This document shows, one piece after another, positions 1 to 64,000 of a stretch of 64,000 nt of DNA. The DNA is taken from assembly GCA_001512545.1 (NCBI GenBank), contig LFSI01000084.1:42522-106521 (forward strand). The letters are read 5' to 3'. Position numbers and translations under genes: made by a program. The notes under the pieces were generated by a model. That model searched no databases. It had not been told where the DNA came from and saw nothing but the letters and a program-made list of their open reading frames with translations. The stretch comes from Clostridia bacterium DTU065. Its GTDB lineage: Bacteria; Bacillota; DTU065. How positions within the stretch are numbered: position 1 is the stretch's first letter; each line of letters begins with the position of its first letter.

Positions 1-491
1 CCCGTAAACAGCAAAGTAAACACTGCAACTGCAAAGGCTGTGACATACAAGCCCTGGATTAAAGGCAGCACGAAGACGTAAAACGACACGTCCATATGAA
101 AGATGGGATCTTCGATTCCAAAAGGATTGCGCCCAAGAAACCTTGCTACAGTCTGCCAGTTGAGGAGGATGTTGCTGGTAAAGGCAAACGACAAAAGGAC
201 GCCCAAGACGCCGGTCAGCCATTTGCTTACCTTCACCGGCTCCAAACCTTCCTCTTCCCTTTCAGCCTCCCAAGTTTTCCGGACAAACAACCAGTTGATC
301 ATTAGAAACAGATAGATTAGGACAAATGCTACTAGCCCCGGCAAGATTTTGAGACCAAGGATCTTGTAGAAGGAATCGACGTATCCCATACTGTCATGCC
401 AAAGGACGTCTGCAAGAAAATCGGCGCCTAAGACAAAAAACACTGCAAAAACCAGAAAAACACCTAGAACCCAGAGCCAAAGTCTGCGCAT
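1..491 (-). CDS. UPF0182/COG1615-type integral membrane protein, N-terminal portion; the gene runs off the window start
   Basis: Minus-strand translation from the ATG at 491-489 reads MRRLWLWVLGVFLVFAVFFVLGADFLADVLWHDSMGYVDSFYKILGLKILPG... and stays open to position 1. It has several hydrophobic helices. It is absent from the ORF track because no stop lies inside the window. Confidence 0.45.
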   Translation of the reverse strand, partial: MRRLWLWVLGVFLVFAVFFVLGADFLADVLWHDSMGYVDSFYKILGLKILPGLVAFVLIYLFLMINWLFVRKTWEAEREEEGLEPVKVSKWLTGVLGVLLSFAFTSNILLNWQTVARFLGRNPFGIEDPIFHMDVSFYVFVLPLIQGLYVTAFAVAVFTLLFT

Positions 492-502
492 ATCAACACT
501 CC

Positions 503-1366
503 CTAGGCTTTTTTCATCAGTTCCTCGATTTCCTCTCTGCTGAACTCGTACTTCTCACCGCAGAACCGGCATACTGTTTCCACGCTCTGCTGCGTCTCCA
601 AGAGATCGGATAGTTCTTCACGGCCCAAACTGAAAAGGCCCCTTTGGAAGCGTTCCTTGCTGCAGTCGCAGGCAAACTTGAGCGGACGCTCTTCCAGTTT
701 GTTCCATCCCTCAAAAAGGTCGTCCAGAAGGCTCTCTGGGGTTTCTCCCTGATCAAACCGGTGGCTCAAAGAGCCGAGATTCATCAGCTTCTCCTCAAGC
801 TGAATGATGTCTTCCTCAGGCACTCCGGGAAGGACCTGAACCAGAAGGCCTGCTGCAGAGCGCACTTCCCCGGTGGGATCTACCAAAACACCAAGACCCA
901 CCGCTGATGGGACCTGCTCCGAGATCTGCAGGTAATAGGCCAGATCGTCTCCGACCTCTCCGGTTTGAATAGGCACAGTCCCGGTGTAGGGCTCGTAATT
1001 GTCGCGCTCTCTGATCACGTACAGCATACCGCTACCGATTGCTCCACCTACATCGAGCTTGCCCTGGGAGTTTAGTTCCAGCTCGACCTGAGGATTCTCG
1101 CAGTACCCCCTGACGTTCACGTTGCGATCGGCCATAGCCACAATCGGTGACACCGGTCCGTCGCCGCGAAACTGCAGGAGTATTCTTTCTTTGTCCGATT
1201 TAAAAGAACTTGCAAGAAGACCGGCACCAAGGAGCGACCGTCCTAGTGCCGCTGTAGCAGTGTGCGAGAGATTGTGTCTTTTTCTAGCTTCTTCTACTGT
1301 GTCTTTACCTGTGATCGCTGCAATGCGAAACTTTCCGTATGCTAATCCTATTACCAAATGATCCAT
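503..1366 (-). CDS. hslO: Hsp33 redox-regulated chaperone (HslO)
   Basis: 287 aa. The C-terminus carries the paired CxC...CxxC zinc/redox switch (CDCSKERF ... CRFCGEKYEF), and the length fits Hsp33. Confidence 0.85.
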   Translation of the reverse strand: MDHLVIGLAYGKFRIAAITGKDTVEEARKRHNLSHTATAALGRSLLGAGLLASSFKSDKERILLQFRGDGPVSPIVAMADRNVNVRGYCENPQVELELNSQGKLDVGGAIGSGMLYVIRERDNYEPYTGTVPIQTGEVGDDLAYYLQISEQVPSAVGLGVLVDPTGEVRSAAGLLVQVLPGVPEEDIIQLEEKLMNLGSLSHRFDQGETPESLLDDLFEGWNKLEERPLKFACDCSKERFQRGLFSLGREELSDLLETQQSVETVCRFCGEKYEFSREEIEELMKKA

Positions 1367-1370
1367 TGTT

Positions 1371-2258
1371 TCACCATCTATTCAAAATATTTACTTGCCC
1401 CGAGCTGTCCACAATTAACTCGCGGACGTCATCGGGTATAGCTACTGTGCTATCATCGATCACCAAAGTGATTACTTCGGGCTTGCCTAAAAGGACTCTC
1501 AAGGCTTGAGTTCCAGCAGTGGAAACCTCCTGCCCAGACCGTAAAAGCCCACTGCGGATCGTCGTTCCGCTTTCTGTGCGGATCTCATACCAGCAGTCAC
1601 CGCTGGCTTTAAGAACCAAAGTAAAAGTCTTCGGAAGGCTTTCTTCCTGAGTCTCTGGAACCTGTTCTGTTTCTTCTTGGGGCTCTGCCTCTCCGATGTC
1701 AGCTGGGTTCTGGTCGGGCAGCGTTGCATCGGTGGCTAGGTCATCGATGTCGGGCGTTGTCAAGTCAACCGCTTCATCTGTGCTTTCAACAGTTGCCTCC
1801 GGAATGTCCGGTGCTTGATAATCCTCTTCAAAGTCAAAATACCCCAAATAGTCGAGGAGTAATACTGCACCTAAAGCAAGTATGGCAATGATCAAAAGGA
1901 ACCAGAAAACTCTTCTGCCTTTGCGTTCCCTGGGAGCCTTACCTTTTGACGCTACTGTGCTCTGCAGCGTACCATCCCACTTCTTGACAACGGGTCTCCC
2001 CTCTTCGCTACCCTCGGCCTCTGCCGTCTCCAAGAGACTGCGGTACTTCTCCATCACAACATCTTCGTCTAGCCCGATAGTCTTGGCATAAGCTCTGATG
2101 TAGGTGCGAGAGTAAAACTCACCGGGGAGTCTGTGAAACTCTCCGCTTTCAATTGCTTCCAGGTAGTCCAGTCGGATCTTTGTTTCTTTAGAAATCTGCT
2201 CCAGGGTAAAACCCTTAGCCTCACGTTCCTTTTTTAGATACTCCCCAAACTCCCTCAT
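1371..2258 (-). CDS. RodZ-like cytoskeleton protein (XRE-type HTH, transmembrane, C-terminal DUF4115-like domain)
   Basis: The N-terminus is MREFGEYLKKEREAKGFTLEQISKETKIRLDYLEAIESGEF (HTH_25). A single hydrophobic helix (FWFLLIIAILALGAVLLL) and an acidic linker follow. The C-terminus resembles the RodZ beta domain. Confidence 0.6.
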   Translation of the reverse strand: MREFGEYLKKEREAKGFTLEQISKETKIRLDYLEAIESGEFHRLPGEFYSRTYIRAYAKTIGLDEDVVMEKYRSLLETAEAEGSEEGRPVVKKWDGTLQSTVASKGKAPRERKGRRVFWFLLIIAILALGAVLLLDYLGYFDFEEDYQAPDIPEATVESTDEAVDLTTPDIDDLATDATLPDQNPADIGEAEPQEETEQVPETQEESLPKTFTLVLKASGDCWYEIRTESGTTIRSGLLRSGQEVSTAGTQALRVLLGKPEVITLVIDDSTVAIPDDVRELIVDSSGQVNILNRW

Positions 2259-2275
2259 TTCAACTCTCCCCCCTT

Positions 2276-4438
2276 TTAATAGTCGTGCAGTTTTTCATTC
2301 AACTGCTCTTCTGTAACCAAAATCTCCCTGGGCTTGCTCCCTTGGTGCGGTCCGACGATGCCCAAACTCTCCATGATATCGATCAGCCGTGCGGCTCGCG
2401 TGTAACCGATCCTCAGGTGTCTCTGGAGAAAAGAAGCCGAAGCCCTGCCGTTTTCCACCACAATCTGGGCAGCTTGAGGCAGAAGTTCATCTTTGGCGTC
2501 TACTCCCACTCTCTGGGCTTCATCTGCAACCTTCATATCAATATAGTCCGGATCGCCCTGTGCCTTCCAAGCTTCTACAAGTAGTTCTACTTCTTTGTCG
2601 GAAACATAAGCGCCTTGAAGTCTAACCGGTTTGGCGAAGCCTATAGGGTAAAACAGCATATCGCCCTTGCCAAGGAGCCTTTCCGCTCCTCTGGTGTCCA
2701 GGATAATGCTGGAATCGGTGCCTGAAGCAACGGCAAAGGCAATACGCGAGGGAACGTTTGCTTTAATCAGACCGGTAACAACGTCTGTGGAAGGTCTCTG
2801 CGTGGCAACGATGAGGTGCATACCGGCAGCTCGAGCTTTTTGCGACAGCCGGCAGATGGCCTCTTCGACTTCGGCAGAAGCTACCATCATCAAGTCGGCA
2901 AGCTCATCGATGACGATGACGATGTATGGGAGAAGCTCCTTGCCTTCTTTCTTCGCCTTATCGTTGTAACCTTTCAAGTCGCGAACCCTAGCTTCTTCAA
3001 AAGCGATGTAGCGTTCCTCCATCTCCATGACAGCCCAGCGTAAGGCTTTAGCCGCTTCTCTGGGATCTGTAACTACTGGAGTGAGCAAATGAGGCAGCCC
3101 TTCGTAGAGCGCCAGTTCTACCCTTTTCGGGTCCACAAGGAGCAACCGCATCTCCTCAGGTGAAGCTTTGATCAAAAGGCTCGCAAGAATAGCGTTGATG
3201 CAGACGCTCTTCCCCGATCCGGTAGAACCTGCGATGAGCAGGTGAATGAGCTTATCCATGTCGGAGACTACACTCGCTCCACCAATATCTTTTCCAAAAC
3301 CGATGGTGAGCGGCGACTTGCTGCTCAAAAAGGAAGGATTATCCAGAACTTCCTTCAAATATACAGTTCCCGGTGTCTCATTGGGAACTTCAATACCAAC
3401 AGCCCTTTTGCCCGGAATCGGTGCCTCTATACGGACACTTCTCGCAGCAAGGGCCAGCGCTATATCGTCTGCAAGATTCTCAATCTGCTTGACTTTAACC
3501 CCCGCTCCAGGGATAACCTCGTAGCGGGTGATGGTCGGTCCGCAGATGTATCCGGAAATGGTCACGTCCACGTTGAAACTCTTTAGGGTTTTTTCCAGAA
3601 GATCCGAACGATCTTCCTGCACCGTGCTTTCGTCTTTTATGGGATCTAGGAGAATGTCGATGGTGGGACGACCAGTGGGAACTTTGGCAGCAGCGATCTC
3701 ACCTTCATTGACCGCTTTCTTCAGCGTATGCGCTTGGGGCAGTTCTTCAGGTTTGTCCTTGGGAGCTTCACTTTCGTCCTTCCCCTTTAGCATTTTCCTT
3801 TTTCCCTTGAGCTTTGGGGTCTTTTCTTTTACTTTCGGTTCCCGAGGCTTTTTTTCAGACTTTCCTCTTTTCAGCTTACTAAAAAGCGCAGCTCCTAAGG
3901 CCTTCAGCTTATCAATGAGCGGTCTCCGCCCAATGCCGATAATCCCGATAACCATAATCAAGATTAGGGCAATCAGGGTTCCAGTGCGGCCTAAAGCCCA
4001 CCACAGGCCTCCTGTTACAAAAGCCCCTACGTACCCTCCGCCAAACCCATCTCGAGCTGCAGAAAACAGCTCCGCCCAGGGGGTTGCGCCATGAATGGCA
4101 TCTACAGGCAGAAGCCAGTGCCACAAACCCAAAAGGCCTACATACAAAACCACTAAACACTCGGTTCTACCCCTCTGCTGAGCCCAAAAGGATTTAAACA
4201 TCACACCAAAAGAGCCGAGAAGCAGGATGAATGGAAAGATGCCTGCCAGAGAACCGAATGCCAGCTTGAAAAGCTGGTTGAACAAGATGCCGATCTTGCC
4301 ATCAGGCGGGAAGCTGATGTTCCACCAGATGAGGATGGCTAGGGCAACCAGCACAACACTTCCTACTTCTTTTTTTATGTCGTCAAAGATTCCAGGCTTT
4401 TTTTCCTCGGTGTTTTTTTGCCGACGCGCTACTGCCAT
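2276..4438 (-). CDS. ftsK: FtsK/SpoIIIE family DNA translocase
   Basis: 720 aa with N-terminal membrane helices and a Lys/Glu-rich linker. The motor domain has Walker A IAGSTGSGKSVCINAIL and Walker B VIVIDELADLMM. A winged-helix gamma domain sits at the C-terminus. Confidence 0.9.
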   Translation of the reverse strand: MAVARRQKNTEEKKPGIFDDIKKEVGSVVLVALAILIWWNISFPPDGKIGILFNQLFKLAFGSLAGIFPFILLLGSFGVMFKSFWAQQRGRTECLVVLYVGLLGLWHWLLPVDAIHGATPWAELFSAARDGFGGGYVGAFVTGGLWWALGRTGTLIALILIMVIGIIGIGRRPLIDKLKALGAALFSKLKRGKSEKKPREPKVKEKTPKLKGKRKMLKGKDESEAPKDKPEELPQAHTLKKAVNEGEIAAAKVPTGRPTIDILLDPIKDESTVQEDRSDLLEKTLKSFNVDVTISGYICGPTITRYEVIPGAGVKVKQIENLADDIALALAARSVRIEAPIPGKRAVGIEVPNETPGTVYLKEVLDNPSFLSSKSPLTIGFGKDIGGASVVSDMDKLIHLLIAGSTGSGKSVCINAILASLLIKASPEEMRLLLVDPKRVELALYEGLPHLLTPVVTDPREAAKALRWAVMEMEERYIAFEEARVRDLKGYNDKAKKEGKELLPYIVIVIDELADLMMVASAEVEEAICRLSQKARAAGMHLIVATQRPSTDVVTGLIKANVPSRIAFAVASGTDSSIILDTRGAERLLGKGDMLFYPIGFAKPVRLQGAYVSDKEVELLVEAWKAQGDPDYIDMKVADEAQRVGVDAKDELLPQAAQIVVENGRASASFLQRHLRIGYTRAARLIDIMESLGIVGPHQGSKPREILVTEEQLNEKLHDY

Positions 4439-4510
4439 TTAAATTCTCCTCCCAATCCTTGTCCATCTCTTTTTATTTCTCCATTTATTGACAGTAGTCC
4501 TTTCAAATCC

Positions 4511-4543
4511 CTGTAAAAGAAAGAACGGGACTTCTGTCCCGTT
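4511..4543 (-). terminator. Rho-independent terminator after the Na/Pi transporter gene
   Basis: Hairpin AACGGGAC-nnnn-GTCCCGTT at 4524-4543, followed on the minus strand by CTTTCTTTTAC. Confidence 0.5.
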
Positions 4544-6257
4544 ACAAGTCTATCTTACCGATTCTGAGTTCTTCATCTAATACCGGTTCGACGATGTTCA
4601 CCGAATGGTCTCCAATACGTTCGAGATTTCTCAAAACCTCAACGAAAACCACACCTACAAATGGAGAGCACTCTCCAGTATTGACTCTTCTGAGATGAGC
4701 ACGCCTGAGGCTTGTTTCAATGCTGTCGATCTCGTTTTCCATCTGCATGACTTCGCGTGCTAGAGTCCTGTCGTCTCTCCGCAGAGCTTCTACCGAGCGG
4801 TCATACTGTTCCTGCACGGTGTTGAAGAAGTCCTGGAGCCCTTCGGTTGCCTCCTCAGAGAAGTTGATGTTTTCCTCGATGATGTCGTTGGCGTACTGGG
4901 CAAGGTTGTTGCAGTGGTCTGCAACTCTTTCGATGTCGTTGACGATGTTCATGAGTCCTGCCATTTTCGCAGACAGCTGCTTGGTCAAAGAGCTTCGGGA
5001 AAGGATCGCCGACAGGTAGCTGATCACTTCTTTTTGAATGTGGTCAACAACATCTTCTTTGGCGAAGGCATCCTTGATGGCCTGTTTGTCCTTTTCAAAG
5101 AAACCGGCTTTGGCATCTTCCACCATCTCAGAGGCGATTTTGGCCATCCTGAGGATTTCTTTAGAGGCCAAAGTCAATGCCACAGACGGTGTGCCTAGCA
5201 TATGCTTGTCCAGATACTCCGGCGCCATTTGCGGCAGATCGCGGTCTCGTCCTGGTACCAGCACGTTCACTGCCTTCTCCATAAACGGAACAAAGCCAAC
5301 CCAAAGGAGAGTATTGATCAAGTTGAAAGACGTATGGGCATTAGCGATCAAGTGGCCGAAGCCGTCGATTGGAGTAATGGCGTAAACCAGCTTGGTGAAC
5401 CACGGAAGCACCAACATGGCAACTACAGAACCAACCACGTTAAACATCAGGTGAGCCGCTGCAGCTTTTTTTGCTGTGCGGGACGAACCGATAGACGCCA
5501 GGATGGCTGTCACACAAGTTCCGATGTTTGCTCCGAGGATAATGGGCAGCGCGGCATCAAAAGATAAAAGGCCTTGAGTTCCAAGGGCTATTACAAGACC
5601 TGTAGTAGCCGAACTCGATTGAATAATCATGGTCACCAAAATTCCTACTAATAAGGATGCAATGTGAGATCCTTCCAGGGACAGGAACAAATCAGCTAGT
5701 TTGGGGTTTTGCTTAACGACGGAAAACGCATTGCTCATTATACCCAAACCCAAAAAGAGAAGGCCAAATCCCAGGATAGTCTGTCCAATGTGTCTATAAG
5801 TTTTGTTTTTTGCAAGCATAATCAGAATGAAACCGAGTCCTATAGCGGGCAAAGCCCACTCGCCGAGATCTATAGCGATTAACCAAGCCGTCACTGTGGT
5901 ACCAATGTTTGCACCCATGATGACCCCGATAGCTTGCTTTAACGTCATCAGTCCGGCGTTGACAAAGCTCACTACCATCACCGACGTAGCGGAGCTCGAT
6001 TGAATAATTGCCGTAACTGCAGTCCCTACAAGAATTGCCGAGAATGTGTTTCCTGTCAGAACTTCCAGTATGCGGCGCATTCTTTCGCCGGCGGCTCTCT
6101 GCAGACCTTCCCCCATTTGACTCATTCCGTACAGGAAAAGGCCAAGTCCGCCAAACAAACCAAATATTATCGTTTTTGCCACTAGTTCACTGGCGAGAAC
6201 GCCAGATTCACCTCCTGTAGCGCACACTGATTGATAATTTGTTAACAATGCGACCAA
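4542..6257 (-). CDS. Na+/phosphate cotransporter family protein (NptA-like) with C-terminal PhoU-like domains
   Basis: 571 aa. The multi-helix N-terminal half has duplicated QSSSAT motifs (IIQSSSATSVMVV / IIQSSSATTGLVIAL). The C-terminal soluble half is PhoU-like. Confidence 0.8.
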   Translation of the reverse strand: MVALLTNYQSVCATGGESGVLASELVAKTIIFGLFGGLGLFLYGMSQMGEGLQRAAGERMRRILEVLTGNTFSAILVGTAVTAIIQSSSATSVMVVSFVNAGLMTLKQAIGVIMGANIGTTVTAWLIAIDLGEWALPAIGLGFILIMLAKNKTYRHIGQTILGFGLLFLGLGIMSNAFSVVKQNPKLADLFLSLEGSHIASLLVGILVTMIIQSSSATTGLVIALGTQGLLSFDAALPIILGANIGTCVTAILASIGSSRTAKKAAAAHLMFNVVGSVVAMLVLPWFTKLVYAITPIDGFGHLIANAHTSFNLINTLLWVGFVPFMEKAVNVLVPGRDRDLPQMAPEYLDKHMLGTPSVALTLASKEILRMAKIASEMVEDAKAGFFEKDKQAIKDAFAKEDVVDHIQKEVISYLSAILSRSSLTKQLSAKMAGLMNIVNDIERVADHCNNLAQYANDIIEENINFSEEATEGLQDFFNTVQEQYDRSVEALRRDDRTLAREVMQMENEIDSIETSLRRAHLRRVNTGECSPFVGVVFVEVLRNLERIGDHSVNIVEPVLDEELRIGKIDL

Positions 6258-6282
6258 TTAATATGCTTTCGAGCACCGCGCG

Positions 6283-6978
6283 CTAAATCCTTCTTCCAAC
6301 AATGCCAATCTGTCTAGCGGTAGTCTTCTCTCTCCTGTAGGAATGATAGTCTTTAGAACAGATTGTGCACTGATTGGCATGGTAGAGTTTGGAGACAACA
6401 CCTTCTAATATTAACTGATGGAACCGGTCTAAATCAAGGAAAAGCCTGCCGTCGTTTCTGTAGAAGACCTGCCTACTCTCTTTAGGCCAGCTCCCTGCAA
6501 ACTTTTCGTAGAGGTCTTCCTGCACCTCGTAGCAGCAGGGACGGGCCGAAGGTCCGATCGCCGCCACCAACTCCTTCGCACCTGAATCGAGCAGAGTCTT
6601 GGCAGCCTTCAGGGCAATGCCTTTAAGGGCCCCCTGCCATCCTGCATGAACGACCGCAACGTGCTGGCCTTTCAGGTCGGAAAAGATGATCGGCTGGCAG
6701 TCGGCTGTAAATACTCCGCCTAATAAGTTATTCTCCAAAATCAGGCCATCGCCTTCGCCGAGGTTGCCTTTTTTGTCGGCCTTCAGAATCGTACTCCCGT
6801 GGACCTGGCTGGCATAGGCCAGATCCCTTCCGGTTTTCTCCTCAATCCACCTGATGGAGGCTTCATCCTTTGCGTTGCCAAAGTGCCTGGTAGAAAACAG
6901 GTTGAACGCTGGGAAGTTTGCAAACGTTCCGAAAGGTTGTCCGTGAATAAGTTTCAGCTGATAGTAGATCTTGTCCAT
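6283..6978 (-). CDS. pgeF: Peptidoglycan editing factor PgeF / YfiH (DUF152, laccase-domain protein)
   Basis: 231 aa with the family His/Cys motif set: VHGSTIL..., VFTADCQPIIF, VAVVHAGWQG, and CTICSKDYHSYRR at the C-terminus. Confidence 0.75.
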   Translation of the reverse strand: MDKIYYQLKLIHGQPFGTFANFPAFNLFSTRHFGNAKDEASIRWIEEKTGRDLAYASQVHGSTILKADKKGNLGEGDGLILENNLLGGVFTADCQPIIFSDLKGQHVAVVHAGWQGALKGIALKAAKTLLDSGAKELVAAIGPSARPCCYEVQEDLYEKFAGSWPKESRQVFYRNDGRLFLDLDRFHQLILEGVVSKLYHANQCTICSKDYHSYRREKTTARQIGIVGRRI

Positions 6979-7023
6979 ATCAAGGCCGCCTCTTAAAAGA
7001 GGCTTCCCTCCTTTGCTTGAGGG

Positions 7024-7281
7024 TTATTTCAGCAGAAGATTGTTACTCGACGCATCCACCAAAATAACGTCTTTACCTACTGTCTTTATTTTCGTCCAAG
7101 GCACTACTACATCCTCTCGGCGTCTGAAGATTCCCCAGACGGTGTTTGGTCCCGGAACAATCAGCGCCGTGATTTGACCTGTATGCATATCAAGTTCCAA
7201 ATCGATAATCTCGCCAAGCTTCATTCCTGTTGCAGTATCCACAATCTCTTTTTGTCTTAAGTCGTTTAACCTAGTGCCCAC
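7024..7281 (-). CDS. YlmC/YmxH-family sporulation protein (PRC-barrel)
   Basis: 85 aa starting from GTG. MGTRLNDLRQKEIVDTATGMKLGEIIDLELDMHTGQITALIV... matches the YlmC/YmxH pattern. The SD AGGAGGTG lies 7 nt upstream. Confidence 0.75.
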   Translation of the reverse strand: MGTRLNDLRQKEIVDTATGMKLGEIIDLELDMHTGQITALIVPGPNTVWGIFRRREDVVVPWTKIKTVGKDVILVDASSNNLLLK

Positions 7282-7461
7282 CGCTTACACCTCCTCTTTA
7301 GGTTATGCGTTAGTCGGGATTATGGCACAGGTTGGTGAGATTTTGCTCTAACAAAGCCTAAAAGCGGTTTACCAAATGCCTATCTCCTTGATTTTGCTTA
7401 ATCCAGATTCTCCGCACCTCTAAGGATGAATGGACTTCCAGCTGGAAAAAGGTTTTTGGGG

Positions 7462-7499
7462 CAAAAAAAAAGCCGCCTCAAGACCAAGGCCAGAGGCGG
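7462..7499 (-). terminator. Rho-independent terminator of spoIIR
   Basis: GCCGCCTC ... GAGGCGG hairpin followed by a T9 run on the minus strand. It overlaps the spoIIR stop codon. Confidence 0.6.
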
Positions 7500-8092
7500 A
7501 ACTGCTGTAGGAATGCAAGCACTGCATCTAGGGAAGGTGGTTTTTTCATTTCGTTTTGAGCCAGTTTGAAACGGAACTTAACTGGCGGTCCTCCCTCGCC
7601 ATCTACAACTTCGATGGCGTTTTCTCCGGCTTCTATCGAGCAGAGCAGCGGAAACAGAACGCACCACCAGTTCTGCCCGCTTCCTTCGCCGATTATCACC
7701 TTAAGCGAGAGGTACTCTCCACTGGGAAGGATGAGGTTTCCGTAGCTTCTTTCCGGGTAGTCTTCCCTACCCAACTCTATCTTCACCGGATACTTGTATC
7801 CTATGGCTTCAGAAGCTTTCTGCACTAACTCATCTTCGCTACCCTTGATGATCTCCACTACCTTCTCCAGATCCTTTTGTCCTGAAAGCAGCACGTTCAT
7901 CTCAGCCAAGACCGCATCTCGCGCCTGCAGCTTCAGCATTTGGTCTTCGAAGCTGTCTGAGTTGGCCAAAACGTGCAACCTCAAGAACTCCTGCGAGCCA
8001 TCGGCAAAACCCAAAAACAACGGAAAGAGACATACTGCCAAAAAGACCAGTGCCGCCCTTTCCAGTTTCTCTCTCCTGAGGCGCTTTCTCAT
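7478..8092 (-). CDS. spoIIR: Stage II sporulation protein R (SpoIIR), the signal that activates pro-sigma-E processing
   Basis: 204 aa with a signal/TM N-terminus. It carries the conserved RLHVLANSDSFEDQMLKLQARDAVL block typical of SpoIIR. It lies beside spoIIGA-sigE. Confidence 0.75.
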   Translation of the reverse strand: MRKRLRREKLERAALVFLAVCLFPLFLGFADGSQEFLRLHVLANSDSFEDQMLKLQARDAVLAEMNVLLSGQKDLEKVVEIIKGSEDELVQKASEAIGYKYPVKIELGREDYPERSYGNLILPSGEYLSLKVIIGEGSGQNWWCVLFPLLCSIEAGENAIEVVDGEGGPPVKFRFKLAQNEMKKPPSLDAVLAFLQQFRLWPWS

Positions 8093-8883
8093 TGGTTGGT
8101 CGCCTCCCCCTCTGAGTAGTGCAGCTTGAGGTCGAAAAGTGCGGCTTTTTCGAGACGGGAGACCTGGGCTTGGGAGATGCCGATCTCTTCTGCAACTTCC
8201 ATTTGGGTCCTACCTTCAAAAAAGCGCATGCTTAAGATCTTTCGCTCTCTTTCATCTAGTCTATCTATAGCTTCCCTCAAAGAGATCTCTTCAATCCATA
8301 TGCTGTCTTTAGCTTTTTCGTCGTCGATTTGGTCCATTACGAAGATAGGATCTCCACCATCGTGGTAGATCGGTTCAAACAGAGAAATGGGTTCCTGAAT
8401 GGCATCGAGGGCGTAGACGATTTCCTCTCTATCCACGCCGAGGTTTTCGGCGATCTCGCTTAACGAAGGTTCCGTACCTTTTTCTCCTGCCAGCTTGTCC
8501 CTGATCTGCAGAGCTTTATACGCAATATCCCGCAGCGAACGGCTGACTCTAATGGGGTTGTTGTCTCTGAGGTAGCGTCTGATTTCACCGATGATCATTG
8601 GCACTGCATACGTTGAGAAGCGCACGTTCTGCGAGAGATCGAAGTTGTCTATGGCCTTCATTAAGCCGATACAGCCCACCTGAAAGAGATCATCGACGTT
8701 TTCGCCGCGGTTGTTGAAGCGCTGAATGACGCTGAGGACCAGCCTGAGGTTCCCCTGGATCAGCTCTTCTCTTGCAGCTTGATCTCCTTCTTTGACTTTG
8801 GCCAGGAGCATTTTCATTTTCTCGTTTTTTATGACCGGCAGTTCGGCCGTGTTTACTCCGCATATCTCAACTTTATTAATCAT
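8089..8883 (-). CDS. sigG: RNA polymerase sporulation sigma factor SigG
   Basis: From the ATG at 8883 the protein begins MINKVEICGVNTAELPVIKNEKMKMLL...NLRLVLSVIQRFNNRGENVDDLFQVGCIGLMKAIDNFD... This is near-identical in pattern to Bacillus SigG. The SD GGGAGGAAAAG lies 7 nt upstream. The longer tracked ORF (to 8976) reads through the upstream terminator and is rejected. Confidence 0.9.
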   Translation of the reverse strand: MINKVEICGVNTAELPVIKNEKMKMLLAKVKEGDQAAREELIQGNLRLVLSVIQRFNNRGENVDDLFQVGCIGLMKAIDNFDLSQNVRFSTYAVPMIIGEIRRYLRDNNPIRVSRSLRDIAYKALQIRDKLAGEKGTEPSLSEIAENLGVDREEIVYALDAIQEPISLFEPIYHDGGDPIFVMDQIDDEKAKDSIWIEEISLREAIDRLDERERKILSMRFFEGRTQMEVAEEIGISQAQVSRLEKAALFDLKLHYSEGEATNQ

Positions 8884-8952
8884 CTGCTTTTCCTCCCTAC
8901 GGGCCATCTCATAGAAAGTATGGGTGCAAAAGGCTAAAGATATACCCGAAGG

Positions 8953-8990
8953 GGACAAAAAAAACCAAGGCCCCAAAGAGTCGGCCTTGG
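8953..8990 (-). terminator. Rho-independent terminator between sigE and sigG
   Basis: CCAAGGCC-n10-GGCCTTGG hairpin with a T8 tail on the minus strand, immediately after the sigE stop. Confidence 0.65.
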
Positions 8991-8994
8991 TTTT

Positions 8995-9759
8995 TTATTC
9001 GAACTTTTTCAGTTCTCGACGCAGTTTCTTCATAATCCGCTTTTCCAGCCGGGAAATATACGACTGGGAGATACCCATTTTGTCTGCCACTTCTTTTTGA
9101 GTGAGTTCGCGGTCGATGCCGATGCCAAAGCGGAGTGTCACGATCTCCTGCTCTCTGGGTTCGAGCTTCAGGAGGGCAGCTTTCAGCAGATTTTTGTCGG
9201 TTTCTTCCTCCAGAACCTGGTACACGCCGTCGCCTTCAGAGGCGGGAAGAACGTCAAGCCAGGAGAGCTCATTTCCGTCCCAGTCTGTGTTTAGCGGGTC
9301 GTCTAAATAGACCTCTTTTGTCCTTTGGTGCCTCCTGAGAAACATCAAAATTTCGTTTTCGATACATCTAGAGGCATAGGTTGCCAGCTTAATGTTCTTG
9401 CCGATGTCAAAGGTGTTTACGGCCTTTATCAATCCGATGGTGCCGATAGACACCAGATCTTCAATGCCTACACCGGTGTTTTCGAACTTCCTGGCAATAT
9501 ATACCACAAGGCGCAGGTTTCTTTCGATAAGAGTGCTCTTAACCGACGCTTCTCCTGCTTGGAGCTTTTTCAGCAGCACCCGTTCTTCTTCTGGAAGAAG
9601 GGGCGGCGGCAGTACCTCGCTAGAGCCGACGTAAAAGACGTGGCGGCGTCTTTTGAGGAACTGGCTGAGAAAGAGCTTAACATCTAGAAGTGAGAGGCCT
9701 TTCAACTTCCCGAAGAGGGTTTTAAGCCATTTCACGCTGCTCACCTCCAGAGTTTGCAA
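8995..9759 (-). CDS. sigE: Pro-sigma-E (RNA polymerase sporulation sigma factor SigE)
   Basis: The [19 protein letters not shown] pro-sequence junction motif is present. [38 protein letters not shown] follows. The C-terminus is [22 protein letters not shown]. The gene overlaps the spoIIGA 3' end, as in Bacillus and Clostridium. The exact start (ATG at 9759 or an internal GTG) is uncertain. Confidence 0.9.
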
Positions 9760-10615
9760 GAAGAAGTGCCGGATGAATCAGCGCTTGATACTCGCCTCGT
9801 TGGCTGAGGGAGCCCGTTTCCAAACCGATGATCACTCCTGGAAGCCTAACTTGTTTGCCTTTATGCTTCAGGTAAACAGAATCAGGCCTGAGTCCCACCA
9901 AAACACCGCTGTCCCGACCTACCGATTTAAACGGAATAAGGACCAAGCGCTTGTTCCAACCTTCTGCGCTGTCCGGATCACCGCCAATTGGCGTCATCTG
10001 CTCTATAGACTGCATGATCTCTGCAGGAACTAGGTTCTTCATCACATCTTTCTCAACGATTACCACTCGTTTGCCACTAACCGGCTCCACAAGTTCGTTA
10101 CCGCTGTCGATGAGAGCTCTGAGTGCCTGCTTCTGCCCATTAATCTCCACAACCAAAGCAATCTGACCGAAACTCTCCCAAAAGCGTTCGTGAAGGAGTC
10201 CCCAACCGATCTCGGCGATGAGGAGCACTGCCACGTGTGGGCCTAAAAGCACCCACACCCGCGCTACATTCATAGACTGCAGCCAGTAGCCGATGCCTCC
10301 TGCGATCAGAGCTAGAAGGTAGACCATAGGCAAAACAGCTTTTAGGTCTCTTTTGTTGAAAGCAAGGAGCACCATAAATGCTGGCATCAAAAGCGACGAG
10401 ACGATCAGAAGCCACGGCGGCAGAGAAAAACCACCTTTGGTTAAAAGCAAAAATGCCAAGTAGTACAGACTGCCTAAAGCGGCGCCTAAAAAAAGCCCAC
10501 CTCGACGCGCTTCTCGATTGGCTATCTCTCCTCCAGCCCAGAGGATCAGATAGTCTCTCCAAAATTCAGCGGCCAGGCAGGCTATTAGTAAGTCGACATA
10601 GACAACAACGGACAT
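9722..10615 (-). CDS. spoIIGA: Sigma-E processing peptidase SpoIIGA
   Basis: Polytopic N-terminus ([22 protein letters not shown]...) with a C-terminal aspartic-protease-like domain. Its position between ftsZ and sigE matches the canonical order. The start is probably the second ATG (10615), preceded by GGAAGGTGG. The tracked ORF begins at 10636. Confidence 0.75.
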
Positions 10616-10685
10616 ACCCTGCCACCTTCCCTTCATTACCTAATAATTACTTGAGAAGGCAGAATTTCCTGCAAAAAGGAAATGT

Positions 10686-11774
10686 TTAGCTTCTGGGTTT
10701 CCTTAAAAAGATCGGTATGTCGATATCGTGACCTGTGGAAAAGGGTTTAATCTCTTCTTTTGTTGCAGCAGCTTCATCTGCACCTTTTTCTCCTTTAACA
10801 TCAAAGCCGGTGGCGATAACGGTAATGCGAACCTCATCCTCGAGTTTCTCATCGATCACGGCACCAAAGATGATGTTGGCATCGGGATCGGCAGACTCGG
10901 AGATGATCTTTGCAGCTTCAGTGATCTCCAACAGGCGAATGTCGGAAGAACCAGTTATGCTGAGAAGGATGCCCTTTGCGCCCATAATGCTTGTTTCCAA
11001 AAGGGGCGAAGAAATCGCCTGCTCTGCAGCGTTGAGCGCTCTGTCGTCGCCTTTGGCGGTACCGATACCCATAATAGCGGTTCCTGCAGACGACATAATC
11101 GCCTTGACGTCGGCAAAATCCAAATTGATGATTCCCGGAACAGCGATCAAGTCGGAAATGCCCTGCACGCCCTGGCGAAGGACGTCATCGGCGATTTTAA
11201 ACGCATCGATAAGGGTTGTGTTCTTCTCTGCGATGTTCAGCAACTTGTCGTTAGGTATAACGATCAGGGTATCGACCTTATCCTTGAGGCAGGCAAGGCC
11301 GGCTTCCGCTTGTATCATCCTCTTTTTGCCTTCGAAGAAAAACGGCTTGGTAACAACGCCAACGGTAAGAGCTCCTGCTTCCCGGGCGATTTCAGCAACA
11401 ACGGGAGCAGCACCTGTTCCAGTACCTCCGCCCATACCAGCTGCAATAAACACCATATCGGAGCCGCTAACCAGGCTGAGGATCTCTTCGCGGGACTCTT
11501 CGGCGGCCTTTTTACCGACTTCCGGATTGGAGCCAGCGCCAAGACCTCTGGTGAGCTTTTCTCCGAGCTGCAGCTTAGTGTCGGCCTTTGACAGAGTCAA
11601 AGCCTGGGCATCGGTGTTCATGGCAATGAACTCCACACCCTTAACTTGTGCCTCGATCATGCGGTTTACCGCGTTGCTGCCGCCGCCACCAATACCTATT
11701 ACTTTAATGCTCCCGATCTGAGGTCTGTCCATATCAAACTCCAGCATATGTTCCCCTCCTACCTTAAAGGCCAC
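10686..11774 (-). CDS. ftsZ: Cell division GTPase FtsZ
   Basis: [19 protein letters not shown] and the tubulin signature [16 protein letters not shown] are present. The true start may be the internal MLEFD at 11747. Confidence 0.95.
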
Positions 11775-12432
11775 GTGCGTAGCCTTTTTGGCTCAAATCA
11801 ATGTATCTGTGCTTCTGTCCGCGTAATGCGATTTCTTTCAACTTCTGTCGTATAACATCGGGTGATTCCAAATTGGTTCCCAAAAACACTTCGCAACCGT
11901 CGGAAATCTTCAGAGTTAGCTTGCCATCATCGCTGACAATCTCCTCCAAACCCAGGTCCCTTGTGGCTTCAACCAGTTCCAAAAGGTAAATGTACTCGCT
12001 GGGAACGGCTTGTCCCGGCATAAATGGGAAAACCGCAAGCCCGTAAATGGTTGGTAGGACGTTGTCTTCTCCGACGGAAAGAATGGTGCCATCTCTTGAC
12101 ACCTGAATCAGGGTACCTGACAGATCGAAGTTTGCTGCAGGCTTCCTTTCCTCAATAGTGACCCTAAGACTGGAAAGCCCTACCACTTCGATGCTTGCTT
12201 TTTTAATGAAGCTGTCTTGGGCTATACGATCTTCCAGCTCTTTAAGATCCAACCACAGAAGGTTTGGCTGGCCAATGACCCTTCTGATACTACCTTCATT
12301 GGCCAGTACAGCGCCAACTACGGTGACCTCTTTAACCCTGAAAACCTGGGTGACTAGCAAAAAACCAGACAATGCCAAGAGGAGAAAGATCAAGCAGCGT
12401 CTCTTCTGCTTCATAGAAGATGGCCTCCTCAA
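11764..12432 (-). CDS. ftsQ: Cell division protein FtsQ/DivIB (POTRA domain)
   Basis: 222 aa with a basic N-terminus, a single TM segment ([15 protein letters not shown]) and a POTRA-like VKEVTVVG block. It overlaps the ftsZ start by 11 nt with no ftsA between them. Confidence 0.7.
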
Positions 12433-12488
12433 ACTACTCTTAAGACCATACTTCTGTTATTGTTTGGCATTTCCTGCTTCAGCCCCTG

Positions 12489-13760
12489 CTAATTGTACCG
12501 CTCCACCAGTGCCCCTAGAGACAAAAGCTTCTCCGTGAGGTTTTCGTAGCCCCTGTCCAGATGTTCCAACTTCTGCACTGTAGAGTCGCCTGAGGCTGCC
12601 AGAGCTGCTACCACAAGGGCAGCACCCCCCCGAAGATCCGTTGCTTCTACTTTGGCCCCTTTGAGTTTCGGAACGCCTTTAACGATGGCGCACTCTCCTT
12701 CAACAGAGATGTTTGCACCGAGTCTGATGAGCTCGTGAACGTACTTGAACCTGTCGGGAAAAACTGTTTCAGTGATTAAACTGGTGCCATCTGCTAGTGC
12801 AAGCAGAGCGGTCATCTGCGGATGCAAGTCGGTGGGAAAACCTGGGTACGGCATGGTTCGAATTCTCAGCGGCGTGAACCTTGCTTTCGGTCCTTTTGCC
12901 ACCTCGATGAAGTTGGGCCCGATGTTTAAGTTTACTCCTGCCTCGTGGAGTTTGTAAAGTAGAGCTTCATTGTGGTCCGCTCTTGCTCCGTAGACCTTCA
13001 CGTTGCCACCGGTAATCGCGCCGGCTATGAGGAAGGTTCCCGCTTCAATCCGATCGGGGATAACCGTGTAGTCGGCGCCTTTCAGTTGCCCGAACTCCAC
13101 GCCCTCCACCACAATAGTGTCGGTGCCGGCTCCGTGCACGTTTGCGCCAAGGGTGTTCAAGAACCGCTGTAGTTCCACAACCTCCGGTTCTCTGGCTACG
13201 TTTTCAATGATGGTTCTACCTTCGGCAAGAACAGCGGCCATCATGAGGTTTTCGGTGGCGCCCACAGAAGGAAAGTCCAGGTAGATTCTGGCACCTTTAA
13301 GGCGCCCGTCGCTGTAGAGATAGAGTACGCCTCCCTGTTCCTTTTCGATAGACGCGCCAAGAGCCTCCAGTCCTTTTAAATGCAGATCGATAGGCCGTGG
13401 TCCAATGGCACAGCCACCTGGATAGAAGACATGGGCTTTGTGTGAGCGGGCAAGGAGCGGTCCTAGTATGAGTATTGAAGCCCGCATCTCGCGCATGAGC
13501 CGTTCTGAACCGTAGGTGCTTATCCCGTTGGGATTGTGCAGGTATAAAGTTCCAGGTTCCAGCCACTTGGCATTTGTCCCCAGATCAACCAAGAGCTCTA
13601 GCATTCGCTGTACATCGATCAAGTTGGGGACGTTCCGCAGAATGCAGGGCTCTTTTGTGAGAATGCTTGCGGCCATCATTTTCAGTACCGAGTTTTTTGC
13701 TCCAGAAACCCGTACGCTACCGTTGAGCGGCTTTCCACCGTAGATCAAAAGATCTGACAA
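12489..13760 (-). CDS. murA: UDP-N-acetylglucosamine 1-carboxyvinyltransferase (MurA)
   Basis: LLIYGGKPLNGSVRVSGAKNSVLKMMAASIL aligns with the MurA N-terminus. The likely start is the TTG at 13760, preceded by GAAGGTGAGG. The tracked ORF extends to 13790. Confidence 0.88.
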   Translation of the reverse strand: MSDLLIYGGKPLNGSVRVSGAKNSVLKMMAASILTKEPCILRNVPNLIDVQRMLELLVDLGTNAKWLEPGTLYLHNPNGISTYGSERLMREMRASILILGPLLARSHKAHVFYPGGCAIGPRPIDLHLKGLEALGASIEKEQGGVLYLYSDGRLKGARIYLDFPSVGATENLMMAAVLAEGRTIIENVAREPEVVELQRFLNTLGANVHGAGTDTIVVEGVEFGQLKGADYTVIPDRIEAGTFLIAGAITGGNVKVYGARADHNEALLYKLHEAGVNLNIGPNFIEVAKGPKARFTPLRIRTMPYPGFPTDLHPQMTALLALADGTSLITETVFPDRFKYVHELIRLGANISVEGECAIVKGVPKLKGAKVEATDLRGGAALVVAALAASGDSTVQKLEHLDRGYENLTEKLLSLGALVERYN

Positions 13761-13822
13761 ACAAATCAACCTCACCTTCAAAGGCTTCACTTCAGACTAT
13801 GAGCGAAGTCCTTATCTGGTGA

Positions 13823-14926
13823 TTAGGCGAGCGACATAATCTCCCTGACGATCGCCTCGGTGGCGGTGGGATTTCCCAACGTCTTGGCACGCTCTGCCAT
13901 TTTTTTCCTCCGAGAAGGATCATCCAGCAGAGCTAGCAGCTTGTCTTCCAGACTCGAAATCTCCGCTTCGGGGATGAGTAAGCCCGCACCGTTTTCCTCC
14001 CAAACCCTGGCATTGTAGGTTTGGTGATTCTCTGCAGCATGCGGGAACGGAATCATAATTAGAGGCACTCCCAGGACTGCAGCTTCGCTTAAAAAGATTG
14101 CCCCAGCTCTCGAAACCACCAGATCGCTTGCGGCTAAAAACGTGGCCATCCCTTTGATAAAGGGAGTGATGAAGATGTTTTCTGCCACGGCTTTTGCGCC
14201 CTGGCCCAGTTCACTTTGGAGGACCGGATAAGCGGTAGGCCCGCTTTTTACATCAGGGTAGTCCAGCCAACCGGTGTGGTGAACTACCACCAGGTCCTTC
14301 TTCTTTTTGAGCTTGGGGTACAAAGCGCGCACTGCCTCGTTGATGGCCTGAGAACCCTGAGAGCCGCCTGTTACAAGAAGCAGCGTCTTTTTTTCTAGTT
14401 GAAGCCTGCGTCTGGCTTCTTTTCGATCGGCGTCCACTATTTCTCTGCGTACTGGGTTGCCGGTAAACATGCACTTGTGTTTTGGCAGGTACTTTTCGGC
14501 ACCTTTGCTCCCCAGAAAAATCGCTCGTGCTTTTTTGGCCAGGAGCCTGACGGTCACACCGGGATAGGAGTTCTGTTCCTGGAGAAAGAGAGGGATCTTC
14601 AAACCAGCTGCCGCCTGCCCCACTGGGCCGGAGACATACCCTCCGGTTGCTACCACAACGTCGGGCTTAAACTCTCGCAAAATCGCCCTGCACCTTTTCG
14701 TTGCCGTCAAGGCCTTCAGCGCGATTGCAACGTTTTTGATCGACAGCTTCCTTTTGAATCCCTCGACATCTATCAGTTTGTACTTAAATCCGGAGTCAGG
14801 CAGGATGTCTTTTTCGATGCCTTTTTCCCCACCGATGTACAGAATCTCGGCGTCTAAAGCGTTGGCAATGGCCAAAGCCGGAAAGATGTGGCCACCTGTT
14901 CCACCTCCGGTTACAACTACTCTCAT
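13823..14926 (-). CDS. murG: UDP-GlcNAc:lipid I transferase MurG
   Basis: MRVVVTGGGTGGHIFPALAIANAL at the N-terminus (G-loop), 367 aa. Confidence 0.9.
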   Translation of the reverse strand: MRVVVTGGGTGGHIFPALAIANALDAEILYIGGEKGIEKDILPDSGFKYKLIDVEGFKRKLSIKNVAIALKALTATKRCRAILREFKPDVVVATGGYVSGPVGQAAAGLKIPLFLQEQNSYPGVTVRLLAKKARAIFLGSKGAEKYLPKHKCMFTGNPVRREIVDADRKEARRRLQLEKKTLLLVTGGSQGSQAINEAVRALYPKLKKKKDLVVVHHTGWLDYPDVKSGPTAYPVLQSELGQGAKAVAENIFITPFIKGMATFLAASDLVVSRAGAIFLSEAAVLGVPLIMIPFPHAAENHQTYNARVWEENGAGLLIPEAEISSLEDKLLALLDDPSRRKKMAERAKTLGNPTATEAIVREIMSLA

Positions 14927-14959
14927 TTGATCATCTCCATCTGAACGTCTTTGTTCTGC

Positions 14960-16045
14960 CTACTCCACATACCGTGAAACGTTCAACAACAGACCAACAC
15001 TGGTTAGGGTAATGAGAAGAGACGATCCGCCTGCACTGAAAAACGGCAGAGTCAGACCCGTTACAGGCAGGACACCTGTAACAACACCCATGTTTAAAAA
15101 AGCCTGAAAGGCAATCTGCATGGTCAGACCCACCGCAAGAAAGCTGTGGAACGAGTCTTTTGATTTGATGGCAATTCTCAGCCCTCTCCAGGCATAGATG
15201 CCAAAAAGGAGAACCACGAAAAACGTGCCAATAAACCCGAGTTCTTCACCGACAATAGGAAAAATGAAGTCCGTGTGGTTTTCGGGAAGGTAAAGGTACT
15301 TCTGTTTGGACTGACCCAGTCCCACTCCTACAATGCCGCCGGAGCCGAAAGCAAAGATCGATTGAATAAGCTGATAGCCGTCTCCTAGCGGATCGTTTTC
15401 ATAGTTGAGAAAGGTCATAAGGCGCTTCATGCGGTACGGTTCGATTACTGCAAGCCCAATTACCCCAAGGATCCCCAGCACTACCAGGAGCCACAAGTGA
15501 CTGCTTTTGGCACCTGCAGCCATCAGCATGAAGTAGCATGTAGCCATGGCTGCTACCGTAGTGCCCAGATCTGGTCCCAACACGATCAAAATCCCGACAA
15601 TGGCCATTGTAATGAGGGCAATGCCGATGCCCTTGACGGTCCTGATCTTCTCCTTAACCTTGCTCAAATAATCTGCAAGAAAAATAACCAGAGCCAGCTT
15701 TGCGACTTCCGACGGTTGGAGGGTACCGATGCCTAGATCGATCCATCTTCGAGAGCCCTTGGTTACTTCGCCGACAAACAAAACTAAGACCAACAGGGCT
15801 ACCGCAACAGCGTAGATCAACCAGCTCATTTTCCTCAGTTTATCCAGGGGGAAAAACAGGGCGACAACTGCTGCAACCAACCCTACGACTGCAAACAGAC
15901 ACTGTCTGAAAAAAATCGCGTAGGGGTTGCCGTAGTCTTGATAGGAGATTACCGAGCTTGCACTGAGCAGCGAAATCAGACCTATGATCAGAAGCAAACT
16001 TGCGGTAAGCAGCAGCCAGAGGTCGATTTGTCCCTTGCGCTGCAT
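14960..16045 (-). CDS. ftsW: SEDS-family glycosyltransferase FtsW/SpoVE
   Basis: 361 aa and about 10 TM helices. FtsW/RodA-type loops are present (PSEVAKLALVIFLADYL; LPENHTDFIF). It sits in the dcw cluster. Confidence 0.85.
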   Translation of the reverse strand: MQRKGQIDLWLLLTASLLLIIGLISLLSASSVISYQDYGNPYAIFFRQCLFAVVGLVAAVVALFFPLDKLRKMSWLIYAVAVALLVLVLFVGEVTKGSRRWIDLGIGTLQPSEVAKLALVIFLADYLSKVKEKIRTVKGIGIALITMAIVGILIVLGPDLGTTVAAMATCYFMLMAAGAKSSHLWLLVVLGILGVIGLAVIEPYRMKRLMTFLNYENDPLGDGYQLIQSIFAFGSGGIVGVGLGQSKQKYLYLPENHTDFIFPIVGEELGFIGTFFVVLLFGIYAWRGLRIAIKSKDSFHSFLAVGLTMQIAFQAFLNMGVVTGVLPVTGLTLPFFSAGGSSLLITLTSVGLLLNVSRYVE

Positions 16046-16061
16046 TCACCTCACCTCTCTA

Positions 16062-17024
16062 TTACCAAATCCTAATGATAAGGACTGTACCAATAGCGGC
16101 GAACACCGCTGCCGCCAAGTAAAAGGTTCCCACAACCTTGGTTTCATGCCACCCTAGAAGTTCGAAGTGGTGGTGGATCGGGGCCATTTTGAAGACCCGC
16201 TTTCCGGTTTTTTTGAAAACCGTAACTTGAATGATATCTGAAAGCACTTCGATTACAAAAAGCCCCCCAATTATTGCCAGGAAAAACTCTGTGCCTGTCA
16301 GTACGCTGATCGCTCCCAAAGCCGCACCAAGAGCCAGCGATCCGGTATCGCCCATGAAAATCTTCGCCGGGTGTCTGTTGAAGTAGAGAAATCCCAAGAG
16401 GCTTCCTACAAGCGCCACCGCAAAGGTCAAAAGACCGATCCTGCCGGATCTGTAGCACATGAGGACAAACGGTAAAAGCGCAATGACAACTGTCCCAGAG
16501 GCCAGACCATCCAACCCATCGGTGAGGTTCACGGCGTTGGTCACCGCTACCAAAACAAAGGCAGCGAAGGGAACAAACAGCCAGACTGGAAGCTCCCATG
16601 CTCCTCCGAAAGGCCAGTAGACAAGGGTGCCTATGCCCGGTTTGTATGCTGCCCAAAGGCCGATAAGAAGCCCGAGCACGATTTGGAAAAACAGCTTGTA
16701 GCGTGCTTTTAGCCCTAATGTGCGCTTCTTCTTAACGATGATGTAGTCATCCAAAAAGCCAATCAAGCCGTAGCCAAGAAACACAGCCAGGCTGATCAGG
16801 GCTTCGTCAGATGAGCGAGCGAAGATAAGCGTTGCGATAGTCGTTCCGGTAATGAACAATAGTCCGCCCATAGTCGGGACGCCGCTTTTTTTTAGGTGGG
16901 TCTTTGGCCCATCGCTGCGCACGGTCTGCCCGTACTTAAGTTTATGCAGGCTGCCGATGAGTTTAGGCCCGATAAGCAAAACGATGATAAGAGAAAGTAT
17001 TCCCGCAAATATTGGATTAGTCAT
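16062..17024 (-). CDS. mraY: Phospho-N-acetylmuramoyl-pentapeptide transferase MraY
   Basis: 320 aa polytopic protein with the MraY motifs NAVNLTDGLDGLA and HHHFEL. Confidence 0.9.
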   Translation of the reverse strand: MTNPIFAGILSLIIVLLIGPKLIGSLHKLKYGQTVRSDGPKTHLKKSGVPTMGGLLFITGTTIATLIFARSSDEALISLAVFLGYGLIGFLDDYIIVKKKRTLGLKARYKLFFQIVLGLLIGLWAAYKPGIGTLVYWPFGGAWELPVWLFVPFAAFVLVAVTNAVNLTDGLDGLASGTVVIALLPFVLMCYRSGRIGLLTFAVALVGSLLGFLYFNRHPAKIFMGDTGSLALGAALGAISVLTGTEFFLAIIGGLFVIEVLSDIIQVTVFKKTGKRVFKMAPIHHHFELLGWHETKVVGTFYLAAAVFAAIGTVLIIRIW

Positions 17025-17054
17025 AGAATGCTCCTACTTGGGAGGCTGCCTCCT

Positions 17055-18422
17055 TCAACTGTTCTTCTCGGCTGCAAACTCCTTAAGGTAAGCCAGTACC
17101 CTTTCCATTTCCATGGAACGGGAGCCTTTAAGGAGCACGATTCCTGTCAGATCTTTCAAATTCTCCGCGATCTCAGCGTGGGTGGAAAATGCTTCTGCGC
17201 TCAGTCCAAGCCTTCTTGCTTCGCTTAGAGCATACTGCTCCATGAGGGAGCCGTAAAGATACAAACCATCTAAGTTCAACTCTGCGCAGAGGGCGCCAAT
17301 GGTGCGGTGGTACTCCGCTGCTTCGCTTCCGAGTTCCTTCATGTCGCCGAGGGCTGCATAAGCCTTCAGGCCCAATGCGTCCGATCGCCGCCTGAGATGC
17401 TCAAGTGCCGCCTTCATGGAAAGAGGACTGGCATTGTAGGTGTCGTCGATCACAATCAAGTTAAGAACTCGAACCTCCTCCAACCTTCCCGAGACTTGAG
17501 TGAGGTTTTCCAAAGCCCTTTTGATCTTTCCAAGCTCTATACCTGCATAGGCTGCAGCACCAGCTGCAGCCAGAGCGTTTTCCACGTTGTGAGATCCGGG
17601 AAGTGCCAGGGCAATTCTCTCCGACTGCCCCAAAACTTTCAAAGTGAAAGTCGCCCGGTTTTCCTCGTCGAAAACCACATCCTCTGCTTCCACATCTCCA
17701 CCTCTGCCAAAAGCAATTGTGCGAGGACAGAGACTTTTTAAATACTGGTAAAAGTCGCTTTCTTTGGGGATTACACCGAGCCCGTTTTCAGGCAGGTTTT
17801 CCAGAAGCTCGCCTTTGGCCTTTGCGATGTTAGCCCTAGTTCCCAAAAGCTCAAGATGAACTTCACCGATGTTGGTGACGATCCCCACAGAAGGCTTGGC
17901 GATCTTGGCCAGGTAGTCGACTTGCCCGATGCCCCGCATGCCCATCTCCAAGACCGCATACTGATAGGTCTCATCGAGCCTAAAAACTGTTAGGGGCAGG
18001 CCGATTTCGTTGTTGTAGTTGCCTTCGGTGGCAAGGACCTTGCCATCTTCTTCTAAAATTGCCCTCAGCATCTCTTTAGTAGTGGTTTTTCCGTTGCTTC
18101 CGGTCACCGCAAAAACCAGCGGCTGGTAAAGGACCCTGTGGAATCGGGCAATATCGCCAAGGGCTTTGTAAGTATCTTCAACTATAATGCAGCAGGGAAA
18201 GTCAACAGGCCGCTCGGCGATAACCACTCTCGCCTTGATGTTTGGCGTTACGTAGCTGTGTCCGTCGGTCTTTTCACCTTTCAAGGCAACAAAGACTTCG
18301 GTACCGGTAAGCTTTCTGGTGTCAATGGATACGCCCTCGACGACCTGTCCGTTGCTGGAGGCATCTCCATAGAGCTTTCCCGACACTACATCTGTAAGTT
18401 CTTTAACGCTGATTCTTACCAA
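17055..18422 (-). CDS. murF: UDP-MurNAc-tripeptide D-Ala-D-Ala ligase MurF
   Basis: Mur ligase P-loop FAVTGSNGKTTTKEM, 455 aa, positioned between murE and mraY. Confidence 0.85.
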   Translation of the reverse strand: MVRISVKELTDVVSGKLYGDASSNGQVVEGVSIDTRKLTGTEVFVALKGEKTDGHSYVTPNIKARVVIAERPVDFPCCIIVEDTYKALGDIARFHRVLYQPLVFAVTGSNGKTTTKEMLRAILEEDGKVLATEGNYNNEIGLPLTVFRLDETYQYAVLEMGMRGIGQVDYLAKIAKPSVGIVTNIGEVHLELLGTRANIAKAKGELLENLPENGLGVIPKESDFYQYLKSLCPRTIAFGRGGDVEAEDVVFDEENRATFTLKVLGQSERIALALPGSHNVENALAAAGAAAYAGIELGKIKRALENLTQVSGRLEEVRVLNLIVIDDTYNASPLSMKAALEHLRRRSDALGLKAYAALGDMKELGSEAAEYHRTIGALCAELNLDGLYLYGSLMEQYALSEARRLGLSAEAFSTHAEIAENLKDLTGIVLLKGSRSMEMERVLAYLKEFAAEKNS

Positions 18423-19839
18423 GAAAGATCAGCCCCTCTCGTGCAACTTCCCGGTCGTCAAAGTGATGTTTGACCCCGTTTATATCCTGGTAGTCCTCGT
18501 GACCTTTTCCCGCAATCACGACCATGTCGCCTGCTTTGGCCATGCTCAACGCGGTGAGTATGGCTTTTCTGCGGTCCGGTTCTACCTCATATGGCTTGTC
18601 TTTGATGCCGGAGACGATATCGTTAATGATCGCATTGGGGTCTTCTGTTCTGGGATTATCGGAGGTAACGATGATTCTATCGGCCCAGATGCTAGCTTCA
18701 GCACCCATAAGCGGTCTTTTGGTTCGGTCGCGATCGCCTCCGCAGCCAAAGACCACAATCAGGTTTCCCCGCTCTTTGATTTGCCGTCTGGCACTGGAAA
18801 GAACGTTTTTCAGGCCGTCGGGAGTATGAGCATAGTCGACGATGACCGCAAACTCCTGGCCCAAGTCGACTTTTTCAAACCGTCCGGGAACGCCAGGAAA
18901 GCTGGCAAACTTCTCAACAGCTTCGTCTATATCGAACTCCAATCCATGGAGAATGGCCAGCACGCCTAAGGAGTTGTAGACGTTGTAGTCTCCACCAATG
19001 GGCAGCTGGAACTTCCATGTTCTCTCGCCAATCGCCAGGTCGTAGGAGATGCTCGTAGGTGAAGTCTCGATGTTTTTCGCTCTGACTTCTCCAGATCTAA
19101 CGCCGAAATCTACAACTCTCCCCTTGAAGCCCCCCTTCATAAAGGTCGCAGAAGGGTCATCGCTGTTGAAAGCAGCAGCGCTGTCTTCGGACATGGAAAG
19201 GAAGAAAGCCCTTTTGGCTTTAGCGTACTCCTCCATGGTTTTGTGAAAGTCCAAGTGGTCTTGAGTAAGATTGGTAAACACACCGCCTTTGAAGCGGAGA
19301 CCGAGGACTCTGTCTAGCACCACGCTGTGAGAGGATACCTCCATCACTGCATACTCGGCTCCCCTTTCAACCATCTGCGAAAGCAGCTCGTCGATCTCCA
19401 CAACCTCTGGAGTTGTGCGGTCCTGGGGGATCTCGGTGGTGCCAACGATAGTCTTAACAGTGGAAAACATCCCGGTTCTATGTCCCAACACGTGGTGCAG
19501 CATAAAGACCGTGCTGGTTTTGCCGTTTGTACCGGTAACGCCGATAAGGTTCAGCTTGTGGGAAGGATTGTCGTAAAAGCTGTGGCTGAGGGCAGCAAGA
19601 GCCTTACGGCTGCTGGGAACGACGACCTGGTTTGTTAGACCAAGATCCCTTTCAACCACTACAAACCTTGCTCCGCTTGCCAGGGCTTCGGGAACGAATC
19701 TGTGGCCGTCCACTGCAAACCCGGGAATTGCCACAAACACACTTCCGGGAACTACCTTTTTGGAGTTGGAAACTATGCTGGTGATCTGGTTTTTTCTCAC
19801 CAGTTCCAGAAGCTCTGAAAAAGACAAACCTAGCGTCAT
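18403..19839 (-). CDS. murE: UDP-MurNAc-L-Ala-D-Glu:diamino-acid ligase MurE
   Basis: P-loop IGVTGTNGKTSTVFML, 478 aa. The C-terminus carries DNPR (SDNPRTEDP), which in MurE usually indicates meso-DAP specificity. Confidence 0.85.
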   Translation of the reverse strand: MTLGLSFSELLELVRKNQITSIVSNSKKVVPGSVFVAIPGFAVDGHRFVPEALASGARFVVVERDLGLTNQVVVPSSRKALAALSHSFYDNPSHKLNLIGVTGTNGKTSTVFMLHHVLGHRTGMFSTVKTIVGTTEIPQDRTTPEVVEIDELLSQMVERGAEYAVMEVSSHSVVLDRVLGLRFKGGVFTNLTQDHLDFHKTMEEYAKAKRAFFLSMSEDSAAAFNSDDPSATFMKGGFKGRVVDFGVRSGEVRAKNIETSPTSISYDLAIGERTWKFQLPIGGDYNVYNSLGVLAILHGLEFDIDEAVEKFASFPGVPGRFEKVDLGQEFAVIVDYAHTPDGLKNVLSSARRQIKERGNLIVVFGCGGDRDRTKRPLMGAEASIWADRIIVTSDNPRTEDPNAIINDIVSGIKDKPYEVEPDRRKAILTALSMAKAGDMVVIAGKGHEDYQDINGVKHHFDDREVAREGLIFLGKNQR

Positions 19840-19852
19840 GGATATCCTTCCC

Positions 19853-21910
19853 TTACTGTGAAATAATAGTTAACTCAACGTACTCATCGCTGCCGAGCAT
19901 TTGACCTGCTGCCGGCTTCTGGCTGGCAACGATGCCGTCGGTTTTCGAACCATTGATTTTAATGTTGATTCCCCGAGACAGTGCCACGCTCTGGGCTTCC
20001 GCAAGAGAGAGGCCGATGAAGCGCGGAGTTTCCCTCTGTTCCTGAAGGGCGCAGAAGAGGGTAACGGTGGTGTTCGGCTCCACGAAGAATCCCGGAAGAG
20101 GCTCTTGGCTGGAAACCTTAGCGCCTTCTCCTTTGGCATTAACCCGGAGTCCGAGTTTTGTGAGCTCTTTAACTGCCATATCTCGCGTCATTCCGGTTAG
20201 ATTCGGTACGGCAATGGAGCCTCCTTCGTGCACTCTCGTCCTTACTCCAGTATATTGCAGGGCTGCAGAAGTAAATTCCTTAAAGACAGGAGCGGCTAAA
20301 ACCCCACCATAGTTGCTGTCGGTTTGGGGCTCAAAGATCGCAACTAGAGCAACGATCTGCGGATCGTCGATAGGTGCAAACCCCAAAAACGACACCACCA
20401 TGTCGTCTTCAGAGTAGCCACCGGCAACGGGAATCTGAGCAGTACCAGTCTTTCCTCCTACAGGGAAGCCGGCGATCTCGGCCCTTTGGCCCGAACCGTT
20501 AACTACTACAGAGCGGAGCATCATCTTTATTGTATTTGCTGTACTTTCGGAGATTACCTGTCTGCCGCTGTTACTTTTATCTCTAGATATAATCTTGCCG
20601 TTTTCTTTGTAGCTTTTCACCAGAGAAGGCGTGACCAAGTACCCATCATTAGCTATGGCGCTCATTGCGGTTACCAGCTGCAGCGGCGTAACCGCTATGC
20701 CCTGACCGAAGCCAATGTTTGCCCACGACACCTTGGAGAGGTTCTCTACAGGAGCGAGAATACCGGAAGCCTCACCGATAAAGTCGATGCCGGTTTTCTG
20801 TCCAAAGCCAAAAGCCCTGAGGTACTTATAGAGAACTTCGTGGTCCATGTCTTCTGCTGCCAGCTTGGCAAAGACCGGGTTGCAAGACCTCTCTAGCGCT
20901 TCGAGAAATGTTTCGTGACCGTGCCCCCAAATCGAAGCGCAGCGGATCACCCTATCGCCAACTGTGTATGTCGGCGGATCAAAAACTTCTGTACTGGGGT
21001 TGATGACACCTTCCTCGATGGCCGCAGCGGCCACGAAGACCTTGAAGGTCGAACCAGGCTCAAAGCTCTCGGTTATTGACCAGTTCTTGCGGATACTCAA
21101 GGGGTACTCTGCGAAGTTGTTGGGATCAAAGGATGGATATTCAGCTAATGCCAGGATTTCTCCGGTCTTAGGATCCATTGCTAATAGTATACCCTTTTTG
21201 GCATTGCTACTGATGACTGCCTTTTCGATCTCCCTTTCAGCGATGTGCTGAATAACCGCATCGATCGTAAGATAGAGAGTCACTCCGTTCTGCGGCAGGG
21301 ACTTGGAAGTAAAACCAACTGGTATCTCGCGGCCTGCTGGGTCCTTCTCCACGGTACTGACACCGGGCTCCCCTGCCAAATATCGCTCGTAGGTTACCTC
21401 AATGCCCTCTAGCCCTTGATTGTCGATTCCGGCAATGCCTATTGTTGAAGCTGCCAGGGTACCTTCTGGGTAGTAGCGGCGGGGAAGGCTGACTATACGT
21501 ATGCCTCTCAGGTTCAAGTTTTCGATTTTCGAACGCTTGCCGATGGGAAGATCTCTCGTAAGCCACACAAAGCTTCCGGGTCTTGTGAGGAGTTCATAAA
21601 GCCGCTCTTCACTCATCTCCAAAACTGGAGCCAGTTTTTCTGCAGTTGTCTTGGGATCCTTGATCACGCTAGGATCTGCGTAGACTGCAGGAGTAGGAAT
21701 ACTTTCTGCAAGGATTTTGCCGTTTCGATCCAGAATATCGCCTCTTTCAGGCGTAATGGTGTCGATGCGTAACCTTTGATACAGCGCTCTTTCCGAAAGC
21801 TCAGCAGCATCGACCACCTGCAGCTTAAACAGCTTCAAAACCACAAGTCCATACATCACTATTACCAAAAAAAAGATGAGGCCAAGCCTCATCCTCAATG
21901 CTTTGCTCAT
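19853..21910 (-). CDS. Class B penicillin-binding transpeptidase (FtsI/SpoVD-like) with a C-terminal PASTA domain
   Basis: N-terminal TM segment and dimerisation domain. The transpeptidase motifs are STFK (GSTFKVF), SCN (ERSCNPVF) and KTGT (GGKTGTA). The C-terminal roughly 70 aa are PASTA-like. Confidence 0.85.
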   Translation of the reverse strand: MSKALRMRLGLIFFLVIVMYGLVVLKLFKLQVVDAAELSERALYQRLRIDTITPERGDILDRNGKILAESIPTPAVYADPSVIKDPKTTAEKLAPVLEMSEERLYELLTRPGSFVWLTRDLPIGKRSKIENLNLRGIRIVSLPRRYYPEGTLAASTIGIAGIDNQGLEGIEVTYERYLAGEPGVSTVEKDPAGREIPVGFTSKSLPQNGVTLYLTIDAVIQHIAEREIEKAVISSNAKKGILLAMDPKTGEILALAEYPSFDPNNFAEYPLSIRKNWSITESFEPGSTFKVFVAAAAIEEGVINPSTEVFDPPTYTVGDRVIRCASIWGHGHETFLEALERSCNPVFAKLAAEDMDHEVLYKYLRAFGFGQKTGIDFIGEASGILAPVENLSKVSWANIGFGQGIAVTPLQLVTAMSAIANDGYLVTPSLVKSYKENGKIISRDKSNSGRQVISESTANTIKMMLRSVVVNGSGQRAEIAGFPVGGKTGTAQIPVAGGYSEDDMVVSFLGFAPIDDPQIVALVAIFEPQTDSNYGGVLAAPVFKEFTSAALQYTGVRTRVHEGGSIAVPNLTGMTRDMAVKELTKLGLRVNAKGEGAKVSSQEPLPGFFVEPNTTVTLFCALQEQRETPRFIGLSLAEAQSVALSRGINIKINGSKTDGIVASQKPAAGQMLGSDEYVELTIISQ

Positions 21911-22356
21911 AACAGTTCAGACCCTCCCAATAGACCGTAGAAAAAGTCTAGCAGCCTGTCGAAAAGGCTTGCTGGAACGGCTCCTGCTACAGTGGCAGGT
22001 CCCGCATCGATTCTTTCTGTAGAGGCAGGTCTTGCACTTGGAGGTACTAAAACGACGATTTCTGTGTCGGTGTTGTTAACTAAACCTAAAGACAATGCTA
22101 CTTCTTCCACTCTTTGTAGGGATTGAAGCTCTTTCAACTGGTAATTCAATTGTTTGAGTTTTTCATTTTCCACCTGTAAGAGCTGGTTTGCTTCGGTTAG
22201 TTTCAATGAAAGACTCGACACTTGTCCCTGAAGTACGGCCACAAGCACAAACGGTATGGCGATAATCAGAACCAGGATCACAATAGCAGGAAAGTTCTCT
22301 TCCACTCCCGTCTTCGTCTTCACAGTATGTTGTTTTTTAACTTCTTGGTAGGTCAC
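21907..22356 (-). CDS. ftsL: Cell division protein FtsL (septum formation initiator-like)
   Basis: 149 aa. A single TM helix (IVILVLIIAIPFVLVAVL) is followed by a coiled-coil/leucine-zipper region. It sits between rsmH and the PBP gene. Confidence 0.6.
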   Translation of the reverse strand: MTYQEVKKQHTVKTKTGVEENFPAIVILVLIIAIPFVLVAVLQGQVSSLSLKLTEANQLLQVENEKLKQLNYQLKELQSLQRVEEVALSLGLVNNTDTEIVVLVPPSARPASTERIDAGPATVAGAVPASLFDRLLDFFYGLLGGSELL

Positions 22357-23324
22357 TTTCCCACCTCCTTGTCTGAGTAGATCTTTTCTGCCACCCGCAG
22401 TTTTGCACTGTGAGCCCTTCTGTTTTCCTCCACTTCAAGAGCATCAGGGACAACCGGTTTTTTCGTGATGACCTTTACTATGGGCTTCTTTCCGCAGACA
22501 CAAACCGGAAGTCTCTTCGGACAGGTACACGGGTCTTCCTTTTCCTTAAAGAAGTCCTTCACGATCCGATCCTCCAGACTGTGGAAGGAAATCACGCCCA
22601 GCCTTCCTCCGAGTTTCAGGTGCTCCAAGCCCTTTTCCAAACTAGTTGTGAGAGCACCGAGCTCGTCATTTACCGCAATTCTAATAGCTTGAAAAGTTCT
22701 TTTTGCTGGATGTTGCTCGGAGAGTGCCCTCTTTGGCATGGCTTTCTTGATGACTTCCACCAGTTCAAAAGTAGTGTTGATCGGTCTTGCAATGGCTATC
22801 TGATCGGCGATACGCTTGGCGTAGCGCTCTTCTCCGTACTCTCTTATGATTCTGGTCAGTTCATCCAAGTCGTAGGTGTTGACCACGTCCCAGGCGGTGA
22901 TGCTCTGGCTCTGATCCATCCTCATGTCCAGTTTGGCATCGAAGCGGTAGGAAAAGCCCCTTTCCGGTTCATCGAACTGAGGGGACGAAACCCCCAGGTC
23001 CCAAAAGACACCGTCCACCTCGAACACTGACAGCCTATACAGAACGCTCGACAGCTGCTTAAAGTTGGCGTGGACAACGGTCAGCTGGTCGCCTTTGTAA
23101 ACCAGAGGATTGTCGAATACCTTATGCAAATTAAAGTTTTCCGCAACTTTTTTTATCGCTTCCAAATCCTGATCGAGGGCAATTACGCTTGCTCCCCGAT
23201 CCAAAAAACCCTTGGTGTGGCCACCCCTTCCGAGGGTACAGTCCACTATGGTTTTCCCGGGGCCCGGCTTCATCATCTCAACCGACTCGTGAAACAGAAC
23301 AGGTAAGTGCTCCACGGTTTTCAC
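22353..23324 (-). CDS. rsmH: 16S rRNA m4C1402 methyltransferase RsmH (MraW)
   Basis: IVDCTLGRGGHTKGFL SAM motif, 323 aa, directly downstream of mraZ. Confidence 0.9.
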   Translation of the reverse strand: MKTVEHLPVLFHESVEMMKPGPGKTIVDCTLGRGGHTKGFLDRGASVIALDQDLEAIKKVAENFNLHKVFDNPLVYKGDQLTVVHANFKQLSSVLYRLSVFEVDGVFWDLGVSSPQFDEPERGFSYRFDAKLDMRMDQSQSITAWDVVNTYDLDELTRIIREYGEERYAKRIADQIAIARPINTTFELVEVIKKAMPKRALSEQHPAKRTFQAIRIAVNDELGALTTSLEKGLEHLKLGGRLGVISFHSLEDRIVKDFFKEKEDPCTCPKRLPVCVCGKKPIVKVITKKPVVPDALEVEENRRAHSAKLRVAEKIYSDKEVGK

Positions 23325-23326
23325 CC

Positions 23327-23758
23327 CTAAATTCCAAGATCAACCAGGTTCTCTGCGATCTCGGTAATAGAACTGCTGAACGAATCCATGTACTTCTGCC
23401 AGGCCGCTGGCTCCCAAATCTCGATGCGGTTCGATACACCAACCACCATGGCCTCTTTTTCAATACCGGCGTGGAGTTTGAGGTTGGAAGGAAGGTTAAT
23501 TCTTCCCTGTTTGTCCAGTTCAGCTTCGGCTGCTGCAGACAAAAAGAACCTGGTAAAGGCCCTAACATCAGCTTTCCCGATAGGAAGCTCTTTGAGCCTG
23601 TTGACCATTTTTACCCATTCTTCTTGAGGAAAAAGGAACAAACAGTTATCGAGACCTTTTGTTAATACTGGTGCATTGCCCAACTCATCGCGAAACTTCG
23701 CAGGAATGGTTAGGCGGCTTTTGGTGTCTAAGTTATGTAAGTACTCACCAATAAACAT
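23327..23758 (-). CDS. mraZ: Transcriptional regulator MraZ
   Basis: MFIGEYLHNLDTKSRLTIPAKFRDEL..., duplicated SpoVT/AbrB-like halves. The start is the ATG at 23758. The tracked ORF's first 11 codons are read-through of the operator repeats. Confidence 0.85.
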   Translation of the reverse strand: MFIGEYLHNLDTKSRLTIPAKFRDELGNAPVLTKGLDNCLFLFPQEEWVKMVNRLKELPIGKADVRAFTRFFLSAAAEAELDKQGRINLPSNLKLHAGIEKEAMVVGVSNRIEIWEPAAWQKYMDSFSSSITEIAENLVDLGI

Positions 23759-23763
23759 AAGGT

Positions 23764-23815
23764 CACCCCACTTTCCCCCACTTTGCCCCACTTATGGTGC
23801 TTATTCCACACTTTT
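23764..23815 (-). promoter_or_regulatory. Putative MraZ operator: phased direct GTGGG repeats just 5' of mraZ
   Basis: On the coding strand the sequence is AAAGTGTGG-n12-AAGTGGGG-CAAAGTGGGG-GAAAGTGGGG-TGACCTT-ATG. The GTGGG cores (plus-strand CCCAC at 23767, 23777, 23787) sit exactly 10 bp apart. A GTGTG variant lies 20 bp further upstream, on the same helical face. Confidence 0.55.
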
Positions 23816-23993
23816 ATATGATCTCCTTCAACCTCACAAAGAAAAATTGCATTTTTTTGAAAAAAAAACGCCTCAAGCGAACGCTTGAGGTCTTTAAAAC
23901 TAGCTTTTATTGACGAAATACCTTAGAATATGTTTAATAGCTTAAATTCCCATCAACTAACTTGTATTACAATCCTTGGAAAGGTGTGTATAA

Positions 23994-24653
23994 ATGAAAG
24001 CAGTTCTTTTTGACATGGATGGCACTATGTTGAAAACAGAGAACATCGCAATTCCGGCATTTCAAATGACATTTGCCGAACTGAGAAAGCGAGGTCTGTA
24101 CTCCGGCGAAACCCCCAGTGAAGAGAAGTTCTTAAAGCAGCTGGGAAATACCCTGGAAGCTATTTGGGAAACTATACTGCCGAACACAGACTGGGAGACC
24201 AGGCTCCTTGCAGACCGAATCATGCTTGAGTCTGAACTTGAGATCATCCGCAGTGGCGGGCTAACCTTCTTCCCCGGAGTAGAAGACACTCTGCGATTGC
24301 TGAAGAAGAAAGGTTACGATCTCTTTGTTGCCAGTAACGGTCTGGAAAACTACATTTCCGCCATTGTTGAGCACAGCGGTTTTGGCGAGCTGTTCACAGA
24401 TCTGTACAGCGCCGGACGCTTCCAAACTAAAACCAAAGTGGATTTAGTAGCCAAACTGCTCAGAGACTATCCTGTTACAACCGGCTACATGGTCGGAGAC
24501 AGAAAGTCCGATGTAGAGGCCGGGATCAAGAACAACCTGCCGACTATCGGGTGCCTCTTTGGCTATGGCGGACAGAAAGAGTTAGAAGGTGCTACCTATA
24601 TTATTGAGAGCTTTTCTGAGCTTCCTGCAATCATTCAGTTAATAGCTGCGTAG
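23994..24653 (+). CDS. HAD-superfamily hydrolase (phosphatase, PGP-like)
   Basis: The MKAVLFDMDGTML motif I (DxDGT) is present. A later GDRKSD motif is present too. 219 aa. Confidence 0.7.
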   Translation: MKAVLFDMDGTMLKTENIAIPAFQMTFAELRKRGLYSGETPSEEKFLKQLGNTLEAIWETILPNTDWETRLLADRIMLESELEIIRSGGLTFFPGVEDTLRLLKKKGYDLFVASNGLENYISAIVEHSGFGELFTDLYSAGRFQTKTKVDLVAKLLRDYPVTTGYMVGDRKSDVEAGIKNNLPTIGCLFGYGGQKELEGATYIIESFSELPAIIQLIAA

Positions 24654-24925
24654 TCAAAGATCAAAAGCTCTCCTTCGCGAACGATCTTATTCTCCTTTCC
24701 ATTTAATCGCATCAGATACCAGATGACCTCATTGGCATCGTGGTCTGGTGCGATTTTTTTGGCAATGCTCCACAAACTATCTCCCTTTTCCACCACAATG
24801 CTAATCTTTTTACCCTGGACCGCGTTGCTGGCTTTGCCTTTATCGATGGCAAGGAGCGAAACGATAAGTACTAATACTACAACACACAAAAGGGATCTAA
24901 TGCGCTGCTTTCTCACTGAAGCCAC
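24635..24925 (-). CDS. LysM-domain membrane protein; putative SOS-induced division inhibitor (YneA-like)
   Basis: Transcribed divergently from lexA. A GTG start at 24925 with SD AAAGGTGAG gives a roughly 96-aa protein. A TM helix (LLCVVVLVLIVSLLAI) is followed by a LysM-like segment (VEKGDSLWSIAKKIA...ANEVIWYLMRLNG). The longer tracked ORF would run through the LexA boxes. Confidence 0.5.
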   Translation of the reverse strand: MASVRKQRIRSLLCVVVLVLIVSLLAIDKGKASNAVQGKKISIVVEKGDSLWSIAKKIAPDHDANEVIWYLMRLNGKENKIVREGELLIFDYAAIN

Positions 24926-24940
24926 CTCACCTTTGTTGTG

Positions 24941-25010
24941 CGAACATATGTTCAATATCATCATATACCGCACATATGTTCGTGTCAAGAAAAAAATGAA
25001 CATTTGTTTG
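24941..25010. promoter_or_regulatory. SOS operator region: three Cheo (LexA) boxes in the lexA/yneA divergent promoter
   Basis: CGAACATATGTTCA at 24941-24954 and CGCACATATGTTCG at 24969-24982 each have one mismatch to CGAACN4GTTCG. The weaker TGAACATTTGTTTG at 24997-25010 overlaps the -35 of a TTGTTT-n17-TGtTATACT promoter (25008-25036). Confidence 0.7.
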
Positions 25011-25103
25011 TTTTATCAGGCGGCCTGTGTTATACTAAAGCTGAGATCTACAGTGCGGCTTAATCTGGTTCTTTGTATTTTCTGGAGGTTAGGGGGTGTT
25101 CTT

Positions 25104-25727
25104 GTGTCTGCGAAATCCGAACTGTCTAAGCGAGAAGAGCAAATCCTGGATCTTCTCAAGAAAGGGATAGCTGAAAACGGTTATCCTCCGACCGTCAGGG
25201 AGATCTGCGCACAGACCGGACTGCGATCTACAGCAACTGTGCACGGCTATCTAAAGAAGCTAGAACAAAAGGGCTACATCATCAAAGCCGATGACAAACC
25301 AAGGGCTATCACGCTCATCGGCAACGAAGACTTCTTTTCGTCCTCTCTAGAAGCGGCTTTGGTTCCCCTCGTTGGCGAAGTTGCAGCTGGACAGCCAATA
25401 CTGGCAAGCGAAAACATAGAGGCTACGTATCCGTTGCCCAAAGATCTGGTAAAAGGTGAAGAGTGTTTCCTTCTGCGCGTTAAAGGCGAGAGCATGATTG
25501 AAGCTGGCATTCTCCCAGGCGACTTGGTCCTAGTAAGGCGCCAGCAAGCAGCCTCAAACGGCGATATTGTGGTGGCCCTTCTTGAAGATGAAGCTACTGT
25601 AAAAACTTTCTATAAGGAAAAAAATGCAGTGCGACTTCAGCCGGAAAACTCAACCATGGAGCCGATCTACACCAAAGACGTTGCGATTTTAGGGAAAGTA
25701 ATCGGTTTGATCCGGAGTATGTCTTAA
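25104..25727 (+). CDS. lexA: LexA repressor
   Basis: A GTG start follows AGGGGGTG. The N-terminal wHTH reads EQILDLLKKGIAENGYPPTVREICAQTGLRSTATVHGYLKKLEQKGYI. The cleavage region is LVGEVAAGQP. The S24 Ser/Lys dyad is present (VKGESMIEAG ... TVKTFYK). 207 aa. Confidence 0.9.
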   Translation: MSAKSELSKREEQILDLLKKGIAENGYPPTVREICAQTGLRSTATVHGYLKKLEQKGYIIKADDKPRAITLIGNEDFFSSSLEAALVPLVGEVAAGQPILASENIEATYPLPKDLVKGEECFLLRVKGESMIEAGILPGDLVLVRRQQAASNGDIVVALLEDEATVKTFYKEKNAVRLQPENSTMEPIYTKDVAILGKVIGLIRSMS

Positions 25728-25757
25728 GCCAAAAAAGTCGACCCCAAACATAAAAAT

Positions 25758-25800
25758 AAGGAGAGGACTAGCTGTTCCTGATATGCTCCTCTCCTTTTTC
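25758..25800 (+). terminator. Terminator after lexA
   Basis: AGGAGAGGA-n19-TCCTCTCCT hairpin followed by TTTTTCT. Confidence 0.55.
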
Positions 25801-25842
25801 TTTAGGAGTTTTTCAAATTTGGTGAATCGCTTCGGCAAACCG

Positions 25843-25879
25843 CAAAAAAAACGAGACCTAAACGGTCTCATTTTTCATC
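25843..25879. terminator. Bidirectional terminator between lexA and the convergent 116-aa gene
   Basis: GAGACC-TAAAC-GGTCTC hairpin flanked by A8 on one side and T5 on the other. Confidence 0.5.
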
Positions 25880-26218
25880 TCGCGATGCCGTGTATTCGGA
25901 TTTACTTACAAAACTTCCACCGTTGATTTCAGCTCTGGTTGCCCGATACTGACTGTCGAACTCCAAGTAGATGCCAACACGGGCAAAACATCTGTTTTTC
26001 CCACTACCAGAAACCTCTTTGCGCACATAATACTGGTAGGTTTTTTCTTTGTCTTTGTCATAGTTTTCCTGAATCTCTTCCTTGCGACTGATGCGAACCG
26101 GAATGACCTCTTTGCACCGATCGCATTTTACGTATACGTAAAGGGCATCATTATCACGAACTACAGGCACTAGATCCTTCTTGGGACCTAAACCGATTTT
26201 ACTGAGAATGTTTTCCAA
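25868..26218 (-). CDS. Hypothetical protein (116 aa, charged, with CxxC near the N-terminus)
   Basis: Clean ORF with a terminator just downstream. It contains VKCDRCKEV plus a later Cys. I recognise no family from memory. Confidence 0.4.
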   Translation of the reverse strand: MENILSKIGLGPKKDLVPVVRDNDALYVYVKCDRCKEVIPVRISRKEEIQENYDKDKEKTYQYYVRKEVSGSGKNRCFARVGIYLEFDSQYRATRAEINGGSFVSKSEYTASRDEK

Positions 26219-26292
26219 CTAGACCACCGCCTACAGTGTGTGTTAGACATAGAACTAATTCTACTTATTCTTAACAGGCGGAGATAATCCTT

Positions 26293-26481
26293 CTACTTCA
26301 CTGTGGGCTCGATCTCGAATCCTTCTTCCACCAGGTCGTAAATGTAGTAGGTCTTCCCATTGTCAGTAATGCGGTAGTAAGCTTTGTAAGTCTTTTCAAC
26401 CTCATCGACGCTGAGGGTTCCGATGAACTCGGCCTTCCCCTCCTCAATAAGTTCCCTAAGCCTTTCCGATAATGTCATCAC
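26293..26481 (-). CDS. Hypothetical small protein (62 aa)
   Basis: MMTLSERLRELIEEGKAEFIGTLSVDEVEKTYKAYYRITDNGKTYYIYDLVEEGFEIEPTVK. Composition is balanced. The status is ORF-only. Confidence 0.3.
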   Translation of the reverse strand: MMTLSERLRELIEEGKAEFIGTLSVDEVEKTYKAYYRITDNGKTYYIYDLVEEGFEIEPTVK

Positions 26482-26734
26482 CGGTGATCACACCCCCGCA
26501 GTCTCTAGGATTACCAACTACCAGTAAACTATACAGAAACTGCGAGAATGAAAAAAGCAAAATCGCAAAGTACAGCCGGACAACAAATGCGAAGGTTGCA
26601 TCGATGAACCGGCTTTCATAAATCAGAGACGCAACTCCTATATACATTGCCAGAAGAGGTAAGGAAATAAGCAGGAGATAGATGCTACCACCCCCTGCTT
26701 AAGTATATGACTCGAGATTCTGTTCTGCGCCTTC

Positions 26735-27475
26735 TTACTCCAGCGGCCAGGATCCGTATGGATCTAAATCGGTTATCCGGTCCAAACTGAAGTTTACCGG
26801 CGTGATGGAAGTGATGCCTCGCGATACAGCTTTCACATCCGCTTCTTCGTGTTCGGAAGCGTTTTCGATGACCTTGCCCGCCATCCAGAAGTACTTCCGA
26901 CCGAACGGGTCTTTGCGCTCTTCAAATGCCTTGCTGTAAAGTCGCGGAGCTAACCTGGTGAAGGCCCTCCCCTTGATCGGATACGGCACATTGACATTGA
27001 GTATGGTCTCCGGACAAAGGCCTCTTTCAAGGATCATCTTTGCCACCCACAGTCCTTCAGACGCAGCTGCTTCGTATGCTTCTTTGCTGAACTCATCAGC
27101 CAGCGACACTGCCATGGAGTGGATTCCGTAGAAGGCTCCCTCCATAGCACCTGAAAAAGTTCCGGAGTAGAAGATGTCGGTGCCCAGGTTTGGTCCATTG
27201 TTGATGCCTGATGCTATGAGGTCCGGTTTTTCCGGCAGTACGGTCTCCAGTGCAAGTTTAACGCAATCTGCAGGAGTGCCGTCCACCATAAACGCCCTTT
27301 CGCCATACCGTTTAATTCTCAAAGGTCTGGTCATGGTCACGGCATGTCCAATAGCACTCCGCTCCCTATCAGGAGCAACTACATACACTGTTCCGATCTC
27401 TGCCAGCTTGTCAGCCAAAGCCCACAGCCCTTCTGCTAAAATGCCGTCATCGTTTGTCACTAGAATAGTTGCCAT
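26735..27475 (-). CDS. surE: 5'/3'-nucleotidase SurE
   Basis: MATILVTNDDGILAEGL...VVAPDRERSAIGHAVT is the SurE N-terminal signature (DDG, and an NS[AG]xGH-type variant). The start is at MATIL (27475). Confidence 0.85.
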   Translation of the reverse strand: MATILVTNDDGILAEGLWALADKLAEIGTVYVVAPDRERSAIGHAVTMTRPLRIKRYGERAFMVDGTPADCVKLALETVLPEKPDLIASGINNGPNLGTDIFYSGTFSGAMEGAFYGIHSMAVSLADEFSKEAYEAAASEGLWVAKMILERGLCPETILNVNVPYPIKGRAFTRLAPRLYSKAFEERKDPFGRKYFWMAGKVIENASEHEEADVKAVSRGITSITPVNFSLDRITDLDPYGSWPLE

Positions 27476-27542
27476 GTCAGCCGCAGTGCACCTTCTCAAG
27501 CTTGCACTGCAATGCCTCCTCTCCAGAAGCTTATCTTGATGT

Positions 27543-28217
27543 TTATTTTAGGACTGTCGTAATAATTCCTTCCAAGTTGGCCAGTTTTTCCAGCATCCCA
27601 CCGGCATTGAAACTTCTGGGGACATCCAGTTCCATTTCGATTCTGATCATACGTTCATCACTGTCCCGGTCGATGGAGTTCATTTCTACATTGACTATGT
27701 TCACATCCATGTCCCCGAGGATATTGCCGATGTTGCCCAAAAGGCTAGGCCGATCTACAGCTTCTATCACCAAGGTCTGATAGCGCTCGTGGAGCAGTAT
27801 TTTCTCAATTTTGTGTACGTAGGTCAGGATCAAAAAAGCCAAGACGGAGACCACAACTGCAGGGACAAACAGACCGGCTCCTGTAGCAAGTCCAATAGCT
27901 GCCACGACCCAAAGGCTTGCTGCGGTCGTCAGTCCCTGGACGCTAGCTCCCTGATGTAAAATGGTTCCAGCACCTAAAAAACCGATACCGCTGACAACCT
28001 GGGCTGCTAGGCGGAACGGATCGCGGTATGAACCACCCTCACTGATCGGCGCACCATAGATGGAGATGATCATAATCAAAGCACTGCCTACACCAACTAG
28101 AATGTGGGTTCTAAACCCCGCCCATTTGCGGTGGCTTTCCCTTTCCAGCCCAATGATTCCCGAAAAAACCACCGTTAATACCAACCTAAGTATTATCTCT
28201 CCATAAGGAATTTGCAT
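27543..28217 (-). CDS. mgtC: MgtC/SapB-family membrane protein with a C-terminal ACT-like domain
   Basis: RLVLTVVFSGIIGLERESHRKWAGFRTHILVGVGSAL is the MgtC family motif. 224 aa. Confidence 0.8.
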   Translation of the reverse strand: MQIPYGEIILRLVLTVVFSGIIGLERESHRKWAGFRTHILVGVGSALIMIISIYGAPISEGGSYRDPFRLAAQVVSGIGFLGAGTILHQGASVQGLTTAASLWVVAAIGLATGAGLFVPAVVVSVLAFLILTYVHKIEKILLHERYQTLVIEAVDRPSLLGNIGNILGDMDVNIVNVEMNSIDRDSDERMIRIEMELDVPRSFNAGGMLEKLANLEGIITTVLK

Positions 28218-28275
28218 GAAGCGATCACCTCCCTGACTTTAGAATAAAGGTGAGCCCCGATGGGCTCACCCTACT

Positions 28276-28920
28276 TTACAAGACCAGTTCCTTCTGGATC
28301 TTGGATTTTACCCGGCAAAGCGCGTTGTCCACAGACTTAGTATGAGTATGCAGCCTTTCAGCCATTTCCTTGTAGCTTAATCCATTGAGGTACAGGATGA
28401 AGACTTTGTACTCAAACTCGCTGAGCGCCATGCTAATGAAATATTTCGTGGATTTCAGCTTTTCTCTATCAATAACGATGGCTTCCGGATCGACTACCTT
28501 GTTGTCCGTGATCACTTCCAAAAGCGCACGATCTCCTTCGCTGTCATAAACGGACTTATATAGCGATGTGTATGAGTTCAGCGGAATGTGCTTTTGTCTG
28601 GTAGTTCCTTTGATGGCGCTGATGATATTGCGAATAATGCAAAGCTTGGCGAAAGACCAGAAGTTCGAAGAACCGTGGTTAAAATCTCTGATAGCCTTAA
28701 AAAGGCCAATGCGCCCTTCCTGAAGCAGGTCATCATCCTCTGCACCCTGGAGAAAGTAGGGCCTGCTCCACACTTGAACCATACGCTCGTACTTACGAAT
28801 CAAATACTCCTCTGCTTGAGTCTCCCCACTTTGAGCCAAAGCCACCAGTTCCTCATCGGTCATTTGATCGTAGCGGTCTTTGGACTCATATCTTTTCTCT
28901 ACCTGCATCAAGGTAGCCAT
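28276..28920 (-). CDS. sigH: RNA polymerase sigma factor SigH (sporulation initiation, Spo0H-like)
   Basis: MTDEELVALAQSGETQAEEYLIRKY..., FAKLCIIRNIISAIKGTTRQKHIPLNSYTSL and LYLNGLSYKEMAERLHTHTKSVDNALCRVKSKIQK closely follow the Bacillus SigH pattern. Confidence 0.8.
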   Translation of the reverse strand: MATLMQVEKRYESKDRYDQMTDEELVALAQSGETQAEEYLIRKYERMVQVWSRPYFLQGAEDDDLLQEGRIGLFKAIRDFNHGSSNFWSFAKLCIIRNIISAIKGTTRQKHIPLNSYTSLYKSVYDSEGDRALLEVITDNKVVDPEAIVIDREKLKSTKYFISMALSEFEYKVFILYLNGLSYKEMAERLHTHTKSVDNALCRVKSKIQKELVL

Positions 28921-29036
28921 TTCCCCACCCCTTTTACCGTTCTGGCACTTGTAAAGATTCTACCTAGCAGTTGGGGTATTATCCTGCAAAGAGAGCTGTT
29001 TTGTTGTCAAGTAATCTGCAAAGATGTTTTTGAGTC

Positions 29037-30119
29037 CTACCAGACTTTTTTAATTGAAGCCACAGTTTCTTCGTCGAGCTTTGCTACTATAGCACTGGTC
29101 AGCTCGATAGCTTTATAGTAGTCCTGAATGTTAATCACACCGGTGTGGCTGTGAATGTATCTTGTCGGCACGCCAATGCATAGAGATGGCACGCCTCGAT
29201 GCACCATGCTGATTCTACCTGCGTCAGTCCCCCCACCTTCCATAATGTCAACCTGGTACTCGATACCGAGTTCCTTAGCGGTCTCTATAGCCAAATCCCG
29301 CAACCTCAGGTTGGGAATGAGCGATCTGTCCATCAAAAAGATCACAGGACCTTTGCCGAGCTTAGCCCTGGCTTTGTTTTCATCCACACCTGGAGTGTCC
29401 CCGGCGATGGCAACTTCGAAAGCAAAGGCTACGTCTGGATCCACCAGAGTTCCAGCTGTTTGAGCACCTCTCAGTCCCACTTCCTCCTGGACGGTACCTA
29501 CCGCAAAGAGCTGGTTAGGATGCCCTTTCTCCTTTAGGTTCCTTAGAGTTTCAACAGCTATTGCACAGCCGACCCTGTTGTCGAAAGCTTTACCAACATA
29601 CATGTCCTTGTTTGCCATGCTGGTAAACGGACTTATCGGAACGATAGGGTCTCCCGGTCTGATCCCCATCTCCTCCACTTCTTCGTCGGAAAAAGCGCCT
29701 ACGTCGATGAACATATCGTTCTTTTCCACAGGCTTTTTCCGTTCGTCAGGGCTCAAAATGTGGGGAGGTTTCGACCCGATTACACCAATAACAGGTCCTT
29801 TGCTGCCGTAAACAGCTACCCTCTGGCTGAGCAGAACTTGATCCCACCAGCCACCTAAAGCCGAAAACCTGATAAACCCTTCTTTGGTAATCAGCCGAAC
29901 CATAAAGCCGATTTCGTCCATATGGCCTGCAACCATTACCTTAGGTCCCTTGTTGCCGACTTTAGCGATGATGGAGCCAAGGTTATCCGTAACGATCTCC
30001 GTACCTATTTCTTCCAGTTCAGCCCGGAGAATTGTCTGAACATCACCTTCAAATCCGGTGACTCCCGGAGCATTGCAAAGTTTTTCCAGAAACGAGAGCC
30101 CAACATTCATAAGCAGCAT
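29037..30119 (-). CDS. M42-family glutamyl aminopeptidase (FrvX/CelM-like)
   Basis: VAGHMDEIGFMV and the later metal-binding blocks are M42 motifs. 360 aa. Confidence 0.8.
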   Translation of the reverse strand: MLLMNVGLSFLEKLCNAPGVTGFEGDVQTILRAELEEIGTEIVTDNLGSIIAKVGNKGPKVMVAGHMDEIGFMVRLITKEGFIRFSALGGWWDQVLLSQRVAVYGSKGPVIGVIGSKPPHILSPDERKKPVEKNDMFIDVGAFSDEEVEEMGIRPGDPIVPISPFTSMANKDMYVGKAFDNRVGCAIAVETLRNLKEKGHPNQLFAVGTVQEEVGLRGAQTAGTLVDPDVAFAFEVAIAGDTPGVDENKARAKLGKGPVIFLMDRSLIPNLRLRDLAIETAKELGIEYQVDIMEGGGTDAGRISMVHRGVPSLCIGVPTRYIHSHTGVINIQDYYKAIELTSAIVAKLDEETVASIKKVW

Positions 30120-30187
30120 TTATCCCCCTATGATCACTTATTTGTTGTTTATATTCTCCTTTAACCTCTCTATTGCCTGCTTAATAA

Positions 30188-30238
30188 GACAAAAACAAAA
30201 AAAGTCTATCCCGTTTTTGCGAGAAACGGAGATAGACT
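30188..30238 (-). terminator. Rho-independent terminator of speH
   Basis: A 14-bp stem (AGTCTATCCCGTTT / AAACGGAGATAGACT) followed by T7-GTTTTTG on the minus strand. Confidence 0.65.
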
Positions 30239-30256
30239 TCTTTTGATCGGTCTCAG

Positions 30257-30646
30257 TCAAGATACTCTCTCATCATCTATCTTTAACAGTACAGGTGGAA
30301 CCAAGCCCCGCTGCACTTCGAAAGACTGGACGTTTTGAGCATCAAACTTCTCAATCAGAAAATTGCATGCAACCCAGGGGTCCACAGTGTCGCCACAAGT
30401 AAACACATCAATGGCAGCATAACCAAGTTCCGGCCAGGTGTGAATGGCCAAATGGGATTCGGAAATCACCACAACACCGCTAACTCCCTGGGGACTAAAG
30501 CGGTGAAAGGCAACCTCTCGGACCTCTGCACCGCAAGCAAGTGCTGCAGCCACCATAATCTTTTCCACTCGGCGAACATCGTTAAGAATCTCTTTGTCGC
30601 ACCCATAAGCCTCACAAATAATGTGTCTACCCAAAGCCTGGGGCAA
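30257..30646 (-). CDS. speH: S-adenosylmethionine decarboxylase proenzyme (class 1A, SpeH)
   Basis: Starts [17 protein letters not shown] and is about 125 aa. The [15 protein letters not shown] block contains the ES|S self-cleavage site that forms the pyruvoyl group. Confidence 0.85.
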
Positions 30647-30736
30647 CTTATCTCCCTCCTTTTGTGTTTCTATTTTTCAGATAGAAACCAGAATTTGTAT
30701 TAAAATGTTTAGTTAAGTATACTGACGATTCCTCTT

Positions 30737-32014
30737 TCAGTCAAGCAACTTAGTCAAAAACTCCAACAAAGCAAGTTTAGATTGGAAATAGTTCAACGAT
30801 CCTTGCAAATATGCCCGATACGGTTCTCTTAAAGGAGCGTCTGCGCTCAACTCCGAAGTAGCACCCTGCACAAACGTACCGGCAGCCATGATTACTTCAT
30901 GTTCGTAACCGGGCATCGGCCCTGGCTCTGGAGTAACGTAGCTATCCACCGGAGATGCGTGCTGGATTGCCCTGCAGAACTGAATTAGCTCGTCTCTGGT
31001 ATGAAAGCCGATCAGCTGAACCGTATCGAATCTTGGCTCTTCAGGCCGGGGAGAAACCCAGTATCCCCGTGACTGCAGAACCTTACTGAACAAGGTTGCC
31101 GACTTCATTGCCTGAAGCACCATCAACGGTGCCTGGTACAATCCCTGCAGAACTAGCTTGGTCTGGTTGAAGGTTGCCCCTAGCTTGGATCCAAGACCTG
31201 GCGAAGTTAAAGCTTCAGCTGCCAGCTCTACCAAGTCAGCTCGTCCAACAAGATAACCTCCCGATTGAGCGAGCCCTCCTCCAGGGTTTTTGATCAGAGA
31301 GCCGGCCATAAGATCTGCACCGTAGAAGGTCGGTTCCGTCCAAGAGACAAACTCCCCGTAACAGTTATCCACATAGATGATGGCATCGCTTTGCTTGCGA
31401 ACTAGTCTCATAGCTTCTTCAAGCTCTATGTCGCTGAACGTGTGCCTGTCGCTGTAGCCCCTAGACCGCTGGAAGTAAACCATCTTGGTGGGCTTTTTGA
31501 GTTCGTCCTGCAAACCTTCGAGATCGATACTGTCGTCTTCCTGAAGGGGCAAAACGTCAAAGCTAATGCCGAAATTCTTTAATGCCGAAGGAGAATTTCC
31601 GGAGATTCCGAGCACGGTCTGCATGGTATCATACGGAAGTCCCGTGGCAATCAGGACCCGGTCTCCAGGCCGGAGAATCCCCCTAAAGCCCAGAGTGATG
31701 GCGTGGGTGCCTGAAACCATCTGCGGCCTTACCAGGGCGCTTTCGGTACCGAATACCCTGCTGTAGACCTCTTCAACGGCAGATCGGCCTTCATCGTTGT
31801 AGCCGTAGCCGCTGCTCGAAAAGAAACTGTATTCACTGACCTGAGCTTTTCTAAAAGCGTCAAGGATGCGTATGCTCCAGTATTCGCAGATCCTCTCCAA
31901 GTTGTCGAACTGCGCTTGCAGCTGATTTTCTGCGTCTTCTACTTCTTTGAGCAATGAGTCGGGTATGCTTAAGATCTTGTACATGGGTGTCCTCCTGCAA
32001 TCGTTAACATTCAT
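30737..32014 (-). CDS. PLP-dependent C-S lyase family protein (aluminium-resistance / YnbB-like)
   Basis: About 415 aa with a Cys/Met-metabolism PLP-enzyme fold. The likely start is MYKIL (31984). The adjacent spoVK-like gene echoes the Bacillus spoVK-ynbA-ynbB neighbourhood. Confidence 0.6.
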   Translation of the reverse strand: MNVNDCRRTPMYKILSIPDSLLKEVEDAENQLQAQFDNLERICEYWSIRILDAFRKAQVSEYSFFSSSGYGYNDEGRSAVEEVYSRVFGTESALVRPQMVSGTHAITLGFRGILRPGDRVLIATGLPYDTMQTVLGISGNSPSALKNFGISFDVLPLQEDDSIDLEGLQDELKKPTKMVYFQRSRGYSDRHTFSDIELEEAMRLVRKQSDAIIYVDNCYGEFVSWTEPTFYGADLMAGSLIKNPGGGLAQSGGYLVGRADLVELAAEALTSPGLGSKLGATFNQTKLVLQGLYQAPLMVLQAMKSATLFSKVLQSRGYWVSPRPEEPRFDTVQLIGFHTRDELIQFCRAIQHASPVDSYVTPEPGPMPGYEHEVIMAAGTFVQGATSELSADAPLREPYRAYLQGSLNYFQSKLALLEFLTKLLD

Positions 32015-32063
32015 TACTAACTCTATCTTTAACCTTCTCGGCTGGAATAAAAACGAAAAGCTC

Positions 32064-32933
32064 TTACTCCAGGTCCTCCGGTTTGATGGTCATGAGATCG
32101 TCTCTTTTTACATGGCTAAGGCTTTCTAACCTTACCGCCTGCCTGCGCATGGCCTGTTCCAAGATGTTCCGCACGTCTCGGCCATTGCCTTTTAAGCCCT
32201 GAAGCTTCTCCCGAAGTTTTTCCACAGCCTTTGGAGAGAGGCGGTAATCGGACTTGGCCAGAATCAAGAGGGCTATTTGCATAAGTTCTTCGGCGGAGTA
32301 ATCGGGAAAGTGGATGCTAATGGGCATTCTGGAAACAAGCCCCGGGTTCAACCTAATAAACATCTCCATCTCATCGGGGTACCCCGCAGCAATCACCACC
32401 AAATCTTGGCGGTGATCCTCCATGGCCTTCACCAGAGTATCTAGTGCTTCTCTGCCGAAATCCTTTTCTCCTCCTCTCGCTAGCGAATAAGCCTCGTCGA
32501 TAAAAAGCACCCCGCCGAGGGCTTTACTTATAGCTTCTCTGGTACGTCTTGCAGTGTGTCCTACGTATTCCCCGACCAGATCGGCCCGCTCTACCTCAAC
32601 TAGATGCCCACGCTCAAGTACCCCAGATCTCTGCAATATCTTACTCACAATGCGAGCTACCGTTGTCTTGCCAGTTCCTGGGTTGCCTACAAACACCATG
32701 TTTAGCGTTAGGTCTTCGGCTTTTAGCCCGAGCTGTTTCCTCTTCTGAGAGATCGATGCGTAAGCACAAATCTCCCGCAGCTTCTCCTTAACTGCGTAAA
32801 GCCCGATTAAAGAATCGAGCTCGTTCCAGGGGTCTTCCCCGCCCCCATGTACTCCTGTTGCTGAGTTTTTTGGCTGTAGGTAGATCAGCTGTCCTTCGTA
32901 CGGCTCACCGCTTACCCAGGAAATCATCGACAT
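32064..32933 (-). CDS. AAA+ ATPase, stage V sporulation protein K (SpoVK)-like
   Basis: Walker A VFVGNPGTGKTTVARI and Walker B VLFIDEAYSL. The single AAA module is about 290 aa, typical of SpoVK/CbbX-type proteins. Confidence 0.7.
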   Translation of the reverse strand: MSMISWVSGEPYEGQLIYLQPKNSATGVHGGGEDPWNELDSLIGLYAVKEKLREICAYASISQKRKQLGLKAEDLTLNMVFVGNPGTGKTTVARIVSKILQRSGVLERGHLVEVERADLVGEYVGHTARRTREAISKALGGVLFIDEAYSLARGGEKDFGREALDTLVKAMEDHRQDLVVIAAGYPDEMEMFIRLNPGLVSRMPISIHFPDYSAEELMQIALLILAKSDYRLSPKAVEKLREKLQGLKGNGRDVRNILEQAMRRQAVRLESLSHVKRDDLMTIKPEDLE

Positions 32934-33011
32934 CTCCTCCTAGGTCTAAAGTATGGCTTTAGCACTTCTTGTGCTACCGGTAAAGCCGAAGAATAGAACC
33001 TTTATGTAATG

Positions 33012-33050
33012 ACAAAAAACTCCTCACTGCACCTAAAATGCAGTGAGGAT
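33012..33050 (-). terminator. Terminator downstream of the DUF5320-DUF134 pair
   Basis: CTCCTCACTGCA-n7-TGCAGTGAGGA hairpin followed by T6-G on the minus strand. Confidence 0.6.
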
Positions 33051-33117
33051 TGGCTTTGAGGATCACTCCATCTGTCCATTCCCACAAACAGATTGTTCAA
33101 GTTCGACCGAAACACAC

Positions 33118-33483
33118 CTACCAACCACCTCGATGGTCTCTTTTCTGCCGACGTCTGTGACATCCTCTGCCGCATCCGTCTCCTGGGCCTTCGCAGAGCT
33201 GGTACTCGCCACCTTCGATGAGCAGCACCCTGCCGTTGACCAGGGCTTCGGCGATCTTTTTCCTAGCTTGAGCATATATACCCTGTACGGTGCTGCGGGC
33301 AACCCCCATCTGTTCAGCACACTCTTCCTGCGTAAAGTCCTCAAAATCGATAAGTCTTACCGCTTCGTACTCATCGATGGTCATAACTATAGGCTCAGGT
33401 GGTGCAGGTTCACTATCAAGAGGACCGAACTTGCTTCTTTCCGGCAGGCAGCACACCTTTCTCCATTTCATCGGCCTTGCCAT
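33118..33483 (-). CDS. DUF134-family predicted DNA-binding protein (sigma-region-4-like HTH)
   Basis: [21 protein letters not shown]...[58 protein letters not shown] matches the DUF134/UPF0251 pattern. Confidence 0.7.
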
Positions 33484-33559
33484 ATGAGCTCACATCCTTT
33501 TGTGTCAGGGGTAACCAGGGCGTCCCCTAGCTACCCCGGTTATGAGCAGAATGCAGTAA

Positions 33560-33796
33560 TTACAGTTCCTCTAACTGTTTGTCAATTGCTTCGATCTGTT
33601 CCTTTAGCCATGCCTTTTTTTCTTTGAGAAGTTCTTTTCGCTCCTCCTTGGATAGTCCGTAGAAGCCACCCTGCCTGACACCGCAACCAAACCCCATTCC
33701 GCGTCTAGAACCACATCTAAAATACTGCCTTTTATGGAAAAATCCCTGTCCAATTGGATCTAAGCCCCACGGTCCTGTTCCATCCATTCTTGGCAC
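33560..33796 (-). CDS. DUF5320-family small protein (Gly-rich N-terminus, C-terminal coiled coil)
   Basis: MPRMDGTGPWGLDPIGQG...GMGFGCGVRQGGFYG followed by LSKEERKELLKEKKAWLKEQIEAIDKQLEEL. From memory this family is often paired with DUF134. Confidence 0.55.
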   Translation of the reverse strand: MPRMDGTGPWGLDPIGQGFFHKRQYFRCGSRRGMGFGCGVRQGGFYGLSKEERKELLKEKKAWLKEQIEAIDKQLEEL

Positions 33797-33817
33797 TTAT
33801 CTCACCTCCCAGAATTC

Positions 33818-33866
33818 CTGGCATATGCCACTTATCTTCATTATAACACGTTTATGGCATATGTCA
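33818..33866. promoter_or_regulatory. Two copies of the palindrome TGGCATATG(C/T)CA upstream of the DUF5320-DUF134 operon
   Basis: A perfect 12-bp palindrome TGGCATATGCCA sits at 33818-33829 and TGGCATATGTCA at 33855-33866, 37 bp apart. The spacing suits operator sites for a dimeric HTH protein. Confidence 0.35.
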
Positions 33867-33911
33867 ATAACTAGTTCCAGCTTCACATACCGATACCAAA
33901 GTTGTCAAGGG

Positions 33912-33955
33912 ACAAAAAATCCCGGCAGTGTCGGCGAAAAACCGACCCTGCCGGA
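33912..33955 (-). terminator. Terminator after miaA
   Basis: CCGGCAGGGTCGG-n7-CCGACACTGCCGG hairpin followed by GATTTTTTGT on the minus strand. Confidence 0.6.
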
Positions 33956-33991
33956 GTTCTTGTGTCCTATGTTCATCCTCTGCTCAGAGAA

Positions 33992-34942
33992 TTACTCCTT
34001 CTCATAACTTTTGATGTACTCGACTACTGCCCTGTAGAGGTCCTCTCTACTTGCATAATCACCATAGTCGAACCACTTAATCCTCTCATCTCTGCGGAAC
34101 CAGGAAAGCTGTCGTTTAGCGTAGTGCCTAGTGTCTCGTTTCAGGATGCGAACTGCCTCGTCCAGTGTGGCAAACCCTTTGAGATACCAGATGATCTCTT
34201 TGTAACCCAGAGCTTGATAAGCTGTGGACTGAGGTTTAAGTCCCTCCTGATAGAGCCGCTTTACCTCCTCGATTAACCCGCTTTCGATCATTGCATCTAC
34301 TCTCCTGTTGATCCTTTCGTACAAAAGATTGCGATCTAGAGTAAGGCCGATCCAAATGGTTTCGTAGAGGGGTTCTTGTCCTTTGTACTGAGCCTGGAGC
34401 TTCGAAAGAGGTGTTCCGGTTTTGATGTAGACTTCCAGAGCTCTGACAATTCTGCGGATGTCATTAGGATGAATCCTTCTAGCTGACTCTTCATCACACT
34501 CAAGAAGTCTGCGATAAAGGTATTCGTTGCCAAACTCCTCCGCCTGTTCCAAAAGCTCTACCCTGAGTTTCAAGTCTCTTTGGGGTTCCGGAAAAAGCAG
34601 ACCGTCGAGAACCGTCTGCAGGTACAGGCCTGTGCCACCGACGAAAATCGGTCGTTTACCTTTTCTGCGGATCTCGTTGATAGCTGCGGTAGCCAGCTCT
34701 TTATAGTCTGCTGCAGTGAATTCTTCATCGGGCATAACCACATCCAATAGATAGTGGACAACTGTGCGCTTTTCCGGTTCGATCTTTGCTGTTCCGATGT
34801 CCAAGCCTTTGTACACCTGCATCGAATCAGCTGAAATAATCTCGCCATTGAGCCCTTCTGCCAAATAAATGCCGAGATCGGTTTTCCCTGATGCCGTTGG
34901 GCCCACCACAGCTACAATCGGCTCTACCACTTCCCCCCACAC
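33992..34942 (-). CDS. miaA: tRNA dimethylallyltransferase MiaA
   Basis: The P-loop is IVAVVGPTASGKTDLGIYLAE, followed by IISADSMQVYKGLDIGTAK. About 310 aa. Confidence 0.9.
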   Translation of the reverse strand: MWGEVVEPIVAVVGPTASGKTDLGIYLAEGLNGEIISADSMQVYKGLDIGTAKIEPEKRTVVHYLLDVVMPDEEFTAADYKELATAAINEIRRKGKRPIFVGGTGLYLQTVLDGLLFPEPQRDLKLRVELLEQAEEFGNEYLYRRLLECDEESARRIHPNDIRRIVRALEVYIKTGTPLSKLQAQYKGQEPLYETIWIGLTLDRNLLYERINRRVDAMIESGLIEEVKRLYQEGLKPQSTAYQALGYKEIIWYLKGFATLDEAVRILKRDTRHYAKRQLSWFRRDERIKWFDYGDYASREDLYRAVVEYIKSYEKE

Positions 34943-34950
34943 CCCTTTCT

Positions 34951-36729
34951 CTATCTGTTTCTCCCGAAGCGTTTTTCCAGTTCAGCCCAGTCTAGTTTCA
35001 GCATTGTTGGCCTTCCGTGGGGACATAAAGCAGGAGTCCTGCAGCTCATTAGTTCGTTTATCAAAAGCCGCATTTGGTTCGTGTCTAAGTTAGATCCGGC
35101 CTTCACCGATCCCCTGCAAGCAAGAATCGCCGCAGCTCTTTCTCTGAAAGTGGGACCTGGTTTTTCCAAGAGAAGCTCCTTCACAGTTTCTTCAGCTTCG
35201 GACCCAGACACATCACTAGGTACGTGGGTTATTGCCAAAGATGACGGTCCGAACTCCTCTATGCCAAAACCCAGCTCCTCTAACTCCGGCCTGATGCGTT
35301 CGAGAGCTACATACTCATCGGGACTCAACTCCAGAGGCAGTGGGAACAAAAGCTCGGTTCTGGGAACCTTTGCGCTTTGGTCTAGGTACTTCTCGTACTG
35401 GATTCGCTCATGTGCTGAATGCTGATCGTAAAGTATAATCCCGTCTTCCCATTCAGCGATAATGTAGGTGTTATTGACCTGTCCCAAGATTCTAGGATAG
35501 CCAACACTTACCTTTGCCAAGTCCCTGACAAACTCTGTCCTTAGAGGGTTAAGTTCTTTTTCTTTAGGGATAAGGTCCATCCAGTTCCCCTGTTTTTCAG
35601 TTTTCGGGTAGGCTGCAAAAACCTCACCGGTCCTAGGTTCATCATCGCGGTTCTTTACCCATTGGAACGTTTGAAGCTCCGCGGTCGGAACGTCCTGGTG
35701 CCGCCGTTTTTTCGTTCCGTAGGGATCTGTAAAGGTTGCGGGCTCCAAAAGGCGCACATCAACTGCGTTCCTTACAGACTTGTAAACCAGTGAAAACACC
35801 TGATTTTCATTGGTCAGCCTGACCAAGAGCTTTGCTGGGTGGACGTTGACATCAATGTCCTCAGGCGGAATCTCGAGGTTCAAAAACGCCACAGGGAACT
35901 GGCCTCTGGGAACTACGTCATAAAAGGCTTTTTCCAGAGCTGCCTGTACAGTTCTGCTCTCAACGATGCGGCCGTTAATGATGAAGATCTGCATGTCCCG
36001 CCTGCCCCTGGCAATGTCTGGTTTGCCTACATATCCGCTTAAACCGTAGAATCCCGCTGTGCCCCTTACCTCGAGCAGATTCTGCGAGAGACTTCCACCA
36101 AAAACGCTGCCAATTGCCAGAAGCTGGTTACCGGTCTTTTGCGTCTCAATTACCTTCTTGCCGTCTTTAATCAGCGTAAATGCAACGTCGGGCCTGGAGA
36201 TTGCAGCAGCTTGCAGGTACTTCTGTATCCTTCCGGCTTCGGCATTTTCCGACTTGATGAACTTCTTTCTCGCCGGAACGTTATAGAACAGGTCCTCAAC
36301 CTCAACGATGGTGCCTGTAGACATAGCCTTAGGCACGACGTCCGACTGTTTTCCGCTTAAGACCTCCACCATGTATCCGGTTTGCCCTTCCTGGCAACTG
36401 GAAATGCGGAAGTTGGAGACCGCTGCAATAGACGGCAGGGCTTCACCTCTAAAGCCCAGCGAAGCGATGGATTCAAGATCCGTTACCGACTGGATTTTAC
36501 TTGTTGCATGCCGCAGTAGAGCTTGGGGGAGGTCTTCGCGGGCAATGCCACAGCCGTTATCCCTCACCCGAATAAAGGCCATTCCTCCTTTGAGAATCTC
36601 CACGGAAATCTCGTCTGCGCCTGCATCAAGCGAGTTTTCTACCAGCTCCTTGACCACAGAGGAGGGCCTTTCCACCACTTCGCCTGCTGCTATCTTATTG
36701 ATGGTGTCCAGATCCAATACGCGAATCAA
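34951..36729 (-). CDS. mutL: DNA mismatch repair protein MutL
   Basis: The GHKL ATPase N-terminus is INKIAAGEVVERPSSVVKELVENSLDAGA...RVRDNGCGI, and the C-terminal dimerisation domain is present. 592 aa, directly after mutS. Confidence 0.9.
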   Translation of the reverse strand: MIRVLDLDTINKIAAGEVVERPSSVVKELVENSLDAGADEISVEILKGGMAFIRVRDNGCGIAREDLPQALLRHATSKIQSVTDLESIASLGFRGEALPSIAAVSNFRISSCQEGQTGYMVEVLSGKQSDVVPKAMSTGTIVEVEDLFYNVPARKKFIKSENAEAGRIQKYLQAAAISRPDVAFTLIKDGKKVIETQKTGNQLLAIGSVFGGSLSQNLLEVRGTAGFYGLSGYVGKPDIARGRRDMQIFIINGRIVESRTVQAALEKAFYDVVPRGQFPVAFLNLEIPPEDIDVNVHPAKLLVRLTNENQVFSLVYKSVRNAVDVRLLEPATFTDPYGTKKRRHQDVPTAELQTFQWVKNRDDEPRTGEVFAAYPKTEKQGNWMDLIPKEKELNPLRTEFVRDLAKVSVGYPRILGQVNNTYIIAEWEDGIILYDQHSAHERIQYEKYLDQSAKVPRTELLFPLPLELSPDEYVALERIRPELEELGFGIEEFGPSSLAITHVPSDVSGSEAEETVKELLLEKPGPTFRERAAAILACRGSVKAGSNLDTNQMRLLINELMSCRTPALCPHGRPTMLKLDWAELEKRFGRNR

Positions 36730-36734
36730 CTGCC

Positions 36735-39332
36735 CTACCTCCTTTTTGCCTTCTCCACAAACCCGGCTAAAAGGTTCATAGCCTCAAGAGGCGTCAACCT
36801 GTTGACATCTACTTCCTTCAACTCAGAGACCAGCGGATCGTCATTGAGATCGAAAAGGGACATCTGCACCGGTTTTGGTTCTTTCTTCTTCGTATCCTTC
36901 TCGAGACCGACCAAAACCTCCCTTGCCCTTTGCAGAAGGTCGTCGGGAAGCCCGGCCAACCTTGCCACGTCGATCCCGTAGCTCTTGTCTGCCCCGCCTG
37001 CAATGATCTTTCTGAGAAAAAACACCTGCTTGCCCGAGTGCTGCACTGCAACCTGCAGGTTGAACACGCAGGGCAGGGTCTCCTCGATCTGAGTGAGCTC
37101 GTGATAGTGAGTGGCAAATATGGCTTTGCAGCCGATCCGATCGTGCAGGTACTCGGTAACGGCCCACGCGATACTGAGGCCGTCAAAGGTAGCGGTGCCC
37201 CGGCCAACCTCATCCAGGATAACCAAGCTCTTTTCAGTGGCGTTGTGCAGAATGTTTGCCACTTCCGTCATCTCCACCATAAACGTCGACTGACCTGACG
37301 CCAGATCGTCCGAAGCTCCAACTCTGGTGAAGATGCGGTCTACAAGGCCGATTCTGCACTTTTTCGCCGGCACAAAAGAGCCGATCTGCGCCATCAGGCA
37401 GATCAGGGCTACCTGTCGCATATAGGTCGATTTACCGGACATATTAGGTCCAGTAAGTATGGCAATCCGCTTGTCATCGTTGTCCAAATAGGTGTCGTTT
37501 GGTACAAACTCTCCCTGCGGTAGGTATTCCTCAACCACAGGGTGGCGACCTTCAACGATCTCCAGCTCATCACCGAGATAGACTTCCGGTTTGGTATAGT
37601 TCTTCTGCCTTGCCACTTCTGCAAGGGTAGTATAGATATCTAACTCCGTGATGATTTTCGCTACTTTTTGGATTCTCTCGATGTTTTGGGTAAGCCTTTC
37701 CCTTACCTCCACAAACAGCTCGTACTCCAGGGTTTTGATCTTTTCCTCAGCACCTAATACCTTGGCTTCGTACTCCTTTAGCTCAGGGGTGATGTACCTT
37801 TCGCCGTTTGCCAGTGTCTGTTTGCGTTCGTAGTCGTCGGGGACCATATCCAAATTGGCTTTGGTCACCTCAATGTAGTACCCAAACACCTTGTTAAAGC
37901 CTACTTTCAGCGACTTGATGCCGCTTCTTTCCCGCTCCTTCTGTTGGAGGTTGGCGATCCACTCTTTACCTCCAGCGGAGATCTCCCGCAAACTGTCCAG
38001 CTCCTGGTTGTAGTTTCTCTTGATAATGCCGCCTTCTGTGAGGGTAAACGGCGGATCGTCTACAACCGCTTCTTCGATGATCTCTGTAAGATCCTCCAGG
38101 GCGTCCAGCTCCTCAACTTCGGAAAGAACGGTTATCCCCGAAAGAAGCTCTTTAAGTTCGGGGAGTCTTTTGAAGGACTCCTTGAGAGACACCAGATCCC
38201 GAGCATTAGCGGTCCTGTACGCCAAGCGACCTGCAAGCCTTTCAAGGTCGAAAACCTTATCGAGAAGGCCGCGTACTCTGGCCCTGAGAAGGTCGTCGTT
38301 AAAAAAAGCTTCAACCCGATCCTGTCTGCTTTTTACAGCAGCAAGGTCGATTAAAGGCTGGGAAAGCCACCTCCGCAGACCTCTGCCTCCCATAGCGGTG
38401 ACTGTCTTGTCCAAAACGCCCAGAAGGGAACCCTGCTTTTTGTTCTCCCTCAAAGTGCTAAGTATTTCCAGATTGCGCTGGGTAGAAACGTCCAGCACCA
38501 TGTAGTCAGTAAGTGCGTAAGCTTGAATGCTCTTTATGTGCTCCAGGGCAATCTTCTGCGTGTCTTCCAAAAAGCTTAGAAGAGCCCCAGCTGCAGAAAT
38601 CAATGCAGGTTGATTTTCGATGCCGTAACCCATCAAGGTGGAAACACCGAAGTGTCTGGTCAAAGTCTGATAGCTGTTTCTTGCCACAAAAGCGTTTTCG
38701 TCTCTGCGTTCGTAGTGAATCCTTAAGCTGTCCAGCGTGTCCACTATGCTTTGAGCAAAGAAGTTCTCTGGGAAAATCACCTCTTTGGGACCTAGCCTGA
38801 GGAGCTCATCTCTAGCTTTAATCTCGGCCTTATCTCCCCGGATCTCGGTTCCCCGGAAATCCCCAGTGGTGACATCGGCAAAAGCGATGCCAAACGCATC
38901 GCCCTGTCCGAAAATCGCCGCTATATAATTGTTGGCTTTGTCTTCCAAAGCCTGGGGGATGGTGATAGTGCCAGGGGTCACTACCCTAGTTACATCCCTC
39001 TTCACCAGGCCTTTAGCTAGCTTAGGATCTTCAAGCTGGTCGCAGATGGCAACTTTATATCCGTTTTCCACCAGTGTTGCCAGATACCCCTCGACCGCAT
39101 GGTGCGGCACGCCGCACATGGGTAGGCGGCCAAGAGATCCTGCATCTCTACCGGTGAGAGTTATCTCCAAAACCTTGGACGCGATCTCCGCATCCTCACC
39201 AAACATTTCGTAGAAATCGCCTAGGCGAAACATCAGGATGCAATCTGGATATTTCATTTTAATCTGGTAGTACTGCCTCAGCATCGGCGTCATTTCGCTG
39301 ATGTCGATCAATTCAAGCTTGTCCAGACTCAT
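36735..39332 (-). CDS. mutS: DNA mismatch repair protein MutS
   Basis: 865 aa. The mismatch-binding N-terminus has TPMLRQYYQIK and GDFYE. The ABC ATPase block is ILTGPNMSGKSTYMRQVAL with DEVGRGT. Confidence 0.95.
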   Translation of the reverse strand: MSLDKLELIDISEMTPMLRQYYQIKMKYPDCILMFRLGDFYEMFGEDAEIASKVLEITLTGRDAGSLGRLPMCGVPHHAVEGYLATLVENGYKVAICDQLEDPKLAKGLVKRDVTRVVTPGTITIPQALEDKANNYIAAIFGQGDAFGIAFADVTTGDFRGTEIRGDKAEIKARDELLRLGPKEVIFPENFFAQSIVDTLDSLRIHYERRDENAFVARNSYQTLTRHFGVSTLMGYGIENQPALISAAGALLSFLEDTQKIALEHIKSIQAYALTDYMVLDVSTQRNLEILSTLRENKKQGSLLGVLDKTVTAMGGRGLRRWLSQPLIDLAAVKSRQDRVEAFFNDDLLRARVRGLLDKVFDLERLAGRLAYRTANARDLVSLKESFKRLPELKELLSGITVLSEVEELDALEDLTEIIEEAVVDDPPFTLTEGGIIKRNYNQELDSLREISAGGKEWIANLQQKERERSGIKSLKVGFNKVFGYYIEVTKANLDMVPDDYERKQTLANGERYITPELKEYEAKVLGAEEKIKTLEYELFVEVRERLTQNIERIQKVAKIITELDIYTTLAEVARQKNYTKPEVYLGDELEIVEGRHPVVEEYLPQGEFVPNDTYLDNDDKRIAILTGPNMSGKSTYMRQVALICLMAQIGSFVPAKKCRIGLVDRIFTRVGASDDLASGQSTFMVEMTEVANILHNATEKSLVILDEVGRGTATFDGLSIAWAVTEYLHDRIGCKAIFATHYHELTQIEETLPCVFNLQVAVQHSGKQVFFLRKIIAGGADKSYGIDVARLAGLPDDLLQRAREVLVGLEKDTKKKEPKPVQMSLFDLNDDPLVSELKEVDVNRLTPLEAMNLLAGFVEKAKRR

Positions 39333-39353
39333 CGTATCACCTCTTACCCAAAC

Positions 39354-39698
39354 CTACTGCCAATAAGGAGTTAGGTTCAGGGTGCTGTAGATCTTCTCTT
39401 CGTAATCTCTGGCAAAGACTTCCTCCCAGCTCTCAGGCAGCGGGAGCAGTTTGGCAAAGATCTTCTGCTCGAAATCCATGATCAAGCCCAGGTCGTCTAC
39501 ATCCAGGATCAGTTCAGCAGGAACGAGGAAAGTCTGCTCTCCACTGACAACTCCAAGGTACCTAACGGTGAAAGCGGGAACGTCTACAACCTGAAAGATG
39601 ATGGCTCCCAAAAGCTTTTTATCGAGGGAGAAAACATCCATACCCTCAATGTCGCACCGGGCTGTAAACAGAAGATCGCCGATTCTGACGTCGTCCAT
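39354..39698 (-). CDS. Hypothetical protein (114 aa), possibly a PRC-barrel-like fold
   Basis: A clean ORF tightly packed between miaB and mutS. The PRC-barrel guess rests on weak similarity only. Confidence 0.35.
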   Translation of the reverse strand: MDDVRIGDLLFTARCDIEGMDVFSLDKKLLGAIIFQVVDVPAFTVRYLGVVSGEQTFLVPAELILDVDDLGLIMDFEQKIFAKLLPLPESWEEVFARDYEEKIYSTLNLTPYWQ

Positions 39699-39704
39699 TC
39701 TCTT

Positions 39705-41024
39705 TTACTCCTTTAGCTTTCCTTCAAGTGAGGACAGTTTACCTGCAGTTACTTCAACCTGGACAGTCCTGCCGATAAGACCTACATCACCAGGGAAATT
39801 GATAGTTTTATTTGATCGGGTCTTACCCGTAAGCCTCGATGGGTCGGTTTTGCTAGTCCCTTCAACCAGCACTTCCACGGTACTTCCTACAATCTCCTGA
39901 TTGATCTCGCCGGAGATTCGGTTCTGCAGGTCGATCAACCGGTAGATGCGCTCTTTTTTAACTTCCTCATCGACCTGATCGGGCATCTCGGCCGCAGGCG
40001 TGCCTTTCCTCGGCGAATAGATGAACGTGAACGCCGAATCGTAGCGGACCTTCTCTACGATATCCAATGTCTGCAGGAAGTCTTCTTCTGTCTCTCCGGG
40101 AAAGCCCACAATGATGTCTGTTGTTAGGGCGATGCCGGGAACTGCGTCTCTGAGTTTTGCCACCAGCTCTAGGTACTGCTCTCGGGTGTACCGCCTGTTC
40201 ATCTTCTTCAAGATGCGATCGCTTCCGGCCTGAACAGGCAGATGCAGATGTTCGCAGAGCTTTGGCAGATTTTTGAACGCAGCGATCAGCCTGTCTGAAA
40301 GATCCTTGGGGTGGGACGTAGTAAAGCGGATGCGCTCTATTCCCTCCACTTCGTGAACCTTCTCCAAAAGCGCTGCAAAATCCAGCCCCAGGTCTTTGCC
40401 GTAGGAGTTGACGTTTTGGCCAAGAAGGGTTACCTCCTTGTACCCGTTTTGTGCCAGCTCCCTGACCTCACTGATAATGTTTTCGGGAGTGCGCGACTTC
40501 TCCCTGCCCCTCGTGTAGGGTACGATACAATAGGTGCAGAAGTTGTTGCAGCCGTAAGAGATGTTGACAAAGGCCTTCACACCTTGATCTCTCTTTGCTG
40601 GAAGCCCTTCTACGATCTCCTGTTTATCCTCCCAGACGTTGAGGACTCGCTGCCCCTCTTCGGCCTTCTCCAAAAGCTCCGGCAGCTCGTGAATGTTGTG
40701 GGTGCCGAACACCAGGCGGACTTGAGGGAGCTCGTTCTTGATGTACTCAAACTCAGCACCCTGCTGCACCATACAGCCGCAGATCCCGATAATCTTGCCA
40801 GAGTCCTCCTTGTACTGCTGAATCCTGCCGTACACCTTCCGTTCAGGATTCTCCCTAACCGAGCAGGTGTTGAACAAAAGCAGGTCGGCCTCATCGGGGT
40901 TGTCTGTTTCAATATATCCTAAGCTTTCTAAAATCCCTTTGATTGTCTCTGAATCTCGCACATTCATCTGGCAGCCAAAGGTTAGAATAGCAAACAATTT
41001 CACGGTCTTAGACAAACGCTTCAT
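39705..41024 (-). CDS. miaB: tRNA i6A37 methylthiotransferase MiaB (radical SAM)
   Basis: The MTTase N-domain has TFGCQMN, the radical-SAM motif is CNNFCTYC, and a C-terminal TRAM domain follows. The likely start is MKRLSK (41024). The tracked ORF runs to 41078. Confidence 0.9.
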
Positions 41025-41343
41025 CTCCTTATTGCAGCTAAATACCTCTATCTTAGAATAGCTTATTTCCGAGGTCAAAACAACCTCCCAAAACCGCTCC
41101 CAAGAGAGCCTCTGCGCAGGCTGCAGTAGAAAGCGGCACTGTTATGCCATACCCCAAGAGTCCGGCACAACCTTGGGGTCTTTTACATCATATTCCCAGA
41201 TGTCTCTTGTAGAAAACTTCAGCATAGATAGCATTCCCAACAAGCGAACCGCTTTCTGCTGACTGCCTCACCGCAGAGCACCCCTCTGCATATCTTAGGA
41301 TTAAAGATTTTAACCGCAGTTAACTTTCTCTGGAGGGAATGAG

Positions 41344-41613
41344 ATGCAAACATATTGTCTGGATCGGATTCCCCTGAATCAGTCCGGCATTATTCTCTAT
41401 ATAGACAAAACCAGCAAAATCCGCCGCCGCCTTTTGGACCTTGGCTTTACCAAGGGCACCGAGGTTGCCGCGGTTTTCAGCTCTCCTTCGGGAAACCCCA
41501 AAGCCTATTATATTAGAGGAACGGTGATCGCCCTGAGGAACGAAGACGCAGCGGAAGTCAAAATCCAACTCTTGGGCTCTGGTGAGGGTAAGGAAAATGG
41601 GACTTACGCTTAG
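41344..41613 (+). CDS. feoA: Ferrous iron transport protein FeoA
   Basis: 89 aa SH3-like protein (LGFTKGTEVAAVFSSPSGNPKAYYIRGTVIALR). It overlaps the feoB start. Confidence 0.8.
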   Translation: MQTYCLDRIPLNQSGIILYIDKTSKIRRRLLDLGFTKGTEVAAVFSSPSGNPKAYYIRGTVIALRNEDAAEVKIQLLGSGEGKENGTYA

Positions 41614-43723
41614 CTCCACAGGTCTAGAGCTCCTCAAGTCGCAGGATCAAAATCCTAAGACCAGCGAAGGCACCGTCAAAGTGGCGCTTCTCGGCAATCC
41701 CAACACCGGAAAGAGCACAGTGTTCAACGCCCTGACGGGATTAAAGCAGCACACCGGAAACTGGCCGGGAAAGACCGTGGAGGTTGCAACAGGCAGGTTC
41801 TCCTTTGACGGAAAGGAGTTTCTTTTAGTTGACCTTCCGGGCACATACTCCATTTTCGCCGACTCCCCCGAGGAGGAGATTGCTCGGGACTTCCTTCTTT
41901 TCTCCAAACCCGACGTTACAGTGGTAGTAGTGGACGCGGCCTGCCTGGAAAGGAACCTCCAGCTTCTCCTTCAGGTAATAGAGATCTCCCCACGGACGGT
42001 GCTATGCGTCAATCTCATGGATGAAGCGGAAAAAATAGGTACAGCTCCAGATCTCCAAAAGCTCCAAGAACTCCTGAACATCCCCGTCGTGGGGACAGCT
42101 GCAAGAAGCGGACGCGGCATCGAAGCTCTTAAGGCGTCCATCACAAACGCTGCTCTGAAAACCGAAGACGACAGCCCGTTTTCGCCGACCTACAGCGAAA
42201 AGCTCGAAGAAGAGATCGGGATGAAAGTGTCACTCTTCGAGCAAACACCCCTTGATCCTCGAACGAAAAGGTGGATTGCGCTTAGGCTTCTAGACGGCGA
42301 CGCTACTCTCCTTGATAAGCTGAACCGCTTCCTCCCAGATGCCCTTTCTCCATCTTTGGTAGATAACCTTGCAAGAGTGGCAAGAGCCGAGCGAGATGCA
42401 GATGACACTAGAGAAGAGATCGTCTCCTCCATCTACCGAGAAGCCGAACGCATAGCAAAGCTTGTGGCAAAAGAACGGCAGCTTCCTCCTAGCAAGTTCA
42501 CCGCAGATAAGCTGATCACCTCGAAAGCTTTAGGCATTCCTATCATGCTGATTCTCTTAGCACTGGTTTTCTGGCTGACCATTGTGGGGGCAAACTACCC
42601 TTCCCAGCTGCTCTTTGCCGGTTTCAGCTTTTTAGAAGCTAAGCTCTACACCGTTCTCGGTACCCTAGCTCTTCCCCACTGGCTGGCAGATCTTCTCACC
42701 TATGGCGTCTTTCGCACCCTCTCATGGGTGGTGGCGGTGATGCTCCCGCCGATGGCCATCTTCTTTCCGCTCTTTACTCTCCTTGAAGACTGGGGTTTTC
42801 TTCCCCGCATAGCTTTCAATCTAGATGGCCTTTTTCGCAAGGCCGGTTCGCACGGGAAGCAGTCTCTGACCATGTGCATGGGTTTTGGCTGCAACGCAGC
42901 AGGAGTGGTTGCAACCCGAATCATTGACTCGCCTAGAGAGCGGCTCATTGCAGCTTTAACCAACAACTTCGTTCCCTGCAACGGGAGGTTTCCCACCTTG
43001 ATCCTGATGATTACCCTGTTTTTTACAGGTAGCGGGAGATTCTCATCGTTGCCGGGAGCATTACTCCTCCTCGTGGTGATTGTTGCCTCGGTCTTTACCA
43101 CCCTTCTCGTTTCAAAACTGCTGTCTAAAACAATCCTTCGAGGCATCCCTTCGGCGTTCTCTTTGGAACTGCCACCCTACAGGACGCCGCAGCTGACAAA
43201 GGTTTTGCTGAGGTCTCTTCTAGACCGAACTGCTTTCGTTTTAGCCAGGGCAGTTCTAGTTGCTGCCCCTGCAGGTGCAGTCATCTGGATCTTGGCAAAC
43301 ACCACCTTCGGCAGTTCTTCTCTACTACAGATGCTCGTAAGCTTCCTAGCTCCTCTAGGGCGTTTGATGGGTCTAGATGGGGCGATCCTCACAGGATTTG
43401 TGCTGGGCTTTCCTGCAAATGAGATCGTGCTTCCTGTAACCTACATGGCCTACCTGTCTGGAGGCACTCTCGTGGAGATGGAATCGCTTGCTGCCACTAG
43501 AGCACTGCTTGTGGCAAACGGCTGGTCTGTTAAAACAGCCCTCTGTTTGATGATCTTTTCCCTGAACCACTTCCCCTGCGGCACAACGCTTTTGACGATC
43601 AAGAAAGAAACGGGAAGTTGGAAATGGACCGCTTTGGCATTTATCATTCCCACACTAGTGGGTATTGTCGGCTGTATCCTGGTTGCACAGATCTACAACT
43701 TTTTCTCCTTTTTGTTGTTATAG
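41582..43723 (+). CDS. feoB: Ferrous iron transporter FeoB
   Basis: The G-domain has VALLGNPNTGKSTVFNALTG (G1) and DLPGTYS (G2/G3), followed by a polytopic permease. 713 aa. Confidence 0.9.
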   Translation: MRVRKMGLTLSSTGLELLKSQDQNPKTSEGTVKVALLGNPNTGKSTVFNALTGLKQHTGNWPGKTVEVATGRFSFDGKEFLLVDLPGTYSIFADSPEEEIARDFLLFSKPDVTVVVVDAACLERNLQLLLQVIEISPRTVLCVNLMDEAEKIGTAPDLQKLQELLNIPVVGTAARSGRGIEALKASITNAALKTEDDSPFSPTYSEKLEEEIGMKVSLFEQTPLDPRTKRWIALRLLDGDATLLDKLNRFLPDALSPSLVDNLARVARAERDADDTREEIVSSIYREAERIAKLVAKERQLPPSKFTADKLITSKALGIPIMLILLALVFWLTIVGANYPSQLLFAGFSFLEAKLYTVLGTLALPHWLADLLTYGVFRTLSWVVAVMLPPMAIFFPLFTLLEDWGFLPRIAFNLDGLFRKAGSHGKQSLTMCMGFGCNAAGVVATRIIDSPRERLIAALTNNFVPCNGRFPTLILMITLFFTGSGRFSSLPGALLLLVVIVASVFTTLLVSKLLSKTILRGIPSAFSLELPPYRTPQLTKVLLRSLLDRTAFVLARAVLVAAPAGAVIWILANTTFGSSSLLQMLVSFLAPLGRLMGLDGAILTGFVLGFPANEIVLPVTYMAYLSGGTLVEMESLAATRALLVANGWSVKTALCLMIFSLNHFPCGTTLLTIKKETGSWKWTALAFIIPTLVGIVGCILVAQIYNFFSFLLL

Positions 43724-43741
43724 GAGATCCCTAGAGATCTC

Positions 43742-44206
43742 CTATAACTTTTTCTCGTCAAGATACTCCCTCCACAGCCTGTGGTGATGCCTTAGAAATG
43801 CCGTAAGCTGCTCGAGCCGCTCTACGGTAGCCGGACTCAAGTAGTGCTCGATCATCTCCGTTTCCAAAAAACCGATCTCGCCGCTACCCAAAACAGCGAA
43901 GAACTCCTCGATGATTTCGTGTCTTTGGATGAGAAACTCACCGGTTTTTGCACCAAGGTCTGTGAGCTGGATCTTGCCGTAGGGCTCGTAGGTGACAAAA
44001 CCCAAACATGCCAAGCGCTGCACATTCTTGGTGATCGCCGAAGGACTCACGCTGAGCTCCTTTGCCAGGTCTGCCGGTTTCAAAAGCTCGCCACTTCTGG
44101 TTCTGCGGTAGATCATTTCCAGGTAGTCTTCGAGGCTGGCAGAAAGCTTCCCCTTACAGGACCTTGCGGTCTCAAAACCCCTAAACGTCTTAAACCTTTT
44201 CCCCAC
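43742..44206 (-). CDS. DtxR/MntR-family metal-dependent transcriptional regulator
   Basis: The ASLEDYLEMIYRRTRSGELLKPADLAKELSVSPSAITKNVQRLACLGFV HTH is followed by a metal-binding/dimerisation region. The likely start is the GTG at 44206. The tracked ORF extends to 44302 over a plus-strand promoter. Confidence 0.7.
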   Translation of the reverse strand: MGKRFKTFRGFETARSCKGKLSASLEDYLEMIYRRTRSGELLKPADLAKELSVSPSAITKNVQRLACLGFVTYEPYGKIQLTDLGAKTGEFLIQRHEIIEEFFAVLGSGEIGFLETEMIEHYLSPATVERLEQLTAFLRHHHRLWREYLDEKKL

Positions 44207-44342
44207 AGCAACCCCATCTTTCTTGTGGTATAATCTGGATGAAAAGCGATGTAACTCAGGAAACTTTTTCAAGCCGCATATTAATAGATATGCTAGAACC
44301 AAATGTTTCTCAAGTTATTTCTTTTGAGCAAAGGAGTGCGCC

Positions 44343-44750
44343 ATGGAAAAGCTATTTGGTATCTTCGCGTTTATCATGCTGCTTTTTGTTTTTTCGGCTC
44401 TGACCATTACCACAGAATACCTCACGCCGTTTGGGACCGTGACTGTTTCCGTTTCTCCGACGGTCTTTGAGTGGACGGTGTCTGTAAACGCCGACGACTA
44501 CCGCACCGAAAGTTATTTTGAGGTGCACAGCCCAGGCTTCTATGTTCTCGTTACCGACGGACACGCACCGAAAGGTCAGTTTACCGTCCGCATACTGTCT
44601 TCCTCCAACCGCGTGGTTTATGAAGCTCAAGCCGCTCACGTGCATCCGCAAAACAAGATCTATCTAGAGCCCGGACGCTACCTGATCAGCGTCACCTCAA
44701 AAAACGCCAAACACACCAGCTACACCATCTACCTCACTGGTGCAGACTGA
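44343..44750 (+). CDS. Hypothetical exported/membrane-anchored protein (135 aa)
   Basis: The N-terminal hydrophobic helix is LFGIFAFIMLLFVFSALTI. The SD AAAGGAGTG precedes the start, and an extended -10 promoter (TTGTGGTATAAT, 44222-44235) lies upstream. A tandem terminator follows. Confidence 0.45.
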   Translation: MEKLFGIFAFIMLLFVFSALTITTEYLTPFGTVTVSVSPTVFEWTVSVNADDYRTESYFEVHSPGFYVLVTDGHAPKGQFTVRILSSSNRVVYEAQAAHVHPQNKIYLEPGRYLISVTSKNAKHTSYTIYLTGAD

Positions 44751-44763
44751 CCCAGACTCATAT

Positions 44764-44820
44764 GGGAGTGTTGCAAGACTACTACACAAGTAGTTTAGCA
44801 ACACTCCCTTTCTACTATCT
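44764..44820 (+). terminator. Long-stem terminator
   Basis: GGGAGTGTTGCAAGACTACT-ACACA-AGTAGTTTAGCAACACTCCC, then TTTCTACTATCT. Confidence 0.55.
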
Positions 44821-44832
44821 CGACAAAAAAGA

Positions 44833-44877
44833 GGCTGCTGTACAATCGGCTAGTTGTGCAGCAGCCCTTTCTGTTTG
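44833..44877 (+). repeat. Hairpin/terminator element, copy A (GGCTGCTGTACAA...TTGTGCAGCAGCC-CTTTCTGTTTG)
   Basis: A 13-bp stem plus a T-rich tail. A close relative sits at 47308-47357. Confidence 0.5.
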
Positions 44878-45129
44878 CACGCTTTGAGCCTTTAGGTACA
44901 GGTGCACGCACAACGCTTTTAAACTGAACTCTGTTATGACAAGAATGTACCATCTTCTTCTGCCTGCTGTCTTCCTAGTCTTTGCACGCCTGGAATATTA
45001 TTGAACCACGAAGACATACTATTGATTAGGGAAAAAGATAGTGGAGGTGCGTAAAATGGGAGATTCTCGCACAAATCTTGCTAGTACTTCAAAAAATGTT
45101 ACCATATAACTAACAAGGAGGCTGCTCTT

Positions 45130-46414
45130 ATGTTAATTGAGTACACGGTTAAGAACTTCAGATCTTTTAGGGATGAAGTTGTTCTTTCGATGGTTGCAGA
45201 TAAGAACAGGGAGTTAGCAGATACAAACACATTCCAAGTCGGAGACACGAACTTACTAAAGGTTGCTGCTCTGTACGGAAGCAACGCAAGCGGGAAATCG
45301 AATTTGATAGAGTCGTTTAGATTTTTCGGCTTTCTTTTTCGCCCTGGAGCAATTACTAAAAAAACCCTTTCCGATTTGCCGTATTTTAGGCTTAACGCAG
45401 AGGGTAAGGACAAACCCATATCGTACGAGATCTCGTTTTTTCTTAATGGTGTTCGTTACCGTTATGGCATTGAGGTCGACAGTGACGGCATATGTTCAGA
45501 ATGGTTGTATTTTGTTCCAAAGAGGCAAGAAGCATGCTACTTTGAAAGAGATCGAGACCAAATAACTCGCACCGGGACATACTTCAAAGACAAAAAAGCA
45601 TTGCAGTATATAAAACCCGATTCAACAAGACCGTTCTTGTTTACCCTCGCACAGGACTCTGTTAGGAAGTTCGATTGGGCAAAGAGTATTGTGGACTACT
45701 TCTGGTTCTACATCAGGTCAAGTGACATGCCAGAAACATTCTTCAAAAACATGATGGATGACGAGATTGCTTGCAAGTCTGATTCGGGCATCATCTCCAA
45801 GGACGAAGTAGTGTCTTATTTGAGATTGGCAGATTCCGGTATTACAGATGTTTCAGTAATAGAAAAAAACGCAGAAGATGACGAGCTTATCGAACAGCTA
45901 ACTGAGTTTGTGAAGCAACGAGGTGCAAAAATTGAGTTTGAGAGAGAGATGGGAGACGTTTTTCCATCATGCTAAATACGACAATGACAAGCTAGTTGGA
46001 GATGAGAAGTTCCCGTTGCGTGCAGAATCGAGGGGAACATTTAAATTATACTGTATGCTCTACCCGATACTCTGCGTGCTGAAAAAGGGTGGAGTTCTTT
46101 TGGTAGATGAAATTGAAAGTTCACTGCATCCGCTTTTGTGCGAGAAGATAGTACAGGTTTTTAACAGTTCAAAAACTAATCCACGTAACGCGCAATTGCT
46201 CTTCACCACTCACAACACTTTCCTGATGAATCGTCATCTATTGAGAAGAGACCAGATCTATTTCGTTGAGAAAGATGACTATGGAGCAAGCGATTTGTAC
46301 AGCTTATACGATGTTGACCTAGACATTCGCAGTAACTTCAACTATGAAGACAACTATCTTGCAGGGCGCTTCGGTGCTATACCGTATGTAAGCGATTTCT
46401 GTTCAACTAAATAA
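45130..46414 (+). pseudogene. AAA_21/ABC-type ATPase of an AbiL/RloA-like defence pair, split by a +1 frameshift
   Basis: ORF 45130-45975 carries Walker A (LYGSNASGKSNLIES). ORF 45923-46414, in the +1 frame, carries the signature-like SRGTFKL, Walker B (VLLVDEIESSLHP) and the H-loop (LFTTHN). The 53-nt overlap contains a GAGAGAGAGA tract at 45940-45949. Confidence 0.6.
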
Positions 46415-46431
46415 ATGGATGGGGGATTGCT

Positions 46432-47052
46432 TTGGCTAAAGGGCGCAGAACATCCAGTTATCGGAGAAGAAAAAGAGGCATCCGCCCCAATCCATTTTTC
46501 ATCATAGTCTGTGAAGGTGAAGTTACGGAACCTGATTACTTTAAGTCATTTCCATATTCATGCAAACTTGGTTATAGCTATGTTCATGGAACGGTCCACA
46601 TTGTCTCCGGGGCGGGGCAACATGAAAAAGTAGTTGTAAAGGCCGACGAGGTTTGGCGGAAACTCAAAAAGGAGTATGGGGCGATTAGTTCGAACGAAGT
46701 ATGGTGCGTTTTCGACTGTGACGGAAATACGGATAGCCTTAACCGAGCAATTAAAGCTGCAGAGTCTAAAGGCTTCAACGCAATTTACTCGATACAATGC
46801 TTTGAGTTATGGTTTTTATTGCATTTTCAACCACTCACAACGGCTATAGATAGAAAAGACTATGACAGACGACTGAGTAACCACTTGGGGATCAACTACG
46901 AACACGGAATGAAGGGGATGTACCATCTCTTGCAGAACCGTCAGGAAGATGCCATTAGAGCTGCCAAGCAGCTGTGGGAGCAGAAAGCAGAGCTTGGTGA
47001 ACTCACTGGTGATCCTATTACAAATGTGTTCATGCTTGTTGAGGCATTATGA
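46432..47052 (+). CDS. RloB-family (Toprim/OLD-like) protein, partner of the ATPase (AbiLii-like)
   Basis: The N-terminal FIIVCEGEVTEPDYFKSF is the RloB hallmark. A later VFDCDGNTD block is present. 206 aa, 17 nt after the ATPase stop. Confidence 0.7.
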   Translation: MAKGRRTSSYRRRKRGIRPNPFFIIVCEGEVTEPDYFKSFPYSCKLGYSYVHGTVHIVSGAGQHEKVVVKADEVWRKLKKEYGAISSNEVWCVFDCDGNTDSLNRAIKAAESKGFNAIYSIQCFELWFLLHFQPLTTAIDRKDYDRRLSNHLGINYEHGMKGMYHLLQNRQEDAIRAAKQLWEQKAELGELTGDPITNVFMLVEAL

Positions 47053-47262
47053 TGCTCATCGCAACCTTAAAAACAGAAGATGATTCGAATCGGTTCTTAA
47101 TCGGTTTTGGGTTGACAAGCGAGAGACTTTGTTAATTTGCTATGTTTTCAGCTCCAAAACACGCAGCCTAAGCAGAATTCTGGCATACCGCTGCTGTCTA
47201 GATCCTACCAAAGTCTTAGTAGAATGAAAAACGCTGTCTTAGTTTATTAACAAGCTTTTTTG

Positions 47263-47295
47263 CGACGAGCCTTCTTTGGCTCGTTTCTTTTTGTG
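47263..47295 (+). terminator. Terminator
   Basis: GACGAGCC-TTCTTTG-GCTCGT, followed by TTCTTTTTGT. Confidence 0.45.
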
Positions 47296-47307
47296 CTTAC
47301 AAACAAA

Positions 47308-47357
47308 GGCTGCTGCACAACTTGCTTGGGTGGCTAAATGTGCAACAGCCCTTTTGT
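47308..47357. repeat. Hairpin/terminator element, copy B (GGCTGCTGCACAA...ATGTGCAACAGCC-CTTTTGT)
   Basis: It matches the 44833-44877 element at 12 of 13 left-arm positions and 11 of 13 right-arm positions, with the same CCCTTT tail. The loops differ (8 versus 17 nt). It is T-rich on both strands. Confidence 0.5.
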
Positions 47358-47365
47358 AGTATATT

Positions 47366-47848
47366 TCACTGATCTTGTTTATTTACTTTGTAGATCAGCT
47401 GGATGTAATCACCAGGAAGAGTGTTCTTAGCAACAACCTCAATATCTCCCCCGTACGTCAAAGATGAAAGAGCTCTCAGGTCCTGGACTTCATCTGTCAG
47501 CTCTTTCATCTTTGCCCTGATACTAGCGACTTTAGTTACAAGATCAGCACCGGAGCCAAAAGCAAACTTATCGGTGCTTTTTGGTATATCTACCGAATAG
47601 GGTCCTTTCAAAACGTAAGTGTTGGCTATTCTGCGGCTCTCGGCTGGAATTCTTTCGATGAAACCCTGTTCAGTCAACACTTCAACTGCTTTAAACACGG
47701 CTCCTTTAGAAAGACCGCAAATCTCGGCCAGCTCGTCGTACTTGACCTGCAGCCGATCACTTCCTGTTTCCATGCACTTAAGAATGAATGCTCTTTTGAA
47801 CTGCTCTAGCGTTTGCTGCGATACGTTCTTGACCCATTCCTTAGACAC
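47366..47848 (-). CDS. Winged-helix DNA-binding protein (RepL/MarR-like HTH), function unknown
   Basis: 160 aa from a GTG start. FILKCMETGSDRLQVKYDELAEICGLSKGAVFKAVEVLTEQGFIERI is a wHTH. An AT-rich upstream region carries the GGTATCaaGATACC palindrome. Confidence 0.45.
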   Translation of the reverse strand: MSKEWVKNVSQQTLEQFKRAFILKCMETGSDRLQVKYDELAEICGLSKGAVFKAVEVLTEQGFIERIPAESRRIANTYVLKGPYSVDIPKSTDKFAFGSGADLVTKVASIRAKMKELTDEVQDLRALSSLTYGGDIEVVAKNTLPGDYIQLIYKVNKQDQ

Positions 47849-48074
47849 TTCAGTTCCCCATTCACCTCCTGGAAATAATCGGTATCAAGATACCAGCCTC
47901 AAGTCCTATTATAGCACATTTGTGCCTAAAAAACAGCCAATATACTCAAATTGATTACTATTTATTATTACATTATACAATTATCCAGAAGGTTATTTGG
48001 TTCAATTCAGGCATTAAAAACTTGTTGATCCATTGCGAAAAGCAGCTCACAGGCCATTGTCCCCAAGCTTGTTT

Positions 48075-50102
48075 TCACTGCTGAAACTTCCCAGGAAATA
48101 ATTTTGCAAGTGCGGCTCTGATCTCGGCCTCTGAGTTAATCCTCTCGCTGCAGGTTCCCCCCTTGCAAAGATAGAGGGCAAGCTCGCCTGCAGGTTTCCC
48201 CGCTTCAATGCCAAACTCAGGACAGGTGCCATCTGCAAACCAGAACAGAATGCCTGCAAGATAGTTCTGTTGGATTTCGGATCTGATCTGGGCCAAAAAC
48301 CCTGCGTCCTTCTCTCCTCCTGTTAGCACCACTTCCCAGCTTTCGCCCAGGTACCAGCTCGTAACAAGAACCAGAAGCGGTGCACCTTCAGGGTCGCTTT
48401 TGAGCACTCCTGCAAGGCCGCGCAGGGTCTGCTCCAACCTTCTCCGCAGTTCGAGGTCGCCGGTCACCTGAAAGAGCCTAAACAGCACTAAGGACATCAC
48501 CGAGTTGCCCTGGGGAATAGCTCCGTCGAACACCTCTTTTGGCCGTGTGGGAAGGATTGTATCTGCGGCGATCTTGTAGTAACCTCCTGCTTCTTCGTCG
48601 TAAAAGAGCCGGTTGGCTCTATTCACCAGGTTCAGCGCAATCTCCAACGCCTCTTTCCTTTCCCTACCCTCTTTCATGACACCGTACTCAAAAAAGCCCC
48701 AAGCAAGATAAGCATAGTCGTCGAGGTGACCTTTGGATATAACCTTGCCCCCTATCAACGCTCCCGGAAGTTCTTCCGAAGCGGCAATCCCTCGAAGGTA
48801 GCGATACAGAGCATCTGCAGCGTTCTGGATCCTTTCATCAAGAAAAGCAGCCTTGGCCAATCCTGCAAGGAGTAAACCGTTGGCAAACACGAGAATCTTT
48901 TTGTCGGTGAAAGGAGCGGTTCTGGTTTTCCCGCGGTACCTTTTCAGCTTACTTTGGATCTGTTCGAGCTCTTCCCGGTCCTTCCCTGATACAAGGTCCC
49001 AAAAAGCTTTTGAGCTTTTTGGGAAAAGATGGATTTTTCCCTCGAAGTTTCCATCTGCAGAGATTTCGTAGTACTTGGCCAGAAGACGAAGCTCGGCTGG
49101 AGTGAGAACCTCTTCTAGTTCTCCGACGGTGTAAAGATAGAAAGCTCCTTCCTTAGTCCCTGCGTCTTGAGCTGTAAAATATCCTCCATCTTCTCCTTTG
49201 AGATTGGCCTCTAAGTACTCAAAAACTTGAATGGCCTTGTGTTTAAAGTATCGGTCCTTGGTAAAGCGGTAGAACTCTCCCAGAGTATAGAGTAAAAAGG
49301 CGTTGTCGTAGAGCATCTTTTCGAAGTGAGGAACTTTGAACTGGGCATCAGTAGAGTATCTGAACATACCCCCTCCCACTTGATCGAAAGTGCCCTTGCC
49401 AAGAAGGCTCTTTAGGGTGTGCATGGCGATGTGCAGCGTTTTGTGATCGCTGCTGTCTGCGGCAGCATCCAGAAGCAAAAGAAGATTCTGCAGTTGAGGA
49501 AACTTTGGTGCAGGCAAAAACCCTCCGTGCTCAGGATCGTACTCTTCCTTCAGGTTTTCCACAGCCTTCAACGCAGCCTCTACCACGAACTCTCCCAAAG
49601 CACCTCCAGCCTCCGGTAAGTTTTCAATGCTCCGCTGTGCAGCTTCATCAATAATACTCCGGTCGTTCTCCCAGAACTCGACGATTTTTTGGAGCACATC
49701 GATCAGGCCAATCCGGCGCAATGTAGCCTTTTTCGGGAAGTAAGTCCCCGCATAAAACGGCAGCAGGTCCGGAGTGAGAAACACCGTCAGCGGCCATCCT
49801 CCCATACCAGTAGTTCTTACGCAGTAGTCCATGTACACAGCATCTACGTCTGGGTGCTGCTCTCGATCTACTTTAACAGCTACGAAATGCTCGTTGAGGA
49901 TCTCTGCCACTTCCTCATCTTGGAAGGACTCGTCGTTCATAACGTGGCACCAGTGGCACGTGGAGTAGCCGATGGAAAGAAATATTGGACGGTCCAGCGC
50001 TTTAGCCCGTGCAAAGGCCTCCTCGCCCCACGGATACCAGTCTATGGGGTTTTCTCCGTGGAGCTGCAGGTACGGTGAAGGTTCGCGTTTTAGCCGATTC
50101 AT
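48075..50102 (-). CDS. Thioredoxin-domain protein of the DUF255/YyaL family (N-terminal Trx fold plus six-hairpin glycosidase-like domain)
   Basis: [55 protein letters not shown] is the classic DUF255 start, including CHWC. 675 aa. Confidence 0.8.
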
Positions 50103-50423
50103 AGCTATCCCCCATCTGTTTTGACATCTCTTATGGTGTAATTATAAGATACCCAACTGCACAGTTTCCATGGCTCTGTTTTGGAGAAAAGGGGCGAAGT
50201 ACATACACACTGCAAGCGATCCCCACCGCTCTCTTAGAATGCCTGCAATCTCAAACTCCGAGTCTCCGCATGTCCGGATAACACAGACTAAAAAAGAGCA
50301 CGTTTGCAACACTAAGCACCACTGGTGATTTGTAAGGGTCATTACTACTCCATATCTCGAGGCTGGAATTTACCTTCCAACTAACTAAACCCTTCGGAAA
50401 GTTAATTCCGAACAAACTTTCCC

Positions 50424-50452
50424 TTGTATTGCCTATGATTTCCTGGCATAAT
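50424..50452 (+). promoter_or_regulatory. Sigma-A-type promoter (TTGTAT-n17-CATAAT) driving the leader, attenuator and 97-aa gene
   Basis: Hexamers at 50424-50429 and 50447-50452 are separated by 17 bp. Confidence 0.4.
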
Positions 50453-50509
50453 GATTGTAACACCAACAATATCGATCTTCCCGCTAAAAAAATGAGAGGA
50501 GGTGCGCCA

Positions 50510-50602
50510 ATGCTGAGGGAATCGGTTTCACTAAACTTTTTCGGCTATCGTTGTGACTACATGCCAAATAAGGTCTTGGCGTTGGCTCGCATCTTTACGT
50601 AG
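50510..50602 (+). CDS. Putative 30-aa leader peptide (MLRESVSLNFFGYRCDYMPNKVLALARIFT)
   Basis: Strong SD GAGAGGAGGTG at 50494-50504, 5 nt before the ATG. The ORF ends inside the 5' arm of the antiterminator. Confidence 0.35.
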   Translation: MLRESVSLNFFGYRCDYMPNKVLALARIFT

Positions 50603-50663
50603 AGCATCTTTTTGCATGCACTGAATTGAGCCAACGCTCTGGAAAGGGGACGTTGGTTTTTTT
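50578..50663 (+). promoter_or_regulatory. Attenuator: mutually exclusive antiterminator (50578-50588 pairs with 50628-50638) and terminator (50631-50663) hairpins
   Basis: GGCGTTGGCTC can pair with GAGCCAACGCt. The 3' arm of that pairing is the 5' arm of the CCAACGCTC-TGGAAAGG-GGACGTTGG-T7 terminator. The downstream SD (AAAGGGGA) lies inside the terminator, and the T-run abuts the ATG at 50664. Confidence 0.45.
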
Positions 50664-50957
50664 ATGTACACCAATGCAGAAGAGATACTCCCTCGCGATC
50701 TGATCGAGCAGATTCAGCAGTACATTCAGGGACAAGAAATCTACATTCCCAAATGCGACGAAAAGAAGCTGGGCTGGGGTGAAAGAAACGGTGCCAAGGC
50801 GCTGATTCGGGAACGCAACCGAACCATCTGCAGGAAATATGAATGCGGAGCTTCCATCGACGAGCTGATGGCTGAGTTCCATCTGAGCTACGACAGCATC
50901 CGCAAGATCGTTAGGGGAAGCAGGAAAAAACAACTCAGAAGCAAGAAAGGCATCTAA
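50664..50957 (+). CDS. Small putative transcriptional regulator (Mor / CD3324-like family, tentative)
   Basis: 97 aa. ILPRDLIEQIQQYIQGQEIYIPK...RNRTICRKYECGASIDELMAEFHLSYDSIRKIV resembles the small Mor-like activator pattern as I recall it. Confidence 0.45.
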   Translation: MYTNAEEILPRDLIEQIQQYIQGQEIYIPKCDEKKLGWGERNGAKALIRERNRTICRKYECGASIDELMAEFHLSYDSIRKIVRGSRKKQLRSKKGI

Positions 50958-51124
50958 CTTCGATGCCTTTTTTTATATAATCAAATCGGGAACCGGCCAA
51001 ATCATCCCAATAAGGGAGGTGGTTGAATTGATCAACCAGAGGTGGCTGAGAGTCTAACTCTCGGTGACAAACCGGCAGACCTGGCATGGAGGTCTGCCGG
51101 CTTTTTTTGCCCCTTTTAAATATG

Positions 51125-52471
51125 TCATTGGGAGATCTCCGAACCTGCTTCGAGATTTTTAACCTGAAGTTTGATGTCGTCAACTTCCTTTTTGCCAAGA
51201 GGATACAACAGGAAAACAAGGAACGAACAGGCCAACGCAATCACCGGAACTACAACCAACGCGATTTTCAAACCGGTTATAGCAGATGGCACCTGCTGCA
51301 GGCTGTCTGCCACATACCCCGATCGGTCGAGAATGTAGCCAAGGAGAGGTCCTTGCAGGGAGATGCCAAGGCGGATGATCAGGGCATTCATGCCGTAGTA
51401 CATACCTTCTCTTCTCTTTTTGGTCTTGAGATAATCCAGATCAATCACATCGGCAATGAGGACGTCGATAAGGATCATCAAGCCGGCAAGCCCAATGCCG
51501 TTAGTTGCAGCAATTAGCAGTCCGTGAACAAAGCTTTTGGCAAAAAAGTAGGGAACGAGGCTCAAGGCAAAGATCACGATGCAGACGAGAACGGTCCACT
51601 TTGCACCTTTCTTGGTGGAGATCCTGCTCCAGCCAAAGACAAAAAACAGGGAACTGATGAAAACCGTTCCGAGGATTAACGTCTGCTGGAGACCTTCGGA
51701 TCCGAGTACGTATTTAACATAAAATGGCAGTACCGCTTGCATAAAGACAAAGGTGAACTGCAGGAAAAACGAAGCAAGAACGTAGAGCACGAACGCTTTG
51801 TTCTTGAAAGTCTCCTGTAAAGACTCCCTCAGCGGCAGAGCAGGTGCAGGCTCTGCGTCTTGAGTCTGCAAAGACTCGATGCCTAAAACGCTGAGCCAGA
51901 TAAAAATCCCCGCAACAACTGCAAAGATGATGCCGGTGAGAGACCAGCCCATAAGCGCTGCAAGAAGAGGAGGCGCAGCATACCCCACGATGTTACCAAC
52001 GATCCCAAAGACCTGACGCTTTGCGGACACGCTGTTACGTTCGCTACTTGTTCTAAACGCCTCGGGATACAAAGCGGTGTAGTTCAAAAATACGAGCGTA
52101 TAGAGACCGTCGAACAGGAACAGCGCAAGAATGAAGTAGATCGAAAGAATCAGAGTGCTTCCGCCAAAAGAACTAGTCCCCGGTAGCCACAAGAGGGCAA
52201 ATGCTACTATAAAAGGCAGAATCCCATACTTTACGAAAGGAACTCTAGTTTGATGCTTGCTCTTGTAGATGTCCGAAACCTGCCCTAGAAGCGGATCATT
52301 TATGGCATTGTAGATTCCGTAAAACAGCATCACCTGTCCAACAAAGATCGGAGACAACTTCAGGTAGTCGATGTAGAAAAAGTTAATAAAACCGGAAAAC
52401 GTCGCCATCACCAGTGCACTTGCAAGCTGTCCGGCACTGTAAAGCCATTCAGCACGACTTTTAACAGCCAT
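51125..52471 (-). CDS. MFS transporter, glycoside-pentoside-hexuronide (GPH):cation symporter family
   Basis: 448 aa with 12 TM helices. The N-terminal FFYIDYLKLSPIFVGQVMLFYGIYNAINDPLLGQVSD block is GPH-like. Confidence 0.8.
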   Translation of the reverse strand: MAVKSRAEWLYSAGQLASALVMATFSGFINFFYIDYLKLSPIFVGQVMLFYGIYNAINDPLLGQVSDIYKSKHQTRVPFVKYGILPFIVAFALLWLPGTSSFGGSTLILSIYFILALFLFDGLYTLVFLNYTALYPEAFRTSSERNSVSAKRQVFGIVGNIVGYAAPPLLAALMGWSLTGIIFAVVAGIFIWLSVLGIESLQTQDAEPAPALPLRESLQETFKNKAFVLYVLASFFLQFTFVFMQAVLPFYVKYVLGSEGLQQTLILGTVFISSLFFVFGWSRISTKKGAKWTVLVCIVIFALSLVPYFFAKSFVHGLLIAATNGIGLAGLMILIDVLIADVIDLDYLKTKKRREGMYYGMNALIIRLGISLQGPLLGYILDRSGYVADSLQQVPSAITGLKIALVVVPVIALACSFLVFLLYPLGKKEVDDIKLQVKNLEAGSEISQ

Positions 52472-52579
52472 CTCTACATCCTCCGTTTTTGCTGTTATTA
52501 TTCTTCACTGTGGAAGAATTCACCTTGTATTTTGTATTAAACCAGAGGAGATGAGCAAAATAGTGGTGAGGTGAAGCGC

Positions 52580-52735
52580 ATGGACAAAAAGGATCCGAGA
52601 AACCTGCAGAACAAACGGAACCAAAACGCGGTTCAAAACCGAAATCAAAACGACAGAAACAACAAGCGCCAGGACCGCGCTAAAGACGATCTGCAAAACA
52701 AAAAAGACGAAGACCAGGACGAAAACAGGTGGTAA
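52580..52735 (+). CDS. Putative 51-aa hydrophilic protein rich in Asn/Gln/Lys/Asp (minor-SASP-like composition)
   Basis: MDKKDPRNLQNKRNQNAVQNRNQNDRNNKRQDRAKDDLQNKKDEDQDENRW. The SD GGTGAGGTGA sits 4 nt upstream, and a clean terminator follows at 52741-52775. It is too short for the ORF track. Confidence 0.35.
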   Translation: MDKKDPRNLQNKRNQNAVQNRNQNDRNNKRQDRAKDDLQNKKDEDQDENRW

Positions 52736-52740
52736 AAACA

Positions 52741-52775
52741 ACGGAGGATTACTATCCTCCGTTTTCTTTGTCTTC
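52741..52775 (+). terminator. Terminator after the 51-aa ORF
   Basis: ACGGAGGAT-TACT-ATCCTCCGT hairpin followed by TTTTCTTTGTC. Confidence 0.55.
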
Positions 52776-53926
52776 TATTTTGTAAAGCTGACTATAGAGA
52801 CGATAATTGCAACCAGCGAGAGACCAAACCCGGCCCACCAGAAGTTACGTCCTTTCTCCAGAGCAAGAAGCCTTGCATCACTGCTCTCGGTGACGCTGGC
52901 AAGCTGAGCTTCCAGCTTGTCTAGCCTGTTCTCGATAGTTCTCTCTCTGACAAAACCAGTGCTGATATTGGTGAGAAGCTCGTCTCTGAGCTGTATCTCT
53001 AAAGCGGCTATCTGTTGCTTTGCCTGTTCAAGTTGCTTTTCAAGTCCGGCAATTCTCACAACCTCGTCTTCTAAGGTCTGAAGTTCATTCCTCAAGCTTG
53101 CAAGCTCCTGCTGCAGCTCCTGGATCTTTTGCGACGACTCAGTGGAGATGGACTCGGATTTTTTCACAAGCTCGTCGATGTTTTGACCGCTCATGGCCAG
53201 CGAGGTTTTCAAAGCGTTGACCTCTTCTTCAAGCCGCTTTGTTGCTTCGTCCAGATCAAGCCTGAGTGCTACCAGCTCGCTGGTCATCTCGGACTTAAGA
53301 TTTTCCTGCTCTTTGAGGGTCTCGTTAGACGACATCTGAATAGCCTTAGTGATAGCCAGTTCTACAGCTTCGCTGGATGCCTTGTCATCGCTCAAAGTGG
53401 TCAGCATAGTAGTTACATCTGCAATCTGCCGCTCTAGCGCTAACTTAATGTCGTTCATCGACTTGAAAACGGCTTCGATTTGCTTGGCGATCTCCGGCTT
53501 AAAGCTGTTGTAGTCGATCTGGAGCCTGGTGATCTCGTCTTTAGTAACGATGATGGTCTTTTCCAATTCGCTGATCTTGTTTTTGGCTTCGTTGAACTCC
53601 AAGACAAACTGGCTCAGTTCTTTGTGGAACTCCTGGTACAGCTTGGTGAGAGTGGTGATGTCTTCAGGCGATGTAGCAACTTTCCCCGTCTGAACCTCCC
53701 GCAGGATGCGAGCGACAATGCTAGCTAACGTGTAGCGGTCTACAGGTTCGCCGCCCCTGAAAGTGTTGTCGGGATACGCTGACAGGTAGCCTTTATCTAA
53801 CAGTTCTATTACACTCTGATAAGCCCAGTGAGTTGACGGGACATCTGTCACTGTAGCAGCTAAAGCAGAAATCGCTAACGTAAAAGCGACCAAAAGGGTG
53901 AGAATTCTTTTGGGAAGCAGCTTCAT
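52775..53926 (-). CDS. SLH-domain protein with a long coiled coil and C-terminal membrane anchor (Omp-alpha-like architecture)
   Basis: Signal peptide, then the SLH module THWAYQSVIELLDKGYLSAYPDNTFRGGEPVDRYTLASIVARIL. A heptad-rich rod of about 270 aa follows. The hydrophobic C-terminus is FWWAGFGLSLVAIIVSIVSF. Confidence 0.65.
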   Translation of the reverse strand: MKLLPKRILTLLVAFTLAISALAATVTDVPSTHWAYQSVIELLDKGYLSAYPDNTFRGGEPVDRYTLASIVARILREVQTGKVATSPEDITTLTKLYQEFHKELSQFVLEFNEAKNKISELEKTIIVTKDEITRLQIDYNSFKPEIAKQIEAVFKSMNDIKLALERQIADVTTMLTTLSDDKASSEAVELAITKAIQMSSNETLKEQENLKSEMTSELVALRLDLDEATKRLEEEVNALKTSLAMSGQNIDELVKKSESISTESSQKIQELQQELASLRNELQTLEDEVVRIAGLEKQLEQAKQQIAALEIQLRDELLTNISTGFVRERTIENRLDKLEAQLASVTESSDARLLALEKGRNFWWAGFGLSLVAIIVSIVSFTK

Positions 53927-53953
53927 GCTCTTAACCTCCTTTGGAACATAGTC

Positions 53954-55969
53954 TTATTGATACTCAATCTCGAGGTTCTCCGTCGTATAGGTTCCCGGCG
54001 GATTAACTGAGGACTGATCAATGGAAATCGTAGTATTGACATAGTCGAGAATGCTGAACTTAAGCTGCGCAAGTGAAGTCACGATGGAACCTCTATCCAC
54101 TACTTGCCCTTCGATCTCGATCACACCTAAACGGTTGGCTTCGTAGATATCCGTTACCGAGAAAGCTCCTTTGGGCATCTCGGGATGAACCATGTCCGTA
54201 CCCAAAGCCCAGCCTTCAAACCTCAGTACCTTAGGATCAAACCTGATCCGCATGGTAAACGTTCTTAAGGCCGGCATGTTTGTTGACAGAACGTCAACAA
54301 AGAGCACGTTGACATCACCTATTCTTTTCACAGCATTGGCAGCAAGTTTCAGCTTCGGCCTTACCTGAGGCACCTGTACCGCTAGAGTTATATCTGCCGG
54401 TTTTTCGGCATTTGTTGATTCCGCTGCCAAAACCACGTTTATTGTTCCAAAAGGATAGGTCAGCATGTTGTTAGGTGTGGTGTCAACTCGCCAAACCACT
54501 TCCTTCGCTTCTCCAGGAGCAAGGGAGCCGACAAAGTAGTTGGCATAGAAGTCGGGATTTGCTCCAGCAACTACTTTAAAGGCCGACGTGGACACCCTGA
54601 GATTGACGTTATGAGCAGTTGAGTCGCCGTCGTTTCTTACGGTGCCTGTTACTTCAAAGATAGAAGGATAAAGCTTTTCTTCGTAGATTCCCAGGTTTCT
54701 CGGCCCGCTCAAACTGAGGTTGAGCCTTGCTGGCTTGCTGACATCAACATCCCTAGAAACTGACAGAGGATCTACGTCAACTGCTTCCACATTCATGGTT
54801 ATCTTCAAACTGCCAAAAGCTTCACCTGTAGGTACGACCTTCCAGACCACCTGGCGGGACTCTCCAGGAGCCATCCTGCCCAGGAACCTTTCAGGTTCAT
54901 TGATGTGCTTCAAGCCTTTAGGCAGCTGCAGCTCGGCTATTACTTCGTGTGCAAGACCATCACCGGTGTTCTGGATGTAGCCTATTACGTCAAACGGCAC
55001 CGGGTTAACCGCCATTTCCACTTTGTTGACCGTGCTAAGGCCGATGGAGAGGTAACCCTGAGCAACGGTGATGCCGCCTAGACCGTAATGGGTGATGTAG
55101 TGCCTCGACTCGCCTGGCGCTAGCGGAGTTGGATCCCAGTACAGTGCCATGGCACTGTCGAGGTCGAACTCACCGATGCGGGTAAAGTCGCGACCCGGCT
55201 GGAAGTTAAAATCCCACACACCGTCTGCCACACTACCCCAGTTGGTAAAGTATACTCTACTGGGCTTTGTGACCTCAGGTCCAGCAAGGTTAGCTTGAGC
55301 CATAACTGCAGGCCTGATCAGGTCGTCGAAAGCCTGTATAAACGAAGGGATATCGTCACCTGAGAACATGGTATCGCCAACAACTGCCATATCCCGCACT
55401 CTAAAGGGGGCACCGTCGTTGTTGCCAAGCATGGTGTCTAGAACCACGCGGAGACCCACATTCTTTGGCGACGTACCTTGGTTCGTCACCACGTAACTGA
55501 TGGCCGCAGTGTCGGGCTGACCTGTTGTGGTTGATGTAGTGATTGAAAGAATCTGTTCAACCAAAATGTCGCCGTACCTGTAGGCCGTATATATTCCATC
55601 ATCTCTGTGCACTGGGGCCGTGACCAGCGTGCCGTATTCACCGCTGAATCCCGCCCTCTTAGTGGTTTTTCCTCCGAAAACGTAGTCAAGACCACCGATA
55701 CGGATGGTGCTGTATGATGTAACCGGTTTGCCCAAACCGTAGATCAGGAAGTTATCGTCATCATCGATTCTTTCCGGATCGCCACCGGTTGTCAGAACTG
55801 CAAATCGGCCCGTGCCATCGTCGCTGGCGTTGACCGCAATTTCAATGAAATCATTACTTACTTTGAGTACCCCGTCACCTTGACCGAAGGCAAGAGGTTT
55901 TTCATCTGCAAAAGCCTGTGGTAGAACAATGAGGATCAGACATAGCAAGATTGCGATTGATTTTTCCAC
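53954..55969 (-). CDS. Large secreted protein with repeated CARDB/DUF11-like beta-sandwich modules
   Basis: Signal peptide MEKSIAILLCLILIVLPQAFA. Repeated blocks of the form PGESRQVVWKVVP / PGEAKEVVWRVDT are present. 671 aa. Confidence 0.45.
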   Translation of the reverse strand: MEKSIAILLCLILIVLPQAFADEKPLAFGQGDGVLKVSNDFIEIAVNASDDGTGRFAVLTTGGDPERIDDDDNFLIYGLGKPVTSYSTIRIGGLDYVFGGKTTKRAGFSGEYGTLVTAPVHRDDGIYTAYRYGDILVEQILSITTSTTTGQPDTAAISYVVTNQGTSPKNVGLRVVLDTMLGNNDGAPFRVRDMAVVGDTMFSGDDIPSFIQAFDDLIRPAVMAQANLAGPEVTKPSRVYFTNWGSVADGVWDFNFQPGRDFTRIGEFDLDSAMALYWDPTPLAPGESRHYITHYGLGGITVAQGYLSIGLSTVNKVEMAVNPVPFDVIGYIQNTGDGLAHEVIAELQLPKGLKHINEPERFLGRMAPGESRQVVWKVVPTGEAFGSLKITMNVEAVDVDPLSVSRDVDVSKPARLNLSLSGPRNLGIYEEKLYPSIFEVTGTVRNDGDSTAHNVNLRVSTSAFKVVAGANPDFYANYFVGSLAPGEAKEVVWRVDTTPNNMLTYPFGTINVVLAAESTNAEKPADITLAVQVPQVRPKLKLAANAVKRIGDVNVLFVDVLSTNMPALRTFTMRIRFDPKVLRFEGWALGTDMVHPEMPKGAFSVTDIYEANRLGVIEIEGQVVDRGSIVTSLAQLKFSILDYVNTTISIDQSSVNPPGTYTTENLEIEYQ

Positions 55970-55983
55970 ATCTCTTACCTCCT

Positions 55984-56922
55984 CTACTCTAGCGGTTGAA
56001 CTTCACCAAACTTGTGGGTACCTACGCCTTTTTCAAACACAACAATTACCGGCACCTTGTAGCCGTTGGGGAATAGAGCTCTAGCTTCTGCGTCAAAGCG
56101 CCCTTTCCACGACCGCTCTGCAAGACTAACCAGTTCTCTGTTGAAGCGTTCTTCACCCATACCTCGAACCAGAACCACTGTGAGCTTACCCTCTCTGTCT
56201 ACCTCAAAGATCATCTCTAGTTCGCCTGTGTATTCAAGGCTTTCGATGTTCTTTGTGGTCCAGCCTCCGGTACCGCCGGCTCTAGTGATGTAGTCGTCGC
56301 CTTTCGGTGGAACGTACTTATCGCTGTTGCCGTCCGGAGAACCGGTCTTCTCGATGGCGTCGCCCTGGATGGTTTCCTCAACCTCTGGAGCAGCTTCACC
56401 CTTAGCTTCCTGCGTCATATCGCTCAAATCCACTTCAAAGGTACTGGTTTGGCTTGTAACAACTTCGATCGCAGGAGGCACTTCTTGCTTTGGCAGCTGC
56501 ACCGTTTCTGGATCCGGCTTAGGAGTAGGAGGTTCGACTTTCTGCGGTGCAGGTGTAGTTGTCTGCTGGGTCGTTTGAGGCGGCTTTGTAGCTGTGGTTT
56601 GAGTGGTAGGAGGATTCGTCTGGGCTTTTTCAACTGGCTCCACCACCACCTTGTTGGTTGGTTGCGTCTCCTTATTCTCCACATTTCCCGTAGCCTTTTT
56701 CTCAGGCTGAGATACTTCAGTTGTCTTTTCTCCGCCTTTGTTTGCAGGTTTATCGGGACCCTCCAGGCGTACTCGAACGATCATCTGTCCGGTGCTGTTT
56801 CCTACACCTGCAAACATTGCCTCGAACGCTTCGGCGTTAATTACTAAAACCAGAAAAATGTGTAACGCCAAGGAAATAACGAAAAAGACAGAGAGGGCCT
56901 TATTGTCATTATGTGCTTGCAT
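55984..56922 (-). CDS. TonB/TolA-like energy-transducer protein (N-terminal TM, Pro/Thr/Gln-rich spacer, C-terminal TonB-like domain)
   Basis: The TM segment is LSVFFVISLALHIFLVLVI. The spacer (PTTQTTATKPPQTTQQTTTPAPQKVEPPTPKPDP) is about 120 residues. The C-terminal region is about 100 aa and ends ...KVPVIVVFEKG. It follows exbB-exbD. Confidence 0.6.
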   Translation of the reverse strand: MQAHNDNKALSVFFVISLALHIFLVLVINAEAFEAMFAGVGNSTGQMIVRVRLEGPDKPANKGGEKTTEVSQPEKKATGNVENKETQPTNKVVVEPVEKAQTNPPTTQTTATKPPQTTQQTTTPAPQKVEPPTPKPDPETVQLPKQEVPPAIEVVTSQTSTFEVDLSDMTQEAKGEAAPEVEETIQGDAIEKTGSPDGNSDKYVPPKGDDYITRAGGTGGWTTKNIESLEYTGELEMIFEVDREGKLTVVLVRGMGEERFNRELVSLAERSWKGRFDAEARALFPNGYKVPVIVVFEKGVGTHKFGEVQPLE

Positions 56923-56940
56923 TTAAGCCCACTCCTTTTG

Positions 56941-57339
56941 TCATTGTTTTGTTTCGACAGCCAAGGAGATGTTGTAACCGCCTCCGGCCTGTACAATGTC
57001 CATTGCTTTGATTACGTACATGTAAGGTATATCTTCATGTGCCCTAATAATGATTACTTCTTGAGGATTGTCGGCAAGCCTGGTCTTAACGGAAGCCAGG
57101 ATCTGCTCTTCGCTTAGGCGGTTGTCACCTAGGTACATGTCGCCGTTTTGATCGACGCTGATAACCAGCGAGCTTTTCAGCGCACCTTCACCAGTAGAAG
57201 CTTTGGGGAGCTGAAGGTTGATGGCAGCTTCGTATACCCTGAAGCTGGTAAAAATGACGAAAAATAGAATCAGAGACAGCATGATATCGATCAGAGGAGT
57301 CAGATCGATCTTCGGCTTATTGGTTTCGTACTTAATCAA
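56941..57339 (-). CDS. exbD: Biopolymer transport protein ExbD/TolR
   Basis: 132 aa. The INLTPLIDVmLvLLiFF-type motif is present (IDLTPLIDIMLSLILFFVIF), and a periplasmic domain follows. Confidence 0.8.
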   Translation of the reverse strand: MIKYETNKPKIDLTPLIDIMLSLILFFVIFTSFRVYEAAINLQLPKASTGEGALKSSLVISVDQNGDMYLGDNRLSEEQILASVKTRLADNPQEVIIIRAHEDIPYMYVIKAMDIVQAGGGYNISLAVETKQ

Positions 57340-57980
57340 GCTATATCACTCGTTTCCTTTTCCGACGTTTCAACCTTCAGGTTGGCGAAGATATCGAGAA
57401 TCTCGGCCATAGCCCTGTTCATACTGGTCACGTTCTTAACTACTAAAGAGTCCAGATATGAGTATATCACCGAAACGGGAATAGCGATAATTAAACCGTA
57501 GGCTGTAGTCAGAAGAGCTTCGGCAATACCAGAGCTCATGGCAACAGGGTCGGAAACGCCCTGGAGCTGTCCTAAAACGTTAAAAACCTTGATCTCGCCG
57601 GTAACTGTACCTAAAAGGCCGAGCAGCGGCGAAATTGTTGCAATAATCTGCAGAGCTGGCAGTCTTTTTCTCATTCTATAGAGTTCTTGTTCTGCAACAA
57701 GATTCATATTGCGCTCAACTTCATTGAGGTCCCGTCCGTAGTTCTGAATGCCCGCAGCTAAAACAGCAGCAATCGGACCTCTTTCCTGCTTGGCAAACTT
57801 CAAAGCTTCGAGAAATCTGCCCTGGTTAAGATGGCGTTTTACTGCACCAATGAGTTTGTCCGCATCGTTTTGTGCGCGAAGTAGATTGTAGAGACGTTCT
57901 AGGGCAATGGCCAGTGCTACTACAGAACACGCCAATAGCACATACATTACCCATCCACCTTTAGCTAATAGTTCAAGCAT
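57336..57980 (-). CDS. exbB: MotA/TolQ/ExbB proton-channel family protein
   Basis: Three TM helices. The C-terminal part has the family block GLLGTVTGEIKVF...AEALLTTAYGLIIAIP. The start is probably the ATG at 57980. The tracked GTG at 58010 is embedded in a GGAGGTG motif. Confidence 0.8.
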   Translation of the reverse strand: MLELLAKGGWVMYVLLACSVVALAIALERLYNLLRAQNDADKLIGAVKRHLNQGRFLEALKFAKQERGPIAAVLAAGIQNYGRDLNEVERNMNLVAEQELYRMRKRLPALQIIATISPLLGLLGTVTGEIKVFNVLGQLQGVSDPVAMSSGIAEALLTTAYGLIIAIPVSVIYSYLDSLVVKNVTSMNRAMAEILDIFANLKVETSEKETSDIA

Positions 57981-58549
57981 AATCCGCCTGCCAAAAAGCA
58001 GGCTTGCCACCTCCTTGAGAGCTGTTTATCTTCGTCTTGCGATTCCGGTCTAGAGTACTGCTACAGCAGCTGTCAATTCTCATGACTGCTTTCGACAAAG
58101 CCGCAGTGTTTTCCTTGTACGCCAGCTAAAGGAACCGTTAGAATCTTTTCACATTCACGGCGTTAAAATTCCTCCACCAGTCAAGCTACCCCGAGAGGTC
58201 CTCTTGCAGCTACGAGGGAAAACTGCTGTCCATTACAAGTTCTGTTCGGCCGGGCCTTTTGCTTTAATGTTTACAAAGCTGCTACCGGCGATTCTTCCAG
58301 TCAGCGAACATAAGAAGAAAGGCCACAAAGATCCCAACCCGAAAGAGCCAGATCTTTTGCCTACCGAAAAAACCCTGATGCTTATTCAGACTCATTTAGA
58401 CCGTCGCAGTTACGCAAAAGAGGAAAAAAATCGGGTGTTTCTAGTGCCTGCAGGTGTTTCTCTCCGAGCCCGTTTTCTTTCGAACGCAAAAGAAGACTCC
58501 GGCGGCCTTCCGGCCCGACTGCGGAGCCTTCTTTGTATCCTGAGACTTC

Positions 58550-59242
58550 TTAGTTCAAGCTTACAAGGAGTACCACTGCACCCATAACTCCGATAGCAAT
58601 AAACAAGCTTCTGATGGTCTTGGATTGATCTTCGAGCTGCTGATTCAGTTCGGTAACCTCTTTACGCAGCGCATCCACTTCATCTCTGGTGCTGGTCACG
58701 TCGGCATACTTCTGGTTCAGGCTATCAATCTGCACCTGATAGACGTCCAGACGCCGAGAGAGACTGGTCTGTGTAGACTCGAGGCTCTGCAGGGCATCTT
58801 CTAACATTCCGTAGTCCAGCTGAAGATCGTAGTAGCGGTTGTTGATCTCTAAAAGATCATTCTCGAATTCCGCCTCAAGTTCCATAATCAAGCCCAAAAT
58901 TTCCTTGATCATCTGGTTGTCCGACTGGACTGCAGACGGTCTTTTCTCGAGTTCTGCAACTCTACCCTCTATGCCGCCAACCTTTTGCTCGTAATCGGCT
59001 TGAATGCCGGCAAGCACGTCCAAAAGCCTTGCCACAAACACCGCCATCTCATACCTGTCTATGGTCTGCTGCCCGCGAAACGATCCGTCTGGATAGCCTT
59101 CCATCAAGCCACTATCCAAAATCTTCATAATGCTTTCATATGCCCAGTGGGTTTTTTGCACGTCTGTTGGAGGTAACGCTGCAAAGGCTGAACTGGTCAT
59201 AACTATTGCGAAGAGAACAAAAACTAGTAGGTATTTTTTCAT
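58550..59242 (-). CDS. SLH-domain / coiled-coil / C-terminal-anchor protein, shorter paralogue of 52775-53926
   Basis: Signal peptide, then the SLH module THWAYESIMKILDSGLMEGYPDGSFRGQQTIDRYEMAVFVARLL. A coiled coil follows. The hydrophobic C-terminus is LFIAIGVMGAVVLLVSL. Confidence 0.65.
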   Translation of the reverse strand: MKKYLLVFVLFAIVMTSSAFAALPPTDVQKTHWAYESIMKILDSGLMEGYPDGSFRGQQTIDRYEMAVFVARLLDVLAGIQADYEQKVGGIEGRVAELEKRPSAVQSDNQMIKEILGLIMELEAEFENDLLEINNRYYDLQLDYGMLEDALQSLESTQTSLSRRLDVYQVQIDSLNQKYADVTSTRDEVDALRKEVTELNQQLEDQSKTIRSLFIAIGVMGAVVLLVSLN

Positions 59243-59246
59243 AGCC

Positions 59247-60920
59247 TCACTCCTCTCTAACGATTGCTAAACTGATCTCCGGTATTATCTGAATCTCGAA
59301 AAACCTCGGCCATGCCAGTTTGATATCCCAATCGACAGCATCACCGAGTCGGTAGTCTCCCACACTTCTGCCGGCAAAATGCTTTCTGTAAAAGTCGTTT
59401 AAGCGGGGTCTGAGCAAAAATCCCAGTTCCTCCTGGACAAACCCGAAGAGGTTTTCGGGGATGTTGATGGTGTCGATACCGTTGCTTCTGGTAAACCTCT
59501 CGATTTCTCCCTGCACTTGGACTTTGTAAAAGTAGTCTTTTGCCAGGCGGTGAAGGAGGTACTCAAAGTGGGCTTTAGTTGCATTTTCCAGCTCTTCTCC
59601 TTCCAGCTTGTCCCTAGCCAGAGAGGAGACCGCCTGTCCTATGGCCAGTCCCAGCGTGTTTCCGGCAGTATTCCAACCGGCAAACCCTGTAAGCTTGGCC
59701 ACTTCCACCTGATCGGTCATGGCTTCAAAAAACCCTGGGTGAGCGGAATTGGTGACGACCACATCGCAGATGACAACTCTCCTGCCCTGCTCCATCAGGT
59801 CTTTAACCTTTCCGGCAGAAAAGCTGTCGTTTCCTCCTGGAGTTACAACAAACAAATCAATAAGTCCGTTTTCAGCGATTCGGGCACCTACAGCCTCTAA
59901 GTGCCTTGCGATGTTTGCAGCAAAGTTGACGTCTTCAAAAGGGGCGACCCAGCGGGAACCCTCAATTCCTGAGTAAAACACCTTGAACGTGGGCTCCAAA
60001 CCGTAGTGGTGGGTCACTGCTCTGCTGACCAATATCACACCCACCTCGTCTGCTCCGGGAAAGATCATTACTTTATCCTCAAGCCCGAGCTCGTCTACCT
60101 TTGCCTTGAGCACTTCCCGTTCAGCGCGGTGCAGGCCTGTCAGCGAAGCATCGTCCTGGGCGAGAATGAGGTAGTCAATAACTCCCTCTTGAACAAGGTC
60201 GATGGCCAGGCTGTTAATCACGTGGTTTCTCGCTCTGGCTGCTAGGTAGTCGTTCCTGATGTCTTCGGGAATGAAGCTCTCCAACTGGTCCAGCTTAGCC
60301 TGTTTGTCCGTCTGACCGAGATTTTCCACCTCGTCCTTGAGAATCGCCCACTCATGTGTAGCACTGTAGTACTGGGACGAACGAGCGTCGCTGGTTGTGA
60401 TGGCAAGCCGCTGGATGGTATCAAAAGCGTAGATCGGTTTGTCTCCGATCTTCTCTTTGAGGGTTCTTAGAGACTCCAGGTTGGCCTTGGCTATCTCCAG
60501 AGGCACATCTCCTGTTCGCGATGCCACCAGGCCACCGTAGCAGAGCTGGGAAATGGAGACGATGTAGTAGTCTGCTTCACTTTCTAAAAGCCAAGCGGGA
60601 TACTTTTCTATATCTCCAGGTTTCCTGTAGTAGTCCAGCATTTCGGAATCCGGCATCACAAGATCCAAACCCGAAGCTTTTGCCACCATCTCCGGCGAGT
60701 AGGTGTTTGCCGGTCTGCTGTCAAGGGGCAGAAGCAAGATGGTAGTACTGTCTTCCACATCAATCACGACACCTTCACCAACTTCTACGTCTCCTTCTGT
60801 CGAGGCCACCTCCTGAATGCTCTCCGCTACCTCTGGTGCCTCTGGCGCTCCAGCAAAGTACATCCCGACTTGAGTTCCTAACGCCAGAAGCAGTACAACC
60901 AATAGTGTTTTCTTGAGCAT
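59247..60920 (-). CDS. Hypothetical secreted protein (557 aa)
   Basis: N-terminal signal/anchor MLKKTLLVVLLLALGTQVGMYFAG, then a large acidic domain. It lies 4 nt upstream of the SLH paralogue. I assign no family. Confidence 0.4.
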   Translation of the reverse strand: MLKKTLLVVLLLALGTQVGMYFAGAPEAPEVAESIQEVASTEGDVEVGEGVVIDVEDSTTILLLPLDSRPANTYSPEMVAKASGLDLVMPDSEMLDYYRKPGDIEKYPAWLLESEADYYIVSISQLCYGGLVASRTGDVPLEIAKANLESLRTLKEKIGDKPIYAFDTIQRLAITTSDARSSQYYSATHEWAILKDEVENLGQTDKQAKLDQLESFIPEDIRNDYLAARARNHVINSLAIDLVQEGVIDYLILAQDDASLTGLHRAEREVLKAKVDELGLEDKVMIFPGADEVGVILVSRAVTHHYGLEPTFKVFYSGIEGSRWVAPFEDVNFAANIARHLEAVGARIAENGLIDLFVVTPGGNDSFSAGKVKDLMEQGRRVVICDVVVTNSAHPGFFEAMTDQVEVAKLTGFAGWNTAGNTLGLAIGQAVSSLARDKLEGEELENATKAHFEYLLHRLAKDYFYKVQVQGEIERFTRSNGIDTINIPENLFGFVQEELGFLLRPRLNDFYRKHFAGRSVGDYRLGDAVDWDIKLAWPRFFEIQIIPEISLAIVREE

Positions 60921-61134
60921 GACCTTTCCTCCGATCGCAAAGGACAGGTAGCTGCGTCTTACAGTACCATCCTAATTTGTGTTCGTTCATCGAAAAACGT
61001 TACTTCAATTCCAATTTATTCCTCTGCCTTTTGCAAAAGGTGGCGCTTAAACCTCAGTCCGTTTAAACGCCAGGTAAATCCTAGATGTATTATGTTTCCT
61101 GTCCAAAACCATAAGTTCCAATCCCCTGAGGAGT

Positions 61135-61707
61135 CTAAGCGCTGGCCTGCCTCTTCATCTCTCGGAAGCGCGCTTTTGTCAGCGACATCAGCCAAATCTC
61201 CTGCCAATCGGGATCCTTTCTGCGCAAAAAACCCTTGATGGTAAAGCCAACTTTCCCGTAAGCACGGACTGCTCTCTGGTTTTTTCCGTAAACCCGTAGA
61301 TAAACTTCTTCCAGCCCTAAATGCTCAAAGGCTTCCTCCAAAACCATGTTAATCGCTCTGGTTCCGAGACCTTTGTTCCAGTACTGCTTTTCGGCTATAC
61401 AGACTTTCAGCTCTGCATGTCCGCTTCTCCAAGCTATATTGCAGAGCTCGATATCGCCGATAGGATGTGCATTGTATTCGATAACCAGAAAACGTCTGTC
61501 GCGATTATGGGTTTTGTTAAACAACCAGTCCCTGATTTTCTCTTCCTCATCGGGATACTCCCAACCGGTGAGATCTCCCAATTCTTCATCGTGGCTCCAG
61601 GCCAAAAACTTTTCTACATCGTCTTCTGTGGGGCGTCTCAGACGTATGCAATCTTTTGCCATCTTTACTGTTCCCTCCACAACAACAAAGGTCCGGTCAA
61701 CTGTCAT
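61135..61707 (-). CDS. GNAT-family N-acetyltransferase (RimJ/RimL-like)
   Basis: The acetyl-CoA site block QYWNKGLGTRAINMVLEEAF is present. 190 aa. Confidence 0.75.
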   Translation of the reverse strand: MTVDRTFVVVEGTVKMAKDCIRLRRPTEDDVEKFLAWSHDEELGDLTGWEYPDEEEKIRDWLFNKTHNRDRRFLVIEYNAHPIGDIELCNIAWRSGHAELKVCIAEKQYWNKGLGTRAINMVLEEAFEHLGLEEVYLRVYGKNQRAVRAYGKVGFTIKGFLRRKDPDWQEIWLMSLTKARFREMKRQASA

Positions 61708-61739
61708 GGAGGTTTTCTCTATAAGTCCGCCCCTTACCT

Positions 61740-62555
61740 TTAGGCAATTCCATCCATAGCCCGCAGTAGCTGTTTAAAATAGTGCTCGGGAAGATCAATG
61801 GTTCCCATGAGCAAACTGTCTTTGCCCTTGGGCCCGTGGCAATCGGAGCCTCCAGTGATAATCAACCCTCTAGATAGAGCAAACTTCTCATACTCTAGGG
61901 TCTGCTCCGGCAGGTGAGCTGAATGGAAAACCTCAATTCCATCGACGGGAACGTCCTTCAGGAGGCTGTCTGTTAGTTCCATCTTCACTAGGGCAGGATG
62001 GGCCAGCACCGCTACACCTCCCGCCTGATGAATCAGCTCCACAGCGTCTTTGGGCAGGAGTTTATTTCTGGCAACATACCCCGGTTTTTCCGGATTGAGA
62101 TACCGGCTGAAGGCATCGGAAACCGAAACGGCGTAACCCTTAGCCACCATAGCTCTTGCCACGTGGGCCCTTCCGGGAAGGCCGGTAATGGGCAGATCTT
62201 CAAACTTGAGAGGCAGACCAAATCGTGTAAGCTTGTCCACAGTTAGATGAATCCTCTCAATACGCTCGTTTTCGAGTTCCTGCAGAACATCCAGCAGGGT
62301 TTGATTCTTCACATCAACTCCGTAACCGAGAATGTGGACCTCCCGATCCAAGTACTCGCAGCTGAGTTCCACACCGGGAATCACCATAAGCTCTGTGCCT
62401 AAAGCCGCCTTGGCCTCCAGCGCCTCGGGTACCCCTGCTACCGTATCGTGATCGGTAACACTGATAGCTGAAAAACCTGCTGCTGCAGTTTTCACGAGCT
62501 CTGTAGGTGTGAATGTACCGTCGGAAAATGTGGTATGAAGATGCAGATCGATCAA
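61740..62555 (-). CDS. PHP-domain phosphoesterase
   Basis: MIDLHLHTTFSDGTFTP...ISVTDHDTV gives the His-rich PHP motifs. 271 aa. Confidence 0.8.
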   Translation of the reverse strand: MIDLHLHTTFSDGTFTPTELVKTAAAGFSAISVTDHDTVAGVPEALEAKAALGTELMVIPGVELSCEYLDREVHILGYGVDVKNQTLLDVLQELENERIERIHLTVDKLTRFGLPLKFEDLPITGLPGRAHVARAMVAKGYAVSVSDAFSRYLNPEKPGYVARNKLLPKDAVELIHQAGGVAVLAHPALVKMELTDSLLKDVPVDGIEVFHSAHLPEQTLEYEKFALSRGLIITGGSDCHGPKGKDSLLMGTIDLPEHYFKQLLRAMDGIA

Positions 62556-62556
62556 C

Positions 62557-63267
62557 TTAATCGTCTCCTAAACTGTTTCGTAGTAGATTTAGAGCTTTTT
62601 TCTCAATTCTGCAGATTTGAGCTTGGGAAAGCTGCAGTTCCGCAGCTAATTCCACCTGAGTCTTCTCCGCAAAAAACCGCTGCATAACGATGTAGCGGCT
62701 GCGTTCGTCGAGGTTTTGCAGCAGCTCATCGATTAGCATTTTGGTCTCCTTGTGCTCTTCGACTTTGACTAGCACGTCTTGAAGCAACACCTTGTTATCT
62801 TCATCAATCGGTTCATCAAGCGACTTCGGCGTCCTGGCAACCTCTAGGGCATAGATCAACTCCTGTGGATCTACGCCTAAAACTCCTGCAACTCGAACGA
62901 GGCTCGGTTCCCGGCCTTCTTGTTGGTAGATGGTCTCGCTGATCTCTTTATACCGCAGGTACAGTTCCCGGGCTTTTCTGCCCAGACTCACCTGTTTCTG
63001 CTTGCGCAGGCACTCTTTCATCTCTCCCATAATGTAGGGTACTGCGTATGTGGAAAACGCAGTGCCAAAACCAGGATCGAAGCTGTCAAGTGCTTTAATG
63101 AGCCCAACAAACCCGGCTTGTACCAGATCCTCGTATTCGCCTGCAGAAAACCTCTTGGCCACATGTACCACTAGTGCCGTGTTGTTTTCCAGGAATCTAT
63201 CTCTCGCTTCTTTGCTACCTGCTTTCGCTTGGCGGAGTAGTTCGATATCATTGGGCATCGTTTGCAT
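62557..63267 (-). CDS. sigF: Sporulation sigma factor SigF (a SigB-type group-3 sigma is not excluded)
   Basis: Region 2 is LVQAGFVGLIKALDSFD...FSTYAVPYIMGEMK, and region 4 is ELAAELQLSQAQICRIEKKAL. It lies immediately after spoIIAA-spoIIAB-like genes. Confidence 0.75.
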   Translation of the reverse strand: MQTMPNDIELLRQAKAGSKEARDRFLENNTALVVHVAKRFSAGEYEDLVQAGFVGLIKALDSFDPGFGTAFSTYAVPYIMGEMKECLRKQKQVSLGRKARELYLRYKEISETIYQQEGREPSLVRVAGVLGVDPQELIYALEVARTPKSLDEPIDEDNKVLLQDVLVKVEEHKETKMLIDELLQNLDERSRYIVMQRFFAEKTQVELAAELQLSQAQICRIEKKALNLLRNSLGDD

Positions 63268-63691
63268 GCGGTCTCTTTTTCATAGTTAGTTTTGTGCCTT
63301 TTCCCGGATAAGATTCCACAGAGATCTCATCCATACAGGCTTCCATGAAGTTAAAACCCCAGCCAAGATTCTCATCAGGTTTTGTTGTAAACTCGGTTGT
63401 CTTAGCCAATTCGACATTTTCAATGCCAACGCCTTGGTCTTCAATAACTATTGTCAAAAGGTCGCCTTCGATATACACGCTGATACTAACCGTTCCCACC
63501 GAATCGGGGTATGCATGCTGAACACAGTTCGAGACTGCCTCGGACACGGCTTTGCGGATTTCGTTGTATTCGGCCTCTGTAAACTGCTCGATCTGGACGG
63601 CAAATGCCGCTACCGTGGATCGGGCAAAAGCGATATTCACAGGCAAACTCGGGAACTGAAAATGAACTTCATTCTTCTGTGTCATAGACAT
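63248..63691 (-). CDS. spoIIAB: Anti-sigma F factor SpoIIAB (GHKL Ser kinase)
   Basis: EIRKAVSEAVSNCVQHAY (N-box), DQGVGI (G1) and FTTKPDENLGWGFNFMEACMDEISV (G2) align with the Bacillus SpoIIAB pattern. Confidence 0.75.
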   Translation of the reverse strand: MSMTQKNEVHFQFPSLPVNIAFARSTVAAFAVQIEQFTEAEYNEIRKAVSEAVSNCVQHAYPDSVGTVSISVYIEGDLLTIVIEDQGVGIENVELAKTTEFTTKPDENLGWGFNFMEACMDEISVESYPGKGTKLTMKKRPHANDAQ

Positions 63692-63747
63692 TTGGCACGC
63701 TTAGACAGTGCCGTCCTCCCCTCGCAATAATCAAAAGGCAGGGCAGG

Positions 63748-64000
63748 CTACTCCTGCGCTGGAGCCACCTCTTTGAGGCTCTCTTTAAACAAGCAGAGTT
63801 TGGAGATTCCTGAGATCTCCAAGTCCTCCCTAACGCTGCCTTGGGCGCCTACAATAATCATTGTACCACTTCTGGCGTTCACCTTCTTGTACCGGCCTAA
63901 AATAGCACCGAGGCCCGAGCTGTCGTTAAAACCCACTTTGCTCAAGTCCAGCACAAAAACACTCAGCGTCTCGTAGTGCTCCCACATCTGATCTGCTGCC
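63748..64000 (-). CDS. spoIIAA: Anti-sigma-factor antagonist SpoIIAA (STAS), C-terminal part; the N-terminus lies beyond the window
   Basis: LDLSKVGFNDSSGLGAILGRYKKVNARSGTMIIVG contains the phosphorylatable Ser context (DSSGLG). The reading frame is open to the window end. Confidence 0.6.
   Translation of the reverse strand, partial: AADQMWEHYETLSVFVLDLSKVGFNDSSGLGAILGRYKKVNARSGTMIIVGAQGSVREDLEISGISKLCLFKESLKEVAPAQE

Follow-up and report, generated by a model that had tools for sequence, protein, structure and literature searches.

The window, by which we mean the whole stretch of 64,000 nucleotides that was analysed, carries on its minus strand a dcw cluster that is headed by mraZ and continues with rsmH, a small ftsL-like ORF and a gene for a class B PBP with PASTA domains (Table 1). 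Beyond the PBP gene come murE, murF, mraY, ftsW/spoVE, murG, murA, a 222-aa ORF, ftsZ, spoIIGA and sigE. Such a gene order is canonical for the dcw cluster of Bacillota that form endospores, endospore formation being indicated here by the presence of spoIIGA and sigE directly in the cluster. The 222-aa ORF (12432-11764, minus strand), which lies between murA and ftsZ, has no NCBIfam match at E<=1e-10, and no FtsA was identified where the cluster passes into ftsZ, spoIIGA and sigE (8995-12432, minus strand).

The upstream neighbour of mraZ is a divergent gene for a HAD-family hydrolase. In the intergenic region between the two, about 40 nt at 23895-23945 (plus-strand reading) are conserved with the two closest relatives (L001 and L002, described below), and this segment holds TTGACG-N17-TTTAAT on the plus strand. 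The HAD gene could plausibly have its housekeeping promoter here, which our promoter scan missed owing to its A-at-position-2 rule. Nearer to mraZ there is a hairpin followed by a T-run, which looks like an intrinsic terminator that insulates the mraZ promoter. Both L001 and L002 have a hairpin and T-run at the same position, with a different sequence. It sits between the mraZ promoter and the divergent HAD gene, and there is no co-directional upstream gene for which it could serve in termination. The AGGA of the -35 region is part of the 3' arm of the hairpin in Negativicutes such as Sporomusa.

Table 1. Features at and around the mraZ promoter, with positions in the window.
Feature	Position	Strand	Remarks
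MraZ box 1 (TAAGTGGGGC)	23785..23794	-	GTGG core 23791-23788; first unit of the exact 10-bp array
MraZ box 2 (AAAGTGGGGG)	23775..23784	-	GTGG core 23781-23778
MraZ box 3 (AAAGTGGGGT)	23765..23774	-	GTGG core 23771-23768; overlaps the ribosome-binding site
Variant copy AAAGTGTGG	23806..23814	-	Doubtful as MraZ box; 3' part is the RnnGAAT of the predicted -10
Predicted -35 AGGA, sigma-H-type	23824..23827	-	Motif conserved upstream of the boxes
Predicted -10 GAAT (context GTGGAAT)	23803..23806	-	17 nt from AGGA
Predicted TSS region	23792..23795	-	8-11 nt after GAAT, immediately before box 1; inferred from C. difficile distances
Likely Shine-Dalgarno GGGGTGA	23763..23769	-	4 nt upstream of ATG, shared with box 3
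mraZ CDS, 143 aa	23327..23758	-	Start ATG 23758; Pfam MraZ (PF02381) 8.3e-40
Spurious in-frame N-terminal extension MGQSGGKWGDL	23759..23791	-	GTG 23791 is the first three bases of box 1
Presumed extent of the mra operon under the array	19853..23324	-	
rsmH (RsmH/MraW)	23324-22353	-	Pfam; presumed under the operator
ftsL-like small ORF	22356-21907	-	Presumed under the operator
Class B PBP with PASTA domains	21910-19853	-	Pfam; presumed under the operator
Hairpin CCTCAAGCGTTCGCTTGAGG, then CG and T9 run	23861..23890	-	8-bp stem; about 35 nt upstream of the predicted -35
HAD-family hydrolase gene	23994-24653		Divergent from mraZ, upstream neighbour

The array is on the minus strand, which is the coding strand of mraZ, and consists of three AAGTGGGG units directly upstream of the gene, with GTGGG cores that start at 23791, 23781 and 23771 and thus have a period of exactly 10 bp, or 6-nt spacers if GTGG is taken as the core. 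Read in the direction of transcription of mraZ the order is AAAGTGTGG (23814-23806), AATAAGCACCAT (12 nt), AAGTGGGG (23793-23786), CAAAGTGGGG (23785-23776), GAAAGTGGGG (23775-23766), TGACCTT and the ATG (23758-23756), and there are 9 nt between the last GTGG of the array and the mraZ start at 23758. An initial annotation of this DNA had pointed to three phased GTGGG repeats at 23764-23815, with a GTGTG variant two helical turns further upstream; the sequence bears out the exact 10-bp period, the coordinates bracket the array to within 1-2 nt, and the variant is indeed present, starting at 23811, 20 bp before the first core. The pattern GTGGG-N5-GTGGG-N5-GTGGG has one match in the 64-kb window, both strands included, and was found in 0 of 100 dinucleotide-preserving shuffles. 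AAGTGKG-N3-AAGTGKG has just two matches, which overlap each other and are both in the array, against 0.13 expected.

The array also settles the start of mraZ. The mechanical ORF list takes the gene 33 nt upstream of ATG 23758, in frame, to GTG 23791, to give MGQSGGKWGDL-MFIGEY as the N-terminus. However in 80 genome and 80 metagenome homologues the alignment begins at residue 1 of the query, the M of MFIGEY, or in one locus at residue 2, and M1 of the M. genitalium protein (PDB 9qlr) falls on M1 of the window MraZ in an alignment that is gap-free through residue 102 (match over residues 1-140, phmmer E 2e-18). The same artefact is seen in L001, with a 154-aa ORF (1468-1932) that begins on the GTG of its first box. 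These observations and the GGGGTGA 4 nt before the ATG agree with the earlier explanation that the repeats caused the over-extension of the ORF; the extension is spurious and the true start is ATG 23758.

For comparison with other organisms we used a genome set of 81 loci, comprising 80 genomes of the GTDB species set and the window, and a metagenome set of 78 usable loci as an independent replication of the genome survey. The closest genomes are two unclassified Bacillota MAGs, L001 and L002, with MraZ identities of 80% and 78% respectively; the others have at most 59%, and a scan of metagenomes for closer relatives gave none above 57%. The initial annotation had proposed that the dcw promoters of relatives be aligned to see if the phase of the repeats is kept, and it is. 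All 81 genome loci have GTGG-N6-GTGG-N6-GTGG on the coding strand, in the 150 nt that precede mraZ, a count which, as the loci are phylogenetically related, overstates the number of independent events, and the pattern has 0 matches in a control of 515,702 nt made up of the rest of the same loci, both strands. In the metagenome set it is present in 73 of the 78 loci, the other 5 having one-mismatch variants (ATGG, GTAG or GTGA), again with 0 matches in the control (160,444 nt). When both sets are joined the triple GTGG is found at 154 of 159 orthologous promoters, with 0 matches in 676 kb of control sequence.

It is thus the number, phase and orientation of the repeats that are kept in the orthologous promoters. 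The 10-bp spacing is exact in every locus, whereas the distance from array to start codon varies from 9 to 89 nt. The consensus of the unit across the 81 loci is AAAGTGG followed by T, G or A in that order of preference, so that the family norm is GTGGT, and the window is one of only a few loci (4/81) with GTGGG in all three boxes.

With regard to the protein that would read these boxes, the window MraZ has D11-x-K13-x-R15 and D82-x-x-x-R86, the two DXXXR motifs. D11, K13 and R15 are present in 81/81 loci, and K13, R15 and R86 are identical in the window MraZ and PDB 9qlr. In that cryo-EM complex of M. genitalium one subunit is bound per GTG(G/T) box, with 6-nt spacers between boxes, and K13, R15 and R86 contact bases in the major groove. 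In B. subtilis the MraZ-binding repeats (MBRs) and R15 and R86 are needed for repression of Pmra; there are three GTGG[A/T]G motifs with 4-nt spacers, and the Firmicutes consensus has been given as GTGGNNNNNAGTGGNGNNNNGTGG (White et al., 10.1101/2022.02.09.479790). The window array fits this published consensus. Only for B. subtilis, M. genitalium, E. coli and B. cenocepacia has it been demonstrated that MraZ binds and that repression depends on the boxes.

The window thus has three direct repeats whose GTG(G/T) cores recur every 10 bp. They lie on the coding strand, directly upstream of the mraZ gene that heads a dcw cluster, and the MraZ of the window keeps the base-contacting residues. We accept the operator reading because of the conservation of phase, the agreement with the published consensus and the conservation of the DNA-reading residues, and conclude that the three AAAGTGGGG units are very probably the operator of the MraZ encoded immediately downstream. 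The initial annotation had already called this an MraZ operator, and the identity of the gene, the conservation of the triple box, the agreement with GTGGNNNNNAGTGGNGNNNNGTGG and the retention of K13, R15 and R86 all support that assignment. It had also mentioned AAAGTG[T/G] repeats, and this form has been reported as the MraZ motif of Mollicutes.

The promoter from which the cluster is transcribed is less easily assigned. In the alignment of the relatives the boxes are directly preceded by G(A/C)AGGA(T/A)TT and then GAAT, the AGGA and the GAAT being separated by exactly 17 nt. The SigH motif derived from mapped start sites of Sporomusa comprises AGGA and GAAT with a 17-18 nt spacer (PMC12456013), and the -35 AGGA and -10 GAAT of the window are at 17 nt. 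AGGA-N17-GAAN, with up to one mismatch, is present in 67 of the 81 loci compared with 91 of 1620 control windows (5.6%), and the stricter AGGA-N17-GAA in 44 of 73 metagenome loci, a conservation at orthologous promoters that goes beyond chance. The loci with the sigma-H-type motif span Clostridia, Negativicutes and Tissierellia. Within the window the motif occurs at chance frequency (6 matches to AGGA-N17/18-GAAT against 5.8 expected), and the sigma-H assignment therefore rests only on conservation across species.

On balance we lean towards a promoter of sigma-H type in the window. No sigH gene is visible in the 64 kb, but SigH is to be expected in the organism as it is an endospore former, with spoIIGA and sigE. 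A sigma-70 scan of 23300-24300 gave no promoter-like site that passed the thresholds. Inspection by eye suggested two -35/-10 pairs, TTGAAG-N17-TGGAAT and TTTGTG-N16-TATAAA, but both are weak and lack conservation, and we do not put them forward.

In C. difficile the dcw region includes ftsZ, spoVD and CD2657 under SigH, the ftsZ promoter having GTGGAAT as its -10 context, and in the mapped SigH promoters of that species the distance from GAAT to the transcription start site (TSS) is 8-11 nt (PMC7438776). We found no published link between SigH and mraZ; there are 0 mentions of mraZ in the main text of PMC7438776 and likewise in that of PMC12456013, and in the text of the Sporomusa supplements MraZ is listed just in a table of expression data, where neither a TSS nor a sigma factor was found assigned to it.

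The predicted -10 (GAAT, 23806-23803) ends 11 nt before box 1. If the C. difficile distances apply, the boxes would be at and just downstream of the predicted TSS, where they would cover the whole of a leader of about 35 nt. The initial annotation held that boxes lying only in the 5' untranslated region would speak against an operator. That argument is not valid, as this is the usual position in the species studied: box 1 of M. genitalium contains the TSS, and the repeats of B. cenocepacia, "as in E. coli", follow the -10 and overlap the TSS (Eraso et al. 2014, cited in PMC7761207).

The solved M. genitalium complex suggests by analogy how such an operator may work, and we infer binding and repression by MraZ. 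The MraZ oligomer would open up, and the "cradle" motif (K13, R15 and R86) of three adjacent subunits would enter major grooves that follow one another, three in all, along a single face of the DNA, with one subunit per GTGG box and the subunits 10 bp apart. The array extends from about 11 nt past the predicted -10 to the ribosome-binding site, and would thus span the TSS and the whole of the initial transcribed region; because it covers these, bound MraZ would be expected to block either binding or escape of RNA polymerase. The outcome would be negative autoregulation of mraZ, rsmH, ftsL and the PBP gene, and probably of further dcw genes.

Box 3 and the ribosome-binding site are combined in an unusual way in the window. 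The GGGGTGA that forms part of box 3 is presumably complementary to the 3' end of 16S rRNA, with one mismatch to GAGGTGA. Just three loci, the window, L001 and L002, have a distance of 9 nt from box 3 to the start codon; most of the other genome loci have 27-32 nt. The lineage of the window thus lacks the spacer of about 20 nt that usually separates box 3 from the ribosome-binding site, and box 3 (GTGGGGTGA) serves at the same time as Shine-Dalgarno sequence. The relatives have a Shine-Dalgarno sequence of GGTGG or GGGGT type in the same place, and their ribosome-binding region usually includes another GTG[GT], GGTGG being found in 39 loci and GGAGG in 5.

The position of this extra GTG[GT] in the relatives (L003-L160) is tighter with respect to box 3 than to the start codon: of the 121 such elements, which come from loci with shared ancestry, 64 are at +20 or +21 from box 3, while the distances to the start codon are spread over 8-15 nt. 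In two loci with leaders of 72-77 nt the extra element is still at +20/21 from box 3. This suggests that many Clostridia and Negativicutes have a fourth, skipped-phase MraZ box after box 3, and the layout in the window would then be the same arrangement with the 20-nt spacer lost.

The two sets of observations can be put together in a scheme that we offer tentatively, as a possibility. The mra/dcw genes of Clostridia, Negativicutes and Tissierellia would be transcribed from a sigma-H-type promoter (AGGA-N17-GAAT) in place of a housekeeping promoter, with the MraZ boxes on the start site, and most of the operators would have a fourth box, not described before, exactly two turns after box 3, within the unusual GGTGG Shine-Dalgarno sequence; in the window the spacer would have collapsed, with box 3 as the ribosome-binding site and a leader that is all operator. 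This would couple a transition-phase and sporulation sigma factor to autorepression by MraZ. The sigma-H-type promoter and the phased box in the ribosome-binding site bear on the relatives more than on the window itself.

There remains the GTGTG copy upstream of the array, which the initial annotation had included as part of the operator. If AAAGTGTGG (23814-23806) were a genuine fourth MraZ box, then MraZ bound there would occlude the -10 directly. It fits the Mollicutes type AAAGTG[T/G] and is exactly 20 bp from box 1; further, M. genitalium MraZ at high concentration tolerates altered spacing and missing middle boxes, and the relatives commonly have a skipped-phase GTG[GT] beyond the opposite end of the array, 20-21 nt past box 3. 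However just one of the 81 loci, which is the window, has GTG[GT] at an offset of -20 relative to box 1, and at the equivalent position L001 has GGGGA and L002 has AGGGA, with the adjacent GAAT conserved. The GTGGAAT context of a -10 also occurs in SigH promoters that have no link with MraZ, and as GTG[GT] has a background of about 1.8% per position a single copy close to the array may easily arise by chance. We consider a four-box operator of this kind unlikely. Most likely the GTGTG copy belongs to the -10 region (GTGGAAT) that it overlaps and is not a conserved fourth box, and it is probably no part of the operator.

Other explanations have been considered for the three main boxes. A G-quadruplex has been reported downstream of PmraZ in the mraZ promoter region of S. 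aureus, and claimed to be conserved (PMC11796246), and the array tract scores 2.12 with G4Hunter over 25 nt, more than any other part of the 64 kb; the G-runs might on this basis fold, either in the non-template DNA strand or in the leader of the mRNA, into a structure that lowers transcription or translation. However there are only three tracts of three or more G, so that the canonical motif of four such tracts with short loops is absent and a two-tetrad fold is the most that could form. Nor are the G-tracts conserved in the orthologous promoters, as 44 of the 81 loci have no GGG in any box and only 4 have it in all three. What is conserved is GTGG at a 10-bp phase and not the G-runs, and the 10-bp period and strict orientation are suited to protein contacts on one face of a duplex. 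We reject a G-quadruplex as the main function on the number of tracts and the lack of conservation of the G-runs, and consider it very unlikely to account for the array.

The possibility that the AAGUGGGG units act at the RNA level, in the 5' untranslated region, as Shine-Dalgarno-like sites for ribosome standby or as sites for an RNA-binding protein, seems to us remote. It is true that the predicted TSS puts the whole array in the leader of about 35 nt, that box 3 overlaps the Shine-Dalgarno sequence and that a Shine-Dalgarno sequence of GGTGG type predominates over GGAGG in the relatives (39 loci to 5). Against this, the spacing is everywhere exactly 10 bp, the helical repeat of DNA, while the distance to the start codon varies over the 9-89 nt given above; the predicted fold of the leader is weak (-8.9 kcal/mol); and the action of MraZ on such boxes as duplex DNA has been demonstrated both structurally and genetically. 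An Rfam scan of the whole window at gathering thresholds gave no family match and thus no known leader RNA.

A chance G-rich repeat without function, in favour of which only the short length of the element can be cited, is excluded, given that the pattern arose in 0 of 100 shuffles and is conserved at 154 of 159 orthologous promoters, with no match in 676 kb of control.

As an MraZ operator, the array can be compared with those already studied. A close parallel is with the MBRs of Pmra in B. subtilis, which likewise comprise three GTGG-core boxes, repeated every 10 bp on the coding strand and placed directly upstream of mraZ, with a hairpin terminator just upstream of the promoter and conserved DXXXR motifs, including R15 and R86, in the protein. 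They differ in that the window boxes are GTGGGG where B. subtilis has GTGG[A/T]G, and in that B. subtilis has about 18 nt from box 3 to the start and a separate AAGGAG, in contrast to the 9 nt and the dual role of box 3 in the window. The AGGA-N17-GAAT of the window is not evident in the B. subtilis sequence (Table S5, White et al.). M. genitalium shares boxes of GTG(G/T) form set apart by 6-nt spacers, K13, R15 and R86 in identical positions, and boxes that begin at the TSS, which is measured there and predicted in the window. It differs in having four contiguous AAAGTG[T/G] boxes compared with three contiguous GTGGG boxes in the window, and the promoter types are also different.

The proteobacterial repeat units differ from those of the window, and so do the leader lengths. 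The E. coli MraZ repeats are TGGGN with 5-nt spacers. According to PMC7761207, E. coli Pmra and B. cenocepacia PmraBc resemble the window in having direct repeats with a 10-bp period downstream of the -10 and over the TSS, with autorepression of the dcw operon, and B. cenocepacia has four 7-nt repeats with 3-nt spacers. For the promoter, the AGGA, 17 nt and GAAT are shared with SigH promoters of C. difficile (PMC7438776) and Sporomusa sphaeroides (PMC12456013), and the GTGGAAT context is identical to that of the C. difficile ftsZ SigH promoter, although for the window it is conservation of the motif only that makes the connection.

We thus regard the array as in all likelihood a standard MraZ operator, in a Bacillota lineage not yet characterised, of an arrangement that has been well described elsewhere. 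The established picture of MraZ as an autorepressor acting on 10-bp-phased GTG(G/T) boxes is unchanged. For annotation the value of the array is that it sets the start of mraZ at ATG 23758 and not GTG 23791, and it marks the 5' boundary, and the likely autoregulation, of the dcw operon in an uncultured lineage of endospore-forming Bacillota. What the survey adds is that the three-box GTGG operator is essentially universal over about 150 clostridial and negativicute promoters, and that it usually has a sigma-H-type motif before it and, in many cases, an additional phased box after it, within the ribosome-binding site.

Two other observations were made in the region upstream of the cluster. There is a second intergenic match to AGGA-N17-GAAT at 26267-26291 on the minus strand, about 49 nt upstream of a 116-aa ORF (26218-25868) for which no Pfam family was found. 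At 24635-25727, about 1 kb from the dcw promoter, there is a divergent pair of genes that resembles the lexA-yneA SOS division-inhibitor module of B. subtilis. One member is LexA (plus strand, ORF ending at 25727) and the other a small ORF (minus strand, 25003-24635) with a weak LysM match that is just under the Pfam cutoff (20.6 compared with 20.9 bits, E 4.5e-4), and the sole GAACATATGTTC Cheo box of the window (24942-24953) is situated between LexA and the small ORF.

Follow-up and report, generated by a model that had tools for sequence, protein, structure and literature searches.

An AbiL/RloAB-type cassette, probably acquired by transfer, with a frameshifted ATPase gene in a digester bacterium

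Background

The locus described here is best explained as a transferred AbiL/RloAB cassette that lies in a convergent intergenic region of the core genome, that is off in the genome examined through slippage within a GA repeat, and whose ATPase is being lost across the species; this composite explanation is considered quite probable. As a defence system the segment is ordinary in kind, namely an anti-phage cassette with the two genes of the known AbiL/RloAB type, both of whose proteins are already labelled by PADLOC, Pfam and NCBI naming, so that nothing about it is new in kind. It is instead a case of decay within one species, in which slippage, deletion and an insertion sequence (IS) have struck only the ATPase gene or its promoter and the nuclease gene survives. 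As such it provides indirect, natural evidence on a question that concerns AbiL/RloAB systems generally: is the ATPase an antitoxin to its Toprim partner or an activator of it? It also provides a caution, in that a motif-level reading may score a defence system as present though it is genetically off, and an insertion site that can be reconstructed down to the empty site with its single terminator. Throughout, 'the window' denotes the entire 64-kb stretch of DNA analysed; the features of the segment and its flanks are given in Table 1.

Table 1. Features of the cassette and of its immediate flanks, in window coordinates
Feature	Position	Strand	Remarks
Terminator hairpin of the flanking 135-aa core gene, outside the island	44764..44808	+	20-bp stem; -30.6 kcal/mol, z -8.6
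Left flanking hairpin, terminator-like, second (redundant) after the 135-aa gene	44833..44866	+	-27 kcal/mol, z -5.2
5' leader of the cassette	45067..45129	+	RBS AAGGAGG at 45116-45122; homology start 45067 or 45091
AbiLi-type ABC/AAA_21 ATPase, N-terminal part	45130..45975	+	281 aa, frame 1; Walker A GSNASGKSN
(GA)5 tract, the frameshift site	45940..45949	+	(GA)6 in intact conspecific alleles
ATPase, C-terminal part	45950..46414	+	Walker B LLVDEIESSLHP, H-loop FTTHN; +1 frame relative to the N-terminal part
AbiLii/RloB protein	46432..47052	+	206 aa, intact; predicted Toprim-like alpha/beta core
Intrinsic terminator of the cassette operon	47264..47285	+	-13.9 kcal/mol, z -4.8; followed by a T-tract
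Right flanking hairpin, wHTH terminator	47308..47351	-	Best fold on the minus strand; -26.7 kcal/mol, z -5.2
wHTH (MarR/IclR-like) gene, right-flank landmark	47366..47848	-	Pfam HTH matches; syntenic in relatives

The gene pair

The original prediction, made from the DNA letters, read the segment as an AbiL/RloAB-type pair, and profile searches bear this out: the Pfam AAA_21 and RloB models and the PADLOC AbiLi and AbiLii models all match. The assignment had been staked on the first two of these, and both match strongly. The second gene begins 17 nt past the ATPase stop codon, on the same strand, and encodes, as had been foreseen, an RloB-family protein carrying FIIVCEGEVTEPDYF (residues 23-37). 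It matches Pfam RloB (PF13707) with an E-value of 8e-42 and a score of 144.1 bits (the cut-off, i.e., the gathering threshold, being 31.5 bits), residues 23-206 aligning with positions 1-195 of the 195-position profile. Among PADLOC models at E <= 0.01, AbiLii (PDLC02337; 1.7e-26) is its sole match, and there is none to the AriB/DUF4435 models. Residues E28, D95 and D97 are invariant in 55 homologues, as are E125 and H131, and the topology of the modelled structure is compatible with a Toprim core, in which a conserved Glu follows beta1 and a DxD motif follows beta3; a Foldseek search of that model against the PDB returned nothing at E <= 0.001, and PDB sequence searches with RloB and with the ATPase gave no match.

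The Walker A, Walker B and H-loop motifs attributed to the first gene are all present in the sequence. That gene had been taken to be a single one, however, and here it is split: Walker A is carried by the open reading frame at 45130-45975, and LLVDEIESSLHP and FTTHN by another, in frame 2, at 45923-46414. Pfam AAA_21 (PF13304; cut-off 27 bits) matches the N-terminal frame over profile positions 1-155 of 304 (1.2e-18, 68.7 bits) and the C-terminal frame over positions 230-304 of 304 (4.8e-19, 70.0 bits). PADLOC AbiLi (PDLC02335) likewise matches both (7.6e-38 and 9.6e-52, respectively), and it matches an intact conspecific allele at 1.1e-92.

The frameshift

In intact conspecific alleles the ATPase is 428 aa long and the GA tract, there (GA)6, encodes ...EFERERWETFFHH...; in the window, the N-terminal frame reads eight out-of-frame codons past its (GA)5 tract and ends at a stop codon at 45973-45975. 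When the window is aligned with 12 conspecific loci, the 2-nt gap falls at this tract, which is the sole dinucleotide repeat of at least five units within the 64 kb. Slippage in (GA)6 would have lost one GA, thereby truncating the ATPase after residue 273 and parting Walker A from Walker B. A run of five T residues at 45959-45963 was considered as the frameshift site and was ruled out by alignment to the intact alleles. The product of this GA loss (dGA) is found on at least 13 contigs that come from independent samples and from several projects and assemblers; therefore it is not a one-off sequencing error. Because the ATPase is frameshifted, the pair is non-intact in the window, and in the form sequenced here the system is most likely dead or switched off. 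Both genes are intact at ten other loci (L001, L004, L006 and L008-L014).

Variation among conspecific loci

The host, an uncultured species of Bacillota found in anaerobic digesters, has been sampled in hundreds of digester metagenomes. Conspecific contigs that are 99.6-99.9% identical were compared; such metagenome contigs represent the consensus of strain mixtures. Besides dGA, they carry a 1-nt deletion (dG) at 45209 (L002, L003, L005, L017 and L018), a 1,051-bp deletion of 45050-46100 (L007, L016 and L177), an IS3-family insertion that duplicated 4 bp of its target at 45096-45099 (L017), and two points at which contigs diverge from the locus, at 45449 (L020) and at 45904 (L019); the junction sequences of these last two match neither the window nor any of the loci retrieved. 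All of these lesions lie within the ATPase gene or its promoter and leave RloB intact, though with six lesion events the lack of RloB lesions is statistically indistinguishable from chance, and a few RloB entries in the cluster are truncated. Across about 20 kb in 20 loci there are no other coding indels, two low-coverage assemblies aside.

In the species as a whole the ATPase or its promoter has been destroyed repeatedly and independently, with the RloB reading frame kept. It follows that the ATPase can be dispensed with and probably carries a cost, and that RloB is tolerated without it; RloB is therefore unlike a free toxin held in check by the ATPase as its antitoxin. This tolerance is not general, because Fusobacterium nucleatum AbiLii proves toxic by itself (PMC3985639). 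A bolder proposition is that in this natural population the ATPase of an AbiL system is selectively and repeatedly eliminated, through at least six independent lesions that include slippage at the (GA)6 tract, and RloB retained; this would mean that the short repeat is a population-level ON/OFF switch or else that RloB has a selectable ATPase-independent role. This is unlikely; if it were true, these natural knock-outs would indicate that the AbiL ATPase is a licensing sensor and not an antitoxin.

The switch deserves consideration in its own right. According to this explanation, the (GA)n tract is a reversible phase-variation device that hedges the activity of abortive infection against its cost, and the window captures an OFF phase rather than a dead gene. 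The frameshift does fall exactly in the only repeat of its kind in the window, (GA)5 and (GA)6 are both common in the species, and dGA alleles keep both RloB and the promoter intact; moreover, dG and dGA are found in every one of the four possible pairings, and this implies recurrence or recombination. As in contingency loci, an intragenic repeat at 45940 varies in length within the species and shifts the reading frame; unlike in such loci, the repeat is neither conserved nor expanded, inasmuch as homologues that are 65-67% identical lack the tract and read ...ELETYMHH... there. Six units, moreover, are few for a high-rate contingency locus. Most dGA contigs also bear the irreversible-looking dG, and some lineages have acquired in addition the IS or the 1-kb deletion, which is the pattern of progressive decay. 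The SNP table of the conspecific loci, whose haplotypes were read for a single versus a multiple origin of dG and dGA, is highly reticulate, and this can be explained by recombination or by consensus chimerism. Reversible switching is judged unlikely. The resemblance to phase-variable restriction-modification and other contingency loci (a dinucleotide repeat within a defence gene whose length polymorphism shifts the frame, both lengths coexisting in the population) remains, with the difference that here the tract is short (5-6 units) and unconserved in homologues and is accompanied by irreversible lesions, so that switching is putative.

It is quite improbable that the frameshift, or the haplotype of the window, is an assembly chimera of strains concealing an ATPase that is in truth intact or doubly mutated. 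That haplotype (dGA without dG, giving the 281-aa product) occurs on one contig alone and may be a chimera: dG accompanies dGA on all the other dGA contigs examined, and an assembler could resolve the two sites, 730 nt apart, separately. Yet the recurrence of dGA itself among projects and assemblers means that the lesion is biological, even though its phasing with 45209 is uncertain, and any resolution other than a fully intact gene still leaves the ATPase broken.

Proposed mechanism and relation to known systems

The cassette would bring its own leader, ribosome binding site and terminator, and between them encode an ABC-type AAA_21 ATPase and a Toprim-like RloB effector. In its intact form (the 428-aa ATPase together with the 206-aa RloB) it most likely acts as do other systems composed of an ATPase and a Toprim protein. 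By analogy with PARIS, the ATPase may serve as a sensor or scaffold that holds and licenses the RloB nuclease, and infection may release or activate that nuclease, thereby halting the cell or the phage (abortive infection); these sensor and effector roles are drawn from a system with which RloB shares no detectable sequence similarity. AbiL has been grouped with systems consisting of an ABC ATPase plus TOPRIM, its mechanism being untested (PMC13064643).

Another view of the pair treats it as an addiction module of the toxin-antitoxin kind: RloB would be a constitutively toxic nuclease that the ATPase keeps neutralised. NetFlax identified and validated pairs of AAA-ATPase 'antitoxins' with TOPRIM_OLD toxins, and it connects RloB with these (PMC10440598); the toxicity of F. 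nucleatum AbiLii noted above points the same way. Against this, ATPase-null alleles in which the RloB reading frame, ribosome binding site and operon promoter are intact are frequent and persist across samples; furthermore, F. nucleatum AbiLi failed to neutralise AbiLii, and Lactococcus lactis AbiLii alone is non-toxic in Escherichia coli (PMC3985639). An addiction module is therefore very improbable.

Among known systems a close counterpart is L. lactis AbiL, i.e., AbiLi plus AbiLii (Deng et al. 1999, as cited in PMC13064643). Both comprise two closely spaced, co-directional genes, the first for an ABC/Rad50-like AAA_21 ATPase (the AbiLi match of the intact allele) and the second for an RloB-family protein of about 200 aa (the AbiLii match), the likeness being one established through PADLOC models. 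They differ in that AbiL resides on a lactococcal plasmid and the present cassette, which is known from its genes alone, on the chromosome of an uncultured digester Bacillota, and in that the ATPase is frameshifted in the window. Campylobacter jejuni RloA/RloB, which are restriction-linked, share with the cassette a full-length PF13707 match beside an AAA ATPase, whereas here the pair has core genes as neighbours and no type I restriction-modification genes nearby. PARIS (AriA, an ABC ATPase, and AriB, a Toprim nuclease) follows the same two-part scheme, with a Toprim-type effector after an ABC ATPase, and the intact ATPase matches PADLOC AriA (2.1e-40), though more weakly than AbiLi, which is much the better model; RloB, in contrast, has no match to the AriB models. 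The natural ATPase knock-outs described here have a parallel in PARIS, where AriB deprived of AriA gives no defence and shows no strong toxicity (PMC11464382). The OLD-family nucleases (P2 Old, class 2 OLD and Gabija GajA) differ in that the ATPase and the nuclease are separate polypeptides here; there is no Pfam Toprim_OLD match, and structural similarity is only moderate.

Composition and insertion site

The segment had been described as more AT-rich than its surroundings, and it is: its GC content is 0.422 at 44880-47300 versus a window mean of 0.492 (sd 0.021 for 2.4-kb windows; z = -3.4), which makes the stretch from about 44,870 to 47,300 the lowest-GC 2.4 kb of the window, and its third-position GC content (GC3) is 0.45 versus 0.55-0.63 for flanking genes. 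The low-GC zone extends beyond the segment to about 48,075, over the wHTH gene, and composition is weak evidence on its own, because this neighbouring core gene likewise has a low GC3 (0.47).

The placement of the segment between a DtxR block and a DUF255 gene stands in outline, except that neither is abutted directly; its real neighbours are the gene for a 135-aa hypothetical protein and the wHTH gene. The absence of an integrase was correctly noted: there is neither an integrase nor a transposase within +/-10 kb. Comparison was made with four related loci, all of them distant (their DUF255 proteins are 50-58% identical), that were found by protein search and contig look-ups; a DUF255 motif scan of genome contigs yielded relatives at most 41% identical among the matches listed, which were of no use for synteny. 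None of the relatives compared at the site has the pair, as would be expected of an insertion. At L232, in the closest relative found, the wHTH and 135-aa genes are convergent and 70 nt apart with one hairpin between them, which is to say that the site is empty; at L108 and L109 synteny is kept on both sides and a rubrerythrin-like gene occupies the slot. No remnant of this last gene was found in the window.

This comparison confirms an insertion between the genes for the 135-aa and wHTH proteins. The wHTH gene with its AT-rich upstream stretch, which had been noted as following the island, is not associated with it: the gene occupies the same position in relatives and is 64% (L108) and 73% (L232) identical to its syntenic counterparts, within the 50-74% range of neighbouring core genes, which rules it out as an island gene. 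Judged from synteny, it is an ancestral core gene outside the island, because L232 retains it beside the 135-aa gene with nothing else between.

The low-GC cassette, 2.4-2.5 kb in length, would thus have arrived by horizontal transfer between these convergent core genes. Its DNA homology with cassettes of other Clostridia starts at 45067 or 45091. Cassettes that are 65-67% identical consist of the bare gene pair, occur in unrelated contexts beside transposases and integrases, and are also lower in GC than their own flanks. It is very unlikely that the locus is instead ancestral, having been lost in the relatives, and owes its low GC to its gene family: the low GC3 of the wHTH gene and the small number and remoteness of the related loci would allow this, but L232, L108 and L109 lack the pair between syntenic flanks, its nearest homologues sit next to mobile-element genes elsewhere, and, with relatives' genomes at about 0.37 GC, a cassette at 0.42 in a 0.49-GC host is not simply a reflection of ancestry.

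Flanking hairpins

Two closely related hairpins do bracket the segment, as had been noticed. Aligned with each other they show 40 identical columns and a 9-nt loop indel, and their stem has only these two copies in the 64 kb, where 0.11 would be expected by chance. An Rfam scan of 44200-48300 returned only noise. Both hairpins are real terminators, and the left one may have arisen by duplication of the wHTH terminator; their likeness fits terminator duplication, yet the stem is a common terminator motif. With regard to att-type islands, two related hairpins flank the insert and one is present at the empty site of L232, without an integrase within the 10 kb on either side. Candidate attC-like or IS200/IS605-like hairpins were rejected: the R'/R'' consensus is lacking, there is no recombinase, and homologous cassettes lack such flanks, none of those in other genomes having flanking repeats of the hairpin type. 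As att-like island ends the hairpins are only putative, because the stem recurs with many different loops in unrelated contigs, mostly of human-gut origin, that were retrieved when metagenomes were scanned for the hairpin pattern. The same scan brought to light L177, the third copy of the 1,051-bp deletion allele.

An AbiL/RloAB pair with a divided ATPase

By every sequence criterion tested, the two-gene cassette at ~44,870-47,300 belongs to the AbiL/RloAB family; the instance is new, its kind known. The original prediction, which was to be abandoned if AAA_21 and RloB profiles failed to match, is borne out by both Pfam and PADLOC. In Pfam, the ATPase ORFs match AAA_21 profile positions 1-155 (1.2e-18) and 230-304 (4.8e-19), and RloB matches PF13707 end to end (7.9e-42, 144 bits); in PADLOC, the two ATPase ORFs match AbiLi (7.6e-38 and 9.6e-52) and RloB matches AbiLii (1.7e-26). 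NCBIfam has a specific model for neither protein. The pair is not a member of PARIS: AriA of PARIS is the second, weaker PADLOC match of the ATPase (for the intact conspecific protein, 2.1e-40 as against 1.1e-92 for AbiLi), whereas RloB matches nothing in PADLOC besides AbiLii. The spacer between the preceding stop and the RloB start is, as anticipated, 17 nt.

Features of the cassette and its flanks (window positions)
Feature	Position	Strand	Remarks
135-aa hypothetical gene	44343-44750	+	left flank
135-aa gene's own terminator	44764-44808		
Left hairpin	44833-44866		
ATPase N-terminal ORF	45130-45975	+	281 aa, Walker A GSNASGKSN
ATPase C-terminal ORF	45923-46414	+	163 aa, Walker B LLVDEIESSLHP and FTTHN
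RloB	46432-47052	+	single ORF, 206 aa, TTG start
Cassette's own terminator	47264-47285		
Right hairpin	47308-47351		
wHTH gene	47366-47848	-	right flank

A 28-aa ORF (MMLIATLKTEDDSNRFLIGFGLTSERLC) at 47049-47135 (+), the ATG of which overlaps the RloB stop codon (ATGA), may be a chance occurrence; DNA homology with two homologous cassettes (L103 and L104) extends ~25 nt beyond that stop, to 47077.

Recurrent lesions in the ATPase gene

The ATPase had been described as one gene: its motifs are present, but in the window they are divided between two overlapping ORFs in different frames. Conspecific contigs were retrieved by exact-protein look-ups; anaerobic-digester and biogas metagenomes commonly contain the species, and its RloB protein is indexed in 476 blocks, on 398 contigs. 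Gene order is identical across all conspecific contigs, most of which (L001, L004, L006, L008-L014) encode the ATPase as a single 428-aa gene. Alignment of 44303-48075 with twelve intact-ATPase loci (99.6-99.9% identity) places the lesion at 45940-45949, where the window has (GA)5 and intact alleles have (GA)6, encoding ...KIEFERERWETFFHHAKY...; that is, one GA unit is missing (dGA). No other dinucleotide repeat in the 64 kb reaches five units; the same alignment ruled out a T5 run at 45959 as the frameshift site. The variant is real, because contigs that record its product (called as 160 or 163 aa) number at least 17; 13 of these, from several projects, were examined. The window's exact haplotype--dGA without loss of one G at 45209 (dG)--is known from a single contig and could be a chimera of consensus assembly. 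The window copy of the cassette is a pseudogene or an OFF variant, and the defense system should be inactive in this genome.

Other conspecific loci carry other lesions. The dG allele occurs alone in L002 and L005 and combined with dGA in L003, L017 and L018; a 1,051-bp deletion (45050-46100) in L007, L016 and L177, the junction of which shows microhomology, takes out two thirds of the ATPase gene together with the promoter region; and in L017 an IS3-family element, accompanied by a 4-bp duplication (45096-45099), lies 31 nt 5' of the start codon. L020 (from 45449) and L019 (from 45904) switch to unrelated sequence and end 23-28 nt further on, as expected of repeat or IS junctions. Rough contig counts, based on 40 of the 79 cluster members, are at least 111 intact, at least 17 dGA-type and 10 dG-only. 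SNPs form a strongly reticulate pattern, compatible with either a single or a repeated origin of dG and dGA. Setting aside L005 and L015, whose coverage is visibly low, comparison of ~20 kb in 20 loci gave no further coding indel, and RloB is 206 aa wherever covered, including in all dGA contigs and in loci reached by way of DtxR, a route that carries no bias for RloB.

Outside the ATPase gene, the only recurrent indel is a 1-nt polymorphism at 51102, between the Mor-like and MFS genes, in about half of conspecific contigs. Eight SNPs within 70 nt in the 5' part of feoB (41854-41924), seen only in L001/L011 (one contig), resemble a short tract of recombination or a local fault of assembly.

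The clustering of independent lesions in the ATPase, slippage at a short GA repeat among them, is mildly unusual, and is best accounted for by decay of a costly defense gene. The GA tract may instead be a true phase switch, but support for this is weak: the repeat is short, homologues do not conserve it, and irreversible lesions accompany it. By analogy with PARIS, the ATPase would sense infection and would both hold and license the Toprim effector, and natural ATPase-null, RloB-intact strains fit such licensing; the same strains speak against a simple toxin-antitoxin pairing, at least as far as the dG and dGA alleles go, in which the promoter and the ribosome-binding site of RloB are preserved. 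AbiLii alone is non-toxic in E. coli when taken from L. lactis, and toxic when taken from F. nucleatum (PMC3985639).

Insertion into a variable slot

The cassette is inserted at this site, as proposed: in relatives the flanks are syntenic and the slot lacks the pair. About 2.6 kb separates the stop of the 135-aa gene from that of the wHTH gene, and this stretch has the lowest GC in the window (0.422 over 44880-47300 vs a mean of 0.492, sd 0.021, z -3.4), which confirms the AT-richness originally noted. GC3 is 0.45 in the two cassette genes vs 0.55-0.63 in the MiaB, FeoB, DtxR, 135-aa, DUF255 and Mor genes.

A DUF255 protein search returned no close relative, the nearest being 50-58% identical. 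In two related species (L108 and L109; DUF255 50-52% identical) the entire neighborhood is syntenic (ExbBD ... SLH, MFS, Mor, DUF255, ... 135-aa homologue, DtxR, FeoB, FeoA), and the slot (L108, 12721-13167; L109, 12528-12965) holds a 145-148-aa rubrerythrin-like gene (59% mutual identity), no remnant of which was found in the window; in L108 a wHTH gene 64% identical to the window's directly follows DUF255. In the closest relative, L232 (DUF255 58%, wHTH 73%), the 135-aa orthologue lies 70 nt beyond the wHTH gene and converges with it, and the gap contains a single bidirectional terminator hairpin; this is an empty site. Because the slot holds a rubrerythrin-like gene in L108 and L109 and nothing in L232, the convergent intergenic region is a variable slot in the lineage. 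Core-gene identities to these relatives span 41% to 74%; the wHTH gene falls within that range and, though low in GC3 (0.47), is thus a normal gene of vertical descent.

The L108 locus is ~0.37 GC (GC3 0.20-0.35) vs 0.49 (0.55-0.63) for the window, a large compositional shift between lineages sharing the same gene order. The 97-aa Mor-family gene (phage Mu Mor-like, PF08765; 50664-50957, +) keeps its position in all relatives (66-74% identical) and thus behaves like part of the core, not like the remains of a prophage. The MFS-Mor gap is a second variable spot: in L109 only, it holds a HAD hydrolase and a Dam-type (MethyltransfD12) methyltransferase (7307-9207).

The flanking hairpins

The two flanking hairpins, correctly recognized as related, are real and stable. 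They share 40 identical aligned positions, with a 9-nt loop indel, and no other such sequence occurs in the window. The left has a folding energy of -27 kcal/mol (z -5.2); the right, most stable on the minus strand (-26.7 kcal/mol, z -5.2), serves there as the terminator of the wHTH gene. The single hairpin of the empty site is most simply explained if the cassette inserted into, or beside, the ancestral convergent terminator, which now stands on both sides. This is not proven, because the L232 hairpin is not alignable; because over 100 unrelated human-gut metagenome contigs (L112-L191) contain the stem, GGCTGCTGCACAA...TGTGCAGCAGCC, around many different loops of 4-10 nt, which makes it a common and apparently widespread terminator form; because homologous cassettes elsewhere lack comparable flanks; and because no recombinase (integrase or transposase) lies within 10 kb on either side of the cassette, the original prediction having already noted that the segment has no integrase. 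Inside the wHTH coding region, 47459-47514 forms an inverted repeat (21-nt arms, 90% complementary, 14-nt loop), for which Rfam gave a noise match only.

Homologous cassettes elsewhere

The nearest homologues (65-67% identity, DNA and protein) consist of the ATPase-RloB pair alone, set in unrelated Clostridia contexts, adjoining transposase or integrase genes and lacking a wHTH gene, with GC 0.32-0.33 vs 0.40-0.47 in their flanks. Their DNA homology to the window is confined to 45067/45091-47048/47077, that is, to the leader and the two genes. At ~30-37% identity the pair is found on plasmids of many phyla. In three contigs of one species (L105, L106 and L107; ~6001-8059) the cassette, at 66% identity to the window copy, adjoins an AMP-binding gene, and upstream lies a mutator-type transposase in some cases and an integrase/excisionase block in others; the cassette in that species thus sits beside changeable mobile DNA.

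Follow-up and report, generated by a model that had tools for sequence, protein, structure and literature searches.

The ATPase gene of the AbiLi–RloB pair in the 64,000-nucleotide stretch of DNA analyzed here (referred to as the window) is broken by a frame shift sitting in a GA dinucleotide tract, and the locus, as judged from its sequence, appears to be an AbiL system with a null allele. We consider, with a probability of about 0.72, that this is a genuine slipped-strand null allele arisen at an incidental hotspot in a dispensable, acquired AbiL operon, and not an evolved contingency switch. The following features constitute the broken pair.

45130–45975, + strand: 5′ ORF of the broken AbiLi-type ABC ATPase gene, 281 aa, frame 1 (ORF list)
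45923–46414, + strand: 3′ ORF of the same ATPase gene, 163 aa from a GTG start, frame 2 (ORF list)
45940–45949, + strand: (GA)5 tract GAGAGAGAGA, site of the frame break (sequence scan and alignment to intact alleles)
46432–47052, + strand: RloB/AbiLii partner gene, intact, 206 aa (Pfam RloB, 7.9e-42; PADLOC AbiLii, 1.7e-26)

The two ATPase ORFs, which overlap by 53 nt, match successive parts of the same profiles, Pfam AAA_21 being matched at positions 1–155 by the 5′ ORF (1.2e-18) and at positions 230–304 by the 3′ ORF (4.8e-19), and PADLOC AbiLi at positions 49–172 (7.6e-38) and 172–290 (9.6e-52), respectively; both ORFs are therefore consecutive halves of one gene. The intact conspecific allele matches the AbiLi profile at 1.1e-92. 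The Walker A motif (GSNASGKS, 45277–45300) lies within the 5′ ORF, and the 3′ ORF carries an ESRGT signature-like motif, the Walker B motif LLVDE (D/E at 46106–46111), and TTHN; Glu300, Ser301, Asp327, Glu328, and His334 are invariant columns in an alignment of 67 sequences. The 5′ ORF is 99% identical to the conspecific intact allele P0121, and its last seven codons (MGDVFPS C*) are out-of-frame read-through past the tract, the genuine coding part of the 3′ ORF beginning at a Trp codon (TGG, 45950–45952). The initial annotation had described one AbiLi/AAA_21 ATPase gene of a defence pair that is frame-broken within the GA tract, and its ORF coordinates, its 53-nt overlap, and the position of (GA)5 all hold.

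Relative to the intact allele, the window carries a 2-nt deletion, (GA)6 → (GA)5, by which the downstream part of the gene enters the +1 frame. When the window is aligned with intact conspecific alleles, the absence of a single GA unit is all that sets it apart within 45915–46223, which places the frame break in the tract itself and not elsewhere. In the intact allele, (GA)6 encodes Glu-Arg-Glu-Arg at residues 271–274 and is in frame, and (GA)5 and (GA)7 are out of frame, each in a different direction. When the gene was repaired with one extra GA and its product was used as the query, the search returned P0001, 99% identical, which across the junction reads ...IEFERERWETFF...; the intact conspecific P0121 reads ...IEFERERWETFF... 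without a break, exactly as (GA)6 predicts, which bears out the expectation that intact homologues are continuous through this point. The addition of one GA to the window gene restores a full ORF, one residue off the commonest allele, in support of the proposal that a defence gene has recently been inactivated here. The (GA)5 tract alone is statistically unremarkable (0.31 expected by chance per 64 kb; at least one in 20 of 100 shuffles), although it is the longest dinucleotide repeat in the 64-kb window, all others having at most four units.

The population from which the window comes was represented by 42 locus identifiers, corresponding to 41 distinct syntenic contigs (one contig was fetched twice), drawn from ENA, JGI, Logan, and NCBI MAG assemblies and all belonging to the uncultured Bacillota species of the window. 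These 41 loci are 99.7–99.9% identical to the window, share the gene order MutS-MiaB-FeoAB-DtxR-orf135-AbiLi-RloB-wHTH-DUF255, and display the length polymorphism of the GA tract that the initial annotation had anticipated among strains, with 5, 6, or 7 units: (GA)5 is carried by the window and by L011–L014, L029, L040–L042, and L053, (GA)6 by L001–L010 and L015–L018, and (GA)7 by L019–L028 and L043–L052. By exact look-up, the commonest form is the fully intact 428-aa protein P0121, encoded by the (GA)6 allele with an unaltered GGG run (G3; see below) and found in 135 collection blocks, on 94 contigs; a second variant that is likewise intact, P0125, occurs on 16 contigs. In the collection of 15 billion proteins, neither the in-frame proteins expected from (GA)3 and (GA)9 nor the ORF products predicted for (GA)2, (GA)4, and (GA)8 were found. 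An exact-pattern scan with the tract flanks and a variable gap gave no match in metagenome_contigs or genome_contigs, which are apparently without this species; the flank pattern does match the window and the fetched loci, and the population data come from exact-protein look-ups. One sample bears the label Foulum, presumably that of a biogas plant.

Contigs with zero SNPs over 4.3–4.7 kb nevertheless differ in tract length, namely L008 with (GA)6 versus L040 with (GA)5 and L017 with (GA)6 versus L027 with (GA)7, which makes the changes in the tract young in comparison with point mutations. A 7-kb alignment of 30 sequences contains only five indel events in total, all within 45090–46563, and two of them fall in the 12-nt tract, where slippage must have occurred at least twice, once as a contraction and once as an expansion. 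By a rough inference, the tract may mutate, per site, at least a few hundred times faster than substitution occurs, a lower bound that says little on the absolute rate. A candidate nonsense change (GAG → TAG) on (GA)6 in L020, L021, L025, and L028 was dropped, as these contigs align as (GA)7 alleles, and their G → T SNP at 45953 leaves the residue of the shifted frame unchanged. The use of SNP haplotypes as proof of recurrent slippage was also rejected, because ordinary SNPs only 110 bp apart show four-gamete violations, a second frameshift site in the gene reassorts (see below), and the consensus contigs, from Logan and from metagenomes, may be chimeric.

The GA tract is not the only site at which this gene is altered, and two further positions in its 5′ half vary within the species.

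45207–45209, + strand: GGG run in codons 26–27 (AGG GAG), kept in the window and reduced to GG in many conspecific contigs
45703, + strand: T for A, Arg192 → Trp, present only in the window and the JGI contig L053

The GGG → GG (G2) allele gives a product ending in ...DKNRS*, with the stop at codon 28, and is a second, independent null allele, for which gene callers start at Leu48 or Leu59 instead. It is widespread (L001–L011, L014, L019–L021, L024–L026, L028, L029, L040, and L043–L053). A site of this kind is not expected to be hypermutable. All six combinations of G2 or G3 with (GA)5, (GA)6, or (GA)7 occur, double-hit contigs being common, and reassortment of the G2/G3 site extends to all tract lengths and also to the rare Trp192 SNP (L053). 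Tract variants are found in about 5 of about 116 otherwise intact (G3) contigs versus about half of the G2 contigs, counts that do not represent independent samples; this skew suggests purifying selection for (GA)6 in the working gene and neutral drift once the gene is dead. Residue 192 is Lys or Arg in homologues, and its change to Trp could be a second hit gained after inactivation. Another variant, P0131, from a 12,957-nt JGI contig, is an otherwise intact protein of 428 aa with a Walker A Gly55 → Arg replacement (GSNASRKS), which is probably also a loss-of-function change. In L004, the RloB/AbiLii gene has a 1-nt deletion (window position 46563), by which the called product is cut to 163 aa. 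The only non-coding indel in the 7-kb alignment is found in L022, where the A6 run shortly before the ATPase start (window 45090–45095) is A7. An IS256-family transposase gene (Transposase_mut/MULE) lies at 1650–2878 of L041, between RloB and the MarR-like gene. The MiaB, FeoB, DtxR, orf135, wHTH, DUF255, and MFS genes are unbroken in every locus covering them.

The pair lies in a compositionally distinct segment, the other features of which are as follows.

44750–48050, strand not applicable: low-GC islet comprising the AbiLi–AbiLii operon and the MarR-like winged-helix gene (composition profile)
47366–47848, − strand: MarR-like winged-helix gene (Pfam MarR_2/HTH matches)
47264–47285, + strand: terminator-like hairpin with a T-run downstream of RloB (consensus scan)
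44833–44866, strand not given: similar terminator-like hairpin upstream of the operon (consensus scan)

The islet of 3.3 kb has a GC content of 0.41–0.44 versus 0.48–0.53 in its flanks and was probably acquired horizontally. Within it, the RloB gene starts 17 nt past the ATPase stop in the same orientation, and in the homologous loci L030–L039 an RloB match follows the ATPase in 10 of 10, being full-length in eight and partial in L035 and L037. The partial matches comprise 108 residues in L035 and 24 residues in L037 (Cohnella fermenti); the sequences suggest that these partners are truncated or degraded, i.e., in other taxa too. Homologous pairs in other genera (L030–L039) have no such MarR-like gene next to them. 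The terminator scan is weak, with three hairpins found versus 2.2 expected; no promoter was detected on scanning the region that precedes the operon, and an Rfam scan of the 64-kb window at gathering thresholds gave no RNA family (no rRNA, riboswitch, or other curated family). Both MutS and MutL are intact in the window. A small Mor-family gene (PF08765, Mu-like transcription activator) follows the DUF255 gene at about 50664–50957 (L001, 11363–11656) and may be the remains of a phage. The restriction-linked setting evoked in the initial annotation does not apply, since no restriction–modification gene adjoins the pair in the window.

The window operon is worth comparing with known two-gene defence systems. 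It resembles AbiL of Lactococcus lactis, for which PADLOC and DefenseFinder hold models, in that an AAA_21/AAA_15 ABC ATPase gene is followed by an RloB-family gene in a two-gene operon, and in the window an ABC ATPase matching the AbiLi profile indeed has its RloB-family partner directly downstream in the same orientation. In contrast to the lactococcal operon, which is on a plasmid, that of the window is chromosomal, within the low-GC islet of an uncultured anaerobic-digester Bacillota; furthermore, its ATPase gene is frameshifted, and its anti-phage role is predicted. Both lactococcal AbiL genes were reportedly required in the 1999 work of Deng et al., and in the window one of the two, the ATPase gene, is split by the (GA)5 frameshift. 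PARIS, composed of the ABC ATPase AriA and the TOPRIM nuclease AriB, shares the same ATPase superfamily (PADLOC AriA, 2.1e-40), whereas the partner there is a DUF4435 protein and here an RloB protein (PF13707). The likeness extends to the OLD-like ABC ATPase/TOPRIM class through a predicted Rad50/SMC-like head fold and, putatively, through a TOPRIM fold of the RloB partner, as taken from the literature (PMC11464382); AbiL has been grouped with PARIS among the ABC ATPase plus TOPRIM systems, and in PARIS the ATPase is needed for defence, the effector alone giving no defence and only mild toxicity (PMC11464382). From the analogy to PARIS we take only one point, namely that a system without its ATPase would be off.

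The repeat itself is confined to this lineage as far as it could be compared. A protein scan of genome_contigs yielded only homologues of 37–67% identity (Thermoclostridium, Acetivibrio, Cohnella, and others), and the nine closer ones (58–67%) are without the GA tract and without any repeat of more than three units anywhere in the gene. The AlphaFold model of the intact protein, made with the 67-sequence alignment (pLDDT 88.6, pTM 0.88), has a Rad50/SMC-type ABC ATPase head fold, for which Foldseek finds Rad50, SMC, PtuA, a retron ATPase, and OLD with a probability of 1.00. In the model, Glu-Arg-Glu-Arg 271–274 ends the coil of lowest confidence (264–274), between a helix (248–263) and a strand (275–285). 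Homologues differ in length at this loop, most of them being shorter, and have no repeat; therefore, the GA repeat looks like a lineage-specific expansion in a tolerant linker.

On these grounds, it is most likely that the window holds the OFF allele of a two-gene AbiL-type anti-phage operon, which would consist of the AbiLi ABC ATPase and the RloB/AbiLii protein as a putative TOPRIM effector, and that this allele originated by slipped-strand loss of one GA unit, (GA)6 → (GA)5. The residues encoded by the tract, Glu-Arg-Glu-Arg, sit in a surface loop of the ATPase that is flexible and varies in length, and the 2-nt deletion parts the Walker A motif from those of the signature, Walker B, and H-loop. 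With Walker A and Walker B on separate pieces, an ABC ATPase is unable to hydrolyse ATP, and because of this cut, and by analogy with PARIS, no functional ATPase would be producible from the window allele and the system should be inactive; the window strain should thus be AbiL-negative and, on the same analogy, not poisoned by RloB. Slippage in a short repeat is a textbook mechanism, and the polymorphism of 5, 6, and 7 units within the species is well documented here. The tract probably acts as a lineage-specific mutational hotspot; 5- and 7-unit forms segregate beside the commonest, intact (GA)6, and the window allele would be revertible by a single slippage event. The tract would be only one of several routes to a knock-out, others being the GGG → GG frameshift and the Walker A Gly → Arg replacement, and the outcome would be an incidental, hotspot-driven loss-of-function polymorphism with de facto ON/OFF variation. 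The tract variants do lie on several haplotype backgrounds, by contrast, which would fit recurrent, fast switching and counts against such an incidental origin.

The view that this variation has been selected as such, by which reversible, high-frequency slippage would set the AbiL ATPase ON at 6 units and OFF at 5 or 7, is in our judgement unlikely, and it is similarly doubtful that the population thereby hedges phage protection against the cost or self-toxicity of abortive infection. The initial annotation had raised a phase-variable switch of this kind, and the polymorphism in tract length that it predicts does exist: three lengths segregate, each of the two OFF lengths is present on backgrounds that otherwise match ON alleles in full, and unlike alleles are found in runs with near-consecutive accessions (ERR6170137 versus ERR6170120; SRR28714086 versus SRR28714610/612; ERZ27257473/57 versus ERZ27257421). 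The tract also shares with known phase variation by simple sequence repeats (SSRs) an intragenic dinucleotide repeat that moves the gene in and out of frame, with several lengths among close relatives. SSR switching of defence genes is well known for Type I/III restriction–modification systems, the genes of which carry repeats (PMC7383803), an (AG)12 repeat being present in the Type III mod gene of Mycoplasma mycoides (PMC3498834), and CT repeats are carried by oipA of H. pylori (PMC10564699). Those repeats, however, typically have 6 to more than 12 units, against 5–7 here. The ON length of 6 just reaches the PhasomeIt cut-off for dinucleotides of at least 6 units, the window having 5, and borderline tracts may mutate at <1e-5 (PMC6321876). 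Several features favour an incidental hotspot, although the GA tract is the longest dinucleotide repeat of the window: besides the shortness of the tract, the mismatch-repair genes are intact, the tract is missing from all nine closer homologues, and nowhere else in the 64-kb window does a dinucleotide repeat exceed 4 units or a G/C homopolymer reach 8. A frame-shifting repeat inside an ORF and length polymorphism among very close relatives, both expected of a contingency locus, are found here, whereas a repeat maintained by selection, i.e., conserved among orthologues or belonging to a genome-wide phasome, is not. Irreversible nulls, the G2 frameshift and Gly55 → Arg in Walker A, are also common, and the many contigs that are hit doubly, by G2 together with (GA)5 or (GA)7, resemble decay rather than switching; length variants are rare in otherwise intact genes relative to the G2 contigs. 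The argument from multiple backgrounds is weak because of the four gametes at 110 bp and the reassortment of G2/G3 with every tract length and with Trp192; recombination among co-resident strains or a chimeric metagenome consensus can explain such backgrounds. The literature searched contains no report of an SSR-controlled AbiL, the search being limited and no proof of absence. If the switch were real, it would be the first SSR-controlled defence system of the ABC-ATPase/TOPRIM (AbiL/PARIS) class, in a mismatch-repair-proficient Firmicute, and slippage among 5, 6, and 7 units would keep AbiL ON and OFF subpopulations in anaerobic-digester communities.

Two explanations that deny a true loss of function are far less probable. 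An error of sequencing or assembly in the source record, with the organism really having (GA)6, was among the readings of the initial annotation; dinucleotide tracts are error-prone on some platforms, and the exact 281-aa window product is present on one NCBI contig only, its look-up in the contig index yielding no record. However, (GA)5 recurs in at least nine other independent datasets (L011–L014, L029, L040–L042, and L053) produced with different assemblers, one of which, L053, shares the otherwise private Trp192 SNP of the window; moreover, the window has no private indels relative to its relatives over about 13 kb, and its other genes are uninterrupted, which makes such an error very improbable. 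It is barely conceivable that the (GA)5 allele is still expressed through +1 ribosomal frameshifting, transcriptional slippage, or reassembly of two half-proteins. The 53-nt overlap does hold the sequence GTT TTT CCA, on which tRNA-Phe could re-pair in the +1 frame, and GTG at 45923 and ATG at 46055 are candidate starts for the 3′ ORF; yet the overlap has no stimulatory element, being without a stop or rare codon and without a properly spaced Shine–Dalgarno sequence (a GAGG runs into the GTG itself), in most of the population the protein is encoded by an uninterrupted ORF, for which recoding is not needed, and the (GA)7 alleles shift in the opposite direction. We know of nothing on RNA polymerase slippage on (GA)5, and, to our knowledge, no ABC ATPase is known to tolerate a split of its head between the two Walker motifs. 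A slipped-strand null allele at an incidental hotspot thus remains our preferred reading.

For annotation, both ORFs are to be treated as one frameshifted AbiLi gene, and the strain is to be scored as AbiL-defective, one slippage event from repair. The locus provides a clean natural example of the loss, and possibly the regain, of a defence gene within one species: across dozens of public metagenomes, an intact allele occurs together with two nulls due to slippage, a frameshift of independent origin, and a missense variant in Walker A, with the neighbouring genes intact. It may therefore serve as a test case for whether defence genes are inactivated through neutral decay, because abortive infection is costly and selected against, or by stochastic switching.

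Follow-up and report, generated by a model that had tools for sequence, protein, structure and literature searches.

A conserved leader RNA with a putative ribosome-read switch precedes Mor/CD3324-type regulator genes in uncultured Bacillota

Ribosome-dependent leaders are familiar from amino-acid operons and resistance genes. In trp-type leader-peptide attenuators, segments of the leader transcript pair as 1:2, 2:3 and 3:4, and in ermC/cat-type attenuation a conserved arrest peptide and a drug stall the ribosome on segment 1 within the ORF. To our knowledge, few such leaders control transcription factors, and the paradigm is whiB7. In actinobacteria, whiB7 encodes a stress-responsive transcription factor that is governed by uORF-mediated attenuation and by positive autoregulation (PMC10274678). 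Another related case is duf1127-1 of Sinorhizobium meliloti, the leader of which contains a uORF with a masked ribosome-binding site (RBS) and has been proposed as a sensor of ribosome availability (PMC12218461).

The locus described here resides in a 64,000-nucleotide (64-kb) stretch of DNA from Clostridia bacterium DTU065, referred to below as the window. We consider it somewhat more probable than otherwise that positions 50396-50666 hold the promoter and the 5′ leader of a Mor/CD3324-type regulator gene transcribed as a monocistronic unit, in which a four-segment, three-state RNA switch is read by ribosomes on a 30-codon leader ORF according to a trp/whiB7-like logic. Judged by comparison of homologous sequences, the leader before the regulator gene is a genuine conserved RNA switch, and one that is apparently undescribed so far.

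The regulated gene (50664..50957, + strand) encodes a 97-aa helix-turn-helix protein of the Mor/CD3324 family, the assignment given in the original prediction, with profile matches of 35.9 bits to Pfam Mor PF08765 (cut-off 24.9) and 108.2 bits to NCBIfam NF040785 (CD3324_fam; cut-off 65). Its sequence link to the solved Mu Mor (1rr7) is weak (E = 0.7). The MY.NAE N-terminus is kept among aligned homologues, which, together with the out-of-frame position in the window of the TTG within ACGTTGG, rules out an in-frame start 5′ of 50664. Overlapping the stop codon is a hairpin (AAAGGCATC-N7-GATGCCTTT followed by T's; 50946..50974, + strand) that is likely the terminator of the gene, in which case the unit would be monocistronic; a simple promoter/terminator scanner reports the same hairpin on the minus strand, and a sub-threshold Rfam match at these positions aligns solely the terminator-like stem. 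The overall arrangement resembles that of whiB7, likewise a small transcription-factor gene behind a long leader with a short uORF (PMC10274678), although the protein families (Mor/CD3324 HTH versus WhiB), the RNA sequences and the phyla are all unrelated. The gene controlled by the duf1127-1 leader is also small and of unclear function (PMC12218461). By contrast, the trp leader precedes a biosynthetic operon rather than a regulator, and ermC/cat-type leaders precede resistance determinants. Searches of the literature on CD3324 and its locus tags, on PF08765 and on leaders of the Mor family turned up nothing relevant.

As read from the sequence, the promoter (50424..50452, + strand) consists of the −35 box TTGTAT (50424-50429), a 17-nt spacer and the extended −10 box TGgCATAAT (50444-50452, with TG at 50444-45 and CATAAT at 50447-50452). 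It had been part of the original prediction, and the position of the corresponding CTTG(C/T)..-17/18-TAtaaT pattern is kept across the homologous loci (~35 compared). The scanner flags neither this promoter nor hairpin 3:4 of the leader in the window, because the −35 box matches at 3/6 positions and the stem is bulged with a 14-nt nominal loop; despite this silence, the placement of both elements is kept across ~35 homologous loci. Adjoining the −35 box is a dyad without strand assignment, GGAAAG-N15-CTTTCC with a central TTCCGAA (50396..50422), which is the sole match to this pattern in the 64-kb window and holds a constant place relative to the −35 box in ~30 homologous loci. The dyad is a candidate operator, possibly for autoregulation, and in this connection the whiB7 factor is known to activate its own promoter (PMC10274678).

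Downstream of the promoter is the leader ORF (50510..50602, + strand), which comprises 30 codons and a TAG and specifies the peptide MLRESVSLNFFGYRCDYMPNKVLALARIFT; it was read from the sequence, and its frame agrees with the ORF list. Its Shine-Dalgarno sequence (SD), GAGAGGAGGTG (50494-50504, + strand), has a GGAGG core at 50498-50502 that lies 7 nt 5′ of the ATG at 50510. The original prediction of a strongly initiated 30-codon ORF was correct as to SD, start codon and peptide, and an equivalent ORF is found in 36/36 loci, with the SD and the ATG or GTG start at one aligned position in all of them. The leader frame is open through segment 2 in every one of these 36 loci, compared with 1/36 and 16/36 for the other two frames; with the ORF middles grouped into 17 independent clusters, the joint chance probability of the open frame is ~1e-7. 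From the conserved SD, start codon and open frame, we infer that the leader ORF is translated.

The leader peptide itself is not conserved. Across homologous loci the ORF ranges from 21 to 50 codons, the middle of the peptide is unalignable, and segment 2 is read in two phases according to clade (..LALA(R/H).. versus ..SVGLP..), so that the conserved “peptide ends” are RNA constraints. The uORF peptide of whiB7 similarly varies in length and sequence among species, although it is Ala-rich (PMC10274678), whereas the leader peptides here display neither amino-acid runs nor enrichment of any residue (Ile, Leu and Val each make up ~9-10%). This agrees with the run-free leader originally noted, sets the locus apart from the trp-type leaders with their regulatory codon runs, and led us to reject amino-acid-specific attenuation. 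A toxin-like leader peptide was also rejected, on the grounds of its lack of conservation and frequent hydrophilicity, and comparison with protein families gave no match. Peptide-specific stalling of the erm/cat type, which the original prediction had raised, is unlikely in view of the unalignable peptide middle and of a conserved RNA read in a clade-dependent phase.

Four segments on the + strand make up the switch. Segment 1 (50491..50517) spans the leader SD, the spacer, the ATG and codons 2-3, and forms the 5′ arm of helix 1:2. Segment 2 (50574..50601), which lies within the 3′ end of the leader ORF and holds GGCGTTGGCTC at 50578-50588, has either segment 1 or segment 3 as its partner. Segment 3 (UGAGCCAACGCUCUGGA, 50627..50643) is able to pair with segment 2, as an anti-sequestrator or antiterminator, or with segment 4 (50646..50663), which contains the main-gene SD GGGGA (50646-50650), ACGUUGG and U7 (50657-50663) and serves as the 3′ arm of hairpin 3:4. 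The terminator-like arms read from the sequence within segments 3 and 4 are GAGCCAACGCTC (50628-50639) and GGGGACGTTGG (50646-50656), respectively. All elements of the original prediction can be read in the sequence with minor coordinate slips, and nearly all are conserved. The leader stop codon is at 50600-50602 as stated, 11 nt beyond the segment 2 core, and the T7 tract (50657-50663) does precede the gene, but touches the ATG at 50664 with zero nt between them, where the tract had been said to end one nucleotide before it.

Helices 1:2, 2:3 and 3:4 are mutually exclusive through their common segments 2 and 3, and the arrangement of four segments and three mutually exclusive helices is that of the trp-type attenuators. 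Helix 1:2, which covers the leader's own SD and start codon, was absent from the original prediction and makes the device a four-segment, three-state one. Segment 1 in this leader is thus the leader SD and start codon and not a set of sensed codons, and segment 2 lies inside the ORF, both of which are departures from trp; use of the leader's own RBS as a switching segment likewise distinguishes the locus from whiB7. A closer parallel for this feature is provided by duf1127-1, in which the uORF RBS pairs with uORF codons when free of ribosomes (PMC12218461). However, attenuation in that leader is Rho-dependent and its attenuation element is at codons 3-10 (PMC12218461), whereas here the RBS has the final codons of the ORF as its partner and an SD hairpin farther downstream is the output. 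The two leaders have no sequence relationship.

In the window, hairpin 3:4 has a folding energy of −15.8 kcal/mol (z = −4.33, with 0/200 shuffles as good), pairing 2:3 (50572-50645) one of −26.8 kcal/mol (z = −3.0, 1/200 shuffles as good), and duplex 1:2 (~50491-50517 with 50574-50601) one of −27.9 kcal/mol (z = −4.2), the last being present in minimum-energy folds. The stability of the complete 215-nt leader as one fold is ordinary (z = −0.53), and in that fold the arm beginning at 50578 is paired with the upstream segment over the leader SD and ATG. Folding of 50572-50666, from which segment 1 is missing, gives 2:3 rather than 3:4 as the minimum-energy structure.

Approximately 38 homologous loci were gathered, all from uncultured Bacillota (Limnochordia-like), and they share a common layout of promoter, strong RBS and leader ORF, and segments 2, 3 and 4. 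Just 3 further loci came from a metagenome scan with a single protein, and 2 of the 3 are identical to the window. A covariance model of 108 positions, R1, which extends from segment 2 to the ATG, finds exactly one match per Limnochordia-type locus (38-40 loci), each ending at the ATG of the homologue, and a single match in the 64-kb window (50574-50666, 54.9 bits); it gives no match to Clostridium-type loci. Rfam has no match to the leader, either for the window at the gathering threshold or for 17 homologous loci, and at E ≤ 10 the region returns chance-level matches only. Conservation had been named in the original prediction as a check on the leader peptide and its hairpins: the ORF and the pairings are kept among homologues and the peptide is not.

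Each of the three helices displays compensatory changes, which extends to relatives the mutually exclusive anti (2:3) and SD-burying (3:4) helices proposed originally. Helix 3:4 has 85% of cells paired in alignment A3 and 83% in the covariance-model alignment A6, with 39 and 41 cells, respectively, changed on both sides, helix 2:3 has 86% paired in alignment A2, with 7/11 pairs changed on both sides and 23 double-change cells, and helix 1:2 has 80% paired in alignment A7, with 7/15 pairs changed on both sides and 23 double-change cells; for each helix 0/500 shuffles reached the observed count, and because the shuffle controls ignore phylogeny this result is not a probability. On A3, 10/14 pairs of helix 3:4 covary, and controls in which the helix was slid gave 27-51% paired. 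Helix 1:2 in its first register (A2) was 77% paired with no significant covariation, and was resolved by the dedicated alignment A7. Clade-wide swaps retain pairing, as in GCGUUGGCC:GGCCAACGC versus GGAGACGCG:CGCGUCUCC, and in GGUGCG/CGCAUC versus GUGUGAGC/GCUCACAC versus GGUGGGCC/GGCCUGCC. In addition, G-U pairs outnumber A-C mismatches by 38:13 in helix 3:4 and by 59:12 in helix 1:2, an excess that marks the element as a + strand RNA. On the full MAFFT alignment of 366 columns, which is too gappy, RNAalifold gave no pairs.

The conserved output of the switch can be sought in segment 4, which across loci holds the main-gene SD and ends 2-7 nt 5′ of the ATG. The main SD is 12-14 nt from the ATG, an unusually distant position. 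In the window its GGGG(A) (50646-50650) pairs with CUCU (50637-50640), a pairing for which CCUC:GAGG and CCC:GGG variants covary. A run of at least 6 T's before the ATG is present in 3/38 loci, the window's closest relatives only, and the rest have 4 or fewer. Given this distribution of the long U-run, sequestration of the main SD would be the conserved output and termination a lineage-specific extra. Of the dual control of transcription and translation in the original prediction, SD burial is therefore the part that is conserved, and the terminator is not. In whiB7 the conserved output is a Rho-independent terminator (PMC10274678), whereas here it appears to be SD sequestration. A further difference from trp is that the regulated gene has its SD buried in 3:4, a helix that is convincing as a putative terminator only in near relatives of the window. 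In this respect it is like the ermC/cat-type leaders, where the hairpin that holds the main SD can likewise lose its 5′ arm to an upstream segment, and for which purely translational control is possible.

To assess the switch, nascent transcripts ending with segment 3 were folded with a ribosome footprint at a given place. For the window, the ribosome-free transcript favors helix 1:2 (P(1:2) = 0.84, P(2:3) = 0.02), a ribosome on the leader start shifts the fold to 2:3 (P(2:3) = 0.78), and a ribosome at the leader stop brings P(1:2) and P(2:3) both to ~0. With the ribosome on the start, mean P(2:3) is 0.72 over 33 loci. In many relatives, 2:3 is already favored over 1:2 in the ribosome-free nascent transcript (median 0.63). 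In full-length RNA at equilibrium, 3:4 is retained in most loci for any ribosome placement, and the main SD is unpaired with a mean probability of 0.34-0.38 under every ribosome condition. Since equilibrium folds do not open the main SD, the ON state must be a kinetic one.

Ribosome traffic on the leader most likely decides production of the regulator, and the direction of the switch can be proposed by analogy with trp and whiB7. On a leader without a ribosome, 1:2 would form and leave segment 3 free for segment 4, thereby burying the main SD, so that 1:2 would correspond to the OFF state of an untranslated leader, as in trp; in the window's lineage, hairpin 3:4 and U7 would probably stop transcription as well. 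Quick translation of the leader would also be OFF: a ribosome that has reached the stop, 11 nt beyond the segment 2 core, would mask segment 2 and allow 3:4 to re-form. The stop codon is 0-33 nt 3′ of segment 2 across loci, and its placement for masking of segment 2 by a terminating ribosome is a further likeness to trp. The ON state would arise from slow translation, in which a ribosome still held at the start or the early codons as RNA polymerase transcribes segment 3 would occupy segment 1 and leave segment 2 free; 2:3 would then form first, segment 4 and the main SD would stay open, and the regulator would be made. Selection of the fold by ribosome position on a short leader ORF is also the principle of ermC/cat, and in whiB7 the quality of uORF translation likewise picks between alternative RNA structures (PMC10274678). 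As there are neither codon runs nor a conserved peptide, what the leader senses would be translation status in general (ribosomes that are slow or stalled, ribosome availability) rather than one amino acid or a drug-peptide pair. For the duf1127-1 leader, sensing of ribosome availability and of the efficiency of translation has likewise been proposed (PMC12218461). Finally, the conserved dyad beside the −35 box may contribute autoregulation.

The same RNA switch could conceivably work by the reverse logic. Active leader translation would then be the ON condition: traffic would occupy segment 1 and melt 1:2, segment 2 would capture segment 3 between passes, an untranslated mRNA would lock itself OFF with both SDs hidden, and expression would rise with ribosome availability. 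Hiding of the leader's own RBS by helix 1:2 is consistent with this arrangement, and so is the stop codon of the majority clade, which is 11-17 nt past segment 2, such that a terminating ribosome would cover just its 3′ half and leave GCGUUGGCC free. Helix 2:3 in fact survives a ribosome at the stop in several relatives (0.60 in locus L023, 0.77 in L024), and 11 relatives have a terminator-like hairpin around the leader stop that a terminating ribosome would melt. Nevertheless, we judge it unlikely, because the distance from the segment 2 core to the stop is only 11 nt for the window and its clade, and a ribosome at that stop abolishes 2:3 (P = 0.0), and because experimentally studied four-segment attenuators (trp; whiB7, PMC10274678) run the opposite way. 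A larger departure would be a riboswitch, or a target for a protein or small RNA, in which a ligand or trans-factor and not the leader ribosome picks 2:3 or 3:4. Such a scheme might account for the conserved TTTGYCATG between the leader stop and segment 3, which is covered by none of the three helices and lies outside what the main model explains, and for the GGA-containing SD motifs in or beside hairpin loops. However, helices, SDs and start codons account for nearly all conserved positions, no multi-helix junction or pocket is conserved, Rfam offers nothing above chance even at E ≤ 10, and it is the ORF, SD and start that are conserved while the peptide is not, so we give this scheme little credence.

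Two further explanations would remove the switch, or its leader ORF, from center stage. The GCCAACG/CGTTGGC repeats might act as DNA and not as RNA helices, being operator half-sites bound by a helix-turn-helix protein (perhaps the 97-aa product), with the small ORF incidental. The product does belong to a DNA-binding family, the motif sequence is strongly conserved in distant relatives, and palindromic operators can likewise look covarying; yet the spacing of the inverted arms varies from ~12 to 30 nt, the sites are 130-230 nt 3′ of the promoter, and the arms always embrace the two SDs. Moreover, G-U is tolerated far above A-C, a strand-specific RNA signature, three-way complementarity is kept in clade C where the sequence is wholly replaced, and the leader ORF is maintained in 36/36 loci, all of which make DNA operators very improbable. 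It is more improbable still that the leader ORF gives rise to a small protein with a function of its own, such as a membrane peptide or a toxin, that is made together with the regulator and whose translation the structures only tune. Some of the peptides are Val/Ile/Phe-rich with a basic N-terminus, but their hydrophobic runs are too short for a membrane span and several versions are hydrophilic; the 21 to 50 residues are unalignable and match no protein family, and the phase of segment 2 varies by clade.

The locus may be one instance of a wider phenomenon. Of 31 Clostridium and Lachnospiraceae loci, 29 have in their leader a short ORF of the MLEYLLxIKKSNQSPKxLYAAQ type, which extends into the first of the putative switching segments. 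Their CUCUAUGCAACACAG/UGCAUAGAG/UGUGUUGCACUC device would constitute a second design beside the GCGUUGGCC/GGCCAACGC three-helix device of Limnochordia-like lineages. We suggest tentatively, and with less than even confidence, that leader-ORF switches are family-wide in CD3324/Mor-like regulators of Bacillota, in at least two unrelated RNA designs, and together form a stress circuit of the “translation status to transcription factor” kind that has not been described before, a Firmicute counterpart of actinobacterial whiB7 with possible positive autoregulation via the −35 dyad. In a family of small HTH proteins that is widespread but uncharacterized, the leader switch is conserved and covaries and its ORF is maintained; the clostridial relatives have a different leader, in which an ORF is maintained as well. 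Should the switch be confirmed, the leader would be a new RNA family for Rfam-type annotation and would show that an attenuator can use the leader's own ribosome-binding site as a switching segment, and it would offer the testable hypothesis that CD3324-family regulators respond to translation stress or ribosome availability.

The leader of the window locus begins with a promoter (TTGTAT-17-CATAAT, 50424-50452) that carries a TG two bases 5′ of the −10 box. A strong Shine-Dalgarno (SD) sequence (GAGAGGAGGTG, 50494-50504) lies 7 nt from the ATG (50510) of a 30-codon ORF, which ends with TAG at 50600-50602 and contains the core of segment 2 (GGCGTTGGCTC, 50578-50588). Downstream are the complement of this core, GAGCCAACGCTC (50628-50639), then GGGGACGTTGG (50646-50656), a T7 run (50657-50663) and the ATG of the main gene (50664). 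Every element of the original prediction is present in the sequence, with two corrections: the leader ORF starts at 50510, and the U-run directly adjoins the main ATG. The 97-aa product exceeds the cut-offs of both Pfam PF08765 (35.9 bits) and NCBIfam CD3324_fam (108 bits) and, judged by these profiles, is a helix-turn-helix protein of the Mor/CD3324 family, as had been proposed.

The arm at 50578 can indeed pair with segment 3, which is also the 5′ arm of hairpin 3:4; both pairings fold (3:4, −15.8 kcal/mol, z = −4.33; 2:3, −26.8 kcal/mol, z = −3.0), at 37 °C, and folding may differ at the growth temperature since the source organism is uncultured. When 50572-50666 is folded without the 5′ part of the leader, the minimum-energy structure is 2:3 rather than 3:4. 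When the whole leader is folded, the 50578 arm pairs preferentially with a segment further upstream, at about 50491-50517, that comprises the leader SD, ATG and first two codons (duplex 1:2, −27.9 kcal/mol, z = −4.2). The two-helix scheme first put forward was therefore sound but incomplete, and the leader is better described by four segments (1, leader SD and start codon; 2, 3′ end of the ORF; 3, switch arm; 4, arm with the main SD) forming three competing helices, 1:2, 2:3 and 3:4. A conserved motif in the stretch that separates the leader stop from segment 3, TTTGYCATG (CTTTTTGCATGC in the window, 50607-50622), is accounted for by none of the three.

A protein search, together with a scan of genomes sampled at one per species, yielded 71 homologous loci; looking up the most similar proteins and scanning metagenomes contributed about a dozen more. 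One large group, from uncultured Bacillota and in many cases labelled Limnochordia, shows this layout at every locus: a conserved promoter, a strong SD, ATG or GTG at a single aligned position, an ORF of 21-50 codons with segment 2 inside its end, segment 3, a loop, the main SD and then segment 4, which ends 2-7 nt before the conserved MY.NAE start of the homologue. A covariance model spanning segment 2 to the ATG, searched over 479 kb, gave exactly one strong match per large-group locus, every one ending at the homologue's ATG. It matched the 64-kb window once (54.9 bits) and the Clostridium-type loci not at all. Two contigs bearing the Bacillota-type leader and gene, L005 and L018, are titled Patescibacteria and Bacteroidota MAGs and are probably mis-binned.

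All three helices covary, in alignments that are partly hand-registered and, where model-based, biased towards the modelled helix. For 3:4, 85% of cells are paired in alignment A3 and 83% in the model-based A6 (slid controls 29-49% and 27-51%), with 10 and 8 of 14 pairs changed on both sides and 39 and 41 double-change cells; the corresponding values are 86% (22-47%), 7 of 11 and 23 for 2:3 in A2, and 80% (40-53%), 7 of 15 and 23 for 1:2 in A7. Shuffles equalled none of these (0/500 each), a count that disregards the relatedness of the loci and is not a probability. The replacements between clades are more telling: GCGUUGGCC:GGCCAACGC of the majority clade is exchanged for GGAGACGCG:CGCGUCUCC at the same places in a third clade (L005, L018, L081, L083), and 1:2 occurs as GGUGCG/CGCAUC in the window and elsewhere as GUGUGAGC/GCUCACAC, GGUGGGCC/GGCCUGCC or GGUAGGCC/GGCCUACC. 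In an energy test independent of alignment register, 1:2 was stronger than in shuffled sequences at 26 of 36 loci, 2:3 at 30 and 3:4 at 25. The arms might instead be palindromic DNA operators, whose symmetry would also keep them complementary; against this, G-U mismatches far outnumber A-C (38:13 in 3:4; 59:12 in 1:2) and the arms lie anywhere from about 12 to 30 nt apart, which argues for helices in plus-strand RNA. GCCAACG is strongly conserved in sequence, as would be expected of a segment obliged to remain complementary to two others.

Between the conserved start and the 3′ end of segment 2, the leader frame has no stop codon in any of 36 loci, whereas the other two frames are open in 1 and 16 of them. 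Shuffled, unalignable ORF middles stay open with a mean chance of 0.42, and the joint chance is about 1e-15 over all loci, or 1e-7 with one representative for each of 17 clusters. The stop codon always falls 0-33 nt past segment 2. These features support a leader that is translated and would act through ribosome position. Stalling specific to the peptide, as in the erm/cat leaders to which the original prediction likened it, is unlikely: peptide sequence is not conserved in the large group, and segment 2 is read in two phases (the window's clade has ..LALA(R/H).. there, the majority ..SVGLP.. and the third clade ..ETRGP..), so that conserved peptide ends reflect RNA constraints. Conservation among homologues, proposed as a check, therefore extends to the hairpins and not to the peptide. 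An amino-acid-specific attenuator likewise finds no support, as no residue is enriched, in agreement with the lack of an amino-acid run noted at the outset.

The 3:4 stem reaches into the main SD through CCUC:GAGG or CCC:GGG pairs across a bulged A, and these pairs covary. Before the ATG, the U-run measures 7 nt in the window and L001 and 6 in L077; the remaining 35 loci have at most 4, and most of these few T's are paired to A's at the stem base. SD sequestration is therefore the conserved output. Of the dual control originally envisaged, SD burial is upheld, whereas termination is plausible in the window's lineage, where 3:4 looks like a usable intrinsic terminator, and is not general. A near-identical locus, L072 (Logan ERR3662323), has T5 against the window's T7 and encodes a protein (P0001, 104 aa) with a C-terminus unlike the window's; the T5 reflects either a difference in homopolymer length or a misassembly within the putative U-tract. 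Eleven relatives (L007, L008, L012, L016, L023, L024, L029, L030, L032, L035, L078) enclose the leader stop codon in a terminator-like hairpin with a T-rich tail, lying in the region from the leader ORF to segment 3, and in L006 and L010 a canonical terminator, CCCACCGG..CCGGTGGG-T6, directly precedes segment 3. These may be an additional point of transcriptional attenuation; scans of the window found neither. The main SD lies 14 nt from its ATG in the window (50646-50666) and 12-14 nt in relatives, as against 7 nt for the leader SD, and so is poorly spaced even when unmasked.

Four conserved segments with mutually exclusive pairings and a maintained ORF are demonstrated; ribosome effects on pairing were modelled, and the regulatory logic is inferred. 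In the window transcript extended to segment 3, P(1:2) is 0.84 and P(2:3) 0.02 without a ribosome; a ribosome on the leader start raises P(2:3) to 0.78 (mean 0.72 across 33 loci), and one at the stop leaves neither helix. Full-length RNA at equilibrium reverts to 3:4 in most loci, so that any ON state must arise kinetically, while the RNA is being transcribed, as it does in classical attenuators. An untranslated leader would form 1:2 and 3:4 and leave the gene OFF; fast translation would also leave it OFF, since segment 2 would be masked by a ribosome at the stop codon, which lies 11 nt beyond the core of that segment; a ribosome lingering at the start or early codons would turn it ON. The opposite polarity, with leader translation activating the gene, draws some favour from the geometry of the majority clade and seems the less likely of the two overall.

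Activation by a lingering ribosome would follow the OFF/OFF/ON logic, set by ribosome position, of the trp attenuator. The same logic has been proposed for whiB7 (PMC10274678): its uORF varies in sequence, as the leader peptide does here, and its promoter is activated by the whiB7 product itself. In S. meliloti duf1127-1, the RBS pairs with uORF codons and is proposed to report ribosome availability, a precedent for helix 1:2 (PMC12218461). The window leader appears to work like a leader-peptide attenuator, yet it departs from the classical families in having no regulatory codons, conserved arrest peptide or conserved terminator, and in that segment 1 is the leader's own RBS. The Rfam search advised in the original prediction matched no family to the leader of the window or of 17 homologous loci, and a full-text literature search returned nothing on CD3324, its locus tags or Mor-family leaders.

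Adjoining the −35 box is a dyad, GGAAAGTTAATTCCGAACAAACTTTCC (50396-50422), that occurs once in the 64-kb window, is kept at the equivalent place in about 30 homologous loci, and in many of them extends over the stop codon of a chemoreceptor gene (MCP-like C-terminus) lying upstream; it is possibly an operator for autoregulation by the Mor-like protein. The window (48075-52471) and its closest relatives (L073, L079, L080) share a divergent DUF255/thioredoxin-like gene, with a promoter-like site on the minus strand (50170-50141), the Mor-like gene and a convergent MFS transporter; no phage-like gene is nearby, and the Mor-like gene is therefore chromosomal, outside any prophage. In L083 (1080-1910), of the third clade, an AgrB-family gene directly follows the CD3324-like gene, which might point to a connection with peptide quorum sensing.

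In Clostridium and Lachnospiraceae, the CD3324 homologues (L037-L068, L071) have a conserved leader of an unrelated kind, located about 100-210 nt 5′ of the ATG, with alternative pairings among CTCTATGCAACACAG, TGCATAGAG, TGTGTTGCACTC and the SD GGAGTG, and with no Rfam match. Of 31 loci, 29 have a short ORF, preceded by an SD, that enters the first switching segment; its peptides (MLEYLLxIKKSNQSPKxLYAAQ.. or MKNKxGFLLYAGLVI) are conserved, unlike those of the window's group. That two unrelated leaders each have such an ORF entering a switching segment suggests that control through a leader ORF may characterise the CD3324/Mor-like protein family as a whole, the most interesting reading of these loci.
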